A model generated the notes under the pieces. The model did no database searches. It saw only the letters and a list, made by a program, of their open reading frames with translations, and had not been told where the DNA came from. Shown in pieces: positions 1 through 64,000 of a DNA stretch of 64,000 nucleotides (the stretch's first letter is position 1; the number at the start of each line of letters is the position of its first letter). Origin of the DNA: an uncultured bacterium (lineage in GTDB: Bacteria > Krumholzibacteriota > Krumholzibacteriia > LZORAL124-64-63); contig CAVSZB010000007.1 of the NCBI GenBank assembly GCA_963732385.1, positions 1,504,001 to 1,568,000 on the forward strand. Reading direction: 5' to 3'. The position numbers and the translations under genes are program-made.

Positions 1-540
1 GCGATCGATGTCCACCGTACGCGGCCCGCCCGACCAGCCCGTGCCGGCCCACAGGTCGCTCCAGCCGGCCGCAGCGAGGCCGGACCAGGCATTGCTGATC
101 CAGGCCTTCAGCGAGTCTGAGTTGGCCGAGACCGCCAGATCCGTGTCGAAGGCCGCGGCGACAAACGCCGCGCGGCCGTCGGCCCCCACGCTGACGATCG
201 CCGCGCCCCGCACCGCCTCGCGGCACAGCATCCCGTTGAGGAACCGTTCCGCCGTGCCGCGATGCGTGCCGGGCACCGCCTCGCGCATCAGCGGCATGAG
301 TCGATCGTCGCGCTGCACCTCGGCGAGCAGCGCCTGCACGCTGATCCGCTCCACCACCCGCCGGAGGGCATTGATGTTCTCGAGGCTCTCCTGCTGCTGG
401 TAGGTGCGCTCGGCGCGACTGGTGAGCAGGCGGCCGCTGAAGGCGCCCACCGCCAGCACAGACACCGCCACGACCGGCAATATCCTAAGATATAGCTGGT
501 GTTTGATGCGGAAATTGAACCGGTTCCAGAAACTGGTCAC
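1..540 (-). CDS. N-terminal part of a membrane-anchored sensor/signalling protein (runs off the window start)
   Basis: Not in the ORF track. My translation from GTG at 540, preceded by GGAAAGG: MTSFWNRFNFRIKHQLYLRILPVVAVSVLAVGAFSGRLL..., one TM helix then an extracytoplasmic region, open to position 1. Output domain not visible. Confidence 0.65.
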   Translation of the reverse strand, partial: MTSFWNRFNFRIKHQLYLRILPVVAVSVLAVGAFSGRLLTSRAERTYQQQESLENINALRRVVERISVQALLAEVQRDDRLMPLMREAVPGTHRGTAERFLNGMLCREAVRGAAIVSVGADGRAAFVAAAFDTDLAVSANSDSLKAWISNAWSGLAAAGWSDLWAGTGWSGGPRTVDIDR

Positions 541-600
541 GCCAGCCTTTCCCGGAGACCCTCAAGGCAGTCCAACACCTGCCGTCATGTACGGTTATGA

Positions 601-627
601 GTATCGTCGGGCCGGCCGGCTGTTTTA
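601..627 (-). promoter_or_regulatory. Putative sigma28 (FliA/WhiG-type) promoter
   Basis: Minus strand TAAA-N15-GACGATAC versus consensus TAAA-N15-GCCGATAA, 60 bp upstream of the sensor start. Confidence 0.45.
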
Positions 628-714
628 ACGGAATCTCAGAATACCGCTCGTCGGCCGGACGCCGGGGCGGTATGCTGATTCAGCCGTCAACCCGTTGCCG
701 ACAAAGGACATCCC

Positions 715-1986
715 ATGCCGGGACCGGTCGTCCTGCTCGTGAACAAGTTTTTCCACGCCGTCGGTCCGGCCGGCGGGGTCGGGCGCTATGTCCTTCAGGA
801 GGCGGACGATCTCGCGGCAGCCGGCTGGGAGCCGATCCCGTTCGCCATGGCCGACACCGACGCCCGCCCCTCGCCCTGGTCACCCTGGTTCGTGCGCGCG
901 CGCGACTACCGCTCGCCCCGCTGGTCGCCCCACGCACCCGCCGACGCGCTCGCTTTCCTCTGGAACCGCGAGGCGGCGCGCAACCTCGACCGGCTGCTGC
1001 GCCTGACGCGTCCCCGGATCGCGCATCTGCACAACATCTACCACCACCTCAGCCCCTCCATCCTGCCGGTGCTGGCGCGCCACGGCGTGCCGGCCGTGAT
1101 GACGCTGCACGATCTGCGCCTGCTCTGCCCGGCGATCCACATGCTGAGGCGGGGCGAGGTGTGCGAGCGCTGCCGGGGCGGCCGCTTCTACGAGGCGGTG
1201 CGCGGGGCGTGCGTGAAGGACTCCCGCGCGGCGTCGCTGCTGGCGGCCGTGGAGACGGCCCACCAGACGGTGCGCCGACTCTATCCGCGGCTCGTGCGCC
1301 GCTTCCTCTGCCCGAGCCGCTTCTACCTGGAGAAGTACGCGGCATGGGGCTATCCGCGCGAGCGCCTCGTGCACCTGCCGAATTTCGTCGACCTGGAGGA
1401 CTGGCGACCGTCGTCGGGGCCGGTCGACGCCGCCTATCTCTATTTCGGGCGGATCAGCGCGGAAAAGGGGCTCGGCACCCTGCTCGCGGCACAGGCCCTC
1501 TGGGAGGCCGAAAACGACGGGGCAGGCGCGCTCACGCTGCGCATCGCCGGCGAAGGCCCGTGGGCCGACGATCTGCGCCGCCGCGCCGCCGACCTGCGTC
1601 TGCGGCGGGTGGAGATCCTCGGCCCGCTCGACGGGGCGGCGCTGCGCAACGCCGTGGCGCGGGTCCGGTTCACCGTGCTGCCGTCACAGTGGTACGAGAA
1701 TTCCCCCTTCTCGATCTTCGAGTCGATGGCGGCGGGGCGACCGGTGGCGGGGGCGGACATCGGCGGGATTCCGGAGCTGATCGACAACGGCCGCGATGGC
1801 GTGCTGTTCCCCCCGCGTGATCCGGAGGCGATCCTCGCGGCGCTCAAACGCGCGGCCGCCCTCGGCCCGGCGGCCGGGGCGGCCGCGCGCGCGAAGGCGG
1901 AGCGGCTCTGGTCGCGGCCGGCGCACATGGCACGGCTGCGGGAGATCCTGGGCGAAGTCGCCGCGGCGGACGGCCCGCCCGCCTGA
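715..1986 (+). CDS. Glycosyltransferase family 4
   Basis: HLHNIYHHLSPS, TLHD, YFGRISAEKG, PSQWYENSPFSIFES (ExxxxxxxE) motifs. Confidence 0.93.
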   Translation: MPGPVVLLVNKFFHAVGPAGGVGRYVLQEADDLAAAGWEPIPFAMADTDARPSPWSPWFVRARDYRSPRWSPHAPADALAFLWNREAARNLDRLLRLTRPRIAHLHNIYHHLSPSILPVLARHGVPAVMTLHDLRLLCPAIHMLRRGEVCERCRGGRFYEAVRGACVKDSRAASLLAAVETAHQTVRRLYPRLVRRFLCPSRFYLEKYAAWGYPRERLVHLPNFVDLEDWRPSSGPVDAAYLYFGRISAEKGLGTLLAAQALWEAENDGAGALTLRIAGEGPWADDLRRRAADLRLRRVEILGPLDGAALRNAVARVRFTVLPSQWYENSPFSIFESMAAGRPVAGADIGGIPELIDNGRDGVLFPPRDPEAILAALKRAAALGPAAGAAARAKAERLWSRPAHMARLREILGEVAAADGPPA

Positions 1987-1992
1987 GGCCGG

Positions 1993-4900
1993 CTACTCCA
2001 GCCGGATCGGCACCTCCAGCACCAGGCGTCCGTCGCGATCACCCGGCACCTTGTCGACGAGATTGCGATCGAGGAACTTCACGGTGCCGAAGGGACGCAG
2101 ACCGACGGGCGGCTCGGGCCACGAGCTGGGGAACGTCACCGCCAGCGTGGTGGGCACGCCGCTGTAGAGCGCGAATTCGGCGGCCTCGCCCCGCTTAACC
2201 CCGCCCCGCAGGGGATCGGCCAGCAGGTACTCCTCCTCGATACGGAAGCCCCACTTCTCCCGATCGCGGGCCAGCGCGAAGCCCCCCACGACCTCGAGCT
2301 TGTACGCCCCCTTCTCCACGCCCGCGGGCAGGCTCCACTCCACCCGCGCATCGAGACCGAAGAAGGCGTCCGCCAGCACGCGCTCACCCTTGTCGTCGAC
2401 GATGTTCACCGCGCAGTCGGTGAACAGGTTGGCGGTCCGCTCGTCCATCGTGAGGTGGAAGGCCGCGCGCGGCGTTTCGCGGGTGAGCGTGAAGTCGAAC
2501 GACCAGATGTCGTCCGCCTCGATGGAAATCTCCCGTTCTCGCCGGAACCCCTGCACGACCGCCTCGGCGGCGCCACGGAACAGGCCGGGGAAGGCACGGG
2601 TGACCTTGAGTTCACCCTGTGCCGGCTGGCCGACGGCGACGCGCGGCAGGGCGGTGAGCACCGGCGGTTCGCAGACGTAGGCATCGAACGAGACGGTGAG
2701 CCGGTAGGCCGACGGCTCGAGGGCCGCAATGGGCGCGGCGCAGAGCACCTCCCACACGCCGGGACGCAGCTCGGGCGTCAGAATGGTCTGGTCGCGCACG
2801 GAGACCCCCTCCACGCTGGCCACGCCGGCGAAACCGCCGCGCGTCTGGCCTTCCGGATCGCAGATCTCAGTCGAGACGCGCGCCCCCTTCCCGGCGCCGG
2901 TGCGTTCGCTCACCTCGAGCCGCAGGCGCAGGGCGGAGGCGCCGGCCGGCGCCTCCACGAAGCGGCGGTGCACCCCCGACGGCGGCAGGTCGCGCCCCTC
3001 CCAGGTGCGGCTCCAGCCGTCGGCCGGCCCGAACGGTTCGCCCGTCACGACGCTGTTCCAGAGCGTGAATTCCTGCGCGGCCGGACCGGACAGATCGCCG
3101 CCGTCCTGCAGGGCAAGCACGCGAGTGGCGTACAGCCCCGGCCGGGTGAGCTGCGCACCGTCGTATTGCAGGTTGACAGTCATGCCCATGTCCCCGCGCA
3201 GATATGCGCGACCGGTAACGACGCGCACCCACCCCGCCTCCGACCGGAACGTGAACGCGCGGAAGAACGTGTCTTTCTGGTCCGGCGTGAGGTCGGGATG
3301 GAAAATCGGGTGGACGGTGAAAGTGACCGTCTTCGGCGCCACCGGCGCGCCTCCCGGCACGCGCCAGTAGGCGGCCGGCGCGAGTCCGTCGGCCTGGAAC
3401 GGGCATTCCGTTTCGAGACGGTAGTCGAGCACCTGGCCGGCGGTGCGGCTGCGGGCCAGCCGCGACAGGATCTCCCAGGCCCCCGCCACATCGACCAGGC
3501 CGCCACCCTGCGCCAGCAGTTCCAGGCCGGGCACCGGCCGGGCGCCCGCGATCAAGGCCCGCTTGATCATCCCCCAGTGCACGGTCAGCCCCTCCTGCCG
3601 CGCCGCGCCGAGCAGGCAGGCGACCGCGCCGGCGGTGGTGGGACAGGCCATCGAGGTACCGCTCATGCGGCCCGAGCCGTCCACCCAGCCCGGCACCGTG
3701 GAGAGCGCCGCGCCGGGAGCCACGACGTCCGGCTTGGGCACTTCGCCACCGCGGCTGGAGAACCCGAACAGCTGGGCCCGCGGCATCCGGGCGCTGTACA
3801 GCGCCGCCCCCGCCGACGGCGACAGGTAGGCGCCGGAAGCGATCACGCCAGGCGAGGCGGCGGGCAGCCCGACAGTCGACAGGCCGGGGCCCTCGTTGCC
3901 GGCGCTGGTGCAGTACACCACGTCGGGATGCTTCGGCATCTCCTCGTCGAGGAATTTCTCGTACGCGCTGTCGCCCTCCTCGACCGAGTTCACGCCGTAG
4001 CTCATGCTGATCACGAGGGGCAGACCGTAGTCCCGCGCGAAATCGGTCGCGTGCGTGAACGCCCGCCGCATCGACTCCGTGCGCGAGGCGCCGCCCACCA
4101 GCGTGTTGTCGCCGATCTTGCACGACATCACCCAGGCGCCGGGCGCCACGCCGTCCATCCCCTCCTGCCCGCCGACCCGACTGCCGGCCGCGATGCCGGC
4201 GCAGTGCGAGCCGTGCGCGCCATCGTCGAAGTGCAGCTCGAGCCGCGGCGGGCGCGGCGTGCCGAGCCGGTCATCCTGCGTAACGACGTTCGCGCTCCAC
4301 GCCATGAGCGTGCGTGCCTTCGGCGCGTCCGGCGCGGTCAGACGAAACGTGTCGAGGTTGATGTGGTAGTCCCGAACCACCGTCTCGTCGGCGAGACTGC
4401 CGTCGCCGTCCGTGTCGACGACCACGAGCCAAACCCGGGCGCTGGCCCGCTCCCGCGCCACCGTGCGGCGGGCGGTCTCGTTCAGGGCGGCGAGCCGCTC
4501 CAGACCGCGGCCCGTGCCCAGCGCCGCCTCGACCGCGGCGCGGTCGGCGGCCCAGACGAGCACGCCGAAACGGTCCTCCTTGTCGCCGTCGTCGTTGAGA
4601 TCGCTCACTCCGTTGCTGTTCAGGAAGCGTGACTCGGGAATGACCCCGATGTAGACCCGGTCGTCACGGCCGGGCGCCGGCGCCGACGCCGGCAGGCCGG
4701 CCAGCCGCAGTCCGTCGGGAAGGCGGAACGCAGGCGCGCCGGTAGTGTCGCGCTCCGCCTCCACCAGATCCCAGTCACCCTGGGTCGAGAAGTCCCGCGC
4801 CTCGATCACCTTCATCTCGCCGGTGGACGTCGCGTCAAGGCCGGGGGCGAAAGCGTCCACCCCGGTGTCGAAGACCGCCACCACGACCCCCCGGCCATCC

Positions 4901-5043
4901 CAGGTCGGGTGCGCCTGCCGGAAGGCGTACGCACCGATGTCATCGTTCGGGAGAAACGGCCACGGGGAACCGTCACCGGCCGGAGCGGCTCCCGCCAGGG
5001 TCGACAGACCGAGACAGAGGGCGCCGAGGATGAGGGATCGCAT
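1993..5043 (-). CDS. Exported S8 serine peptidase, tripeptidyl-peptidase II-like
   Basis: Start reassigned to ATG 5043 (MRSLILGALCLGLSTLAGA, signal peptide). Catalytic FDTGVD, HGSHCAGIAAG, SAGNEGPGLSTVG, SGTSMACP; long Asp-His insert. Confidence 0.9.
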   Translation of the reverse strand: MRSLILGALCLGLSTLAGAAPAGDGSPWPFLPNDDIGAYAFRQAHPTWDGRGVVVAVFDTGVDAFAPGLDATSTGEMKVIEARDFSTQGDWDLVEAERDTTGAPAFRLPDGLRLAGLPASAPAPGRDDRVYIGVIPESRFLNSNGVSDLNDDGDKEDRFGVLVWAADRAAVEAALGTGRGLERLAALNETARRTVARERASARVWLVVVDTDGDGSLADETVVRDYHINLDTFRLTAPDAPKARTLMAWSANVVTQDDRLGTPRPPRLELHFDDGAHGSHCAGIAAGSRVGGQEGMDGVAPGAWVMSCKIGDNTLVGGASRTESMRRAFTHATDFARDYGLPLVISMSYGVNSVEEGDSAYEKFLDEEMPKHPDVVYCTSAGNEGPGLSTVGLPAASPGVIASGAYLSPSAGAALYSARMPRAQLFGFSSRGGEVPKPDVVAPGAALSTVPGWVDGSGRMSGTSMACPTTAGAVACLLGAARQEGLTVHWGMIKRALIAGARPVPGLELLAQGGGLVDVAGAWEILSRLARSRTAGQVLDYRLETECPFQADGLAPAAYWRVPGGAPVAPKTVTFTVHPIFHPDLTPDQKDTFFRAFTFRSEAGWVRVVTGRAYLRGDMGMTVNLQYDGAQLTRPGLYATRVLALQDGGDLSGPAAQEFTLWNSVVTGEPFGPADGWSRTWEGRDLPPSGVHRRFVEAPAGASALRLRLEVSERTGAGKGARVSTEICDPEGQTRGGFAGVASVEGVSVRDQTILTPELRPGVWEVLCAAPIAALEPSAYRLTVSFDAYVCEPPVLTALPRVAVGQPAQGELKVTRAFPGLFRGAAEAVVQGFRREREISIEADDIWSFDFTLTRETPRAAFHLTMDERTANLFTDCAVNIVDDKGERVLADAFFGLDARVEWSLPAGVEKGAYKLEVVGGFALARDREKWGFRIEEEYLLADPLRGGVKRGEAAEFALYSGVPTTLAVTFPSSWPEPPVGLRPFGTVKFLDRNLVDKVPGDRDGRLVLEVPIRLE

Positions 5044-5103
5044 GGGAACCTCCAACACGGGAACGGGTTGGGAACGCGGTTGGCTTGTCGGGAGCGAGGA
5101 TCT

Positions 5104-5132
5104 ATTATAGAGGGTGCGCCCGGCGTCAACAA
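5104..5132 (-). promoter_or_regulatory. Putative sigma70 promoter for the TPPII-like gene
   Basis: Minus strand TTGTTG-N17-TATAAT, about 60 bp upstream of ATG 5043. Confidence 0.55.
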
Positions 5133-5178
5133 GCCGATCCGCGCTTGCCACCGCCCCCCCGGAGAGAGAGGATCCTAC

Positions 5179-6366
5179 ATGGCCGACGTCAGCAAAATGC
5201 GCCTCGATACGCAGATCATCCATGCCGGACAACACGTCGATCCCCAGACCGGTGCGGTCAGCACCCCAATCTACCAGACCTCCACCTTCGCCTTCCGCGA
5301 CACCGAGGAGGGGGCCGCCCGCTTCAGCGGACGCGACCCGGGCTACAAATACACACGGCTGGGAAATCCCACGATCGCCGCTCTCGAGGAGGCCGTGGCG
5401 CTGCTGGAAGGCGGCTGCGGCGCGCTCGGCGCGGCGACCGGCATGGCGGCGGTCAACACCGTCTACCTGACCCTGCTGGGCCAGGGGGCGCACGTGGTGG
5501 CGACCGACTCGCTCTACGGACCGTCACGCATGATCCTCGAGACCGAGTACGCGCGTTACGGCGTAAAAGCAACCTTCGTCGACTCCGCCGATCCGGCCAA
5601 CGTCCGCGCCGCCATGCGGCCGGAAACGAAGCTGGTCTACATCGAGACGCCGGCCAACCCGACGCTCAAGTTGACCGACATCGCCGCCTGCGCCGAAATC
5701 GCGCACGCCGGCGGCGCGCTGCTCGGCGTCGACAACACGTTCGCCACGCCGCTGCTGCAGCGACCGTTCGATCTGGGCGCCGATGTCGTCCTGCACAGCA
5801 TGACCAAGTTCCTCAACGGGCACAGCGACGTCGTGGCCGGCATCGTCCTTGCGCGCGACCCCGAACTGTTCGCGCGACTGCGCAAGGTGCATGTCAATCT
5901 CGGTGGCACCATGGATCCCCATCAGGCGTGGCTCGTTTTCCGCGGACTCAAAACGCTGGGCCTGCGGGTCGGGCGCGCCCAGGCCAACACGCTCGTGCTG
6001 GCCCGACACCTCGAGCAGCACCCCAAGGTGGCCTGGGTCCGCTATCCCGGTCTGGAGAGCCACCCGCAGCACGATCTTATGCGGCGGCAGATGCGCGGCG
6101 GCGGCGCGGTCTTCTCTTTCGGCGTGAAGGGGGGCCTCGAGGCCGGCAGGACGTTCATCAACGGCATGAAGATCGCCACCCTCGCGGTGAGCCTGGGCGG
6201 CATCGAGACGCTGATCGAGCACCCCGCCTCGATGACCCACGCCGGCGTGCCGCTGGCCGATCGCGCTGCGGCCGGCATCACCGACGATCTCGTCCGCCTG
6301 GCGGTCGGCTGCGAGGATGCGGCGGACCTGGTGGCCGACCTCGACCAGGCGCTCGCACGGGTGTAG
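5179..6366 (+). CDS. PLP-dependent Cys/Met metabolism enzyme, methionine gamma-lyase-like
   Basis: PIYQTSTF, YTRLGNPT, ETPANP, DNTF, HSMTKFLNGHSD (PLP lysine), AVSLGG, HPASMTH; ATG 5179 after GAGG. Confidence 0.9.
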   Translation: MADVSKMRLDTQIIHAGQHVDPQTGAVSTPIYQTSTFAFRDTEEGAARFSGRDPGYKYTRLGNPTIAALEEAVALLEGGCGALGAATGMAAVNTVYLTLLGQGAHVVATDSLYGPSRMILETEYARYGVKATFVDSADPANVRAAMRPETKLVYIETPANPTLKLTDIAACAEIAHAGGALLGVDNTFATPLLQRPFDLGADVVLHSMTKFLNGHSDVVAGIVLARDPELFARLRKVHVNLGGTMDPHQAWLVFRGLKTLGLRVGRAQANTLVLARHLEQHPKVAWVRYPGLESHPQHDLMRRQMRGGGAVFSFGVKGGLEAGRTFINGMKIATLAVSLGGIETLIEHPASMTHAGVPLADRAAAGITDDLVRLAVGCEDAADLVADLDQALARV

Positions 6367-6371
6367 GCGTC

Positions 6372-7625
6372 ATGCACAAGCACTGGGTGGAGGCCGAGCA
6401 TCTGCGGGACCCCCGGGGCGGCGCGGACTTTCGGGCGGTGGACACCACCGCCCACCCCCTGCTCGACCCGGCGTTCCTGGAACGTCCGTCGCGTCTGCGA
6501 CGCTTCCTGCGCGGTTTCTACGAGCGCATCCGCCAGGACGACGATGCCTACCGCCGGGCCGTCGCGGCGCAGATCCACCCGCCCGGCGCGCCGTCGGACT
6601 GGGCATCCGACAGCCTGCGTCTGGCCGAGATCCTGCAGGAGGCGGACGCTTACATCCGCGAGATCGTGAACCTGCTGCCGAGCACGGCCGAGGCCCACGC
6701 ACGGCCAGCCGACTGCGTCACCGCGTGCGACGACCTGCGCGACCTGATCACGCTCGTGGTTACCCATCCTGACCGGCGCGTCCGGTTTGAGGCCCGGCGC
6801 AAGCTCTACCTCATGCGGCTGTTCCTGCAGGTCGACCAGTCGCGCCACATCCAGGACGGCCCCCGGCACAAGGCCTTCTTCGAGGAGTTGCTGCAGCAGG
6901 GGTTGTGGCGCCACGCCCGGCAGGTGCACGAGGTCGAGATCGGCTACAACATCGACGCCACCGGCCAGGCGATCGAATACAGCGTACGCCCCTCCGAAGG
7001 CCAGCAGACCTGGACCTTCCACTCGATCTTCCTCGAGCGAGACGGCATCCCGATCGACATCCTTTACCACGCCTGCCGCTTCAAGCGCACCGTGGACCCG
7101 GTCACCTACGAGATCGTCGACGGCCGCCGCCGCGTCCTCGAACGCAAGCGCTGGGGAGAGATGCGCCGGCAGAGCAGCGGCTCGATCGTTTCGAAAATGA
7201 TCCGCAAGGGGATCAACAACCCCGACGAGATCACCGACCTCATCGGCGCCATGTTCATCGTGCACGACGACAACGCCCTCGACGACCTGCTCCGCCTGCT
7301 CGACGGCATCCTCGGCACGACGATCACCTGGCGGAATGTGGTGGACACGCTCGGCGGCGCCGCCGACAGCGCGCGGCTGAACATCCACTCCGGCCGCGGT
7401 TACCGGGTCTTCAAGGGGGACGTGGACATCCTCTACCCGGACCCGGTCCCCTACCGGTTCCCGGTCGAGATCCAGATCTACACGCTGGAGGGTTTCCTGC
7501 GCACGGTGTGCGGGGCCCACGACGCGAACCACCTGGCGCTCAAGCTGCGGCAGTTCCTCTACGGCCTGGTGCCGCGGCTCTTCCCGCAGGCGATCTACGG
7601 CGGGGACTGGCTGAAAATCGACTGA
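6372..7625 (+). CDS. Hypothetical protein with a C-terminal RelA/SpoT-synthetase-like nucleotidyltransferase domain
   Basis: True start ATG 6372 (MHKHWVEAE), 5 nt after the lyase stop. Motifs in order: CRFK...SIVSKMIRKG, ITDLIG, GRGYRVF, PVEIQIYT, NHLALK. Confidence 0.7.
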   Translation: MHKHWVEAEHLRDPRGGADFRAVDTTAHPLLDPAFLERPSRLRRFLRGFYERIRQDDDAYRRAVAAQIHPPGAPSDWASDSLRLAEILQEADAYIREIVNLLPSTAEAHARPADCVTACDDLRDLITLVVTHPDRRVRFEARRKLYLMRLFLQVDQSRHIQDGPRHKAFFEELLQQGLWRHARQVHEVEIGYNIDATGQAIEYSVRPSEGQQTWTFHSIFLERDGIPIDILYHACRFKRTVDPVTYEIVDGRRRVLERKRWGEMRRQSSGSIVSKMIRKGINNPDEITDLIGAMFIVHDDNALDDLLRLLDGILGTTITWRNVVDTLGGAADSARLNIHSGRGYRVFKGDVDILYPDPVPYRFPVEIQIYTLEGFLRTVCGAHDANHLALKLRQFLYGLVPRLFPQAIYGGDWLKID

Positions 7626-7649
7626 AACAAGCGGGGTTATGGCTGCGGA

Positions 7650-8780
7650 TCAGAATTCCAGCGAGGCGCCGGCCTGGACGAGCCAGCCCTGCCAGGTCCA
7701 GTAGAGATCGTTGGACGACTGGTCGGTCCACTCTGCGCCGGCGCGCAGCAACATTCCGGAGGCGCCCCCGGCGAGATTGATCCGCTTGTCCGCACCGATC
7801 CGGAAGCGGTTGGAAGTGTCGCACCGGTCTCCCGTCCCCAGCGCGAGCGATTCGTCGCCCGCGACCAGGAAGAGATTTGCGACCGTATCGTAGAGCAATG
7901 GCGGCCGCCCCGGGTAGGTCAGAAGGAGCCGCTCCCCTCCCAGTTCCGCCATGCAGTTCCACGGCAGAATCACCTTCAGGGCCGCGCCGAAGCGATCGCC
8001 GGCCGCCGAGAATTCGTCCAGCAGGGGATTCTCGAAGGCAGCCAGCTCCCGCGCGGAATCGGTGCTCTCGAACAGCTTCGAGTGCGACCACCAGGCGCGG
8101 AAAGCGAAACGGGCAGAGAGGGACTGCGCCCCCTGCAGGCCACCCTCCCAGAGCGCCGCGCGCGGCAGCGCCCCCTCGGCATCGCGCTCGCCCGAGGCAT
8201 ACCGCTTCCAGCCGACGCGCCCCGTGAGCGAGAGACTGGTACGCGACGGCAGCGAGCGGCTCAGCCGCGCGCTCACCCACCCCTTCAGGGCGTCCTCGAG
8301 CGGCGCTTCCGGATAGAGCCGCTTCAGCAGATCGGTCCGCATCTCGAGGCTGAAAGCGCGGGTGAAATACCGTTTGGCCGAGGCATAGCCGCCCCCCTCG
8401 CGGTAGTCGTAGATCGCATAGAGATCGCCGTTGTGACGCAGGCTCCCGCTGGCCCCCGCGAGGTATTGGTGCCGGCGACCCGGACTGGATCCCTGCAGGA
8501 TCAGACCGCCGCTCAGATAGCCATGATCCAGCGTGGGGTTCTCGAAGAAGCGCACCAGCCGACCGGAAGCCTCAAAACGCAGCGACGAAATCGGCGTACA
8601 GCCGACCCAGGCCCGCCCGTCGATAATTCCGTCCGACGGAGAGGATTCCGTGCCAAACACGTTCGCCGCGTAGATCTGTTCCGCGCTCAGGCCGGTATTC
8701 CAGATGCCGTCACCAGCGTATGCCGTCGGCGCGATCGCGAGGAGGCCGATCAGGACGAGCGAGGCAGGGAGTCGCTTCAC
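7650..8780 (-). CDS. Putative outer-membrane beta-barrel protein
   Basis: Signal peptide (MKRLPASLVLIGLLAIAPTAYA), alternating amphipathic strands, C-terminal QAGASLEF; ATG overlaps the upstream stop. Confidence 0.7.
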   Translation of the reverse strand: MKRLPASLVLIGLLAIAPTAYAGDGIWNTGLSAEQIYAANVFGTESSPSDGIIDGRAWVGCTPISSLRFEASGRLVRFFENPTLDHGYLSGGLILQGSSPGRRHQYLAGASGSLRHNGDLYAIYDYREGGGYASAKRYFTRAFSLEMRTDLLKRLYPEAPLEDALKGWVSARLSRSLPSRTSLSLTGRVGWKRYASGERDAEGALPRAALWEGGLQGAQSLSARFAFRAWWSHSKLFESTDSARELAAFENPLLDEFSAAGDRFGAALKVILPWNCMAELGGERLLLTYPGRPPLLYDTVANLFLVAGDESLALGTGDRCDTSNRFRIGADKRINLAGGASGMLLRAGAEWTDQSSNDLYWTWQGWLVQAGASLEF

Positions 8781-9484
8781 TGCAGCCCCCAGCCTCCCGG
8801 GCCACCAGGACTGCCCAAGCCACCGCCCGCGCCGCCGGTACCCTGACTGCCCTGGCCGGTCTGCGCCTGGTAGTGGCGGAAACCGCCATCCTGAAACCAG
8901 CAGCCATCGGCCAGACCGTCACCGTCGCGATCGATGAAACGGTCTTCACGGCCCCCGCGCCCGGCTCCGGCGGGCCGATCAGGGAAACCGTCGCCATCCT
9001 CATCCACCCACACCGCCCCGCCCGAACCTTCCCGCACGAAACCGAACTGTTCGCCGTGCAACTCCGACGCTGTATACTTCAGGCCGGTCACGTCGTTGTG
9101 CTGGTCTCCATCTGCGTCAAGCACGTCGGCGGGACGGCTCTCGCCCTTGCGGGCCAGATCATTCACACCATCGCCGTCGGCATCGCGGAACAGATCGTTG
9201 AGGCGGTCCTTGTCCCGATCGGCCCAGGCGAAATGATGGGCGTAGGCCAGACCATTGACATCGTTAATGCCGTCGCCGTCGGCGTCGCGGAAGCGGTCGT
9301 GGCGACCGTCCGCGTCAACATCCACCCAGCCTGGCGTAACGACCGGAGGGCCGGCCGAATCGGCGGCCGCCGCGCTCTGTGCCGCCGCGCGGGCTTCGCC
9401 GCCGGACAGAGCAAGCGCGCCCGCCAACAGCCCACAGACCAATGCAGCGGCGCCTGCCTGGTGCCCGAGAGAGCGGGTAATCAT
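8777..9484 (-). CDS. Exported acidic protein with seven DxDxD(G) Ca-binding-like repeats and a Gly-rich tail
   Basis: Start ATG 9484 (MITRSLGHQ...) after GGAG. Signal peptide; repeats DVDADG, DADGDG (x2), DRDKDR, DADGDQ, DEDGDG, DRDGDG. Confidence 0.75.
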   Translation of the reverse strand: MITRSLGHQAGAAALVCGLLAGALALSGGEARAAAQSAAAADSAGPPVVTPGWVDVDADGRHDRFRDADGDGINDVNGLAYAHHFAWADRDKDRLNDLFRDADGDGVNDLARKGESRPADVLDADGDQHNDVTGLKYTASELHGEQFGFVREGSGGAVWVDEDGDGFPDRPAGAGRGGREDRFIDRDGDGLADGCWFQDGGFRHYQAQTGQGSQGTGGAGGGLGSPGGPGGWGLQ

Positions 9485-9649
9485 ATTGCTCCGTCCTTTC
9501 GGTCCCCCCGCAAACCACTCCCTAGATACGGTGAACGGGGGGGCCTCGCCTCCCCCCCGTCCCCCTAGTGGAACTTCCATCGGCAGAAATGGTGTCATTC
9601 TCCGCCGATTTTCGCTCCTGGTCCCCGGCCAAGGGACCGCTGGAGGACA

Positions 9650-9667
9650 TAGCAAAAGATCGGCCAG
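9650..9667 (-). promoter_or_regulatory. Sigma54 -24/-12 promoter
   Basis: Minus strand CTGGCCGATCTTTTGCTA: GG-N10-GC, close to consensus YTGGCAC-N5-TTGCW. Confidence 0.75.
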
Positions 9668-9761
9668 TATCCAGAAAGAATCCAAACGCGCGTAAGCGCT
9701 TATTCTACAACAAACTAATCTCAGGAACCGCGCGAAAAACCCCGCTTGTCGCCGTCCGGAT

Positions 9762-9787
9762 TCGACGATACTGTCGAGCGTTTCGAC
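9762..9787 (-). promoter_or_regulatory. Putative bEBP enhancer (UAS), copy 1
   Basis: Minus strand GTCGAAACGCTCGAC-AGTATC-GTCGA (GTCGA-N5-TCGAC-N6-GTCGA), starting 122 bp upstream of the -24 GG. Confidence 0.6.
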
Positions 9788-9809
9788 GTAAAGGGCGAGC
9801 CCGTGGCCC

Positions 9810-11173
<1,364 letters not shown>

Positions 11174-11177
<4 letters not shown>

Positions 11178-12907
11178 GCCGCCCCTTTGCCCGCGCTCCC
11201 GGACGGGAATTCCAGAATAAAGGTGGTGCCGCGCCCCAGTTCGCTCTCGACCTGCACCCGCCCGCAGTGCTGCGCCGCCACCTGGTCCACGATGGCCAGG
11301 CCGACGCCGGTGCCGGCCGGTTTCGTTGTATGATAGAGGTTGAAGATGCGCGGCAGCTCCGCGGGGGCGATGCCGGAACCGGTGTCGCTCACGATCAGGC
11401 GGACGGTCGCCTCGGCGGCCCGTAGCGCCACTGTCACCCGGGCGCCGTCGGCGCACGCGTCCAGCGCGTTGTCGAGCAGATTGTGCAGCGCCTGCCGCAT
11501 CAGGTCGGCGTCGACCGGGACGACCAGACGCTCCGGCAGGTCCGCCGCCAGGACGACGCCCTGCGCCTCGAACCGCCCGCGCACCAGCGTCACGACCTCG
11601 CGCACCACGGCCGCGAGGTCCGCCTCGCGCAACTGCGGCGAGGCGGGCCGCGCGAAGGCCAGGAACTGCTGCACGATGCGGTTGAGGCGGCCGACCTCGT
11701 CGCGTACGGTGTCGGTTAGCCGGAGATACTCCTCGCGGCCGGCCTCCGGCGTGAATTCCCGGCCGAGCCGCTGGGCGATCATGTGGATGGCGTTGAGCGG
11801 GTTGCGAATTTCGTGCGCCACTCCCGACGCCATCTCTCCGAGCGCCACGCTCCGCTCGTGCCGTGACCGCTCCGCTTCAAGGGCGGTAACTTCCCGCCGC
11901 GCCTGCGCCCACGCCGCCTGGGCCACGACCAGCCGGCGGCTCGCGATCAGGAGGGCCGCACCGGCGGCGAGGGTCGCCAGCAGCAGCAGGGAGTGGAGCC
12001 CGATGCTGCGGGCGATCTCACGCTGGCGGCGGTGCACCTCGCTGAGATCGACGGCGGCCCGCAGCAGGCTGACCGGCCGCCCGGCGACCTCGAGCCGCGT
12101 CACCTGTTCCAGCACCCGTCGCCCGCCGAAATCCACCTCCCGGCTCGCCGGCTCGCCCGTGGCGAGCACGGACTGCAGCAGCGGATCGCCGGCCACCGAC
12201 GAAAGACTGTCCACGTTCGCGGTGGCCGAGAGGATGCCGTTGGCGTCCTGCAGCGCGAGGTAGGCGCTGCCGGCCCGCTGCCCCAGCGCCCGCAGGAGCC
12301 GGCCGGGACCGATGCGCCGGCGCTCCGCGGCGAGAGCCTCCGCGTCGAGACCGGCGCAGACGATCCCGCCGTCGGCACGCCGTATCGCGCCGATCAGGCG
12401 GTAGCCACCGCTGCCGTCCTCCGACGGCGCCCGCAACACCCGCGATTCTCCCGGTCCCAGTTCGAACACGCCGGCCTCCTCCAGGTCGCGCCAGCACGCG
12501 ATCTCGCCGTGCGTGCCGGACGGATGCGTGGAGGCGGCGAGCACTTGCCGGTCGGACAGGCGCACCGTCAGGCAGGCGAGCTCGTTGGCGCGGCCGATGC
12601 TGTCGAGCAGCGCCTGCGTGTGCGGGCCGTGACGCGCCAGCTGGTCCACAAGCGCCGCCAGAGCGAGCAACCGCAATCCCGCCTGGGTCTCCCACGCCTC
12701 GAAGGTGGAGAGGGCGTGGCTCTGGCTTTCGCTCACGACCTGCCTCACCTGCTCCGCGTGCCCGACGGTCAGCGCGGTGAGCGCCGAGCGGGCGGAGTGG
12801 ATCTCGCCGGCCGTGGCGACCACGAAGACCACCCCCGCGACGCTCAGCATGGACACGACAAAAGGCGCGCGCAGATACCACGGACGGATGCTGCTGATTT
12901 CGGGCAC
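11174..12907 (-). CDS. Sensor histidine kinase (ZraS/AtoS-like)
   Basis: Two TM segments flanking a periplasmic region; H-box [27 protein letters not shown]. Confidence 0.93.
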
Positions 12908-13065
12908 TGCTGGTCGCCCCCCGTGTGACGTCTCTGACGAGAATCAGCCGCCGCCGCCGCAGACAGCGAAGACGCCGGCCTACGCCATGATGAACCATGA
13001 GGCGGCCGGACACAAGGGGCGCCGGGCCGCGGGGCGCTTCGAGGCCGGCCCCGTGCGCCGGGAAG

Positions 13066-13091
13066 GTCGAGTTTTTCGACGGGACCGTCGA
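13066..13091 (+). promoter_or_regulatory. Putative bEBP enhancer (UAS), copy 2
   Basis: GTCGAGTTTTTCGAC-GGGACC-GTCGA, same architecture as copy 1, starting 125 bp upstream of the -24 GG. Confidence 0.6.
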
Positions 13092-13188
13092 GTCGGCGGC
13101 CGTCGCGACGCACGCCGCCGCCGCGCGTTTCTCCGTCAGCGTTTTGTCGGACAAGAGGTTGTCCCGATCGCGGTACCGGTGCGCGCCA

Positions 13189-13206
13189 TTGGTCCGCTTA
13201 ATGCTT
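13189..13206 (+). promoter_or_regulatory. Sigma54 -24/-12 promoter
   Basis: TTGGTCCGCTTAATGCTT, GG(13191)-N10-GC(13203); IHF-like CAAGAGGTTG at 13152-13161 between it and the UAS. Confidence 0.6.
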
Positions 13207-13282
13207 TTAGCCCGACCACGCAGCCTCGCCCAGGCTCAGGAACTGGCGGAAATTCCGCCGACAGAGCACAAGGAGCAGCATC

Positions 13283-13738
13283 ATGAAGCAGTCTTTCGCC
13301 CCACTCACTCTCGTAACCCTGGCAATCGTCGCGCTGGTCGCCCTGAACGTTCCGGCCCCTGCAATGGCGCAGGGCGTTGGCTTCACGGTCGGCGGCTTCG
13401 TTGACGAAAACGGCGACGGTTACAACGATCTCGCGCCCGACGCCGACGGCGACGGCATCCCCAACGGTCTCGATGAAGACTACGTCCGCCCGCTCGACGG
13501 CACCGGTGAGCGCTTCGGCGCCATCGCCGCCGGCGAGTATCTGGGAGCCCAGACCGCAGCCATGAAGTTCCAGTACATGAACAAGTTCCTCAATATGTGG
13601 CAGCGGATGTTCGGCCAGAACTCGGTCAGCCTGACCGGCTACGGCCCCGGCGACGGCACCGGCAACGACGGCGTCGGCCCCGGCGACGGCACCGGCTACG
13701 GTCGGCTGGGTGGCCTGCGTCAGCGCGGTCATATCTAG
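13283..13738 (+). CDS. Small exported protein with Dx(D/N)xDG and GPGDGTG repeats
   Basis: AAGGAG RBS; signal peptide ending AMA; FVDENGDGYND, DADGDGIPN; GPGDGTG twice. Confidence 0.8.
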   Translation: MKQSFAPLTLVTLAIVALVALNVPAPAMAQGVGFTVGGFVDENGDGYNDLAPDADGDGIPNGLDEDYVRPLDGTGERFGAIAAGEYLGAQTAAMKFQYMNKFLNMWQRMFGQNSVSLTGYGPGDGTGNDGVGPGDGTGYGRLGGLRQRGHI

Positions 13739-13804
13739 ATAATTTCATTATCCGGGTCGCCGCAGGGAATTTGGTCCCCCCAATCCCGCGGCTGACCCGC
13801 CAAG

Positions 13805-13838
13805 GCGGGGCGGAGCGCGCGCAGGCGCTCCGCCTCGC
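13805..13838. terminator. GC-rich hairpin between convergent genes
   Basis: GCGGGGCGGAGCGC-loop-GCGCTCCGCCTCGC; no clear U tract. Confidence 0.4.
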
Positions 13839-13855
13839 CTGCATTTGGGAAGGTG

Positions 13856-15040
13856 TCAGTCGAGGCGCTTCAGGATGTGATACCCGTTGTCGCGCACGGC
13901 CGGCCGGAACCCGGCGCCGCGCGCCATCGCGTTCAGGTCGTCAGGCGTGAGGCAGTGGATCGTGCCGGCCGCCGAAACGACGCTCTCCTCCATCATCGTG
14001 CTGCCGAGGTCGTTGGCGCCGAAGTGGAGAGAGAGCTGCCCGATCGCCTTCCCCTGCGTCACCCACGACGCCTGCACGTTGCGGAAGTTGTCGAGCGCAA
14101 TGCGCGCGATCGCCAGCGTGCGCAGGTAGTCGAGCGAGCCCTGGTAGCCGCGCGACCGCACCTGGTCCATCAGGTCGGGGTGCGCGTGCAGCGGCGTGTG
14201 GTCGGGCTGGAAGGTCCAGGAGATGAACGCATTGTAGCCGCCGGTGCGGTCCTGGCTCTCCCGCGCGCGCAGCAGGTGCTCCACCCGCTCGGCCAGCGTC
14301 TCGAGGTGCTGGAACATCATGGTGACGGTGCTGCGCAGCCCCTCGGCGTGCGCCTCCTCCATGATGCCGATCCACTCGGCGGCAGTGGTCTTGCGCGGCG
14401 CCAGCAGGCCACGCACGCGGTCGCTCAGAATCTCGGCGCCGCCGCCGGGTATCGAATCGAGGCCGGCCGCCCTGAGCCGCGCGAGCACCTCGCGCGTGGC
14501 CAGCCTGGACACCTTCGCGAAGTGCTTGATCTCCGACGGCGAGAAGCCGTGGATCCACAGCGCGGGGAAGCTCCTTTTCAGATCGGCCAGCATCGCCTCG
14601 TAGTCTTCGATCTTCAGGCGCGGGTGATGCCCCCCCTGCAGGAGGATCTGGTTGCCACCCGCCGCCACCACCGAGGCGACCTTGGCGTGGATCTCCTCAC
14701 GCGACAGCAGGATGACATCGGCGTCGCCGTCGTGCCGGCTGAACGCACAGAACAGGCAGTCGGTGTAGCAGAGGTTGGTGTAGGTGACGTTGCGGTCGAT
14801 CACATAGGTGACGATTTCGGGGTCGGCGCGCCGCAGACGCAGCGCATGCGCGACGCGGCCGAGGTCGTGCAGCGACGCCTCCTCGAACAGCAGCAGCAGC
14901 TCGCCGCCGGTCAGCCGCCGCTCGCCGGCCTCCGCCAGGATGGCCTGCGCCTCGGACGATGACACGGCGGCCACCGTGCCGGCGACCTCGGGCTGAAAAG
15001 CGGCGCGCGGGGCATCGCCCGCGGGGTCGGTCGGGATCAT
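13856..15040 (-). CDS. mqnC: Cyclic dehypoxanthinyl futalosine synthase (radical SAM)
   Basis: Start near 15040; TYVIDRNVTYTNLCYTDCLFCAF (CxxxCxxC), LLQGGHHP, QASWVTQG, GANDLGSTMMEE; adjacent to mqnA. Confidence 0.9.
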   Translation of the reverse strand: MIPTDPAGDAPRAAFQPEVAGTVAAVSSSEAQAILAEAGERRLTGGELLLLFEEASLHDLGRVAHALRLRRADPEIVTYVIDRNVTYTNLCYTDCLFCAFSRHDGDADVILLSREEIHAKVASVVAAGGNQILLQGGHHPRLKIEDYEAMLADLKRSFPALWIHGFSPSEIKHFAKVSRLATREVLARLRAAGLDSIPGGGAEILSDRVRGLLAPRKTTAAEWIGIMEEAHAEGLRSTVTMMFQHLETLAERVEHLLRARESQDRTGGYNAFISWTFQPDHTPLHAHPDLMDQVRSRGYQGSLDYLRTLAIARIALDNFRNVQASWVTQGKAIGQLSLHFGANDLGSTMMEESVVSAAGTIHCLTPDDLNAMARGAGFRPAVRDNGYHILKRLD

Positions 15041-15042
15041 GG

Positions 15043-15930
15043 CTAGTCGCTCTCGACCGCCGCCGCCAGCGTCGGCGTCCGCCCCGGCGGGCAGATCGCG
15101 TGGCGGACACACAGCTCGTGGAAGCACAGCAGACCGGCCAGTTCCTTTTCGCCCAGCGTGAACAGCAGCGACCGCCGGAAGTAGCGCCGGATGGTGGCCG
15201 CGTTCGCCTCGCCCCCCGGCCCGAGCTGCCCCGCCGCGGCGGCCCGCTCCGCCAGGTCGTCGAGCCGCGCCAGCCCGGCATCGCGGGATTCGGTCAGCAG
15301 GCGGATCAGGCGCTCCTTGTCCGCGGGCGAGGCCGCCGCGTCGAACCCGCGTCCCAGCACCCAGGTCGCGAACACGAACGGCAGACCGGTCAGTTTCGCC
15401 CACGCCGCACCCAGGTCGAAGATCTGCACGCGGTCGTCCGCCTCGGACCGGAAACGCCGCTCGGCCTCGAAGCAGCGGTCGCCGATCACCAGCGCCGCCT
15501 CCTCGTCGCACAACAGCTCCCCGACCCGCACCTCGGCCGCGTGGAAATCGGGCCGCACCCCGTGCAACTCCGCCAGCAGGATGCGCAGCAGCGCCACCGA
15601 AGTGCGCGATCCCTTGTCCACGAGCACGCGACCGATCGCCGCCGGCGCCACCCGCGTGAACAGCTTCACGCTGTCGACCGGCCCCCGCGTGGCGATCGCC
15701 ATCCCCGGCACCATCTCCGCGCCGGTGCCACGGAAGAACTCGATCACCGGCAGCAACGCCACATCGGCCCGGTCCTCGTAGAGCAGGTCGGCAAGCCGGC
15801 TCGGCACGTCATAGGTCAGGGAGAACTCGCCGGCCCGCCCGGCCGCCGCGTCGGCCGCGACACGCTCCCGCAGACCGTCAACCAGGGGTTGTGAGTTGAG
15901 ATAGGAGATGGCGGCGATGCGGAAAGGCAT
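15043..15930 (-). CDS. mqnA: Chorismate dehydratase (futalosine menaquinone pathway)
   Basis: ISYLNSQPL, GPVDSV, SRTSVAL, LVIGD, DLGAAW..TGLPFVFA. Confidence 0.92.
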   Translation of the reverse strand: MPFRIAAISYLNSQPLVDGLRERVAADAAAGRAGEFSLTYDVPSRLADLLYEDRADVALLPVIEFFRGTGAEMVPGMAIATRGPVDSVKLFTRVAPAAIGRVLVDKGSRTSVALLRILLAELHGVRPDFHAAEVRVGELLCDEEAALVIGDRCFEAERRFRSEADDRVQIFDLGAAWAKLTGLPFVFATWVLGRGFDAAASPADKERLIRLLTESRDAGLARLDDLAERAAAAGQLGPGGEANAATIRRYFRRSLLFTLGEKELAGLLCFHELCVRHAICPPGRTPTLAAAVESD

Positions 15931-16061
15931 GAGAAGGGACTCCAGAGGTGCGGGATCAGGGACCCTTACGGCTTGTCAAGCTTACCCGCCTACGCCGATC
16001 CGTGCAACCGCGAACAGTGCACAGGCCATCATCGCGCGTGGCAAAACGGGATTTGTTGTCG

Positions 16062-17156
16062 TCACCCGATCATCCGCCGGTACAGCGCCTCGGACTCCCC
16101 CACCATCCGAGCCAGCGAGAATTCGCGCACGATCCGCTCGCGTCCGAGCATGCCCATCCGCGCCGCAAGTCCGCGGTCGCACAGCAGGGAGCCGATCGCC
16201 GCCCCCAGAGTCTCCTCGTCGCTCTCGGGCACGATCAGCCCGGTGCGCCCGTGGTCGACGACTTCGCGGTTGCCGCCGCAATCGTTGGCCACGACCGGAA
16301 GGCCGAGCGCCATACCCTCAAGGATGGCGTTGGCGGTCCCCTCGCCATGCACCCGCGTGTTGCTGACTAGCACGCAAACGACGCTTCCGGCCAGCCACGG
16401 CTCGGGCGCCGTCGTATCGGTGACGAAATCCACGCTTGCGACCACGCCGAGCTCGCCCGCCAGCCGCCGGCACGCCGGCAATGTCTCATCGCCCCGCCCC
16501 ACAAGCACCAGCCGCGCCTCCGGCATCTGCCGCAGAACGCGCGGCCAGGCCCGGATGAGCGCCGCCTGGTCCTTGTTGGCGGTGAAATTCCCCACCATGC
16601 AGACTGCGGCGGGGCCGAGGTCGCGCGGCGTGACGTTGTCGAAACGCGTCAGGTCCACGCCATTGTGGATGACCTGCGCGCGCGGGTGGCCTTCGAGACC
16701 GAAAGCCCGCAGGCCGGCACGCGAGTTGGCCACGATGCGGTCGGACGCCAGCATGATCCGGCGGCTCAGCCGGTCCCGCGCAGTGAGCGCGGGGGGAGCC
16801 GAGCGGATCGCTCCGTTGAGCAGCGGCACGTGGAGACGCCGCGCCGCCCAGAGCCCCGCGAGACCGCCCATCCAGCCGAACGCGTGGATGAGCGCCACCC
16901 GATGCCGCCGCGCCAGCCGGGGCAGGACCGCAGCCGCCGACATGTCGTAGCGCCAGCGCCTCGCCAGCGGCAGCACCGCGTCGGCCAGCGCCACCGCCTC
17001 CGCTTCCCGCGACCCGCCGCGGTCAAGCACTCCGAAGACCGTCGCGAACCGGCCGCTCGCGCGCAGGCCCCGCAGCAGTTCCACGATCTGCCGTTCGAGG
17101 CCGCCGGCCACCATGGTGTCGGCCAGAATGAGGATCACGGGACGGTCGTCGTTCAT
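16062..17156 (-). CDS. Glycosyltransferase family 4
   Basis: GGLERQ, IHNGVD, EGTANAILEGMALGLPVV; ATG 17156. Confidence 0.9.
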   Translation of the reverse strand: MNDDRPVILILADTMVAGGLERQIVELLRGLRASGRFATVFGVLDRGGSREAEAVALADAVLPLARRWRYDMSAAAVLPRLARRHRVALIHAFGWMGGLAGLWAARRLHVPLLNGAIRSAPPALTARDRLSRRIMLASDRIVANSRAGLRAFGLEGHPRAQVIHNGVDLTRFDNVTPRDLGPAAVCMVGNFTANKDQAALIRAWPRVLRQMPEARLVLVGRGDETLPACRRLAGELGVVASVDFVTDTTAPEPWLAGSVVCVLVSNTRVHGEGTANAILEGMALGLPVVANDCGGNREVVDHGRTGLIVPESDEETLGAAIGSLLCDRGLAARMGMLGRERIVREFSLARMVGESEALYRRMIG

Positions 17157-17213
17157 GGCACCATCATGCGGCAGGCGCTGCCGCCAGAAAACCGCCATCT
17201 GAGGGGAGCCCGG

Positions 17214-18395
17214 TCAGGTGAGCAGCCGGGTGTAGAGCGCGCCTAGCTCGCGGTCGACCCGGGTGAAGGAGAAGTTCCGCCGCACGATCTCCAGACCGGC
17301 GGCGCCGTAGGCCGCGCGCCGCGCCGGATCCGCGAGCAGGGTGGCCATCGCCTGCGCCAGTTCCGCCGCGTCCCCCGGCTGGACGAGCAGCCCGCTGACC
17401 CCCTCTTCCACCACGTCGGCCACGCCCGCGATCTGCGTGGCCACCACCGGCAGCCCGCAGGCCATTGCCTCCAGGAGGGCCAGCGGCAACCCCTCCCAGA
17501 GCGATGGCAGCACGAAGAGGTCCGCGCCGAGCATCAGCTCCGGCAGATCTTGCACGACCCCCGACAGGATCACCTGGTCGCCGATGCCGAGCTCGTCCAC
17601 CCGCCGCTCGAGAAACGCGCGCAGCGGTCCCTCGCCCGCGATCATGACGCGCAGCCTCACGCCGCGACGACGCAGCAGCAGCACGGCGTCGAGCAGGCCG
17701 GGGAAATTCTTCGGCTCGGTCAGTCGACCGGCGGCCAGCACGAACGGGTCCTTTGCCGTCAGGCCGTAGCGGGCCCGCACCGCTGCGAGCAGCACCGGAT
17801 CGAGCGGCACGGGGATGTCCACCCCGTTGGAGACCACGACGATCCGCCCGGCCCCGGCGGTCCCCGCGAACTCGATCAGCGACCGGCGCACTTCCTCCGA
17901 CACCGCCACGACCGCTTCGCACCGCGCCAGAAGCTGCCGGTACGCCCAGCGCCGCAGACGGCGCTTGAACGTCTCGCCGGTTTCCTTGTAGCGGGCCTCG
18001 CGCGTGCTGTGGACGGTCGGCAGCACGACGCAGTCGTGGCGCCAGGCCAGCAGCAGCCCCCAGAAGTTGGCGCCCGGCAGGTGGGTCTGCAGGAGATCGA
18101 TGCCATCCCGTGCGATATGAGCGCGCAGGAGTTGATAACCGCGCCACACGGACACGACGAACGCGAGCGGATTGTCGATCGACGCGCGCGCATATTCCAG
18201 ATAGCGCACGCGCACCTCCGGCGCGATGCGCGGCGTCAACTCGCCGGGACCGGCCAGCACATAGAGATAGGAAACATCGCCGGCCGCGGCGCGCGCGTTG
18301 GCGATCTGGACCGCCAGACGCTCCGCGCCGCCCATGCCGAGCGACTCGACAAGCTGGGCGATGTGCCGTCGGGGGGATATTCTAGGGCTCTCCAT
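17214..18395 (-). CDS. Glycosyltransferase family 4
   Basis: GGAER, GRLTEPK, PSLWEGLPLALLEAMACGLPVV. Confidence 0.93.
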   Translation of the reverse strand: MESPRISPRRHIAQLVESLGMGGAERLAVQIANARAAAGDVSYLYVLAGPGELTPRIAPEVRVRYLEYARASIDNPLAFVVSVWRGYQLLRAHIARDGIDLLQTHLPGANFWGLLLAWRHDCVVLPTVHSTREARYKETGETFKRRLRRWAYRQLLARCEAVVAVSEEVRRSLIEFAGTAGAGRIVVVSNGVDIPVPLDPVLLAAVRARYGLTAKDPFVLAAGRLTEPKNFPGLLDAVLLLRRRGVRLRVMIAGEGPLRAFLERRVDELGIGDQVILSGVVQDLPELMLGADLFVLPSLWEGLPLALLEAMACGLPVVATQIAGVADVVEEGVSGLLVQPGDAAELAQAMATLLADPARRAAYGAAGLEIVRRNFSFTRVDRELGALYTRLLT

Positions 18396-20007
18396 GACCG
18401 AGCCTGACGATCATGGCGTAGGTCGCCACCCTCTGTTCATGCAGCCGACGGACGGCCTCCTGCGCGGCGGCCATCGAACTGTAAGGGCCGACGTACACGC
18501 GCTGCCAGAGCTGCCCCTGCACCTGGGCATCCCGGAAAAATACAGGGAAACCGGACTTCCGCAGGACGGCGATATCGGCATTGGCGCGATCCATGCCCCG
18601 GAACGAGTGCACGTGCACCGCGAACACGGAATCGGCCGCCGCCACGCCGGAATCCGACGTCGCCGTCAGGACCGGAGGAGGCTCGACGACGACGTTCCCA
18701 GGTGCCGGCGATTCCGTTCGCGGCGCGTCCTGATCCGCGGCGGGAACCGTCACTGGCGCGGCCGGCACGGCGGCGCTGTCCACCGACGCTGACGCGGGCG
18801 TTGTCGTTTCCGGAACATCCGTCGATGGCCAGGCAGCCGGTTCGACCGGCGGGACGACGACGCGCGCCACCGTGGCGGGCCGCCCGGCGCCATCCGGCTT
18901 CAGGCCGAAAACAACGAGCGCCCCCACGGCCAGCACAAGCAGCGCGAGCAGGAAGTACAGCCGGCCCCGACGATTCCGCCGCTGGAACGCGGCCGACGGC
19001 GAAAATGGAGGCGCACCGCCCGCATCAGCAGCCGCTGGCGGCCGGGCCGGCGACGCCATGGCTGGCTCAGGGCGCGCAGGTTCCGGAGCAGGTATCGGCA
19101 TGGCTGCAGGCGTCAGTGCGACCGCAGGAGCAGGTTTCTCGATCCTCACGGAAACCGGCACCGCCGGTGGCTTCGCAGCCGGCGCACCCTCCCGCGGGCC
19201 CACGCCGACTGCCGGCGGCAGTTCGTCGAGATCGACGTGTTCGACATCGACCTCTTTCTTCCCTGCCACGAAGGCCGACAGCAGAGCGCGACTGGCCAGG
19301 ATATTCACCAGCCGCGGCACGCCCGACGACGCGCGGTGGATAAGTTCGAGCGCCCTAGTCCGGAACAGCGGACGCGCGCAACCCGCCACGGTGACACGGT
19401 GCGCAACGTACGCCGCGACCTCCTCGCGGCTGAGCGTTTCAAGGCGATAGTGCACACTGATTCGCTGCCGCAACTGCGCCAGCTCGGGCAGGTTGATCTT
19501 CCGTTCGAGGTCGGGCTGCCCCGCCAGGACCAGCTGCAGAGCCTGGCCGCCCGGCTGCCCGAGGTTGGTCAGCATGCGCAGTCCCTCGAGGACATCGGGA
19601 GCGAGATTCTGCGCCTCATCGACCACGATCAGGATCTTCTGCCCGCGCGCTTGCGCTATCTGCACGTGCGTCTTGAGCGCACCAACCAGATCGGCCCGAT
19701 CGAAGTGCCCCGTGACGGGAGCCCCGAGATCCGCCAGCACGAGCTTGAGCAACTCGGGGAAATCGACCTGAGTGACGTTCACGAATGCGGCCTGATACCG
19801 CTTGGCCAGGTTGGCCAGCAGGCTCTGCACTGCCAGGGTCTTGCCAGTGCCGATCGGCCCGGTGATGAGCACGATGTCTTCATCCTGCTCGAGGCCATAG
19901 GCCAGGTGGGCCATGGTCTCCTCGAACGGCGACGACAGAAAGATGAATTTCAGGCTGGGATACAGCGGGAATGGATCAGTCCGCAATCCGAAATGGTCGA
20001 GGTACAT
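18382..20007 (-). CDS. ExeA/GspA-type AAA ATPase with Pro/Ala linker, TM helix and C-terminal SPOR domain
   Basis: Start ATG 20007 (MYLDHFGLRTDPF); GPIGTGKT, VDEAQNL, LAGQPDL, GVPRLVN; C-terminal VHVHSF...RVYVGPY. Confidence 0.9.
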   Translation of the reverse strand: MYLDHFGLRTDPFPLYPSLKFIFLSSPFEETMAHLAYGLEQDEDIVLITGPIGTGKTLAVQSLLANLAKRYQAAFVNVTQVDFPELLKLVLADLGAPVTGHFDRADLVGALKTHVQIAQARGQKILIVVDEAQNLAPDVLEGLRMLTNLGQPGGQALQLVLAGQPDLERKINLPELAQLRQRISVHYRLETLSREEVAAYVAHRVTVAGCARPLFRTRALELIHRASSGVPRLVNILASRALLSAFVAGKKEVDVEHVDLDELPPAVGVGPREGAPAAKPPAVPVSVRIEKPAPAVALTPAAMPIPAPEPARPEPAMASPARPPAAADAGGAPPFSPSAAFQRRNRRGRLYFLLALLVLAVGALVVFGLKPDGAGRPATVARVVVPPVEPAAWPSTDVPETTTPASASVDSAAVPAAPVTVPAADQDAPRTESPAPGNVVVEPPPVLTATSDSGVAAADSVFAVHVHSFRGMDRANADIAVLRKSGFPVFFRDAQVQGQLWQRVYVGPYSSMAAAQEAVRRLHEQRVATYAMIVRLGHGEP

Positions 20008-20804
20008 CGCGCCTCGCGAATCGGTTGGACCTGGGCAGGATCGCCGCCATGCGCGACAATCCGAACGGTTTCGTGCCTGACAACCGGGCACCGGATCAAC
20101 ATGTTAAGACACACCACCCGGCAGAGCAACGCCATTCGGGCACAGACCCCGTTACGCCAATGGTCGGAGGAGGATGCGCCCGCTTGAGCAATTTCTCGAT
20201 CAGCCCGAACCTCTCGTGCTCAGGCGGCGCCCCGCTTTCTGTAGAAAAAGGCTGACGTGATCTCCGAGTATGCAAGCATGGCGAACCCCGAAGGCCTTTT
20301 CCTTCCAGGCGATCCGATGAATGTGCGACACGCAGCCTTCTCCCCCAAGTCATGGTCTTGGAGCTGGCTTTACGCGACTTGAACTTGGCGGCGGCGATGG
20401 CTCAGGCGGCGATGGCTCTGTTTACGCGACCGCCGACCATGTTGTATCATTAAAAAGCACACTGCGGCGAAAGGACACTGATCTACGCCTGCTTTCTGAA
20501 GCTCCGGAGCTTCGGGCCAATTCCTCCCCAGGATGGCCGCAGGAGCCAAGCAACCCCCGCTGGGCAGCTCAGACGCTGCGGCGAAGCAGCCGGATTCGCG
20601 GCGTCGATGAGGGAGAATGCACTGCACCCAAATGCCATTGCCGGGCCACGGCGAAGGTTTTGCGGAGATCTTCAAGCGCGATTCGCGGGCGGTGGGGCGA
20701 CCGGACGGGACCGCTCAGCTCGCGAACCTCGTTCGAGACCGGCGGCAGTCCTGCGCGCTGCCTGCCGCTGGGTTAGGGCGGCCTAATACAGACGGAGACA
20801 AGAT

Positions 20805-21539
20805 ATGAGCGTTCGCAGCACTCTGAAGCGGTCTGACACCATCGTTGGCGTGGTTCGCGACACCAAGAAGCTGATGAAAACGCCTGCTCGAATCGCCCGG
20901 CGGGTGAAACGAGACAAAATCATAGCTAGCTACCTGGCGCAACATCAAACGTGGAAGCTGGAGTTGGGTTCGGGGCCCACCCGACTGGACGGCTGGCTCA
21001 GCACGGACATCGCGCCCAGATTCGCCGGCAGCGCATATCTTGACGTCACGAGACGGTTTCCTCTGCCGAGCGATACCTTCGATTACATCTACAGCGAACA
21101 TCTGATCGAACACCTGTCCTGGAACAACGGTCTATTCATGCTGCAGGAATGCCGACGTGTGCTCAAGCCCTGCGGCAAGATCAGAGTCGCCACTCCAAAT
21201 CTTGAAGTCATTACGGGCCTGTGCAACTGCGATGGGAACGCCATGAGCAGGCGCTACATCGGATGGATTACGGACAAGTTCATCGACGGGGTCGATGTGC
21301 ACAGGGCCTGCTTCGTCGTGAACAACGCCTTCTACAACTGGGGTCATCGGTTTCTGTATGACGCCGAAGTGATGGTTATGACCATGGAGAGGGCCGGGTT
21401 CACGGATATCCAGCGATGTGCTCCCGGAGAATCGAGCGACCAGCACCTCCGCGGAATCGAATCTCACGGCAGCAGCGTATCTGACCTGGAAATGGCGGCC
21501 TTCGAGACCATGGTTTTCGAGGCACGATATCCGGGCTGA
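20805..21539 (+). CDS. Class I SAM-dependent methyltransferase-like protein
   Basis: KLELGSG, FDYIYSEHLIEHL, RVLKPCGKIRVATP. Confidence 0.85.
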   Translation: MSVRSTLKRSDTIVGVVRDTKKLMKTPARIARRVKRDKIIASYLAQHQTWKLELGSGPTRLDGWLSTDIAPRFAGSAYLDVTRRFPLPSDTFDYIYSEHLIEHLSWNNGLFMLQECRRVLKPCGKIRVATPNLEVITGLCNCDGNAMSRRYIGWITDKFIDGVDVHRACFVVNNAFYNWGHRFLYDAEVMVMTMERAGFTDIQRCAPGESSDQHLRGIESHGSSVSDLEMAAFETMVFEARYPG

Positions 21540-21942
21540 AGGCCGGAATGCACAGAACCATTCACCGCGCCAGGAGGGCTATTCCTCCTCCTGGGCCTGC
21601 AAGGTTGGTTTTGAAGGCAGCTGAATGGCACCGTGACTAACCGGGGAATCACCATCCCGGTGGCGAATTACAGGCGCCGATACTCGAACCGATCCCAAGC
21701 CCTGCGTGGACAAGACCAGCAATGCGTGCTATACTGGAAATCATGAACGGCTCGCTCCAGAGCTGGACTTGCGGTGTTGCCACAAACTCCGCGATCTTGA
21801 AGATGGGGCTACTATTCATGCATTTCGCACGGGCTTGTTATCGGGCTTTGTGCAACTACGAGGCAAATCTCCGCACGCTTAAAACTTATAGCACATACGA
21901 CTCGCACTCGGCACCGGCGACGATCGACGTGGAGTGATCAAT

Positions 21943-24306
21943 ATGAAGCGCACGATCTATCTCTCTGTGCTGGCAACTTTGTCGCTGACGCTGCTGACGA
22001 CGGCGGCTCCCTGCGAAAGCGGAAGCGATTCGAATGGACTAGCTGCGACCCAGCTCGCCACACGCCACACGATCCGCATGGCCGCATTTGCCACGGCGCT
22101 CGGAGTCTCCCCCGGTTCGACGGGCACGGCCACGACACGTTTCGGGTCTATCCTATCGGCATCCACGGACACGAACATCGTGGTTCCAGAGGCGCAGCTT
22201 GCCGGCACTGTCATCTCTACTTTGTACCCCCATAACGGATATCCCAACACTCGCAACATCTATTCCATGGCCACCAAGAACGCCGGCTCATACCCTAACC
22301 CGGCCGAGCAATTTCGACTGGCCATGCTTCGGTTCCCGATTTCCGGGCATGTACCTGCCGGAAGGCATGTGGTCAGTGCGCGACTAATACTAACAACTGT
22401 CGGCTCGTCAGCCACGATTGTGGCCGGTGCATACCGCGACACGGTGTTCGCCGTGCTAGACACGCTGCCAGGCCATGTTTGGCACACAAGCGAATTGGGT
22501 GGGCGCGCGGAGAGTCCACTCTATGTGGCCAGACGTGCCACGTCGTGGCTGCTGCGCCGTCAGTTTCAGATCGGCGCTGGCATGGCTTCGGACAGCGGCT
22601 ACCCTGGGGATGGCGTTGACGGGAGCCTGGCTCACGCCGGCTACGACACGGCTGAGTATTCATGGTCTCCGCCGTGGTCCGCTGTCGTACGCTCTATTGA
22701 CGTGGGACCGAGATCCTACGGGTTCGTCCCTGCTGCGACATGGACCGCCTACGCATCCAGTGCGGACTCAGGGGCTGGCGCTCGTGTTTCTCTCGACGTT
22801 ACGAGAGCCGTCCAGTACGCAGTCAACGGAGCACGAAACAACGGATTCCTCATCTGGTATCAAGACAATGGAGGCAGCGCTGCGACAATATTCCAGTTCC
22901 ATGATTTCGCCGCGTCAGCCGCCAATTACCACCTTACGCCGGCTCTAGAAATTATTTGGGACGACACTCCGTATACGTCTCCGTGGGGTAACGGCAAAGA
23001 AGTTGCCTTCGCGTTCACCTCAGACGACGGGATCAATGACGCGAATGATGCATGGTCTGCAATTTTTTCGGCGCGCAATCTTTCTTACACGATCAACGTG
23101 GCCCGGACGCAGATCAACAGAGACGCACCTTATGGTGGGACATTTCTCGATCTGGTTAATTGGTGGGATCGTGGCATGGAAATCGGCAATCACGGCTACC
23201 ACCACTGGGACATGCGCTCCTATCCGTTCGGGCCGACAGATGCAGGATACGCCGCTCTCGTGCCCGAGTTCTCGCGCGCTTGGATCGATTCTGGAATGGC
23301 AGCCAACGACGGCGACGATTCGCGCAGAGCCAGCTTCTACGCCTCCCAGCAAATGATCGGGCACGTATTCGCAACTCCCTTAACCTACTGGGACTTGAAC
23401 TGCATTGCTGTCGCCGACAGTCTCGGATACCTCGGCGTTCGGCTATGCGATACCTACACTGGCGACATGACGGTCGGCACAGCAATCGGGAGCATGTCGT
23501 CTCCCGGCGACACGCTCGGCGCTGACGGTCGTGGGGCGAAAACAACCAACCTCCGAAACTACGGAATCAGGGTCACCAATCCGTTCAACATTATGACCGT
23601 TCCTCGTTGGGACTATCCGATCAACATCGAGGCGGCCGTGTCGTCCGACAGCGCGGCCGTGAAACGGATCGTCCGCCTGTGCATCGAGGACCGCATCGTT
23701 CGCGGGCAGAATGCACTTTGGACTATGCTCTCCCACGACATCGACGCAGATATCTACGCCTTCGGAAACATCAGCGCGCAGCACATGCGGTGGATTCTTA
23801 ACGCGATGCAAGAATCCGGTGTCGTGCGCATCGACGCCCTCGGACCGCTGTTGAGTTTTATGCGATCGCAGCGGACGTTCATCGCGCATCCCGCCCATGG
23901 CGGGGATCTCTGGATTTCCCGTTTTAATGGTTTGCGTCATCGCGCCGACGGGTCTGCTGCGATGGTATGGGTTAATGGCATGTCTGGATGTCTTACTCCG
24001 GTCCATGTGGGCGCCACCAGAGCACCTGGCCGCCTGTTCCTTGCACAGAACAGCCCGAACCCGTTCAATCCCCGAACGACGATCCGCTTCGACATATCGC
24101 AGCCCGGGTTGGCGCAGATTCTGGTTTATGACCTGCGTGGGCGATTGGTGCGCAAGCTAGTGAAAAGTGAGATGGCGGCCGGCACCCACAATGTCGACTG
24201 GGATGGGCGGGATGATCGCGGGTACAACCTGCCGTCCGGAGTTTACATGGTTCGGATGACGACTGCCCAAGGGAGCCGGGTTACGAAGGCGACGCTGACG
24301 CGATAG
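21943..24306 (+). CDS. Exported protein: DNRLRE-like domain + NodB/polysaccharide-deacetylase-like domain + FlgD-Ig C-terminal domain
   Basis: Signal peptide MKRTIYLSVLATL; LRF..VVSARLIL, LDVT..V..NNGFLI..PALEI; FTSDDG, EIGNHGYHH; QNSPNPFNPRTTIRF..WDGRDD..SGVY. Confidence 0.75.
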   Translation: MKRTIYLSVLATLSLTLLTTAAPCESGSDSNGLAATQLATRHTIRMAAFATALGVSPGSTGTATTRFGSILSASTDTNIVVPEAQLAGTVISTLYPHNGYPNTRNIYSMATKNAGSYPNPAEQFRLAMLRFPISGHVPAGRHVVSARLILTTVGSSATIVAGAYRDTVFAVLDTLPGHVWHTSELGGRAESPLYVARRATSWLLRRQFQIGAGMASDSGYPGDGVDGSLAHAGYDTAEYSWSPPWSAVVRSIDVGPRSYGFVPAATWTAYASSADSGAGARVSLDVTRAVQYAVNGARNNGFLIWYQDNGGSAATIFQFHDFAASAANYHLTPALEIIWDDTPYTSPWGNGKEVAFAFTSDDGINDANDAWSAIFSARNLSYTINVARTQINRDAPYGGTFLDLVNWWDRGMEIGNHGYHHWDMRSYPFGPTDAGYAALVPEFSRAWIDSGMAANDGDDSRRASFYASQQMIGHVFATPLTYWDLNCIAVADSLGYLGVRLCDTYTGDMTVGTAIGSMSSPGDTLGADGRGAKTTNLRNYGIRVTNPFNIMTVPRWDYPINIEAAVSSDSAAVKRIVRLCIEDRIVRGQNALWTMLSHDIDADIYAFGNISAQHMRWILNAMQESGVVRIDALGPLLSFMRSQRTFIAHPAHGGDLWISRFNGLRHRADGSAAMVWVNGMSGCLTPVHVGATRAPGRLFLAQNSPNPFNPRTTIRFDISQPGLAQILVYDLRGRLVRKLVKSEMAAGTHNVDWDGRDDRGYNLPSGVYMVRMTTAQGSRVTKATLTR

Positions 24307-24440
24307 GGTTCGGTAAGGTCCTGCTTCCACCACGCTAAGATTCCGTCTGGGGCACTCAACAATTTGACGTAGTGGAATGAATCGCAGAGATGATGATGCA
24401 GGCCCCGATTGTACTCTGACAACTCGAGGAAAGACCTGTC

Positions 24441-25538
24441 GTGCCCAAGAAAATCTTCCTCATCGCCGCTGCGCGCCCGAATTTCATGAAAGTCGCCCCG
24501 CTGTGGCGAGCGATGGCCGCGCACCCGGATTCCCTGCTGCCGTTGCTGATCCACACCGGCCAGCACTACGACCAGAACATGTCCGGAATCTTCTTCGAGG
24601 AGCTCGGCCTGCCCTCCCCCTACGTGCATCTGGGGGTCGGCGGCGGCAGCCACGCCCAGCAGACCGCGGGGGTCATGGTGAAGTTCGAGGAGCTGTGCCT
24701 GCGGGAGCGGCCCGACCTGGTCGTGGTCGTAGGCGATGTAAACGCCACTATGGCTACTTCGGTTACCGCCGCCAAGCTGCACATTCCGGTGGCCCACGTC
24801 GAGGCAGGCTTGCGCAGCCGCGACATGAGCATGCCGGAGGAGATCAACCGGCTGCTCACCGACGCCATCGCCGACCTGCTTTTCACCCCGAGTCCCGACG
24901 CCGACCGCAATCTTCTGGCCGAAGGGGTTGCCCCGGGGAGGATCAAGCTCGTAGGCAACATCATGATCGACAGCCTGGTGGAATCGGTGGACAAAGCGCG
25001 CGGCCTGGGCACCTGCGCCCACTTCGGTCTGGAAATCGGCGGCTTCGGCATCGTCACCCTGCATAGGCCGGCCAACGTCGATGACCCTGATAGGCTGGCC
25101 CGCATACTCGATGTGCTGGTCGGAATGAACATTCCCCTGGTGTTCCCGGTGCACCCGCGCACACGCGCGGTCATGCGCCAGCACGACATCGACTCACACT
25201 GCCGTCTGGCCGACTCGCTGGTGATCCTGACCGATCCGCTGGGGTACTACGAGTTCATGAATTTAGTCATCCATGCGAAGCTCATCCTGACTGACTCGGG
25301 CGGCCTCCAAGAGGAGGCCACCTGGCTGGGCATACCTTGCCTCACGCTGCGACCCAACACCGAACGCCCGATCACTATCACCGAGGGCACCAGCGAACTG
25401 GCGACCATTGACACCCTGCCCGAGCAAACGGCACGCATCCTGGCCGGCAAATGGAAAAAGGGGCATGTCCCCGACCTGTGGGACGGCGCCACGGCGCCGC
25501 GCATCGTGGCGGCGATCGAGGAATTTCTTACGCGTTGA
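24441..25538 (+). CDS. wecB: UDP-N-acetylglucosamine 2-epimerase (non-hydrolysing)
   Basis: ARPNFMK, HTGQHYD, HVEAGLRS, MPEEINR, TDSGGLQEE, TERP. Confidence 0.95.
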   Translation: MPKKIFLIAAARPNFMKVAPLWRAMAAHPDSLLPLLIHTGQHYDQNMSGIFFEELGLPSPYVHLGVGGGSHAQQTAGVMVKFEELCLRERPDLVVVVGDVNATMATSVTAAKLHIPVAHVEAGLRSRDMSMPEEINRLLTDAIADLLFTPSPDADRNLLAEGVAPGRIKLVGNIMIDSLVESVDKARGLGTCAHFGLEIGGFGIVTLHRPANVDDPDRLARILDVLVGMNIPLVFPVHPRTRAVMRQHDIDSHCRLADSLVILTDPLGYYEFMNLVIHAKLILTDSGGLQEEATWLGIPCLTLRPNTERPITITEGTSELATIDTLPEQTARILAGKWKKGHVPDLWDGATAPRIVAAIEEFLTR

Positions 25539-25614
25539 AAATCGGCGCCGGACGCTACGCGAGGAGGACAGTACGAGATCCACAGGATCCGTAAGGGGGG
25601 CACGCCTGCCCTTA

Positions 25615-26649
25615 TCAGCGAGGGGCCGCCGGAACCCGCTTCCGTCCGGGCCTGGGAATGACAGCCCTTGCCAGATCGATGGCCCGGCTCAAAGCGACCC
25701 CGGCCAGATAACCGCGCCGGTATCCGCAGGCCACCAGCCTTTCGGCGACCGGGCGCCGGCTCATAAACTGGGCCGGGATGGGGCCTCCGCTCTCGAATTT
25801 CTTCGCCCTGTACCAGTCATACATTTTCCGGTGCACACTGCCATAGGTGCGACCATGGATGACTCTGGCATAGATCACGGAGTAATAGCAGAGCGTGCGA
25901 AATTCCTCACGCATCTCGCTTGAGTCGCCATAGTGCTGCCGAATCAGCTGATCAAGCCGATCCATGGCCAGCGTTACGGTATCGACGTGCGGGGAGAATG
26001 TTCTGACCAAGCTTCCCTCGCGATTGACGTAGACGATAGTCGGCTCATCCAGCTTCACGACGCTACGCGCCCGGCAGGTCAACTCGAACAGCGTGACAAA
26101 ATCCTCGGCCATGCTGATTCCGATCGGGAAGCGGATGCCTTCGTCTCGATACAGCCTCCTCCGGACCAGCTTGTTCCAGATGGCGACCGAGAAAAACGGC
26201 CGCAGGAGCAGGCGACCAAAGTCCCTGCCGTCGAGCGCGATGAACTCTCCCCCGGTTCTCCTGCTCTCGGCGCCGCTCTCCTCGTTCCTTTCCATGTAAT
26301 CGGAAACAACGATATCCGCCGCCGCCTCGACCGCCCCGCGGTGCAGAGACTCGCAGGCGGCCGGCATAAGGAGATCATCACCATCGACAAACAGTATGTA
26401 CTCGCCGGTCGCTTTTTCGAGGCCACAGTTGCGAGCGGAGCTGACCCCGCCATTGTCCTTATTGATCAACGTGATCCGGTCATCGGACCGGCATAATGAC
26501 TCGAGGATCGTTTGGGTACGGTCGGTGGAGCCGTCATTCACCACGATGATCTCGATGTCCCGCAGCGTCTGCGCGAGGATCGACTGCACGGTACCGCGGA
26601 TGTACCGTTCAACATTGTAGGCGGTGACAATCACGGAAACGGATTGCAT
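25615..26649 (-). CDS. Glycosyltransferase family 2
   Basis: SVIVTAYNVE, VNDGSTD, GVSSARN, FVDGDD, ED. Confidence 0.93.
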   Translation of the reverse strand: MQSVSVIVTAYNVERYIRGTVQSILAQTLRDIEIIVVNDGSTDRTQTILESLCRSDDRITLINKDNGGVSSARNCGLEKATGEYILFVDGDDLLMPAACESLHRGAVEAAADIVVSDYMERNEESGAESRRTGGEFIALDGRDFGRLLLRPFFSVAIWNKLVRRRLYRDEGIRFPIGISMAEDFVTLFELTCRARSVVKLDEPTIVYVNREGSLVRTFSPHVDTVTLAMDRLDQLIRQHYGDSSEMREEFRTLCYYSVIYARVIHGRTYGSVHRKMYDWYRAKKFESGGPIPAQFMSRRPVAERLVACGYRRGYLAGVALSRAIDLARAVIPRPGRKRVPAAPR

Positions 26650-26654
26650 CGTGA

Positions 26655-27698
26655 TCAGGCTCGGTTTCGGCTGAATTGTCCGGCGGCCCCGGTGATCGCG
26701 TCGCAGATGAACTCGACCAGCGCGACAGGGCCGGGCCGCGACACGTCACCCCGGCGTCCGGCCACCTTCAACCGCTGCGCCACATCGTCCGGGCTGGCCA
26801 GCAGCACGAGGCGGCCGGCCGCGGCCAGCGCCTCGTCCACCATACCGTCGCGTCCCCGGAAGAAGCTGTACGACGGCACGCCCATGATCGCGGCCTCGCG
26901 CGTCATGGTGCCACCCCCGCTGATCACCAAGTCCATGGCCGCCACCAGGCTGGGGCCGTCATAGACCTTCCGCGGGATAATGACCTCCGCCACACCGGCA
27001 CGCGCCGCCAGATCGCGCTGGTCAGCCGTTCGCGGCAGATAGACCAGCTGCACATCGCCCGTCGCCGCAAGCCGGGCCAGGACGGCATCGAAAATCGTCT
27101 CGGCCTCGGGGTTGTGATAGTGGGCGGTAGTCGCCGGGGGTCTCAGCAGCACCTTGACTGCCGTCGGCCGCAGGCCCAGATCGCCGGCCACCGTGCCAAT
27201 AAGTTCCCCGGCCCCGAGGTACAGCTCCTCCTTGAAGCCGGGATAGCTGACAACCTTCGCGGCAGCGATGCCAGCTTCGGAGCAACGGGAAGCCGTGATG
27301 ACCGCCGGCAGCAGGATGGTGCGGCAACCCCAATTGAACAGACGGGCATCGACCCACTCATAGTCGTACATGGTCACGCTCGGCACCCCGAGCAGACGCG
27401 AAGCGAGCGGCAGCGCCCGCGAACCGTGGCCGAAACTGACGGCCGCGCCCGACCCGCGCATAGCCCCCGCCAGCTGCCAGGCGCGCCCCAGCGTCCCCTT
27501 GACCTTCCCGCTCATGCCTTTGCCATATTCACCTCCGACGCGACGATAGCTGAAGCCGTACAGGTCGAGCAGATGGCAGGTATTGGCGCGGTCACGGGCA
27601 GTGAAGACCACTTCATGCCCGCGCCGCGTGAGCTCGGCCACGAGAGGGCGCATGATCAGGACGTGCGGGCCGTTATCGGCATCGAACCAAATCTTCAT
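26655..27698 (-). CDS. DUF354 family protein (GT-B-like)
   Basis: Start ATG 27698: MKIWFDADNGPHV, TARD, YPGFKEELY, SGGGTMTREAA. Confidence 0.85.
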   Translation of the reverse strand: MKIWFDADNGPHVLIMRPLVAELTRRGHEVVFTARDRANTCHLLDLYGFSYRRVGGEYGKGMSGKVKGTLGRAWQLAGAMRGSGAAVSFGHGSRALPLASRLLGVPSVTMYDYEWVDARLFNWGCRTILLPAVITASRCSEAGIAAAKVVSYPGFKEELYLGAGELIGTVAGDLGLRPTAVKVLLRPPATTAHYHNPEAETIFDAVLARLAATGDVQLVYLPRTADQRDLAARAGVAEVIIPRKVYDGPSLVAAMDLVISGGGTMTREAAIMGVPSYSFFRGRDGMVDEALAAAGRLVLLASPDDVAQRLKVAGRRGDVSRPGPVALVEFICDAITGAAGQFSRNRA

Positions 27699-27949
27699 GA
27701 CTGTCTCCTGAGCCGGGCGATCTGCGAATCGAGGCGGTTGACCTGGGAGCGCCAATGACTTGGGAGGCGCACACGGACTGAAAACCAGACAAACCACCAA
27801 CTTGCAAGAGAAGCATGTCATTTCTCTTTCCGTCAAGATCAGAAGAGCGGCCACGGCCATGAGTTATTGGATGGACCGTGATTCCCGCCTCTATCAGACG
27901 ATGTCGACTCCCGTCCCCACCGTTTCTGTCATCCGGCTCTGGAACGCTT

Positions 27950-28534
27950 GATCTCGTGCGAGGCTCTAAGGGGTGTGAATCACCAAACTGCCCCGGCTTG
28001 GTCCAACGGTATTCACTGGATTCGGTGATGGCGGCGTGGGGACACGTCTTGTCCGAGACCACCAGCATCACCGCACGAACCGACGGTTGTGGCGCCGGCT
28101 GCCGCGAAACATGAAGATGCGGACTTGAGAGTCCCGGTGCTGACCAAAAACTGCGCGGTCATACCGGCAGCCATCGTCGGCTTCCCGCCCGTCGTCAAAT
28201 GCCGCCATCTCACCACTGCGAATTATTTGATCACGGAGGTCGGCGCTGATGATCGGCGGCAGGGCGCATTGTAATCGAAAAGGGCTATAAAATCCTGTTG
28301 GAGGCCCTGAAGCTGGCCAGGACCGAGATGTCGGAGTTGCGCTGGCAAGCCATCGGGGACGACCCGCAGCTGCCCAAGCTCACCGCGCGGACAGCCGCGC
28401 TGGCTTCGGCGATAGTGCAATTGCTGCGCGACCCGTGGCGCGCGCAGGCATTGGGCGACGCCGCCCACGCCCGCTGCGTGACCGCCTACTCGATCCAGTC
28501 AGTCGTCCGGCACATCGAGGGTATCTATCGCTAG
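27950..28534 (+). pseudogene. Degraded GT4 glycosyltransferase fragments
   Basis: GRIVIEKGYKILLEAL..AIGDDPQL joins directly to LASAIVQLLRDP..YSIQSVVRHIEGIY with the ExxxxxxxE segment missing; in-frame TGA at 28250; another C-terminal-like fragment (LVQRYSLDSVMAAW) near 28000. Left boundary approximate. Confidence 0.6.
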
Positions 28535-30474
28535 GAAATCGCGCGGATCTGATTAGTCACGGCGTGATCGATGGATGACGGGGTGGGCGGGGTCTGCTGC
28601 GCCGCCAGCCAGGCTTGGAACATCAGGATATTCCACAAGTAGTTGCTTCGATCGACTTTGCCGCCCAGATGCTCCTGCCAGCGTTCGCGCACCAGCTTGG
28701 CGTCGAGCCAGCCGCTTTCTCGCAGGGTCGCCAGCGACAACAGATTTTCGGCCCAGTCGCGCAGGTCGTCGCGCAACCACCGGTTGATCGGCACGCCGAA
28801 TCCGCTCTTCGGTCGATCGACGAGCCGGTTCGGCACGTAGCGGTCAAGCAACGCGCGCAGGGGCCACTTGCCGCGCCCATCATGCCACTTGAGCGCCGCG
28901 GGCAGGCTCCAGGCAAATTCCACCACCCGATGATCGAGCAGCGGGATCCGGGACTCGAGACCGACGCTCATCCCCGCCCGGTCCACTTTGGCCAGGATGT
29001 CACCGGGCAGATAGCTGACAGCGTCGAGCCACATCATTTCATCACGAAAATCGTCCAGCCGCGCCTGTCCAGCCGGATCGGTGAGAATCGTCACTGTCTC
29101 GGCGGCGCCGGGGACCAGGCGCCCGGGCTCCCGGCAATGCGAGACCAGTCGCCGGTACAGGGCCGTCCGATCGCCGACGCCCAGAACCTCCCCCAGCTTG
29201 ACGGCCCACGGGTTCACCGGCGGCACCATCGACGCCAACATTCGCCGCAGAGGCGCCGAAACACGTTTGACCTGCCGCCACTGGTGTTCAGCATGATCGT
29301 AACGTTTGTAACCGCCGAACAGCTCGTCACCACCGTCGCCGGAGAGGCACACCGTAACCTGCGTCCGCGCCATGCGGCTGACGAGGATGGTCGGGACCTG
29401 CGAGGGGTCTCCGAAGGGCTCGTCGTAGATCATCGGGAGCAACGTGATCACGTCGAGAGTCTCGCGCGGCGACACGTAGAGTTCGGTATGGTCCGTCCCC
29501 AAGTGCGAGGCCACGTCTCGCGCGAAGTTGGCTTCGTTGAACTCCGCCTCCGAGAACCCAATGGTGAAGGTGCGCACCGGCCGCGCACTCTGTGCCTGCA
29601 TCAAAGCGACCACGAGGGACGAGTCGATGCCGCCGGAAAGGAACGCACCCACCGGCACATCCGCCACCATCTGGCCCGCCACCGCCGCGCGCAGCAGTTC
29701 ATCCAACCGCGAAAGCGCCTCCTGCGGGCACCCGGCAAAACGATTGGCCTGCGCCGCCTGCACCGTCTCCGCCGCCGACCAGTAGGCACGCGGCTCAGCG
29801 CAAGGCGTGGCGGCGGCAGCGGCGGGGACGCTCAGAAAAGCCCCCGGCAACAGCTTTCGCACGCCGCGGTAGATCGCATAGGGCTCGGGCACGTAGCTGT
29901 AGCGCAGGTAGAGCGCGAGCACGTCGCGGTCGAGGTTTCCGTGCCAACCGGGGAACGCGCACATCGCCTTGAGCTCGGAGGCGAAGAGAAGAACCGAACC
30001 TGACCAACCGTAGTAGAGAGGCTTCTCGCCCATGCGGTCGCGGGCCAGATGCAGGCAGCGCTCCCGGCCGTCCCACAGAGCAAGGCTGAACATACCCACC
30101 AGGCGAGGCAGCGTAGCCTCGAGCCCCCAGCGCGCAACAGCGGCTAGCAGCACTTCCGTATCGGAGGTACCGCGCCACCCGCCCTCTCCGGCAGCCTCCA
30201 GTTCGCGCCGCAGCTCCTGGTAGTTGTAGATCTCACCGTTGAACACGACAGTCCACCGACCATCGTTCGACGCCATCGGCTGGTGTCCCTGAGGTGACAG
30301 ATCGATGATCGAGAGACGGCGGTGGCCCAAGGCGATGCCAGCTGCCTCATCGCACCAATGTCCTGAGTCGTCCGGGCCGCGGTGTGTGAGTGCATCGGTC
30401 ATCCGACGCACGGCTTCCTGCGGCGACGTAACGACCAGACCTCCAGGTGCCCAAAAGCCCGCGATGCCACACAT
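28531..30474 (-). CDS. asnB: Asparagine synthase (glutamine-hydrolysing) family amidotransferase, EPS-associated
   Basis: MCGIAG start at 30474, HRGPD, FNGEIYN, RDRMGEKPLYY, FLSGGIDSS, SGDGGDELFGGY, KVDR. Confidence 0.95.
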   Translation of the reverse strand: MCGIAGFWAPGGLVVTSPQEAVRRMTDALTHRGPDDSGHWCDEAAGIALGHRRLSIIDLSPQGHQPMASNDGRWTVVFNGEIYNYQELRRELEAAGEGGWRGTSDTEVLLAAVARWGLEATLPRLVGMFSLALWDGRERCLHLARDRMGEKPLYYGWSGSVLLFASELKAMCAFPGWHGNLDRDVLALYLRYSYVPEPYAIYRGVRKLLPGAFLSVPAAAAATPCAEPRAYWSAAETVQAAQANRFAGCPQEALSRLDELLRAAVAGQMVADVPVGAFLSGGIDSSLVVALMQAQSARPVRTFTIGFSEAEFNEANFARDVASHLGTDHTELYVSPRETLDVITLLPMIYDEPFGDPSQVPTILVSRMARTQVTVCLSGDGGDELFGGYKRYDHAEHQWRQVKRVSAPLRRMLASMVPPVNPWAVKLGEVLGVGDRTALYRRLVSHCREPGRLVPGAAETVTILTDPAGQARLDDFRDEMMWLDAVSYLPGDILAKVDRAGMSVGLESRIPLLDHRVVEFAWSLPAALKWHDGRGKWPLRALLDRYVPNRLVDRPKSGFGVPINRWLRDDLRDWAENLLSLATLRESGWLDAKLVRERWQEHLGGKVDRSNYLWNILMFQAWLAAQQTPPTPSSIDHAVTNQIRAIS

Positions 30475-30619
30475 GATTGTTCCCATCTGGGCTGGCGCCC
30501 GGCCGCCGGCACGGGGCCGGCATCACAAGCGACAGATAGTAGTACCGCCCAGGTCGCATCGTCAATCGACTGACGGGCCCTACATGATGCTGCATAAATA
30601 ATGCAACGATCGCGACAAC

Positions 30620-31060
30620 AGTGACAGGCAGCGCCGCTCCCTTGTGGGCGCCGAGATCGCCCCAGACGACGATCACCGGGCCTGACGGTCAGCCCCGGAA
30701 TCACCGACAGGTGCCCGCAACAAAGGACATGGCGCAGGATCGGCGTCAGACCGCGTTGAACCCAGGTTCGCCGTACGACGGAAGTCAGCTGGGAACCCGT
30801 CTCGTCGACTAAGGCGATGTGGGCGCCCAGCCGCGCGGCGCGTAGTATACCCGCGGCCAGACTTCTTCCTGCCACTGTCGGATTCCGGCCTCATCACGCG
30901 GCCATACGCGACGCTGCGGGACTTGGCAGATCCAACCCAGCGCGTGCATAAAGCGGCCGACATAATCGCGATGATAGCGCACGTCGGACTGTTCGCTGAT
31001 CACCTTGGCAATCCTCGCGGTCGTCCACAGCTCCGTGCTGAAGCTGCTCCTGCCCACCCA
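30620..31060 (-). mobile_element. IS630-family transposase remnant (frameshifted, truncated)
   Basis: Three frames give LWTTARIAKVI..RYHRDYVGRFMHALGW..QVP (wHTH), LVDETG..VVRRTW..RG.TP, and IVVWGDLGAHK; no intact ORF or inverted repeats found. Confidence 0.75.
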
Positions 31061-31062
31061 CC

Positions 31063-32415
31063 TCAGTCACCACGCGGCCCCCGGAACGACGCTGTCGAGG
31101 AACCGTAACGCAGAACTGCTAACATGCCGCGTGCCTTAGTCCACGACTCGCGATAAAAGGCCAGTAAATCGGACAATCCCACTGTGTATGGCAAATGGAC
31201 GGGTATGATTCTATTCATGAACATATTGCCGATCAGCCTGCTCCCGATCATCAGCACCGCCTGCGCCGCGATGATCCCCACCATCCCGCCAAGCGCCATG
31301 CCGGCATACAAAAGCACCGGCGCCAGAAGGAGCGAGACAGCATTAGCCCAAATGGAAATGTCGTTACGGCTCATCGCGCGTAGAACCATCGATGAATTGA
31401 AAACAAGACCCAGCTTGACCAGCGTATTGATACGAAAGATCGGAATCGCGTCCGCATAGGCATCAGTGAACATGAACAGGATCAACGGCTTGGAGACCAG
31501 CAGCAGAAGCAGCACGAACGGCAGGGCGGCGGCGTAGCAACTGGTCAGTATGCGCCGCCAAAGCAGCCGGATGCCCTCCCAGTCCTTCTGTTGCTCCAGC
31601 AGCGCGAACTGGCCGAGCGCCACAACCGCTAGCGACTGAACAAACATCTGGATAAACGGCAGCTCCGTGCAGCCGGCGGAATAGACAGCATAAGCCTCAG
31701 TTCCATAATAGCGGCTAACAAAGAATTCATGAAGCCGAACGAGCATTGAGAATATTGTCCCAGAAGACCCAAGCACGATCCCGTAGCGAATCTGTTTCCG
31801 GATACCGAAGAAGTAGCGCTCGGCCCTAAACCCGTGCAAGCGCCAGTGGATATATACGAGCATAGCCAGCAGCTGCAAAGCGCGGGCAGCGACCAAAGCG
31901 ATCAGAACGGCATCGAGCCGCAGGGTCAGAAACGCCGCCACTACACAAAATACGCTCACCAGAGTCTGGCCGGCCACCTCGAAAACTGCAGCCGCCTTCA
32001 CGTTCTGGCTAGCAGTGAGATAACAGTCGCAGGCAATCGCCAGCATCAGGATAACGACATACGACGCCAGCTTCCAGAAGGCGTCATGCAGGATCGACAT
32101 GTTGAGCCAACGGCTCAGCGGACCGACGGTCAGGCCGATCACCGTGAAGGCCACCGCTGTGACAAAGACATTCATCAAAACGGTATTAAGGAAATAGGCG
32201 CCCGCATTACGCAGATCACGCGGAATAAAGTAATATAGGGCCTGGTTCAACCCGAGTTGAAATAAAGCCCCAATGTATACTTCGAGCAGGAAGAACTGGC
32301 GGTAGGCTCCAAAATCCGCGACGGTCAGCAGGCGCACCAGAAAATACGGCAGGACCAGCCGCACCCCATATCCTACCAGCTTGGAGCCAAAGATGTAAAG
32401 CGACTGGGTGAGCAA
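31063..32415 (-). CDS. wzx: Oligosaccharide flippase (Wzx/MOP family)
   Basis: Polytopic hydrophobic protein; LVRLLTVADFGAY, LYYFIP; EPS context. Confidence 0.85.
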   Translation of the reverse strand: MLTQSLYIFGSKLVGYGVRLVLPYFLVRLLTVADFGAYRQFFLLEVYIGALFQLGLNQALYYFIPRDLRNAGAYFLNTVLMNVFVTAVAFTVIGLTVGPLSRWLNMSILHDAFWKLASYVVILMLAIACDCYLTASQNVKAAAVFEVAGQTLVSVFCVVAAFLTLRLDAVLIALVAARALQLLAMLVYIHWRLHGFRAERYFFGIRKQIRYGIVLGSSGTIFSMLVRLHEFFVSRYYGTEAYAVYSAGCTELPFIQMFVQSLAVVALGQFALLEQQKDWEGIRLLWRRILTSCYAAALPFVLLLLLVSKPLILFMFTDAYADAIPIFRINTLVKLGLVFNSSMVLRAMSRNDISIWANAVSLLLAPVLLYAGMALGGMVGIIAAQAVLMIGSRLIGNMFMNRIIPVHLPYTVGLSDLLAFYRESWTKARGMLAVLRYGSSTASFRGPRGD

Positions 32416-32538
32416 CGTCGGCCTCTCCTCTTAGGATTCCAACGGCCTTATGCACAACGGCACCTCGATGAAGCCAATCATCGCGCCGACAGCATAAGTC
32501 ACAGTAGTATAATAGCGTCGGACCCGTCCCCCGGCTTG

Positions 32539-34014
32539 TCAACTCGCCGGTATTGCCACTAAATCCCGTTCGCCACCGTATCCATCAAGGATACCGGCGC
32601 AGAGCATAAACAAGGTCCCGACCACGGAGAAGAAGCGGTAATCGATAGCAAGGCCACCGGCCAGATAGCCCACCATGAGCCCACCGAATACAGGCATCAC
32701 ATATGAAGTAAAGTGATCCTCTTCAGCTCGACGGATCAGTTTGCGAAAGAATATGCGGATGATCATGAAATAAATCGCAATCTGCAGGCCTGCTCCCACC
32801 AACCCGGTCTCGGCCAGGGGGCCAATGTAAATATCATGGATGCTGGTGCGCCGGAACTGCCAGTAACCGATGATCGGGAACCCAGGGACTGCGACCGGCT
32901 TGAGATATTCATCGCGGACTTTGCCATACTGAAAGAAGCCGACTCCGAACAGCGGGTGGTCCCGCCAAACGCGCAGCACGGTCACGGCAGTTCCCAGTCG
33001 CGATCCGATAGTATCTTCGTTCTCCATGCGCTCCTTCATGAACTTGTCCTGGGCCAACCCCAGCATCGTTACGGCCAGAATGGGCGCGAGAAGTGCCAAC
33101 GGCATCAGATAACGCAGATATGCCTTGCGGTTAAGCGCCGCAGCTATTACTAGTGCCACAATTCCAGCGAGCCACGAACCTCGGGTATATGTGAAGTACA
33201 GACCACCGATACCCAGCAACATGCTAACGGCCAATAGCAACCGCATCCAACTTCGCTTGACGGTAGCCAGGAAATAGAGATGAATCGGCAGCAAGATACC
33301 GATGATCGTGCCGAACAGGGGAGCATGCAAGAACGGGCCGACCGAGCGCCCTCTCCACCCAACATCGATACCGATCATGATCTTCGGCCACAGGAGCCAA
33401 TTAATGTCAAACTTCTCTGCGACCGAGGTCACGTTGTAATAAACGCTCAGCGCCAGCAGGCCCCAGAGAAGGTTGCGAATCTGCCGGTGGCTGGTTATGA
33501 TGTTTTTCGCCAGAAAATAGACCGTGTACGGGATCAAGATGCACACCGTCCAGGTGGCAAAGAACTCCATACCCTGGAATACAACCTGCGTCAGGATGTA
33601 GAGGGCGTGCGCCAGGAGCAGAAGATCCAGACTGAACGGACGTCGCATAGCTCGCCGTTCGGCAACGGCCTTCACCAGAAATACGAGGACCGTCCAGATC
33701 ATCAACATGCGGTCCAGGTACAGGTCCGGCAATATCGGCGTCTTAATTGACCAGATGTAACGGAACCCGCCGATCGACAGGATCCAGAGGTAGAACGGGA
33801 CGGGGAGGTAGCGAAAAGAGATAATCGAGAAGAGGACCGCGAACAGAACTCCAGCCAGCACCTCCACGAACCGACCGGCGCCCAATCGTCTTATGACCAG
33901 CTGGCTGCCCAACAGTACGGCACCCGCGAGCAGAATGTACCCGGCAGTCGCTATCCGACGCGTCATGACCCGAGAATCACCGGAGCCGGCCACAGCTCGC
34001 TTCAGATCGAGCAC
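32539..34014 (-). CDS. O-antigen ligase/Wzy-type polymerase family protein
   Basis: Many TM segments; TYTRGSW, SRL..W.DHPLFGVG, HDIY..LAETGLVG. Confidence 0.85.
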   Translation of the reverse strand: MLDLKRAVAGSGDSRVMTRRIATAGYILLAGAVLLGSQLVIRRLGAGRFVEVLAGVLFAVLFSIISFRYLPVPFYLWILSIGGFRYIWSIKTPILPDLYLDRMLMIWTVLVFLVKAVAERRAMRRPFSLDLLLLAHALYILTQVVFQGMEFFATWTVCILIPYTVYFLAKNIITSHRQIRNLLWGLLALSVYYNVTSVAEKFDINWLLWPKIMIGIDVGWRGRSVGPFLHAPLFGTIIGILLPIHLYFLATVKRSWMRLLLAVSMLLGIGGLYFTYTRGSWLAGIVALVIAAALNRKAYLRYLMPLALLAPILAVTMLGLAQDKFMKERMENEDTIGSRLGTAVTVLRVWRDHPLFGVGFFQYGKVRDEYLKPVAVPGFPIIGYWQFRRTSIHDIYIGPLAETGLVGAGLQIAIYFMIIRIFFRKLIRRAEEDHFTSYVMPVFGGLMVGYLAGGLAIDYRFFSVVGTLFMLCAGILDGYGGERDLVAIPAS

Positions 34015-34015
34015 C

Positions 34016-35431
34016 TCAGTCCATCCGCGTGACGCTGGCGAACACCGGCAGTTTCAGATTCTCCTCGATGTCCTGCGGCGCGTATATGCGATGGTCCAGG
34101 CTCTCCTGCGTGAATGCGCCGACAATGCCCAGCGCGATGGCGAACAGCACGATCATGGCAAGATAAACCATGGTCTTGCCCCCAGCCAGCACCGCTACCA
34201 GTTCCGGCTCGGTCAGCACAACGATCTTACTCACCCGGGCATCGGCCATCTCGCTCATGCGGACCTCGCCCCACTTGCCCTGCATAGCAGTCAGCAGATC
34301 GCGCAGCGACTTGATGTCGCTCTCGAGCATCGCAACCTGCTGGTAAACTTCAGGAATTCGCTCGTTGTCGTTTTTGATCGCGTCCACCTGGGCCTGCAGA
34401 GTTTTCTCGCGCTGACGAATCGAAAGGAGGGACAGGTGCACGCTTTCGGTGTACGCAACCTCCTCCTCCCGCAACCGCTTCAACGAGCTCTCCAGCAGCG
34501 CTCGCTGGCGGCGGGCCGGCAGACTGTCGTCGGTGTAAACGGTGAGGATCGAGTTGAGGGCGTTCTCGTGCTTGCCTACCTGATCGCGCCAGCCGACCAG
34601 GGTCGAAGCACGGCTTTCGTCCTGCCCCGCGGGGAACTCGCGCGGATCCCGGTCCAGATACCCTTTCAGCAATGCGTATTCCACCTCGAGCTGTTCGCGT
34701 TCGACCTGCACCTTGCGCAGTTGCGATTCCGTGTCGGCCGCCGTGCCCACGGAAAAGCGCATTTCGTCTTCGAGCGAAGGATAGCCCGTCTGGCGCAGAA
34801 TTTCCCCGCGCACCGCTAGCAACGAGTCGATCCCGGCGCGCACGGTCGCGATCTGCTCTGAGTAGTAGGCCACCGCACCGAGATTGCGGCGCCCGGAGTC
34901 CTCGTACTCCATGAAAGCGCTGCGCAGCGCCCCCACCGCCATCAGGGCCACGCGGGGGTTCTCCGCCGTGTGACGGAATTCGAGAATGCTGGACTCGCCG
35001 ACCACGTTGACATCGAGACCTTTAACCAGATAATCTCGGAATTCGGTGCTCCCCTGCAGCCTGGCAAGCTTGGGAGCAAGCCGGCGGATAACCGGCAGCG
35101 AATCGGTCAGTGCCGCGACTGCCCGATCGGCGACCGATATACTCATGGCGATGTTCAGGAACGTGCTCATCTCACGGTCGAAATCGATGACCCTGCCCGT
35201 AATGTTCCAGCGCGGCTGATCGACGTTCGACAGCTCTACCAGGACGCGTGTGGTGGCGGTATAGGTGCCCGTGCGCCCCAAAAGGCTGCCACCGCCGACG
35301 AGGATGATCGGAAGGGAAATGGACAGGATGATCCAGCGACGGCGAAACAGGACGAACACGAGGTCACGCGGGGTCAGCCCCCGCTGCCGAACCGGCCCCG
35401 GAACGTTCGCATGCGGTTCGTTTCCCGACAT
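34016..35431 (-). CDS. Polysaccharide co-polymerase (GumC/Wzc N-terminal, chain-length determinant)
   Basis: LFRRRWII + TM, coiled-coil periplasmic region, second TM, ESLDHRI..DIEENLKLPVFASV. Confidence 0.85.
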   Translation of the reverse strand: MSGNEPHANVPGPVRQRGLTPRDLVFVLFRRRWIILSISLPIILVGGGSLLGRTGTYTATTRVLVELSNVDQPRWNITGRVIDFDREMSTFLNIAMSISVADRAVAALTDSLPVIRRLAPKLARLQGSTEFRDYLVKGLDVNVVGESSILEFRHTAENPRVALMAVGALRSAFMEYEDSGRRNLGAVAYYSEQIATVRAGIDSLLAVRGEILRQTGYPSLEDEMRFSVGTAADTESQLRKVQVEREQLEVEYALLKGYLDRDPREFPAGQDESRASTLVGWRDQVGKHENALNSILTVYTDDSLPARRQRALLESSLKRLREEEVAYTESVHLSLLSIRQREKTLQAQVDAIKNDNERIPEVYQQVAMLESDIKSLRDLLTAMQGKWGEVRMSEMADARVSKIVVLTEPELVAVLAGGKTMVYLAMIVLFAIALGIVGAFTQESLDHRIYAPQDIEENLKLPVFASVTRMD

Positions 35432-35436
35432 GACTG

Positions 35437-36225
35437 CTAGTACCTTCCTGGCAGGCCTTTGGAAATATTGTAGGAGTCGTAGACAATGCGAGTGAAGGTG
35501 CCAATGCCGGAGAGCACGGACTTGGCAAAATATGCGAAGTCTGCCACCCGCGAGCGGGGCACATAGACGATGTCGAATGATTCGAGCGGAATCGTCGCCA
35601 ACCTGACGAACTGGGCGGATCCGAAGGTTTTGAGGTTCACTTCCTGGAACTGGTAACCCTCTCCGGTCACGCGGACGATGAGCGTGCCTTCGCGGGCGGC
35701 ATCTTCGGTGAAACCGCTGGCCAGGCTGATGGCGCTCATGATGTCTATGCCGCCCAGGGGAATCGCATAAGTGCCCGGATCACGCACCTCGCCCAGCACA
35801 TAGACGCGCCGGCCCAGCGTCTTCTCGATCTTGACCGACAACGCGGGTTCACGGTACTCGCGAGAGTAGGCCGCGGTCAGTGCCGAATCGGCCTCGGAGA
35901 GGGTCAGTCCGGCCAGTCGGATCTGATCGATGCCGACCAGACTCGCCGTGCCATCACTCAGCACCAGGACGTTTTCCTGGTTCAAGTCGCGCTCGTAGGC
36001 GAAATTGATCTTGAGGATGTCCCCCTCCTGGATGCGGTAGGAGTGGGTGGCCTGCGCCTCGATATCCGCCTTCTGCTCGGGCCCGAAGGCCACCATCTCA
36101 TTGCGCGGCACATACGGGTGGGCCCCGCCGCAACCGGCCAGCGCCGCCAGCAGGAGGACGCAAGCCGAACACATCATGGTCTTCCCCGTCCGCCGGCCGG
36201 AACTCACTGGATTACAGTCTGTCAT
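35437..36225 (-). CDS. wza: Polysaccharide export lipoprotein (Wza/Poly_export + SLBB)
   Basis: Lipobox LAGC, YRIQEGDIL, DG..SL..I..AGLT, VYVLGEV..PG, DIVYVP. Confidence 0.88.
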   Translation of the reverse strand: MTDCNPVSSGRRTGKTMMCSACVLLLAALAGCGGAHPYVPRNEMVAFGPEQKADIEAQATHSYRIQEGDILKINFAYERDLNQENVLVLSDGTASLVGIDQIRLAGLTLSEADSALTAAYSREYREPALSVKIEKTLGRRVYVLGEVRDPGTYAIPLGGIDIMSAISLASGFTEDAAREGTLIVRVTGEGYQFQEVNLKTFGSAQFVRLATIPLESFDIVYVPRSRVADFAYFAKSVLSGIGTFTRIVYDSYNISKGLPGRY

Positions 36226-36928
36226 AGATCGCCTTGGGCAGGTCGTAGGACCGCCGGTTGATCACCGTTCCCAGCACCAGCACCGATTTGGCGCGCAGCG
36301 CTTCGATTCCATGGCCGATGACCTCGCGCTTGAGATGGCGCTGTTCGATCACCAGCAGCAGACCGTCTGTCGCCGCAGCCATGAGAGCCGTATCGGTAGT
36401 GCTGAGAACCGGCGGCAGGTCGATCAGCGTGAAGTCGAACCGCTCCGACAACGCCCGCACCAGATCATGGCACTTCTGGTCCGCGAACAGACCCCTGACC
36501 GAAGTGAGATTCAGTCCGGACGGGATCACCACCGGGTTACTGAACTGCGACAGATTTTCGAGGCGCCCCGGATGCTGCAGGAGCGTGCTCAGGCTCGGAC
36601 CCTCATGATGGATAAGTCGTTGCTGCGGGGCCTGGAAGTTGGCGTCGATCCAGGCGACCTTCCGCTGGTAGACGGTCGCCAAGTACATGGCCGCATTATA
36701 AGAAACGAAGCTGGCGCCTTCGCCGGCTACGGTCGAGGCGAACGCCAGGACCGCTCCCCGGCTGTCAGGCCTCAGCCCGAGCAACCGATTGGCAAGCTGA
36801 TTGAACTCGCCTTTCTGGCTGCCGGCCGGCGCCGGGAACAGTTCAAAGGTTGTCGCCCGGCCGATCTCGGGGGCGAGATCAGGCGTGTCGCCAATCTTAT
36901 TCCGGTACGCTTCATAGATCTTCGACAT
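36212..36928 (-). CDS. CpsD/CapB-family tyrosine kinase homologue with degenerate Walker A
   Basis: Start ATG 36928 (MSKIYEAY); STVAGEGASF, IDAN, FDFTLIDLPPV, DGLLLVI, LGTVINR. Confidence 0.85.
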   Translation of the reverse strand: MSKIYEAYRNKIGDTPDLAPEIGRATTFELFPAPAGSQKGEFNQLANRLLGLRPDSRGAVLAFASTVAGEGASFVSYNAAMYLATVYQRKVAWIDANFQAPQQRLIHHEGPSLSTLLQHPGRLENLSQFSNPVVIPSGLNLTSVRGLFADQKCHDLVRALSERFDFTLIDLPPVLSTTDTALMAAATDGLLLVIEQRHLKREVIGHGIEALRAKSVLVLGTVINRRSYDLPKAIYDRL

Positions 36929-37122
36929 GGCACCCGTCTCCGACTGCAAATTGCCGACCGGGGGCTCGCTGACGGCGAGCCCACCCGATGACCCCGATGC
37001 CACGCGGACCGATTCCCTGAACCCCGCTCACCCTGCGTGATATCGTGCGCAAACCCTTCTGCCTTTAGCAATTTTGCCGGATTGACCCCCGCGACTGCAG
37101 TTCTGGGAGACGAGTGTGAGTC

Positions 37123-37150
37123 AAGGTAGGAAATTTCGGCCAACTGTCAA
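37123..37150 (-). promoter_or_regulatory. Putative sigma70 promoter for the EPS export operon
   Basis: Minus strand TTGACA-N16-TACCTT, about 200 bp upstream of the cpsD-like start. Confidence 0.45.
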
Positions 37151-37245
37151 TAATGCGCAGTCGGCCACCGGGTATAGAACATGGCCCGGCCGCGAGAACG
37201 GCGCCGAAACCGCGAAATCGCCCGCGGGGCCTGTCGGACCGCGCC

Positions 37246-39379
<2,134 letters not shown>

Positions 39380-39410
39380 CCGATGCCCTGTCCCGCCCCC
39401 CCGCCCACGC

Positions 39411-39438
39411 TCAAGCCGCGCCCCCGCGCGGCCGATAA
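39411..39438 (+). promoter_or_regulatory. Putative sigma28-type promoter
   Basis: TCAA-N16-GCCGATAA (consensus -10), 52 bp upstream of the HDOD gene. Confidence 0.6.
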
Positions 39439-39490
39439 TCCCCTTTGCACCCCGTTTCGCGCCCCCCTCCGCCGCCGCCGAGGAGTCGCC

Positions 39491-40936
39491 ATGGTCGCCC
39501 GCGCCGAAGTCGCCCGTGAGATCGACAAACTGTCGGAGCTGCCGATCCTGCCGCAGGTTCTGATCACGCTGAACAAGGTGGCCGAAGACGACAACGCTTC
39601 GGCCGAGGATCTGGGCAAGATCATCCTCAAGGACCAGGGGCTGACGATGCAGCTCCTGAAGCTGGTCAACTCCGCCTACTACCGGCAGCAGAAGCGGGAA
39701 CGGGTCACCACGGTGTCGAAGGCGGTCATCATCCTCGGTTTCAACGGGGTGCGGCGGCTGGCGCTGGGCATGTCGGTCTACTCCATGCTCAAGGATGCCG
39801 ACCGGCTGCCCGGCCTGTCGGAACTCTGGAGTCACGCGCTGACGGTGGCGATCACGGCGCGGCAGCTGGCGGCGCGCACCGGCTACCTGCCGGCGGAAGA
39901 GGCGTTCGTGGCCGGCCTGACGCACGACATCGGACGCGTGGTGCTGGCCCGCTGCGATCCGGAGGCCTGGGCGCGGGTCATGGAGGGCGCGCCCGACTCG
40001 ACCGAGCTGCGCGAGCGCGAGCGAATCCACTTCGGGGTCAGTCACGCCATGGCGGGCAAGAAGCTGGCGCACCGCTGGAGCCTGCCGACGCCGCTCGAGG
40101 AGATCATCGGCGACCACCACGCCTACGATACGCAGGCGCTCGTGCCGGGCTCGCCTCTGATGCGGCTGATCATCGGCGCCAACCGTTTCGCGCGCGCGTT
40201 GATGGTCAATCCCGACCGCGAGGGGTTCGACGGCGCCTGCGAAAACCTGCGCGCCTCCTTCCATTTGACCGGCCTGCAGGTGCAGGAGCTCTACCAGGGG
40301 ATCTGGCGGGAGTACGAGGAACTGGCGCATGCCTTCGATATCGTCGGCGCCTGGGATCCGGCCGGAGGCGCCGCCGCTTTCCGCCCCGACATCGACCGCG
40401 ACGAGATGCTCAACCGTCTGCAGGCCATCTCGGCCGCCATGGTGACCCCCGGAAACACACCGGAGCAGGTGCGCGACCTCGTGCTCGACGGCATCATGGG
40501 GTCGGTCGCCGTGGAGCGGATCTTCCTCGTCGAGCCCGACCCCGCGGGCGCCTCGCTGGTCTGCCGGGCCTGGCGCGGACGCGTCACCCCGGAGCAGGAA
40601 AACGCGTTCCGTCTGCCGCTCACCCCGGCCGGCGGCATCGCCGCGCGCACGCTGCTGGAACTGCGCCCCTTCCACATCTCCGATCCCGAGGCGCCCGGGG
40701 TGCGCCATTATCTGCACGCGGAGCTGCTGGCCGCTCTCGGCCCGCGCGAATTCGCCACGGTGCCGCTGCTGTTCCAGGGCCGGGCGGTCGGCCTGCTCTG
40801 GTACGACAACCCCGTCACCGGCCGCCCCCTCGCCGAGCCGCTGCGCAACGCCATCGCCACCCTCGCCAACACCCTGGCTCTGGTGTTGGGCAGTCGGGCG
40901 CCGGCCGTGGCGCCGCCGGAGCCGGTGCGCGCCTGA
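39491..40936 (+). CDS. HDOD domain + GAF domain signalling protein
   Basis: AGGAG RBS; LPILP, ILKDQGLT..LLKLVNSAYY, AGLTHDIGR, HA..G..LA..WSLP; GAF-like tail VPLLFQGRAVGLLWYDN. Confidence 0.88.
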   Translation: MVARAEVAREIDKLSELPILPQVLITLNKVAEDDNASAEDLGKIILKDQGLTMQLLKLVNSAYYRQQKRERVTTVSKAVIILGFNGVRRLALGMSVYSMLKDADRLPGLSELWSHALTVAITARQLAARTGYLPAEEAFVAGLTHDIGRVVLARCDPEAWARVMEGAPDSTELRERERIHFGVSHAMAGKKLAHRWSLPTPLEEIIGDHHAYDTQALVPGSPLMRLIIGANRFARALMVNPDREGFDGACENLRASFHLTGLQVQELYQGIWREYEELAHAFDIVGAWDPAGGAAAFRPDIDRDEMLNRLQAISAAMVTPGNTPEQVRDLVLDGIMGSVAVERIFLVEPDPAGASLVCRAWRGRVTPEQENAFRLPLTPAGGIAARTLLELRPFHISDPEAPGVRHYLHAELLAALGPREFATVPLLFQGRAVGLLWYDNPVTGRPLAEPLRNAIATLANTLALVLGSRAPAVAPPEPVRA

Positions 40937-40996
40937 CCGTTCGCCGCCACGCGGCTCCGGCTTGCTCCGCTCGCGTTCCTGTCGGATAATAACGGG

Positions 40997-42097
40997 ATGC
41001 AATGTCCACTCCGACTCCGCGGCGCCATCCGGACTCTGATGTCCGCGCTCGCGTCCGCCCTCGTGCTTGCGCTCGCGTTCGCGCTCTCCGCGTCCGCCGG
41101 CCTGCCGACAGCCGCCACGACCCGCGCTTCCACGTATGCCGTCCCCAAGGACGACCGCTCTCCCCTGATCGGCCCCTCCCCCGCGCGCCTGCCATTCGAC
41201 TGCGACGGCGCCCCGGTCGTGACCATCGCCGCCGGCGCCGACTCGCTCGACGGCACGACCGTGGGCGAGCCGGACCGCACCTCCGGCTACAGCTGCGTGG
41301 CGTGGGACGAAAGCGGTGGCGAAGCGATCTACCGCCTCGAAATCACGCAGGACGTCACGCTCTCGATCACGCTCACCGACCTGACGGCCGACCTCGACCT
41401 GTTCCTGCTCTCCGCCTGCGACGGCGAGGCCTGCCTCGCTGCCGGCAGCCAGGGTTTCGCGGTGCGGACACCGCCGGGCAGCTATATCCTCACGGTGGAC
41501 GGCTATCTGGGCGCGGCCGGCACCTTCCGTCTCCACTGGCGCGCCCTCGCGGCCGGGGTGCCGGCGGAGGTCTGCGAGGGGGGCGCCACAGCCGTCACCT
41601 GCGCCGGCACGCCTGCCGAGTTCCTCACTTCGACCCTCTGGGACGCTCCCGACCTCGTCGAGATGTACGCCTGCGCCCCGATCCTCGCGCGCGGCGGCGA
41701 GGCGTGGTACGCGGTGACGATGGCCGACAGCTCCAATTTCACCGCTCTGGTGTCCGATCAGTTGTTCGACGCGGCGATCTGGCTGTTCGACGGCTGCGGC
41801 CCCGACGCCCTCTGCCTCGCCTTCATCGACGCCACCGCTGCGGGCAGCCCGGAAGAACTCCGCTTCACCAACAGCACCGACGCGCAGCGGACCGTCTATC
41901 TCGCCGTCGATGCCATCCGGCCCATCCCCGACCTCTACAGTGGCGGCTACAGTCTGCGGATCTCCTGCTCCAAACCGGTCGTCGTGCCGATCCTGCGCAC
42001 GAGCTGGGGGGCGATCAAGGGGCTGTACGGCCCGCGGGGGGGCGGCGCCGGCCCCGTCACCGGAGCTTCGGGGACGACAGGGAAGATCCGCCGCTGA
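40997..42097 (+). CDS. Exported Cys-rich protein with two PPC-like beta domains and an SWGxIKxLY motif
   Basis: Signal peptide; two similar units (GGEAIY..DLDLFLLSAC..YILTVDG; GGEAWY..DAAIWLFDGC..YLAVD); PILRTSWGAIKGLY near the C-terminus. Confidence 0.75.
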   Translation: MQCPLRLRGAIRTLMSALASALVLALAFALSASAGLPTAATTRASTYAVPKDDRSPLIGPSPARLPFDCDGAPVVTIAAGADSLDGTTVGEPDRTSGYSCVAWDESGGEAIYRLEITQDVTLSITLTDLTADLDLFLLSACDGEACLAAGSQGFAVRTPPGSYILTVDGYLGAAGTFRLHWRALAAGVPAEVCEGGATAVTCAGTPAEFLTSTLWDAPDLVEMYACAPILARGGEAWYAVTMADSSNFTALVSDQLFDAAIWLFDGCGPDALCLAFIDATAAGSPEELRFTNSTDAQRTVYLAVDAIRPIPDLYSGGYSLRISCSKPVVVPILRTSWGAIKGLYGPRGGGAGPVTGASGTTGKIRR

Positions 42098-42124
42098 CCT
42101 CGGTGTGTGTTGTGTGGGGGGGGC

Positions 42125-42452
42125 GGGCGACGGGCCATCCTGACAGAGGTTGCTACGGGAGCAAAAAGTGCGCGACCCGGAGCAGCGCGCCGTGGGCGAC
42201 GGGCCATCCTGACAGAGACTGCTATGGGAGCAAAAAGTGCGCAACCCGGAGCGGTGCCGTGCGGCCAAAGGTGTCAACCTGACGTGACCGCATCTGTCCC
42301 TATTCCCAACGCACTTTTTGCAGCCGTAGCAGCCGCTGTTCGGATGAACGTCGGGCCCCCTGTCGACACCCCGCGGCCCGCGCACTTTTTGCAGCCGTAG
42401 CAACCGCTGTTCGGATAGGCCGCGGGGAACCCGTCACCACCCCGCGGCCCGC
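42125..42452. repeat. Four copies of a 35-bp element: two direct copies, then two inverted copies
   Basis: Plus-strand copies at 42137-42171 and 42206-42240 (ATCCTGACAGAGRYTGCTAYGGGAGCAAAAAGTGC); minus-strand copies at 42311-42345 and 42382-42416 (ATCCGAACAGCGGYTGCTACGGCTGCAAAAAGTGC). Confidence 0.92.
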
Positions 42453-42508
42453 GGAACGCAACCCCGCCGCTTGATTCCGGGACCGTCGTCCCGTACTGTT
42501 CGAGCGCC

Positions 42509-44422
42509 ATGTCATCAAAAGCGACGGAGCGCGCCGGGAAACCCGCCAGGAAGCGGGCCCCGTCATCCCCCAGCAAGTCCCGCCAGACCGCCGCGCCGCG
42601 CCGGGAGCGCGCGCGTGGGCCGGCCACGGCACAGGATCTTGCGCTCCGGCAGCGCGAAATTTCCATCAGCGAGTTCTTCACCAAGAACCGCCATCTGCTC
42701 GGTTTCGATTCCCCCGCCAAGGCGCTTCTGACCGCCACCAAGGAGGCCGTCGACAATTCGCTCGACGCCTGCGAGGAGGCCGGAATCCTGCCCGACGTGC
42801 GGGTCGAGATCACCGCGCTCGGCGACGGCAACGGTGGCGACATCGGCGGAGGCGCCGGGAGTGGCGGCAGCGCCGGCACGGCAGCGAAGGCGGCCGGCAG
42901 CGCCCGCGCCGCTCAGGTGGCCCTCAGCCTCGACGCGGACGACGACGAATTACCTGGCCCGCGTGGCGCCGGGGCCGGGGCCGGGGCCGGCAACGGCGGT
43001 GGCGCAGCCGGCAACAGCGGGCGCACAGGGCGCAGCGGCAGCGGCAGCGGCAGCGGCGCGCCGGGCGGAGTCGCGCGCGAGGAGCGGTTCCGGCTCGCCA
43101 TCGAGGACAACGGGCCGGGCATCGTGCGCGAGCAGATCCCGCGGATCTTCGGAAAACTGCTCTACGGCTCGAAGTTCCACAGCCTCAAGCAGAGCCGCGG
43201 GCAGCAGGGGATCGGGATCTCGGCGGCCGGGATGTACGGCCAGCTCACGACCGGCAAGCCGGTCATCATCATCAGCCGAACCGGAGAGAAACAGCCGGCG
43301 CACCGCTGCGAACTGGTCCTCGACATGAAGAAGAACGAGCCGGTCCTCCTGACCGACCAGGTCGTGGAGTGGGGCCCGGCGCACGGCACCCGCGTGGAGA
43401 TCGAACTGACCGGTTCCTACAAGCGCGGGCAGCACTCCGTCGACACCTATCTGCAGCAGACGGCGGTGGCCAACCCGCACGTCTGCCTGACCTACCGCTC
43501 GCCTCGCGGCGAGGAGACGACCTGGCCGCGCGCGGCGGACACGCTGCCGCCCGAAGCAACGGAGATCCAGCCGCACCCGCACGGGGTGGAGCTCGGGCTG
43601 TTGATGCGGATGCTCAAGGAGACGCGCAGCCGCAACCTGGCCGCGTTCCTGAAGCAGGAGTTCTGCCGCGTCGGGCCCAAGACCGCCGACACGATCCTCG
43701 CCACGGCGAAGCTGCCGCCAGGCCGCAGTCCGCGGCACATGGGCCAGGAAGAGGTGCAGCGGCTGCTCGACGCCATCGCCGGCACGCGCATCCCGGCGCC
43801 GCCCACCGACTGTCTCTCGCCGATCGGCGAGAAGCTGATTCTGGCGGCGCTGCAACAACGCTTCCCGGCCGATTTCCACACCGCCGTCACGCGACCTCCG
43901 GCCGTCTACCGCGGCAACCCGTTCCAGATCGAGGTGGGGATCGCCTACGGTGGCTCGCTGCCGGCCGACGAACTGGCGCAGGTGATGCGCTTCGCCAACC
44001 GGGTGCCACTGCTCTACCAGGCTTCGGGTTGCGTGATCAGCAAGTCCGTGCTGGGCACCAACTGGCGATCGTACGGGCTGCAGCAGAGCCGCGGCGCGCC
44101 GCCGACCGGACCGCTCGTGGTCTTCGTGCACATGGCGTCGGTGTGGGTGCCGTTCACCTCCGAGAGCAAGGAGGCGGTGGCCGGCTATCCGGAGATCGTG
44201 CGGGAGGTGCGACTCGCGCTGCAGGAGGCGGGGCGACAGCTGCAGCGACACGTCCGCCGCCAGGTGCGCGAGCGCGACGCCTGGAAGAAGCAGAGCTACA
44301 TCCAGAAGTACATCCCGCACATCGGCGAGGCGCTGCAGGAGATCCTGGCGTTGCAGGATCCCGAGAAGCTCGAAATCGTCGCGACGCTCACCGACACGCT
44401 CGAGCGTAGCCGGAAAATCTGA
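42509..44422 (+). CDS. top6B: DNA topoisomerase VI subunit B
   Basis: ISISEFF.KN, KEAVDNSLDACEE, EDNGPGI, GKLLYGSKFH..QSRGQQGIGISAA, H2TH (VGPKTA), RFANRVPLL, VPFTSESKE. Confidence 0.95.
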   Translation: MSSKATERAGKPARKRAPSSPSKSRQTAAPRRERARGPATAQDLALRQREISISEFFTKNRHLLGFDSPAKALLTATKEAVDNSLDACEEAGILPDVRVEITALGDGNGGDIGGGAGSGGSAGTAAKAAGSARAAQVALSLDADDDELPGPRGAGAGAGAGNGGGAAGNSGRTGRSGSGSGSGAPGGVAREERFRLAIEDNGPGIVREQIPRIFGKLLYGSKFHSLKQSRGQQGIGISAAGMYGQLTTGKPVIIISRTGEKQPAHRCELVLDMKKNEPVLLTDQVVEWGPAHGTRVEIELTGSYKRGQHSVDTYLQQTAVANPHVCLTYRSPRGEETTWPRAADTLPPEATEIQPHPHGVELGLLMRMLKETRSRNLAAFLKQEFCRVGPKTADTILATAKLPPGRSPRHMGQEEVQRLLDAIAGTRIPAPPTDCLSPIGEKLILAALQQRFPADFHTAVTRPPAVYRGNPFQIEVGIAYGGSLPADELAQVMRFANRVPLLYQASGCVISKSVLGTNWRSYGLQQSRGAPPTGPLVVFVHMASVWVPFTSESKEAVAGYPEIVREVRLALQEAGRQLQRHVRRQVRERDAWKKQSYIQKYIPHIGEALQEILALQDPEKLEIVATLTDTLERSRKI

Positions 44423-44450
44423 ACCGGGGGCGGCCCGGTTTTCCCGCGAG

Positions 44451-45980
44451 GTGACCGTGAACACGGAATACGCACGTTTTCTGCTGCTCGCGCGCGAGAT
44501 CCGCGACCTTGGCGCCACCGGCGCCCTGCTCGCCTGGGACCAGGAGGTGCTGCTCCCGCCGAAGGGGCTGGCGGCGCGGGCGCGCCACCGCGCGGCGCTG
44601 GCGGGGGTCGTCCACGAGAAGATGTGCGCGCCGATGTATGGCGAGCTGGTGGACGACCTGGCGGCCTCTGGCGAGTTCGGCGGGCTCGGCGGCCAGGCCG
44701 ACCACGCCGCGACCGCGGTGCGCGAGGCCAAACGCGACCGCGACCGCGCCGTGAAGATCCCTCACGCGCTCGTCACCGAGCTGGCCGAGGCGACGAGCCT
44801 CTCGCAGCAGGCGTGGCAGGAGGCCCGCGCGCGCGACGACTGGCCGGCGTTCGCCCCCCACCTCGCGCGGCTCGTCGCGCTGAAGCGGCGGGAGGCGGCG
44901 GCCGTCGGACATGAGGGGGAGCCATACAACGCGCTCCTCGACGAATTCGAGCCGGGCGCGCGGGTGGAGGCGCTGGCGCCGCTGCTGAGCGGCCTGGCGG
45001 CGGAGATCGTGCCGCTGATCACCGCCATCGGCGAGGCGCGGGCGCGCGCGGCCGAAGATCCCGGCGCGCTGCTGCGCGGCGATTTCGACGTGGTCCGGCA
45101 GGAACAGTTCTCGCGCGAAGTGCTGGCCGGCATGGGCTTCGACCTGACCGCGGGGCGTCTCGACGTCTCGACGCACCCGTTCACCTCCGGCACCGGACCG
45201 GGCGACGTCCGTCTCACCACCCGCTACGACCCTTGTGATCTGCGGGTCGGCCTCTACGCCACGATCCACGAGGGCGGACACGGGCTTTACGAACAGGGCA
45301 TCCCCGCCGAGTTCGAGGGGACGCCGCTGGGGGACTGCGCGAGCCTGGGCATCCATGAATCGCAGTCGCGTCTGTGGGAGAACTTCGTCGGCCGCAGCCT
45401 CGCCTTCTGGGAGCACTGGGCGCTTCGCGCGCGGGAGCTGTTCCCCGAGCGCCTCGGCCGCGCCACGCCCGAGGCGCTGCACCGCGCGGTGAACGAGGTG
45501 CGACCGTCGCTCATCCGCATCGAAGCCGACGAGGCCACCTACAACCTGCACATCGCGCTGCGGCTGGAGCTGGAGCGGGCGCTGCTGGCGGGCGAGATCG
45601 AGACGGCCGACCTGCCGGCGCTCTGGAACGCGCGCCTGCAGTCGATCCTGGGCCTCACGCCGGCCACGAACCGCGAGGGGGTCCTGCAGGACATCCACTG
45701 GGCCTGCGGACTGTTCGGATACTTCCCCACCTACACCCTCGGCAACCTGTACGCCGCGCAATTGCGCGAGGCGGCCGCCGCGGCGCTCGGCGATCTCGAC
45801 GCCCTGATCGCCCGGGGCGACACGGCGCCGCTGCTGGCCTGGCTGCGCGCGAACATCCACGCGCGGGGACGCCTGCTGCGCGCCGGCGCGCTCTGCCGGG
45901 AGGCGACCGGCCGGGATCTCGAAACCGCGCCGTTCGTGCGCTATCTGAAGGGCAAGTTCGGAGCCTTGTACGGGGTCTGA
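44451..45980 (+). CDS. Carboxypeptidase M32 (Taq family)
   Basis: LLAWDQE, HPF, DVRLTTRY, HEGGH (HExxH), HESQSRLWEN, IRIEADE, GVLQDIHW, GYFPTY. Confidence 0.95.
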   Translation: MTVNTEYARFLLLAREIRDLGATGALLAWDQEVLLPPKGLAARARHRAALAGVVHEKMCAPMYGELVDDLAASGEFGGLGGQADHAATAVREAKRDRDRAVKIPHALVTELAEATSLSQQAWQEARARDDWPAFAPHLARLVALKRREAAAVGHEGEPYNALLDEFEPGARVEALAPLLSGLAAEIVPLITAIGEARARAAEDPGALLRGDFDVVRQEQFSREVLAGMGFDLTAGRLDVSTHPFTSGTGPGDVRLTTRYDPCDLRVGLYATIHEGGHGLYEQGIPAEFEGTPLGDCASLGIHESQSRLWENFVGRSLAFWEHWALRARELFPERLGRATPEALHRAVNEVRPSLIRIEADEATYNLHIALRLELERALLAGEIETADLPALWNARLQSILGLTPATNREGVLQDIHWACGLFGYFPTYTLGNLYAAQLREAAAAALGDLDALIARGDTAPLLAWLRANIHARGRLLRAGALCREATGRDLETAPFVRYLKGKFGALYGV

Positions 45981-46000
45981 CCGGAGGAAGCGGAGGGGTC

Positions 46001-47359
46001 GTGGGCGACCTGAGCGAGCGCGAGCGCCACGGGAGAAGCATCGTGAAGAAGAAGACCACGCAGGCGAAAATCGACGACCGGCTGAAGGGCGCCACGGCCG
46101 GCGCCGAGGCCCAGCCGGAACTGGACTTCGTGCGGAAACGGGTCGTGCCGGCCATATCGGCGCCGCCGGTTCCGCCAATCCAGCCGGCGGCGCGAGGACG
46201 CCGGGCGATCGCCGCACCGACACCCGGCGTGGCGCGCGCGGGGGCCGCGAAGGTTCCCGGTCGCGCCCCCGTCGGCGGGCCCGCGCTGGTGGCGCGCATC
46301 CGTACGCAGGCTTCGGGCATCCGGCAGACGATTCTCAAAGGCGACAAGCCGTCGCTCAAGTTCCCGCTGCGCAGCCTGCAGAACGTGCGTTACCTGCCGT
46401 CGGCCGGTTTCTTCGAACTGAAGGGGCGGCTCAAGGAGCGCACGCTGACGGTCAGCACGGTCAAAACCTTCGCGCAGACGCTCAAGATGATGGCCCTGTC
46501 GAAGGAGCTGGTCGAAACCGACGACATCGCCACCAAGAGGGAAGCCTACTACGTCAGCAAGAACTGGGCGGACGCGCGCTTCACGGAGCAGCCGGAGTCC
46601 GACGCGGTGATGGACGACGTGGAGGCGCTGTTCGGCGTCAACCGCGAGCAGCTCGGCTTCATCCCCGAGGAGAAGGGGGGCGAGGTGGCCGGCCGCCTCG
46701 TCGTGATCGACCGCGACCGCGACACGGACGAGATCCTGCGCATCGACTGCACGAAGTTCGGCAGCGGCGCCTACTCGATCCCGATCTCGGTCGAGCGGCT
46801 CGGCTTCGAAACGGACGCGAAGTTCATCCTCTGCATCGAGACGGCCGGCATGTTCCAGCGCCTGGTCAAGCACAACTACTGGAAGACGGCCGACTGTATC
46901 CTCATCTCGCTCGGCGGGGTCCCGACCCGTGCGTGCCGCCGCTTCGTGCGCCGGCTGGCCGACGAGAAGAAGCTGCCGGTCTACGTCTTCGTCGACGGCG
47001 ACCCCTACGGCTTCTCGAACATCTACCGCACGCTCAAGGTCGGCAGCGGCAACGCCGCGCACCTGAACGAATTCTTCTGCGTGCCGCAGGCGAGTTTTCT
47101 CGGCATCACGCCGCAGGACATCGTCGAGTACGAACTGCCGACACACCCGCTGAAGGACGTCGACATCAAGCGCGCGAAGGATGCCCTGAAGAACGACCCC
47201 TTCGTCCTCCACCACAAGCCGTGGCAGCACGCGCTGCAGCAGATGATCAGGATGGGGGTCCGCGCCGAGCAACAGGCGCTCGCCAAGCACGGCCTCAACT
47301 ACGTGATGGACGAGTACCTGCCGCAGAAGCTGAAGAAAACGGCGTCGTTCCTGCCGTAG
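46001..47359 (+). CDS. top6A: DNA topoisomerase VI subunit A (Spo11-like)
   Basis: GTG 46001 after GGAGG (alternative start 46043); TKREAYY (catalytic Tyr), EQPESD..DDVE, TOPRIM CIET and VDGDPYG, RAEQQAL. Confidence 0.93.
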   Translation: MGDLSERERHGRSIVKKKTTQAKIDDRLKGATAGAEAQPELDFVRKRVVPAISAPPVPPIQPAARGRRAIAAPTPGVARAGAAKVPGRAPVGGPALVARIRTQASGIRQTILKGDKPSLKFPLRSLQNVRYLPSAGFFELKGRLKERTLTVSTVKTFAQTLKMMALSKELVETDDIATKREAYYVSKNWADARFTEQPESDAVMDDVEALFGVNREQLGFIPEEKGGEVAGRLVVIDRDRDTDEILRIDCTKFGSGAYSIPISVERLGFETDAKFILCIETAGMFQRLVKHNYWKTADCILISLGGVPTRACRRFVRRLADEKKLPVYVFVDGDPYGFSNIYRTLKVGSGNAAHLNEFFCVPQASFLGITPQDIVEYELPTHPLKDVDIKRAKDALKNDPFVLHHKPWQHALQQMIRMGVRAEQQALAKHGLNYVMDEYLPQKLKKTASFLP

Positions 47360-47387
47360 CCGTCAGCCCGAATCGCAAAGGAGTCCC

Positions 47388-48032
47388 GTGCGTTTCATCC
47401 TGGTCTGCCCGCGAACCGTGTTGTTCCCCGGACTCAGCCCCCAGGGCTTCCTGCCGCGCGGCGCGCTCGATCTGGACGCGCTGGCGGCGCGCTGTTTCTT
47501 CGCCGAGCGCGAGGTGATGGAACGCTGCTCGCACTTCAAGCAGATCATCCCATACCTCGTCCTCACCCGCGGCGATCGCGTTCTGGCCTACCAGCGCCGG
47601 GGGGACCACACGGAAAAGCGCCTCGGCGGGCTCTGGTCGCTCGGCTTCGGAGGTCACATCGAACCGCTCGACCGCGCCGAGTCCGGGGTGGCCACGCTCG
47701 GCCTGGTGCGCGCCGCCGCGCTGCGCGAACTGACCGAGGAGACCGGTCTGGCCGTGCCGCCCGCCAGTCTCGTGGCGGCGGGCTTCATCAACTCGGACCG
47801 CGAGGATGTGTCGAGCGTGCACCTGGGCGTGGTGTACCGCGTCGATCTCGGCGCGCTGCCCGACGACGACGACGCCATCGCGGCCACCGTGACCGCGCAG
47901 GCGGAGCCGCATCAGGTCCGCTGGCTGCCGGCCGCAGGGCTGGCGTCGCAGATCGGCCCCGGGCGCGCGCCCGACGACGGCACGTTCGAGGACTGGTCGC
48001 GCATCGTGGTCGAGGGGCTGTTTACGCGCTGA
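47388..48032 (+). CDS. NUDIX-family hydrolase (predicted phosphoesterase)
   Basis: KQIIPY, EKRL..WSLGFGGHI, LRELTEETGL, VHLG, EDWS. Confidence 0.85.
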   Translation: MRFILVCPRTVLFPGLSPQGFLPRGALDLDALAARCFFAEREVMERCSHFKQIIPYLVLTRGDRVLAYQRRGDHTEKRLGGLWSLGFGGHIEPLDRAESGVATLGLVRAAALRELTEETGLAVPPASLVAAGFINSDREDVSSVHLGVVYRVDLGALPDDDDAIAATVTAQAEPHQVRWLPAAGLASQIGPGRAPDDGTFEDWSRIVVEGLFTR

Positions 48033-48618
48033 CGCCGACCAGCCGGTTCACGAGCGCGAGGCCCCGGTGGGCGTTGGATTCGTCCAGCCGGACTTCGTGC
48101 TCGACGGCCGTCGACCAGACCAGGCCGGCGAAATCGGCCTGCAGGTCGCGCAGGTCGTGCAGCAGCTCCGGCTGCTGCGGGCCGCCCGAGCCGCGTCCAA
48201 GCTGCCCCTTCGCGAACGACTCGAGGATCAGCGTGCCGCCGGGTCGCAGGGCCGCCACCACCCGTGCGTGGACGGTTCGGCGAACGTCGGGCGGCAGATG
48301 CAGGTAGATCAGAGCCGCGAAATCGAACGGCCGGTCGTCCCACGGCACGACCGTGACGTCGCCCAGCAGGTAGGTCAGCGCCACTCCCCGCTCGCGCGCC
48401 AGGCGGAGCGCCTTGTCGCGGCCGACGGCGCTGGCGTCCACCGCCAGCACCTCATGGCCAAGACGGGCGGCGTGAACCGCGTTGCGCCCCTCCCCCTCGC
48501 CCAGGAACAGACCGCGGCCGCGTGACAGCCGGGGCAGCTCCGCGGCCAGGAACTCATTCGGTTCCGTGCCGTAAAAATACTCTTCCCCGGCGAAGCGCTC
48601 ATCCCAGGTGGGGCACAT
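48022..48618 (-). CDS. Class I SAM-dependent methyltransferase
   Basis: WDERF..YGTEPN, LGEGEGRNA, LRPGG.LILE. Confidence 0.88.
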   Translation of the reverse strand: MCPTWDERFAGEEYFYGTEPNEFLAAELPRLSRGRGLFLGEGEGRNAVHAARLGHEVLAVDASAVGRDKALRLARERGVALTYLLGDVTVVPWDDRPFDFAALIYLHLPPDVRRTVHARVVAALRPGGTLILESFAKGQLGRGSGGPQQPELLHDLRDLQADFAGLVWSTAVEHEVRLDESNAHRGLALVNRLVGVSA

Positions 48619-48793
48619 GCGGACAACATCGGGCCGACCGGCGGTAGCGGCAAGCCGGCCCGCCCGCGCCCCTGGTCGCCTGGGAACAGGGACGCGGTTC
48701 TGTCCGGCGTCGCTTGCGGGAGGGTCCCCCGGGCGCTAACATGACTGTTGCCGATATGCAAGATATGTTGACAGAATAGAAAGAGAGAGCGAA

Positions 48794-49261
48794 ATGGCAT
48801 TCTTCTTCGGTCTGCTGGTCGGAGGTGCGCTTACGGCGTTCGTTTTCGTGACCCTCCTGCGCGAACGGATGCTCGCGGTCACGCCGAGCCGCTTCGCCAC
48901 GGTCGAGGAGACCGTGACCGCGCTCGAACAGGGAATCGCCGCCGCCGACGGCTGGAGCAGTCCCGGCATCCGCGATCTGAACGGCATGTTGGCGAAGCAC
49001 GGCGTGACCTTCGCGCCGAAGGTGCGCCTGGTCGAGATGTGCAAGGCGCGCTACGCGGCCGAGGTCCTGCAGGACGCCCGCGCGATGGCCACGCTGATGC
49101 CGTGCGCGCTGGCCGTCTACGCGGACGACGCCGGCAAGGTGTGGATCTCGCGGCTGAACAGCGGCCTGATGGCGAAGATGTTCGGCGGCACGGTCGCCCG
49201 CGTGATGGGCGGCGGGGTGGCGGTCGAGGAGGAGCGGATCCTCCACGCGCTGAAGGGCTGA
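48794..49261 (+). CDS. DUF302 domain protein with N-terminal TM
   Basis: GW...DL, VEMC, LMPCALAVY..G.V.ISRLN. Confidence 0.82.
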   Translation: MAFFFGLLVGGALTAFVFVTLLRERMLAVTPSRFATVEETVTALEQGIAAADGWSSPGIRDLNGMLAKHGVTFAPKVRLVEMCKARYAAEVLQDARAMATLMPCALAVYADDAGKVWISRLNSGLMAKMFGGTVARVMGGGVAVEEERILHALKG

Positions 49262-49330
49262 CGAACGCCGCGACCGGCGTCCCGGTGGAGCCGGTCGCGG
49301 CACAAGGTCAGACGGCCCGGAAGGTCAGCG

Positions 49331-49921
49331 CTACGGCTGCAGGTTTGCCTCGACCTCCAGCATGAGCGTGATCTCTTCGCCCACAACCACGCCGCCGGTC
49401 TCGAGGGCCTTGTTCCAGGTCAGGCCGAAGTCGGTGCGGTTGAGCTTGCCGGTCGCGGTGAAGCCGGCCTTCGTGGTCCCCCACGGGTCCTTGATCATGC
49501 CGTTGGCCTCGAGGTTCAGCGTGACCGGCTTCGTCACGCCGTGCATGGTCAGATCGCCCGTCAGCAGGTAAGTGCCGTCCTTGTTCGCCGTCACGCCGGT
49601 CGACTTGAAGGTCAGCGTGGGGTGAGTGGCGACGTCGAAGAAGTCGGCGCTGCGCAGGTGGTCGTCACGCTTGGAATCGCCGGTGTCGATCGACGTGGCC
49701 TGGATCGTGGCCTCGACCTGCCAGCTCTTTGGATCGGCGGGATCGTAGACCACGGTCCCGGCGAAATCGTTGAACGATCCCCTCACGTTCGAAACCATCA
49801 GGTGCTTCACCTTGAAGCCGACGCCGGAGTGCGCCCGGTCGATGGTGAACGTGGCGGCGACGGCCGGCGCCGCCAGGGTGGCGCAGACCATCAGGCCAAG
49901 GGCGAACAGGATTTTTTTCAT
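49331..49921 (-). CDS. yceI: YceI family periplasmic polyisoprenoid-binding protein
   Basis: Signal peptide; IDRAHS.VGF.VKH, RDDHLRSADFFD, GDLTMHGVTKPV, NRTDFG. Confidence 0.93.
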   Translation of the reverse strand: MKKILFALGLMVCATLAAPAVAATFTIDRAHSGVGFKVKHLMVSNVRGSFNDFAGTVVYDPADPKSWQVEATIQATSIDTGDSKRDDHLRSADFFDVATHPTLTFKSTGVTANKDGTYLLTGDLTMHGVTKPVTLNLEANGMIKDPWGTTKAGFTATGKLNRTDFGLTWNKALETGGVVVGEEITLMLEVEANLQP

Positions 49922-50050
49922 CGTACGTCCTCCTCGTGCGGTAAGTCGGCAATATAATGAAATTCGTTTTCGCCGCCGCCAGGGCCCGCGCGGACGCTGC
50001 CGCCAGGGGAGACAACCCCTTGGGCGGCAAGCGTCTGCATGTAGAAGACT

Positions 50051-53000
50051 TTAGCGCACCAAGGCCAGCTTGCGCGCCACGATCCGGCCGCCCGGACCGG
50101 CGAAACGCGCGAGGTAGGTGCCGCTGGCGAGCGGACGGCCGGCGTCGTCGCAACCGTCCCAGAGCATCTCGTGCGGACCGGCCGGCAGTTCGCCGTCGAC
50201 CAGCGTGCGCAGCCGCCTGCCGTCGAGGCCATACACCGCCAGACGCGCGCGGCCGGGCGCCGCGAGCACGAAGCGCAGCACGGTGCGGGGATTGAACGGG
50301 TTCGGATGCCCGGTGAGCGCGGAGATCGACGCCGCGGGCGGGCCGTCGTCAGGCACGTCGGTCACACCGTCGTCGCCCAGAGAGACCGTGACCGCCAGCG
50401 GACGGGGCGAACGGGGATCGTTGCAGGCGAACAGCGCCACGTCGTAGTGCGTCCCGGCCGTCAGCGCCGCGGGATCGAAGATCGCCGTGAAGCGGGCCGA
50501 GTCGCCCGGCGCGATGAGGGCGGTGCGGGGCGAGACCGACAGCCAGGCCGAATTCCAGGTGACGTCGGTGATGCGCAGCGGCAGCGGTCCGTCGTTGTGC
50601 GCCCAGCAGACCTCCGCCGCGGTGTCGGGCAGCAGACCGAGCGCGGCGGGAATGTCGAGACGACCGGCGCCCGTGTCGTTGTCGCGGCCCGCGGGCGCCA
50701 CGTCGAGCGCTCCCCCCTCGAGCGCCGCGGCCAGTTCGACCGGCAAGAGCAGCGGGCGCGCCTGCAGCAGGATCGCGGCGGCTCCGGTCACGAGCGGCGT
50801 GGCCATGCTGGTGCCGGTGTAGGTCGCGTAGCCTGAGACGCCGACCGTGCTCGTGATCGACACGCCTGGAGCGGCGAGATCCGGTTTCACGAGGCCGGGC
50901 GGATAGGGGTAGTCGCCGTAGGCGGGCGGGTCGATCAGGCTCCAGGCGGTGGGGCCGCGGCTCGAGGTGGCGCCGACCGCGTCGTACTGGTCGGTGGCCC
51001 CCACGGTGATCACCGCGGTGTGGCCCCCGGCGCCGTAAGCGGGGTTGGGGCAGTCGCCCGGCGCGGCGATGTCCCGTGGCAGCGGCAGGTGTCCGCCCGC
51101 GTTGTCGCCGTTGCCGGCGGCACAGAGCCAGGGCACGCCGACCGCCAGCAGAGCCTCGGCCGTACCGCGCAGCGAAGCGCGCAGGTCGGATGTGGGATCG
51201 GCCCACCCCGCCGACATCGTCAGCACGTCGACCCCGTGGTCGAGGCCGAACTGCAGCGCATCCACGAGGTCCTGGTAGTAGCCGGGAACGCAGCGCAGCG
51301 CCATCAGGCGGGCGCCGGGCGCCGCGCCGGTGGTCGTGCCGCCAGTGCCGTCGCCGACGATCAGGCCGGCCGTGTGCGTGCCGTGCCAGTACGTCGCGTC
51401 GCCGTCGAACGGATCGTTGTCGTCGTCGATGAAATCCCAGCCGTGGTGCGGGAAGGCCGTGCCGCCGTCCCACAGCTGGCCGACCAGGTCGGGATGGCCG
51501 GTGCTGACGCCGGTGTCGAGATGGCCGACGACGACCCCGGTGCCGTCGAGCCCCTGGCTCCAGGCGTCGGTGGCGCCGATCTTCGCGAGGTGCCAGGCGA
51601 GCGCCTTGTCGACGGTGGCCGCGGCGGCAGGAAGCGACGCGCCGGCGGTGAGCGGCACAAGCTGCGTCGGCGTCGGCAGGGGTGCGGCAACGGCGGCGGC
51701 GGCGACGGCGCCCGCAACGCCCGCACCGACGGCCCCGGCAGCCGGGAGAGCCGAAGCACTGTTGAGACGGTCGTCCAGCCAGATCCGCCCCACCTCCGGA
51801 TCGGCGGCCAGCTCGGCGATCGCGTCGGGCGTGGCGCGCAGGGCGATCTGGCCCGAGATCCACAGCTCCTGCGGCGCCATCAGGCGTCCGCTCAGCAGCG
51901 CGATCCGGTGCGCCTTCTCCAGCTTGTCCCGCTTGCGCCAGACGTGCCCCTTGAGCGCGCTGATGACGTCGGCGCGGTGGTCCGCGGAGCGGCCCGGCGC
52001 GGCCAGCAGCACGACCAGCGCCGCGAGATCGACCTGTTCGGCGGGCGTCACGACCACCGGCAGCAGGTCGTCCGGACCGACCGCGGCCACGGCGAACGCC
52101 AGCTCGGCCGATACGACCGGCAGCCAGGCGCGCGTCAGCAGCGGCGGCGCGGCGACGGCCGCCTTCGTCGCCGGCGCCGGCTCCGGAGCCGGGAAGGCGT
52201 GGGTCACCCGCTCAGGGCTCAGGCGCAGCAACGGATCACCGTCGAGGAACCACAGGTTCTCCACCCAGGTATTGTCCGTCTCGTTCTCCTCCGCGACGGC
52301 GTCGAGCGGGTCGAGCACGAGGGCGAGATCGTGCCCGCCGAAAGCGACAACCAGCGGCCAGTCCTCGACCGCGGCGTACGTGGCGGTCGGCAGGCCTCCC
52401 GGCAGCAGCCAGGCGCCGACGATGACGCCATCGAGCGTGAGCCGCGCCACCACGTCCTGCGTGGCGGCGGCCAGACCGTCGTTCCAGAAGGCCAGGCTGA
52501 CCCAGGTCGTGTCGCCGGCGGCGACCGGGCCGAGCGTGCGCCCGCCGCGCGTGTAGGAGGCGGTGAGCGGACCGCTCCACCCCTCCGGCGTAAACGGCGC
52601 CAGGTTGGGCCGGGTGGCGCGGCGGCTGCGGTAGATGTTGAGCCCCTGCGTGGGGTAGTCGCGCTTGTCGGTCCAGATCGCGTGCAGCGTCGGCGCCGTC
52701 CCGGTCGCGGCCGTACCGACCACGCCGGCGGCGGCGCGGAACGAGGGCGAGACCATGCCGGCCGGCTCCACCGGTTCCTGCTCCAGCCAGTTGTCCGGGT
52801 GCCCGCGCCCGCCGGCCAGCCGCGTCACCAGGCCGAACTCATCGCCGTTGGCGGGGGCGTCGAGATAGGCGACCCCCACCACGCCGTCGCGCGTGAAGAT
52901 GGCCGGACCGACGTTCTCGCGCAGGTCGGCCGCGATCTCGTAGGGACCGTAGACCGACGTCAGCCCGTCCCAGGAGAAGGCGTAGATGATGTCGCCATCG

Positions 53001-54205
53001 ATGTGGCCCAGCCCGTCGTCCCAGTCGAGCTGATAGGCGCAGTAGACATCCTGCCCCTGCGCCACCAGGCTCGGGAAGCCGCAGCTCATCGCGGTCCAGG
53101 CCGTCAGGTTGGTGATTTCGGCAAAGCTGCCGCTGAGCGCGTCGCGGGCGATCAGGATCTCGACCTCGCCGCTGTAGGCGTCCTGTTCGCCGTTGACCAT
53201 GTAGACCAGGGCTCCGTCGATCGCGACGTCGGGCCAGAGATCGGGATAGCCGTCCGCGTACAGGAAGTCGTAGGACAGCGTGGCGCCGCCGGTCGTGCTC
53301 CACATCCACAGCAGCGTCCACTCGCCTAAGTCGACCATGCTCGCCGCGATGAAGACGCGCGCGAAGTCGCCGGCGCCGCTCACCGCGATCGACGGCGTGG
53401 CGCAGAGCACCCCGGTCGCCAGACCACGCACCCACGACCACGCCTGGGGATTGTCGGGCGCCGAGGAGCGCGCGCGCACCACCACGCCGTCCGACCGCAC
53501 CCACACCACGTGGATGTACCCGGCGCCATCGATGGCGATGTCCGGCATCATCTCGTCCTGGGTGTATGAAGGCATCTCCCAGACGGTCCAGGTGAGGCCG
53601 CCGTCGCTGCTGCGCGCGATGTGGATGTCGCGATCGGTCGAAGCAAGATCGTACCCTTCGAAGACAGCGAAGAGATTTCCCGTGATCGGGCTGGCGGCGA
53701 TCGACACGTACTGGTCATTGGCATGATTCGGATCGGCCAGCAGCGCCGGCGCGGTCCAGCCGAAAGAGGCGGCCTTGGTGGCGGCGGCGGCGCTGGCTCG
53801 GGCGTCCTTCGCCTCGCGCGGGTCATCCGGCCGCGCCGGCACGGCCGCGGCGCGACGATTCGCGGTCAGAGCCGTGAGACGGACGAGTTGGGCGGAGGTG
53901 GCGGGCGATGACGCCGCGCCCGTCGATCCGGCAGGCGACGCTTCCGACCGCAGATCCAGATCGACCCACGCGGCCCGCGCCCCCCTCTTGGCCGGATCGG
54001 CGCGGTAGCTGACCCGGGTGCGCGTGGCGGCCGGCTGTGGCCCGGCCGGCGGCAGCGGATGGCGCGTCGGTGCGACGGCGCCGGCGGCACCGCCCGGCAG
54101 GAGGGCCAGCAGGAGTCCGCCCGCCAGCGTCAATCGTCGCCAGAACGATCGGGGCGGGGCACCGGCGTGATCGTAGCGGAAGCGTGGCACGATGAGCCTC
54201 CCCAT
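50051..54205 (-). CDS. Large exported multidomain S8 peptidase (BNR/propeller, CARDB, propeptide, S8, BACON-like, FlgD-Ig)
   Basis: SSDGGLTW Asp-box; DP.DAVAEENETDN; HLDTG, HGTHTAG, AAGN, GTSMATP; PNPFNPRT..WDG.DD.G. Start uncertain (54205 or 54277). Confidence 0.88.
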   Translation of the reverse strand: MGRLIVPRFRYDHAGAPPRSFWRRLTLAGGLLLALLPGGAAGAVAPTRHPLPPAGPQPAATRTRVSYRADPAKRGARAAWVDLDLRSEASPAGSTGAASSPATSAQLVRLTALTANRRAAAVPARPDDPREAKDARASAAAATKAASFGWTAPALLADPNHANDQYVSIAASPITGNLFAVFEGYDLASTDRDIHIARSSDGGLTWTVWEMPSYTQDEMMPDIAIDGAGYIHVVWVRSDGVVVRARSSAPDNPQAWSWVRGLATGVLCATPSIAVSGAGDFARVFIAASMVDLGEWTLLWMWSTTGGATLSYDFLYADGYPDLWPDVAIDGALVYMVNGEQDAYSGEVEILIARDALSGSFAEITNLTAWTAMSCGFPSLVAQGQDVYCAYQLDWDDGLGHIDGDIIYAFSWDGLTSVYGPYEIAADLRENVGPAIFTRDGVVGVAYLDAPANGDEFGLVTRLAGGRGHPDNWLEQEPVEPAGMVSPSFRAAAGVVGTAATGTAPTLHAIWTDKRDYPTQGLNIYRSRRATRPNLAPFTPEGWSGPLTASYTRGGRTLGPVAAGDTTWVSLAFWNDGLAAATQDVVARLTLDGVIVGAWLLPGGLPTATYAAVEDWPLVVAFGGHDLALVLDPLDAVAEENETDNTWVENLWFLDGDPLLRLSPERVTHAFPAPEPAPATKAAVAAPPLLTRAWLPVVSAELAFAVAAVGPDDLLPVVVTPAEQVDLAALVVLLAAPGRSADHRADVISALKGHVWRKRDKLEKAHRIALLSGRLMAPQELWISGQIALRATPDAIAELAADPEVGRIWLDDRLNSASALPAAGAVGAGVAGAVAAAAVAAPLPTPTQLVPLTAGASLPAAAATVDKALAWHLAKIGATDAWSQGLDGTGVVVGHLDTGVSTGHPDLVGQLWDGGTAFPHHGWDFIDDDNDPFDGDATYWHGTHTAGLIVGDGTGGTTTGAAPGARLMALRCVPGYYQDLVDALQFGLDHGVDVLTMSAGWADPTSDLRASLRGTAEALLAVGVPWLCAAGNGDNAGGHLPLPRDIAAPGDCPNPAYGAGGHTAVITVGATDQYDAVGATSSRGPTAWSLIDPPAYGDYPYPPGLVKPDLAAPGVSITSTVGVSGYATYTGTSMATPLVTGAAAILLQARPLLLPVELAAALEGGALDVAPAGRDNDTGAGRLDIPAALGLLPDTAAEVCWAHNDGPLPLRITDVTWNSAWLSVSPRTALIAPGDSARFTAIFDPAALTAGTHYDVALFACNDPRSPRPLAVTVSLGDDGVTDVPDDGPPAASISALTGHPNPFNPRTVLRFVLAAPGRARLAVYGLDGRRLRTLVDGELPAGPHEMLWDGCDDAGRPLASGTYLARFAGPGGRIVARKLALVR

Positions 54206-54349
54206 GGCTGAACGATCCGAATCGGGCGTGCCGGGCCACGGTATAATAATATCACAAATAAGCATATAATGGCGCAATAATATCGTGATTCACCCGTCAG
54301 ACGGCACTCTCGTTTTGTGCGCGGCGCGAGACTGCGCTATGCTCGCGTC

Positions 54350-55897
54350 ATGCCACCCTTGAAAATTCCGGGCCCCGCCGCGCGATCGGTCATCCCGCTG
54401 GTGGCCGCGCTCGCGGTGGCTGGCTGCGCCGCGCCGCCGCCCGGTCGCGACCGCGCGCCGGAGACCGCGTCGCGGCCGGACGCGCCGGTCGCCGCAACGG
54501 CTTCTCCCACCGGCGGAGCCGGAACGTGCGACCCCTGCCCCGGCACGCCGGCGCGCGGCGGTATGCTCATGGTCGCCCTGCCCGACACTTACGCGATGGC
54601 ACACGCACCCGAGCCGGCCAACGAGGCGGAGCGCACCGTCTTTCGCAACCTCTACGAGACACTCATCACGATCGACTGCGACGGCGAGGCGCGGCCAGGG
54701 CTGGCGGAGGCGTGGAGCGCGGCCGACGACGGCCGACGCTGGACGTTCACCCTGCGCGCCGCGGCCCGCTTCTGGGACGGCCGTCCGGTCACCGCGCAGG
54801 ACGTGAAGACGGCCTGGACCGCCACCCAGCGCCGCGCCCAGACCGCCGGCTGCCTGCTGCCGTGGGCCTGGCTCGACGCCGAGGCCGCCTCGGTCCGCCT
54901 GCTCGACGCGCGCCGGCTTTCCATCCAACTCCCGGAACCGCAGGCCGATTTTCCGCTGCTGCTGGCCCATCCGGCATACGCCGTTGCCCTGCCAACGCGC
55001 ACCGGAGAGTGGCCGCTCGGCACGGGTATCGCCCAGCCGGGCACGGTCGTCGCCGCCACCCGACACGCATCGGGTCAGGGGGGCGGGCAGTACTTCCGGC
55101 CCAACCCCCATCATCCGGGGAAACCGCCCGCGTGGGAGCAGATCTGTTTCCGGCGCCAGGGCACGCCTGGGAAAATGGACGGGCGAAGGATCGACATCAC
55201 ACTGCATGGCGGCGACGCCCCACCTTCCCCCGCGAGTGGGGATGGCGTCGTGTCCAGGCTGCCCTGGAACCGGATCGTGCTGTTCCTCTGTCCGGCGGGT
55301 GGTGGAGAGGCGGAGCGCTGGACCGCGAACTTGCGGCCGGACGAAGCGCTGCCCGATTCGCGGCCCGCCGACATGCTGATCTTTCCCGGAGCCTGGGGAG
55401 AGACCTGCCCCCAACTGGCCGGCCCGGCCGCGGGGCGGAGCGCCACGGTGCGCGCGGACAGCGCCGCCGCGACACCCCCCGGGCGTCTGCTCTATCCGGC
55501 AGCCGATCCCATCGCGCGGGAAATTGCTCGCCAACTCGCCAAGGCCGGCGACGGGGAGACCATCGGGCTGGATGATGCGACCTGGCCGGCCGCCCTGCGC
55601 GAAGGCCGGGCCACCGGCTATGTGATGTCGGTGTCGCGCTGTTATGCCACGCCATGCCTGCAATTGGCGGCGCTGCTGGGCTCGGCGTCGTGGCTGCAGA
55701 ATGCTGCCCTGGGCGGCCGCGGCAGCGGCGGCGTGACACCGGTGGAGGCTTCGAGACGCCTGATCGCGACCGGGGTGGCGACACCGCTGGCGATGACCCG
55801 CGCCAGCCTGACCGTCCGCCCCGGCATCGTCGGTCTGCGCGTGGCGCCCGACGGCGCCCTCCTGCTGGCTGGCGCCGGTTTTACCGGCCCGCCCTAA
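54350..55897 (+). CDS. Family 5 ABC substrate-binding-like lipoprotein (divergent C-terminal half)
   Basis: Lipobox VAGC; NLYETL..PGLAEAW..WTFTLR..FWDG.PVTAQDV. Confidence 0.7.
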   Translation: MPPLKIPGPAARSVIPLVAALAVAGCAAPPPGRDRAPETASRPDAPVAATASPTGGAGTCDPCPGTPARGGMLMVALPDTYAMAHAPEPANEAERTVFRNLYETLITIDCDGEARPGLAEAWSAADDGRRWTFTLRAAARFWDGRPVTAQDVKTAWTATQRRAQTAGCLLPWAWLDAEAASVRLLDARRLSIQLPEPQADFPLLLAHPAYAVALPTRTGEWPLGTGIAQPGTVVAATRHASGQGGGQYFRPNPHHPGKPPAWEQICFRRQGTPGKMDGRRIDITLHGGDAPPSPASGDGVVSRLPWNRIVLFLCPAGGGEAERWTANLRPDEALPDSRPADMLIFPGAWGETCPQLAGPAAGRSATVRADSAAATPPGRLLYPAADPIAREIARQLAKAGDGETIGLDDATWPAALREGRATGYVMSVSRCYATPCLQLAALLGSASWLQNAALGGRGSGGVTPVEASRRLIATGVATPLAMTRASLTVRPGIVGLRVAPDGALLLAGAGFTGPP

Positions 55898-57333
55898 TCC
55901 GCCGACGGCGGCTTCTTCGCGGTCTTCTTGCGCGGGGCGCGGGGCCGAGCCGCAGCCTCCCCCTCGGGTGCCTTGCGCGGGGCCGCCTTTTTCCGGGTAG
56001 CCGGGCGGGACGCTGTCCCGCTGGCCGGTTTGGCGACCGGCGCGGGTGCCGACGCCTCGGTGGCGACGGTCTTGTCGCCCGCCGCCTTCTCTCCCGCCGG
56101 CCTGGCGCGGGACCGCCCGCCGCGGCGACTGCCGCGTTTGGCGGCCGGAGCCGCGCCGGACGCCGACGCCTCGCCATCTTTGGCCGGGACAGCAGGCGCG
56201 GGCACGACCGGCTCCGGCGGCGTGGGATCTGCCACGTTTCCGGTTCCCGACAGCCCGGGCGCCCCCTCTCCGGCCTGGGCGGGGCGGCCATTCTCGCGCC
56301 GCCGGCCTCGCCGACGGCTGCGCGAACGACGGCTTCCTTCAGCCACGCCCTCGGCCGGCAGCGGCCGGACCGCCAGGTCCGCAGCCGTAGCCGCCGGCGC
56401 GGCAGCGGGCTCCTCGACTGCCGGCGGTGTTTCCGGGGTGACGGTCGCCGGCGGGGCGACCGCAGCGCCGGTCGCGGCCGCGACCGTCCCCTCGCTCCGC
56501 CGTCCCCGACCGCCGCGCCGTCGCTCCCCGCTGCGGGCCCGGCTCGCCGGATGCACGCCGACCAGCTGCGCCCCTTTGCCGAGCGCCGTCACGACCCAGG
56601 TGCCGCCCGCGCGCGAGTCGCGTATCGCCTCGAGCAGTCCGTGCGACATCGCCTCTTCGAGCAGGTCGCCGAAGTTCGAATAGCCGTGCTGGTGCTCGTC
56701 GAACTCCGGCTGCTTGCGCTTCATCGTGTCCTTGATGAGCGAGGAGTAGAGCACGCCGCGGCTCTCGCGCTGCAAACCATGGATCGTGGCGACCAGGAAC
56801 TCGAACAGCTTGCGCTTCTCGGCCGGCACGTGCGAGAAGCCGTCGAGTTGCCGGCCCACACGTTCGATGTAGAGATCGTCGTAGAAGATGAACTCATCGC
56901 AGTTGACGATCAGCAGGTGCGAACTGGAGTTGCGCAGCCCCATACCGATGACCGACTTTCCGTTCTCGCGCAGCTTCGAAACCAACGGCGAGAAATCGGA
57001 GTCGCCGGAGACGATCACGTAGGTGTCGAGATGATCCTTGCCGTAGCACATGTCCATCGCGTCGACGACGAGCCGGATGTCGGCGCTGTTCTTGCCGGAC
57101 AGCTTCGGCGCGGGAATTTCGATCAGCTCGATGCCGGCCTGGTGCAGGTCCGTGAGGTATTCCTTGTGATGACTCCAGTCGGCGTACGCCTTCTTGGCAA
57201 TGATCTTGCCCTTCTCCAGCAGGCGTTGCAGCACGATCTGGATGTCGAAGCGCTGCCGCGCGTCGCGGGCGCCAAGGGCGACATTGTCGAAGTCGATGAA
57301 AAGAGCGAGATTGGGTTCCTGCGATGTTGACAT
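55894..57333 (-). CDS. NYN (PIN-like) domain + OST-HTH/LOTUS protein with long low-complexity tail
   Basis: FIDFDNV, AYADW, GKNSADIRLVVDA, SGDSDFSPL, CDEFIFY; PEFDE..GYSNF..LLE. Confidence 0.9.
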   Translation of the reverse strand: MSTSQEPNLALFIDFDNVALGARDARQRFDIQIVLQRLLEKGKIIAKKAYADWSHHKEYLTDLHQAGIELIEIPAPKLSGKNSADIRLVVDAMDMCYGKDHLDTYVIVSGDSDFSPLVSKLRENGKSVIGMGLRNSSSHLLIVNCDEFIFYDDLYIERVGRQLDGFSHVPAEKRKLFEFLVATIHGLQRESRGVLYSSLIKDTMKRKQPEFDEHQHGYSNFGDLLEEAMSHGLLEAIRDSRAGGTWVVTALGKGAQLVGVHPASRARSGERRRGGRGRRSEGTVAAATGAAVAPPATVTPETPPAVEEPAAAPAATAADLAVRPLPAEGVAEGSRRSRSRRRGRRRENGRPAQAGEGAPGLSGTGNVADPTPPEPVVPAPAVPAKDGEASASGAAPAAKRGSRRGGRSRARPAGEKAAGDKTVATEASAPAPVAKPASGTASRPATRKKAAPRKAPEGEAAARPRAPRKKTAKKPPSAD

Positions 57334-57426
57334 GCGTGGATCTCCTTATCCCATGATGCGCATGGGGATTAGGGAGATCATAGCCTGTCGGACGCATTCT
57401 GTCCATGACGGCGGGAGGTCGATGGC

Positions 57427-58569
57427 ATGAGCGCTAACCTTGACGGTCCGGAACTGGCGCGGCTGGTGCGACGGGTCTTCGCGCCGGGGCCGGAGGACGA
57501 CGCCCTGGCCATCATGGTGGATCTGCCCGACGACCGGCTGCCCGACAACCCCGACTGGCGGCAGCGCCGGGCGCTGGCGGCCGGCTGGGCCGGGGCGCTC
57601 GAGACGCAGAAGGGGGCCGCCGGGCTGCGCCGGGTGTCGCTGGTCTGGTACCGCAACGCGGGCGGCAACAACGCCGACCTGCCACCCGTCTGCGTGCCGG
57701 CGCGCCCGGACGAGGTGATCCCCGACACGAGCCTGGCGCTGGCGGGCCGCCCGGAATTGCCGTTCACGGAGCTGTTCGCCACGCACCGCCTGATCCTGGC
57801 GCCGACCGAACTGTCGGCCACCGCGCCGTTGAAGGTGGCGGCCCGCAGCGCCCGCTTCCGCGCCGCCACGATGCCCGGCTTCACTCCAGACATGGTCCCC
57901 GCGCTGCGACTCGATTACGACGAGGTGAACCGCCGGGTCTCGTGCCTGAAGGAGCGGCTCGACACGGCGCAGAGCGCCGAGATCAGGCTGCGGGTCGGCG
58001 CGACGCGTCACGTGCTGCGACTGGACCTCCGTCACCGGCAGGCCCACGCCTCGGGCGGCCTGATCCACGAGCCGGGCACGGCAGGCAATCTACCCTCCGG
58101 GGAGGCCTATATCGTCCCGTACGAGGGGGAACACCCCGACGATCCGAGCCTCACCGCCGGCGAACTTCCGGTGCAGTTCGGCGACGAGATCGTGCGCTAC
58201 GAAATCGCCGGCAACCGCGCCGTGGCGGTCCTCTCGAACGGTCCCCACAGCGACGCGGAGCGCGACCTCATCGCGCGCGAGCCGGCCTACGCCAACCTGG
58301 CGGAGCTCGGCCTGGGCGTGCTCGCCGACTTCGGCCTCGTCCCGGTCAACAGCCTGCTGCTGGACGAGAAACTCGGGCTGCACATCGCCTTCGGACGCAG
58401 CGATCACTTCGGCGGACAGGTCGGACCGGCCGCGTTCAGCAGCCCCGGAGCCGTGGTGCACATCGACCGCGTCTATCTGCCGCAGACCCAGCCGCTGATC
58501 GCGGTCGAATCGGTCACGCTCGGGGAGCGGGTGCTGATGCGGGAGGGCAGGTACACGGACGTTTTCTAG
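57427..58569 (+). CDS. Aminopeptidase, M29/leucyl aminopeptidase-like
   Basis: ATMPG, GNLPSGEAY, AELGLG, LLDEK, HIAFGRS, HID. Confidence 0.8.
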   Translation: MSANLDGPELARLVRRVFAPGPEDDALAIMVDLPDDRLPDNPDWRQRRALAAGWAGALETQKGAAGLRRVSLVWYRNAGGNNADLPPVCVPARPDEVIPDTSLALAGRPELPFTELFATHRLILAPTELSATAPLKVAARSARFRAATMPGFTPDMVPALRLDYDEVNRRVSCLKERLDTAQSAEIRLRVGATRHVLRLDLRHRQAHASGGLIHEPGTAGNLPSGEAYIVPYEGEHPDDPSLTAGELPVQFGDEIVRYEIAGNRAVAVLSNGPHSDAERDLIAREPAYANLAELGLGVLADFGLVPVNSLLLDEKLGLHIAFGRSDHFGGQVGPAAFSSPGAVVHIDRVYLPQTQPLIAVESVTLGERVLMREGRYTDVF

Positions 58570-58671
58570 CCTCCTCGCACCTGGCCCTTGCCTGGCGCAC
58601 GGTCCATTCGTTAGCATGCCGCCCGTTCACACCTCGCACCGCCACCCCCGTCGTTTCCGGGAGGGTTTTCC

Positions 58672-60882
58672 GTGCGCCTGATCATGCCGGCGCGGTGCGC
58701 GCCTTTCGCCCTGCTCTGCACCCTGCTGACGACCGTTACCGGCGCCGCCGCTGTGGCGTCATCCCCTCCCTCGGTGGCGCCGGTCAGCGTGATCGCCGTC
58801 CGCACCGCCGTCGAGCCGCGGCTCGACGGCCGGCTCGACGAACCGGCGTGGCGCGACGCCACGCCCCTCACCGCTTTCACCCAGCGCGAACCGGCCGAAG
58901 GGGCACCCGCGAGCGACTCCACCTCGGTGCGCGTCCTGTACACCGAGAGTGCGCTCTGGGTCGGCGTGCGGTGCGCCCAGTCGGCCGACGCCCCGTTCGC
59001 CGCCAAGGGGCTCAAGCGCGACTTCGACTGGGAGGCGGACGACAATGTCCAGCTCCTGCTCGACACGCTCGGCGACCACCGCACCGGCTGTCTTTTCATC
59101 ACCAACCCCAACGGCGCCCGCGCCGACGTGCAGATCGGCGCCGAGGAGCAGGATTTCAACGTCGACTGGAACGGCGTCTGGGACGTCAGGGTCGCGCGCG
59201 ACGACGCCGGCTGGACGGCCGAGTTCATGATCCCGTTCTCCACCGTGCGCTTCCGCGCGGGCGAGTTCCAGACCTGGGGACTGAACGTCGAGCGGTCCGT
59301 GCGCGCGCGGCGGGAAACCGCGTCGTGGCGAGGGTGGTCGCGCGACCACGTCATCGCCCATGTCGACCAGGCAGGTCTGCTCGAGGGCATCCGCGGCATC
59401 CATCGCTCCGGCGAGATCGAGGTCCTCCCCTACGTCAGGGGAGGGGTGGAGGACGCCCCCGGCGCCCGTGCGTCACGCACGGGCGACCTCGGCGTGGACG
59501 TCAACCTGAACCTCACCAGCGGCCTCAAACTCAACCTGACCGCCAACACCGATTTCGCCGAGGTGGAGGTGGACCAGAGCCGCATCAACCTGACCCGCTT
59601 CCCGATCTTCTTCCCGGAAAAACGGGCGTTCTTCCTCGAGGGGGCCGACCGCTTCGCCTTCACGCTCGACTGGCCGGTGCAGATCTTCTACAGCCGGCGC
59701 ATCGGGCTCGACCCGCGCACCGGCGTAACGATCCGCAGCGGCGAGAAAATCCCCGTGCTCGGCGGGGCCCGCCTCTATGGCAAGGCCGGCCGCTGGGATC
59801 TGGGTCTGCTCTCGCTGTGGACCGACGCGCGCGGCGAGGTGCCGACCACCAACTGGTCGGTGGCGCGCGTGCGGCGCGAGATCGGCCGGCAGTCGTCGAT
59901 CGGGGTGATCGGCGCGGCGCGGGCCGCGGCCGGCTCGTCGAATCTGGTCGGCGGGGCCGATGCCATCTACGCGACCTCCGACTTCGCGGGCGGCCACAAC
60001 TTCGAACTGGCCGGCGCCGTGGCGGCCTCCGACGTCTCCGGCCGGCCCGAGGCGCGCAACCTCGCCTGGCGGATGACCGCCGACTATCCCAACGACGCCC
60101 TGGATCTGTTCCTCGGCGCGGCCGGGGTGCAGCGCGGCTTCCAGGCCGACACCGGCTGGGACGCGCGCAACGGCAACTACCGCGTCTACTCCGGCGCCCT
60201 CTGGCTGAAACCCCGCCCCCGCTGGCCCGGCGTGCGGCAGCTGCGCATCAAGCCGCTGGGCATCGGCTGGTTCGCCACCGACGACACCGGCGAGCGCGAG
60301 ACGGTGGACATGAGCACGATCCCGCTCGGCGTCCTCTTCACCTCGGGCGACTACCTCTGGACCCGGCTGCGCCGCGAGTTCGACCGGGTGGACGAGTTGT
60401 TCCAGGTCGGCGGCCTGCTGCCGGTTACGGCGGGGGAATACTGGTGGAACAGCGCCACGATCGCCTTCGAATCGTACGGCGGGCGCCGCTGGTCGGTGGG
60501 CGAACAGTTCGACACGGGCGACTACTACGCCGGCACGCGGCGCAGCTTCACCACGGACGCGCGCTACAGCGTCAACCGGCATCTGAACCTGAGCGCCGAG
60601 TACGCCTGGAACCGCCTCGAAATGGCCGGCGCGCGGCTGGTCACGCACGAGCTGGGCGCGAGGATCGACTACGCCTTCTCGCCCGACCTGCACCTCTCGC
60701 TCTTCACGCAGTTCAACAATGAGGACCGGGAGCTGTTCACCAACCTGCGCCTCGCCTGGATCCCCCGCATCGGCAGCGATGTCTTCCTCGTTTTCAACCA
60801 GGGCTACGACACGGCCGACAGCCGCTGGGCCTCGACCGGCAGCGCCGCCCTAGCCAAGGTGGTCTGGCGCTTCGTAATCTAG
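58672..60882 (+). CDS. CBM9-like + DUF5916 outer-membrane protein
   Basis: LDGRLDEPAW, NPNGA, GWTAEFMIPF, NTDFAEVEVD..NLTRF..FFPEKRAFFLEG, FYSRRIG; ends KVVWRFVI. Confidence 0.85.
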   Translation: MRLIMPARCAPFALLCTLLTTVTGAAAVASSPPSVAPVSVIAVRTAVEPRLDGRLDEPAWRDATPLTAFTQREPAEGAPASDSTSVRVLYTESALWVGVRCAQSADAPFAAKGLKRDFDWEADDNVQLLLDTLGDHRTGCLFITNPNGARADVQIGAEEQDFNVDWNGVWDVRVARDDAGWTAEFMIPFSTVRFRAGEFQTWGLNVERSVRARRETASWRGWSRDHVIAHVDQAGLLEGIRGIHRSGEIEVLPYVRGGVEDAPGARASRTGDLGVDVNLNLTSGLKLNLTANTDFAEVEVDQSRINLTRFPIFFPEKRAFFLEGADRFAFTLDWPVQIFYSRRIGLDPRTGVTIRSGEKIPVLGGARLYGKAGRWDLGLLSLWTDARGEVPTTNWSVARVRREIGRQSSIGVIGAARAAAGSSNLVGGADAIYATSDFAGGHNFELAGAVAASDVSGRPEARNLAWRMTADYPNDALDLFLGAAGVQRGFQADTGWDARNGNYRVYSGALWLKPRPRWPGVRQLRIKPLGIGWFATDDTGERETVDMSTIPLGVLFTSGDYLWTRLRREFDRVDELFQVGGLLPVTAGEYWWNSATIAFESYGGRRWSVGEQFDTGDYYAGTRRSFTTDARYSVNRHLNLSAEYAWNRLEMAGARLVTHELGARIDYAFSPDLHLSLFTQFNNEDRELFTNLRLAWIPRIGSDVFLVFNQGYDTADSRWASTGSAALAKVVWRFVI

Positions 60883-60953
60883 GGGAGCCCCTTGACAAGG
60901 GGGCCGCTCGTACCGAATCATGGTTGTTCACCCCAGCCCCAAGGAGCGGCTAC

Positions 60954-61271
60954 GTGAATTGGCACGATCTGGAGAAGATGCGCGTCAAGGACCTGCGCAC
61001 GAAGGCAAAGGAACTCCTGCCCGACCTGACCGGCGTGATCGGCATGAAGAAGGATGATCTCATCGCGCAGATCGCCACGAGCCTCGGCATCGAACATCCG
61101 CACAAGCGGGTGGTCGGCATCGACAAGAAGAAGGTGCGGGACAAGATCGAAGCGCTGAAGGTGAAGCGGCAGGCCGCTCTCGAAGCGCACGACGGCGCCG
61201 AGTTGAAGAAGCAGCGCCGGCTGATCCACCGTCAGAAACGACGCCTGCGCCGCGCCGCCGCCATCCTGTAG
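60954..61271 (+). CDS. Small basic protein with a Rho-N-like N-terminal motif
   Basis: AAGGAG RBS then GTG 60954; LEKMRVKDLR..AK....GVIGMKKDDLI; basic helical tail. Confidence 0.7.
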   Translation: MNWHDLEKMRVKDLRTKAKELLPDLTGVIGMKKDDLIAQIATSLGIEHPHKRVVGIDKKKVRDKIEALKVKRQAALEAHDGAELKKQRRLIHRQKRRLRRAAAIL

Positions 61272-61281
61272 GACGCGGACC

Positions 61282-62415
61282 GTGCGCGCTCGATCCGCCC
61301 TGTTCGCGGGCGCGGCCGTCTTCTGCCTGAGGGCGGCCGCGCCAGCGTCGGCGGCCCCGCCCCCGGCCGCCGGGGGGGGCGTGCGCGCCCAGGTCGACAC
61401 CGTCGGCTTCGCCGTCCGTCCGGACGACATGGCGGCGCTGCTCGCCTCGGCGCACGCCGCCGAGGACTCCACCGTCGCCGCCCGGCGTCGCGAGCTGGCG
61501 CTGCCCCCCGGAACCGGCTGGACCGTGGCGATCATGCCGCACGACGACTACCTCTACGCCGGACGCGTCTATGCCCACCTCACACCCGGCCTGCGCGCCC
61601 CGCGCTGGATCGTGCTCGGCGTCTGTCATGCCTGCCGGCGGCTCGGCGTGCGCGACCGGCTCCTGTTCGACGACTTCGACGCCTGGCGCATGGCCGGAAC
61701 TGACGTTCCGGTGGACACGGCCCTGCGCGCCCGCCTGCTCGCATCGCTCGGCCCCGACGCCGCGGTCGTGGCGCGGGACCGGCAGACGGCCGAGCACTCG
61801 GTGGAGGCACTGCTGCCGTGGCTGCGCGACGCCGCGCCCGACGCCGTCTTCGTGCCGATCCTCGTGCCGGGCATGTCGTGGGAGCGGATCGAGGAGCTGT
61901 CGACACGCCTGGCCGACGTGCTGGCCGACATCTGCCGGGAGCGGAACTGGGTGCCGGGGCGGGACCTCGCCCTGTTGATCTCGGCCGACGCGGTGCACTA
62001 CGGCTGCCGCGACTGGGGCGCCGGCGGCGGGCATCACCCGTTCGGCTGCGATGCCGCCGGGCACGCCGCCGCGCGGGCGCGCGACATCACCCTGGCCGAA
62101 GCGACGCTGGCGGGACCGCTCACGGCGGCGGGACCGGCCGCCTTCGCGCGCCTGGTCTGGAAGCCGGGCGATCCGGCCGATCCGTACCTGATCACCTGGT
62201 GCGGCCTCTATTCCATCCCCTGCGGCCTGGAAACGGCCCGTCGCCTGCAGGCGGCGCTCGGCCTGCCCCCCCTCGGCGGACGGCTCCTGCGTTACGGCGA
62301 CAGCGTGACCGATCCGCCCCTTACGGCGGCGGGAACACGGCTGGGCGTGACCGCGCCGGCAAACCTCGATCACTGGGTCGGCTACGCTGCCATGGGCTGG
62401 CCGGCAACCCCCTGA
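61282..62415 (+). CDS. MEMO1/AmmeMemoRadiSam protein B family protein
   Basis: PHDDYLYAG, LGVCH, EHSVEALLP, ISADAVHYG, TWCG, YGDS, WVGYAA. Confidence 0.85.
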   Translation: MRARSALFAGAAVFCLRAAAPASAAPPPAAGGGVRAQVDTVGFAVRPDDMAALLASAHAAEDSTVAARRRELALPPGTGWTVAIMPHDDYLYAGRVYAHLTPGLRAPRWIVLGVCHACRRLGVRDRLLFDDFDAWRMAGTDVPVDTALRARLLASLGPDAAVVARDRQTAEHSVEALLPWLRDAAPDAVFVPILVPGMSWERIEELSTRLADVLADICRERNWVPGRDLALLISADAVHYGCRDWGAGGGHHPFGCDAAGHAAARARDITLAEATLAGPLTAAGPAAFARLVWKPGDPADPYLITWCGLYSIPCGLETARRLQAALGLPPLGGRLLRYGDSVTDPPLTAAGTRLGVTAPANLDHWVGYAAMGWPATP

Positions 62416-62429
62416 ACGCCCTATTTCGT

Positions 62430-62456
62430 TCAATCCCTCCCCCCGCCGTCCGATAA
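62430..62456 (+). promoter_or_regulatory. Putative sigma28-type promoter
   Basis: TCAA-N15-TCCGATAA, 58 bp upstream of ATG 62515. Confidence 0.5.
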
Positions 62457-62514
62457 CAGGCGCAGACGCCGGACATCCGCCCGTCGTCACCCGGACCGAG
62501 CGAGAGGATGCTGA

Positions 62515-64000
62515 ATGCCCTGGCCTCGCCCTCCACGGACCTTCGCGTGGCTGAAGCGCCTGTTCCTGAACCGTCCGGACCGCCAGGTCCTGCTGCTGGT
62601 CGCGGCCTTGAGCCTCTCGCCGTTCATCCTGGAATCGATCGGGCTGCTCGGCCTCGTCGATGCGGCCTCCCGCATCGTGCCCGGTTCGCCCGCTCCCGAA
62701 GCCGCCTCCGTCGAACTGGCCAGTTCGCGCACCAGCCTGGCCGCGCTCCACCTGGTGCAGCATCTGCTGATCCTGGCGCTGGCGTTCGGGACGTTCGTCT
62801 TCGGCTGGCTCTGCCGGCGGCTCTCGCGCGATGACGACATCGCCGCCTGGGGTTTCGTCGTCTTCGGCCTCGGTCTGCTGCACACCGTGCCGGTCCTGGC
62901 CCTGGAGCATTTCCCCGGCGTCAGGCACGGTATCGACCCGCACGCCGCCATACTCGGCGCGATCAGCCGCAGCATCGCCATGATCTTCGTGGCGGCCGGC
63001 CTCTGGATCCTCACGCGGCGGGGACGTCCCCGCCAGGCGCGGCACTGGCAGTTCGCCGTGTCGGGACTGACGGTCCTCCTTGCCGCGGCCACGCTGCTCA
63101 CCGTAGCCGCGGCGCGGGCCGGGCTCGACGGCAGTACCGGGCTGTCGCCGCAGCTGGCCGGCCTCCTGCCCCTCTTCTTTTGGGGGCTCGCAGTGGCGGT
63201 GGCGGCCTCCGCGCCCGCGCTCCGGGAACGGGGCAACAGCTGCGTCGAGCGGGCGACCATGCTGATCCTCGTGCCGCTCGGGATGGCGCAGGCCTACCTC
63301 GCCTTCGTCTCGCCATTGACCAGCCACAACCACCCCTCCATCGCCCACGGGCTGCTGATGGGCGCCTGCCTGCTGGGGTTCGGGAGCGCGGTGGTGGATC
63401 TGCTGCGCCTGCACGACGCGCAGCGCGGAGCGCGCGAGCGGCGCTTCCTGCGGGGACTGATCGACGCCCTGCCCCAGCTCATCACCCTGAAGGACGAGCA
63501 GGGGCGCTTCGCCCTCGTGAACCGGGCCGCCGCCGAGTTCATCGGGCGGGAGGCGGATCAGATCATCGGGCGGGATCCGGTGGAGTGCGGGGACGATCCG
63601 GTCGTCGCCGCTCGCAATCGCGCGGAGGACAGTCGGCTGCTGAGCGAAATGTGCTTCGACACGCGGGAGGACACCCTCGCCGACGCCACCGGCCGGCACC
63701 GCGTCTTCCACTCGCTGCGCCAGCCGATCCTCTCGCCGGACGAGGACGCACTGCTGGTCCTGGGGGTCTTTTCGGAGATCACGGAGCTCCGCTCCGCCCA
63801 AACGGCGCTCGAGGACCAGAATCGCCTGCAGGCGGTCCTGATGGAGGCCCTGCCCAATCCGATCTTCATCAAGGATCTCCAGGGACGCTACCTCGGCTGC
63901 AACGCCGCCTGGGCCGAATTCTTCCAGCGCGATCGTCAGGAGATCATCGGCAAAACGACGCACGACCTCCTCCCCGCGGAACTGGCACGGGAACATGAAG
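62515..64000 (+). CDS. Polytopic membrane sensor with at least two PAS domains (runs off the window end)
   Basis: Not in the ORF track. ATG 62515 gives MPWPRPPRTFAWLKRLF...; several TM helices, then LIDALPQLITLKDEQGRFALVN and LMEALPNPIFIKDLQGRYLGCN. Confidence 0.85.
   Translation, partial: MPWPRPPRTFAWLKRLFLNRPDRQVLLLVAALSLSPFILESIGLLGLVDAASRIVPGSPAPEAASVELASSRTSLAALHLVQHLLILALAFGTFVFGWLCRRLSRDDDIAAWGFVVFGLGLLHTVPVLALEHFPGVRHGIDPHAAILGAISRSIAMIFVAAGLWILTRRGRPRQARHWQFAVSGLTVLLAAATLLTVAAARAGLDGSTGLSPQLAGLLPLFFWGLAVAVAASAPALRERGNSCVERATMLILVPLGMAQAYLAFVSPLTSHNHPSIAHGLLMGACLLGFGSAVVDLLRLHDAQRGARERRFLRGLIDALPQLITLKDEQGRFALVNRAAAEFIGREADQIIGRDPVECGDDPVVAARNRAEDSRLLSEMCFDTREDTLADATGRHRVFHSLRQPILSPDEDALLVLGVFSEITELRSAQTALEDQNRLQAVLMEALPNPIFIKDLQGRYLGCNAAWAEFFQRDRQEIIGKTTHDLLPAELAREHE

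Follow-up and report, generated by a model that had tools for sequence, protein, structure and literature searches.

The 417-aa protein encoded directly behind a lyase gene in the window (the whole stretch of 64,000 nucleotides analysed here) appears, on the evidence of a predicted model, to be a stand-alone protein with the RSH synthetase fold, of the SAS class, that falls below the standard profile cut-offs. It combines intact catalytic residues with a third set of acceptor-site signatures, and we tentatively favour, at somewhat below even chances, a reading of it from sequence and model as an active, non-toxic pyrophosphokinase whose acceptor would be an adenine or relaxed-purine nucleotide and not GDP/GTP alone. 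To our knowledge, every stand-alone RSH synthetase described so far either makes ppGpp or is a toxin paired with an antitoxin. The protein stands for a core, antitoxin-free clade that has been missed by standard annotation, its members being named hypothetical where they are named at all.

Gene layout and predicted synthetase fold

The open reading frame is real, running from an ATG at 6372 to a TGA at 7623-7625, with a GC3 of 0.93; against a congener, 40 codons differ synonymously and 18 non-synonymously. As the initial annotation had it, the gene begins 5 nt past the stop codon (TAG) of the 395-aa lyase (Table 1); in the 45 loci of the window's family with a callable start, this spacer measures -4 to 73 nt. 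A promoter candidate sits in the 135-nt gap separating a divergent subtilase gene from the lyase, with one match observed there against 0.2 ± 0.5 in shuffles, and judging by its consensus it likely drives the lyase and the 417-aa gene as a two-gene unit. In four freshwater-sediment RNA runs from one study, both genes are covered by contigs of close relatives, three of which run across the junction; the same contigs also span the divergent gap, so that DNA in the libraries is possible and they provide no evidence for expression.

Table 1. Features of the lyase and 417-aa gene unit, with positions in the window
Feature	Position	Strand	Basis
Promoter candidate, sigma-70-like, TTGGCT-17-TATTAT	5080..5108	+	consensus match only
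PLP-dependent Cys/Met lyase (PF01053), MGL-like, YGPS type	5179..6366	+	profiles, active-site residues
5-nt spacer, lyase to 417-aa gene	6367..6371	+	sequence
417-aa divergent RelA/SpoT-synthetase-fold protein (P0001)	6372..7625	+	profiles, predicted model, fold match
N-terminal all-helical domain, ~aa 20-143, with conserved E140-x-x-R143-K144 helix at its end	6429..6800	+	predicted model
RSH synthetase domain, ~aa 144-398, with extra beta-meander at aa 182-223	6801..7565	+	model superposition
Split Syn1: R236-x-K238, insert, S271, K275, R278	7077..7208	+	motifs, homologue alignment, model
32-aa insert with beta-hairpin inside split Syn1	7086-7181	+	motifs, model
Syn2: catalytic D289, G292, M294 replacing adenine-stacking Arg	7236..7253	+	motifs, homologue alignment
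G-loop/Syn3: S340 (Lys in Rel/RelP), Y344 (Y or F), V346-x-K348 replacing SxH	7389..7415	+	alignment
Syn4: E366-x-Q368-x-Y370 (Arg in Rel), and C-terminal H387, K391, R393, Q394	7467..7553	+	alignment

The RSH synthetase-like motifs reported initially were found in the order given, namely RFK (residues 236-238), SIVSKMIRK (271-279), ITDLIGAM (287-294), GYRVFK (343-348), EIQIYT (366-371) and HLALK (387-391). The proposed check against PF04607 gave a divided answer, with a match (19.7 bits, E 0.0011) that did not reach the gathering cut-off of 27 bits; at E 0.1 the profile matched 20 of 34 close homologues, and it scored at least 27 bits in 4 of 31 distant relatives. Searching PDB sequences with the 417-aa protein returned no real match (three rows, E ~1), and a broad profile matched RelQ/RelP-type proteins there (E 1e-4). 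When built from the broad alignment A3, the family profile matched canonical Rel synthetase domains at 97% probability (E 8e-11), a figure that fell to only 33% and 70% with alignments A2 and A4.

The structure predicted from a 141-sequence alignment (pLDDT 91.8, pTM 0.90) superseded an earlier 34-sequence model, which had a pLDDT of 70 around the insert, a Foldseek E of ~0.009 and a Z of 8.6. In the Foldseek comparison suggested at the outset its best matches are RelQ/RelP (E 3.5e-4, prob 1.0), in support of the RSH synthetase fold, and ranks 1-11 in VIA-align are all RSH (Z 12.1 to 6.6), the first non-RSH protein following at Z 6.2. The predicted model superposes on RelP at Z 12.1 (rmsd 3.1 Å, 154 residues), while CapRel reaches Z 8.1, Tas1 Z 7.5 and FaRel Z 4.8. 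Going by the fold match and not by coordinates, D289 and E366 would converge in space. RelP (SAS2) and RelQ (SAS1), represented by PDB 6fgk, 6ewz, 5dec and 5ded (Z 11-12, rmsd 3.1-3.5 Å, 154-164 residues), share with the 417-aa protein the ATP-Mg donor residues, the G-loop aromatic, the lack of HD, TGS and ACT domains and the lack of a TA-like locus. The 417-aa protein differs from them in being twice as long and only 16-18% identical, and in having the N-terminal helical domain, the beta-meander and a 29-residue Syn1 insert.

Searches with Pfam and NCBIfam profiles yielded no HD, TGS or ACT match in the 417-aa protein, in line with the initial annotation. The N-terminal ~230 aa had been called unrecognised; an unrecognised part exists, but comprises only residues ~20-143, because those from ~144-152 onwards superpose on the synthetase domain. 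This domain, predicted to be helical, is common to a 470-aa sister clade. An N-terminal HD remnant was rejected (profile match to the Rel HD region 0.2%), and RbcX-like fold matches (Z 4.5-6.3) were taken as generic helical bundles. The claimed insertion of about 30 basic residues between RFK and SIxxK holds for its length but not its character. Between K238 and S271 lie 32 residues (32 also in 125 of 141 homologues) versus 3 in canonical enzymes, with a predicted beta-hairpin at 244-257 and, in the 417-aa protein, 9 R/K and 5 D/E; as net charges of 0 to +2 prevail among family members, the insert forms no conserved basic patch.

Profiles TIGR04552 and TIGR04562, also named for checking, did not match the 417-aa protein at E 0.1. 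The proteins that they describe (M. xanthus MXAN_4858; Bdellovibrio NC01 DOE51_RS08710) are likewise uncharacterised and stand-alone, but measure ~350 aa versus 417-430 aa here. Weak matches to them occur in 15 of 31 homologues (E 1e-7 to 8e-3), in the Syn1-2, C-terminal and, for two proteins, N-terminal regions; against cut-offs of 125/140 bits the best relative scored 31.5 bits, and none of 201 genomes of the phylum had a protein above cut-off. The family may thus be related to TIGR04552 only distantly. Literature passages on TIGR04552 make no mention of RSH. The view that the family is uncharacterised is supported. The SAS subfamilies catalogued in PMC7229694 could be relevant to any earlier classification of the clade, and the best-ranked literature matches listed included none dealing with RSH in these phyla or with an MGL-SAS operon.

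Donor and acceptor sites

The ATP-donor residues of FaRel2, as given in a passage of PMC11782079, are R64, K66, S70, K74, R77, D90, G93, R95, E145 and Q147, whose counterparts here, assigned from the order of the motifs, are R236, K238, S271, K275, R278, D289, G292, M294, E366 and Q368. Nine of the ten are kept, the exception being the Syn2 Arg (Met294), and the adenine-stacking Arg position is Met in 124 of 141 homologues. Conservation of the remainder is high: R236, K238, K275, D289, G292, E366, Q368 and H387 are invariant in 141/141 homologues, S271 and R278 are kept in 138/141, and the intact catalytic D289 and E366 are also present in 29/29 sequences of the broadest alignment, down to ~20% identity. 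Apk2 is described in PMC12226406 as active despite having lost the Syn2 Arg (RYT for AVR), a point in favour of activity here.

Guanine is read in RelP by K147, N149 and Y151, and the RelQ residue corresponding to Asn149 is Ser (PMC13710873), so substitutions at this site are compatible with genuine ppGpp synthesis. K-x-N-x-Y was found in 22 of 24 PF04607 loci translated. Among the homologues of the 417-aa protein the G-loop Lys position is Ser (134/141), the Asn position is variable, and the G-loop aromatic, Tyr344 here, is Phe in 67/141, which, from sequence, may mean weak activity. SxH is replaced by V-x-K, with K348 in 141/141, and the Syn4 Arg position is occupied by Y, F or H. The SxH His and the Syn4 Arg we take to be acceptor-side, guanine-reading residues in canonical enzymes. 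Other conserved basic residues off the donor site are R143, K144 and R393 (141/141 each) and K391 (140). The alteration of acceptor-site signatures first noticed in the single protein (GAM, GYRVFK, EIQIYT) is supported by the 141-homologue alignment.

Compared with RelP/RelQ, the equivalent of Arg112 is Met, that of Lys147 is Ser, SxH has become VxK and EIQIR has become EIQIY; in place of the guanine-side signatures K-x-N/S-x-Y, SxH, AVR and EIQIR stand S340, V346-x-K348, M294 and Y370. The (p)ppApp synthetases Tas1/Apk1 and Apk2 have the same fold, and Apk2 also lacks the Syn2 Arg and SxH, but these are exported toxins with immunity genes and carry RYT, GxN and YH where the 417-aa protein has GAM, VxK and IY. 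Swapping syn motifs in Apk2 failed to switch its specificity (PMC12226406). Since the signatures fit neither the ppGpp nor the ppApp set and such swaps fail, the acceptor is unreadable from sequence.

Distribution and genomic company

The gene is present in 78 of 86 and 8 of 9 genomes of two Krumholzibacteriota families, mostly as a single copy, with homologues also in Eisenbacteria and Acidobacteriota and broader relatives in a Woesearchaeota-containing clade and in CPR bacteria. These relationships were viewed in a quick tree, made without bootstrap from 60 locus and 19 database proteins (L120, a near-identical locus, was omitted), in which the long CPR branches are unreliable. Together with the TIGR04552-like, CPR and 470-aa sister clades, the clade widens the experimentally unexplored part of the RSH superfamily. 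No longer fused forms were found among proteins of 910-2595 aa; one distant relative of 785 aa (P0195) is known.

Canonical Rel is encoded in 22/22 carrier genomes tested. In families f4, f5, f7 and f8, Rel was found in 1 of 20 genomes tested and the gene in 0 of 85, and in f2/f3 the figures are 9/9 for Rel and 0/19 for the gene; the co-occurrence of the gene with Rel may represent one lineage-level loss. Replacement of Rel by the 417-aa protein was rejected, as the window's genome encodes Rel at full length and, apart from it, another PF04607 protein. Viral contigs gave 29 pattern matches, none confirmed as relatives, and the 417-aa protein had no PADLOC match. Neither a conserved small neighbour or antitoxin nor an SAH gene was found at 41 distant, 27 sister-clade and 34 family loci, which agrees with the earlier remark that no adjacent antitoxin is evident; the only fixed partner, within the window's family, is the PLP lyase.

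Possible functions and the neighbouring lyase

By analogy with RSH chemistry, the enzyme would bind ATP-Mg and move pyrophosphate to a ribose 3'-OH, with R236, K238, S271, K275 and R278 holding the triphosphate, D289 and E366 holding Mg2+ and Y/F344 stacking the acceptor base. With its changed second-substrate pocket the enzyme likely uses an acceptor different from the usual guanine nucleotide. More tentatively, since guanine-reading residues are lost, the product is probably a (p)ppNpp distinct from the classical alarmone. With similar caution, the N-terminal domain and inserts may keep output low or gate it in cis, and the product could be removed by the Rel hydrolase that every tested carrier has. 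In the window's family the lyase and the gene behind it likely form a two-gene operon, whose inherited order would give co-expression and be unneeded for function.

Regulated, non-toxic pyrophosphorylation of RNA 3' ends (tRNA CCA or another RNA), with the N-terminal domain and hairpin binding RNA or gating in cis, is an unlikely reading, if one with several points to recommend it. The basic residues off the donor site are conserved, CapRel appears among the fold matches, neither the Syn4 Arg nor the SxH His is kept, and in FaRel2 (PMC11782079) K28/R29 of an N-terminal helical extension bind tRNA and the acceptor-phosphate patch is smaller. FaRel2 and CapRel resemble the 417-aa protein in donor-site residues and a helical extension with basic residues, and CapRel is controlled in cis by its own fused antitoxin; RelP/RelQ, however, score higher as fold matches, R143/K144 are placed by the model mid-helix and not in a loop equivalent to K28/R29, and FaRel2 and CapRel, which act as TA or anti-phage toxins, keep the Syn2 Arg (R95 in FaRel2). 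The tRNA-targeting SASs known so far are toxins encoded together with an antitoxin in TA-like loci (PMC7229694), unlike this gene, which is core, mostly single-copy and absent from the viral contigs searched. Slightly less probable is an ordinary SAS making (p)ppGpp beside Rel, its substitutions compensated: the closest structures are ppGpp synthetases, the G-loop aromatic is kept, Rel is there in all carriers tested and syn motifs alone do not fix specificity, yet the G-loop Lys, SxH, Syn2 Arg and Syn4 Arg are all replaced, and the invariance of K348 looks like selection for another pocket and not drift. A pseudo-enzyme or nucleotide sensor, binding ATP or (p)ppGpp without turnover and signalling through the N-terminal domain, would account for the Met at Syn2, the split Syn1 and the frequent Phe in the G-loop; the invariant D289, E366 and Q368 speak against it, and we consider it the least probable of the readings.

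Coupling to the lyase, whereby the enzyme would sense it or its products, or modify a sulfur metabolite, so that Met/Cys catabolism steers a nucleotide signal, seems improbable. The lyase is MGL-like, as annotated, with 489 bits to PF01053 (above the Pfam cut-off), an invariant PLP lysine (K210), intact Y58, R60, Y113, S338 and R373, and its best PDB and NCBIfam match (E 3e-133) in Citrobacter freundii MGL (PDB 5e4z/3jw9; TIGR01328), five of these residues (Y58, R60, Y113, K210, S338) being kept in that comparison. The equivalog level of TIGR01328 was not reached (457 bits against 550; below every NCBIfam cut-off shown), and Pro115 replaces Cys115 of the Citrobacter enzyme (YGPS in 47/47 aligned), methionine being a putative substrate. 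In favour of coupling, the two genes adjoin in 70/70 genomes of the window's family having both, and the linkage is thus not unique to one genome; the spacers are short, there is one promoter candidate, and five genomes of the family lack both genes. The block is syntenic there anyway, however (subtilase 30/36, glycosyltransferase 23/36, mqnA 15/36), and no lyase adjoins the gene in the sister family f6 (0/10 loci), at 37/41 distant loci or at 27/27 sister-clade loci; a YGPS-type orthologue was missing from 4 of the 5 f6 genomes examined, where the best matches reach 47-52% identity. Conversely, lyases 50-60% identical persist in f4 (36/42) and f7 (8/8), where the gene is found in 0/42 and 0/8, and a lyase without the gene also occurs at the G118 locus. 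With the linkage confined to one family, the tight functional link to sulfur amino-acid catabolism that had been proposed is not supported, nor is obligate coupling; the link would matter only if functional, and the comparative data do not require it to be so.

Just as improbable is a wider reading. In it the family, which extends across Krumholzibacteriota, Eisenbacteria, Acidobacteriota, CPR and the Woesearchaeota-containing clade, would be a self-gated housekeeping RSH-fold pyrophosphokinase whose acceptor is new, either an RNA end or a nucleotide messenger without guanine, and would twice have come to lie beside Cys/Met lyases because its signal reports on sulfur amino-acid flux or controls it. 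The second adjacency, a weak point for coupling, is an independent placement of the gene beside metK and a different Cys/Met lyase paralogue, the lyase lying upstream, at four Eisenbacteria-clade loci (rough chance probability 0.01-0.07), though the gap is ~300 nt and a closer lyase (60-61%) lies elsewhere in the genome. A rhodanese-methyltransferase gene, also in favour of coupling, stands divergent from the gene at 9 of 41 distant loci.

Fold and relatives of the enzyme

P0001, the 417-aa RelA/SpoT-synthetase-fold protein, carries its RelA/SpoT homologue (RSH)-like motifs where the initial annotation had placed them. Its ORF is a real gene, as its GC3 is 0.93, its codons differ from those of a congener's gene at 40 synonymous and 18 non-synonymous sites, and it has 326 homologues at E <=0.001. 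The sole Pfam match is PF04607 (19.7 bits, under the Pfam threshold), and an NCBIfam search with P0001 returned no match. The AlphaFold2 model (141 homologues; pLDDT 91.8, pTM 0.90) supports the proposed fold. All ten Foldseek matches at E <=0.001 are small alarmone synthetase (SAS)-type structures, and RSH enzymes fill ranks 1-11 of a wide VIA-align search, with RelP best (Z 12.1, rmsd 3.1 A, 154 residues); non-RSH structures begin at Z 6.2. A broad family profile matched canonical Rel synthetase domains of the same phylum at 97%, and narrower profiles at 33% and 70%.

Features of the lyase-P0001 locus and regions of the P0001 protein
Feature	Position	Strand	Remark
Glycosyltransferase-like gene	715-1986	+	label by eye from sequence
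Subtilase (PF00082), 1016 aa	1993-5043	-	divergent from lyase-P0001 pair
Sigma-70-like promoter candidate	5080-5108		single
PLP enzyme (lyase), 395 aa	5179-6366	+	
P0001 ORF, 417 aa	6372-7625	+	starts 5 nt past lyase stop
Gene convergent with the pair	7650-8780		
N-terminal all-helical domain	about aa 20-143		
Extra beta-meander	aa 182-223		inside synthetase domain
32-residue insert with beta-hairpin	between RFK and S271		in synthetase domain

As had been claimed, the N-terminus holds no HD hydrolase domain (0.2% against the HD profile); this domain is common to a sister clade, the 470-aa group (profile match 96.5%). The described insert of about 30 basic residues exists, being 32 residues long in 125 of 141 homologues, but its charge is near neutral when averaged over them. 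It is shorter in the 470-aa group and missing in CPR relatives, in which the alignment misplaces R-x-K; their raw sequences display canonical spacing, which supports the earlier RFK mapping. P0195, a distant relative of 785 aa, has its RSH-like region at the C-terminus after an unassigned N-terminal extension of ~350 aa.

The HMMER comparison proposed with TIGR04552/TIGR04562 gave a divided answer: weak matches in 15 of 31 homologues, none reaching cut-off (best 31.5 bits vs 125), and none for P0001 itself, which lies under the TIGR04552 cut-off. P0001 is thus not a member of these families but probably a distant relative. In the literature searched, TIGR04552 receives passing mentions only: a modest effect of MXAN_4858 on fitness during M. 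xanthus development (bioRxiv 10.64898/2026.08.28.747804) and an entry in a mutation table (PMC9888234). A 2011 RSH survey includes a catch-all divRel group (PMC3153485).

Donor and acceptor sites

Donor-site residues have been listed for FaRel2 (PMC11782079) and for RelP (PMC5794853). By motif order they correspond to R236, K238, S271, K275, R278, D289, G292, E366 and Q368 of P0001, each retained in 138-141 of 141 homologues, and we infer the active-site geometry of P0001. The tenth, the adenine-stacking Arg, is replaced by Met in 124/141; Apk2 toxins are active without Arg at this position (PMC12226406).

The altered acceptor-site substitutions first noticed in P0001 turn out to be family-wide. 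The G-loop aromatic is retained (Y 74, F 67; n=141), the position of RelP Lys147, a guanine-reading residue (PMC13710873), is Ser in 134/141, and that of RelP Asn149 is variable. SxH becomes V-x-K with K348 invariant, the Syn4 Arg becomes Y/F/H, and canonical enzymes lack a counterpart to four further invariant residues, R143, K144, R393 and Q394; K-x-N-x-Y is found in 22/24 translated PF04607 loci of the same phylum. P0001 is like RSH small alarmone synthetases in fold and donor site but matches neither the ppGpp nor the ppApp synthetase consensus; such motifs alone do not determine specificity (PMC12226406). Its locus also departs from the toxSAS layout (PMC7229694), in agreement with the remark that no adjacent antitoxin was evident.

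Distribution across the phylum

Among 201 phylum genomes, the P0001 gene occurs, mostly in single copy, in 78/86 of the window's family (f1), 8/9 of its sister family (f6) and the window's genome. Families f2, f3, f4, f5, f7 and f8 yielded no match (0/104), and f9 a weak one in a single genome. Relatives come from Ca. Krumholzibacteriota, Eisenbacteria and Acidobacteriota, with the 470-aa group and CPR proteins (Uhrbacteria) at about 20% identity; the nearest Atlas cluster of the former is 52% archaeal, Woesearchaeota being commonest. The viral contigs searched held no copy.

All 22 carriers tested have an above-cut-off PF04607 match, and the matching frame is long enough for Rel, although in one carrier it is divided between contig ends. 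In f4, f5, f7 and f8, Rel was detected in 1/20 genomes tested (>=94% complete) and the P0001 gene in 0/85; this joint absence may be one single loss, and much of the phylum may be without a Rel/ppGpp system through loss. Second, divergent copies at L041 (genome G068) and L042 (G091) group with Acidobacteriota/Dormiibacterota-type sequences, suggesting transfer or binning contamination. The window's genome encodes a second stand-alone PF04607 protein (L002, G000:C5:54392-55396; 334-aa frame, 68.6 bits, canonical motifs) among atypical neighbours, possibly a mobile SAS.

The lyase link and candidate activities

The lyase, of a YGPS subtype (alignment A6), has intact PLP residues, Pro115 at the Cys115 position of methionine gamma-lyase (MGL) and a score under the MGL cut-off. 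Lyases 50-62% identical to it occur throughout the phylum and in Eisenbacteria, and the window's genome has four further full-length PF01053 paralogues; one of these, a YGGT lyase, is paired with metK on contig C8. Lyase and P0001 genes probably form a two-gene operon. The reported tight coupling is fixed within f1, so the pairing is not confined to the window's genome: the genes adjoin in 70/70 genomes with both matches. Eight f1 genomes have the enzyme only (truncated lyase at a contig edge in 5, contig ending at or within the gene in 3); lyase-only cases lie at a contig edge in 2/3, and in G118 another gene follows the lyase. The block is broadly syntenic, 36 f1-clade loci holding the lyase in 35, subtilase in 30, glycosyltransferase in 23 and mqnA in 15; L131, although it groups within the f1 clade, has no lyase inside 6 kb. 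The window's subtilase and glycosyltransferase-like genes accompany the pair in most f1 loci. At L024 (G200), the lyase of a congener looks frameshifted around residue 247, which may reflect an assembly error.

Outside f1 the coupling breaks down, with an adjacent lyase at 0/10 f6-type, 4/41 distant and 0/27 sister-clade loci. YGPS-type lyases are missing from 4/5 f6 carriers tested, and f4 and f7 have lyases 50-60% identical to the window's where the P0001 gene was not found. That P0001 is truly coupled to the lyase is accordingly improbable, 37 of the 41 distant loci standing against it. The four others, one Eisenbacteria subclade, have metK and a different, YGGT-type paralogue ~300 nt upstream, the closer relative of the window's lyase sitting elsewhere in the genome; at a rough chance estimate of 0.01-0.07, this second adjacency is a weak hint only. 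Of the altered-specificity enzyme tied to sulfur amino-acid catabolism first envisaged, the RSH fold and altered acceptor signatures are supported and the tie is not.

We tentatively favour a non-toxic, probably self-gated pyrophosphokinase acting alongside Rel. It would take pyrophosphate from ATP and pass it to an adenine or relaxed-purine nucleotide at the 3'-OH, and its relation to the lyase would be no more than joint expression within a single family. That the enzyme instead modifies an RNA 3' end is unlikely, and ordinary ppGpp synthesis, given the Ser at the guanine-reading position, slightly more so. The stacking Arg is replaced, but with the nine donor residues retained a pseudo-enzyme is improbable; pooling the active readings, P0001 is very probably an active enzyme.

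The remaining neighbours differ widely between loci. A divergent rhodanese-plus-methyltransferase fusion lies beside or near the family gene at 9/41 distant loci (L061, L062, L063, L065, L069, L071, L074, L075, L093), followed in 4 by a stand-alone B3/4 domain gene. In f6, a small STAS-domain gene is directly 3' at L034, L035, L037 and probably L033. At one of 27 metagenome loci of the 470-aa sister clade, the gene immediately 5' of the family gene encodes an Avs4 anti-phage nuclease (L207:2-4705).
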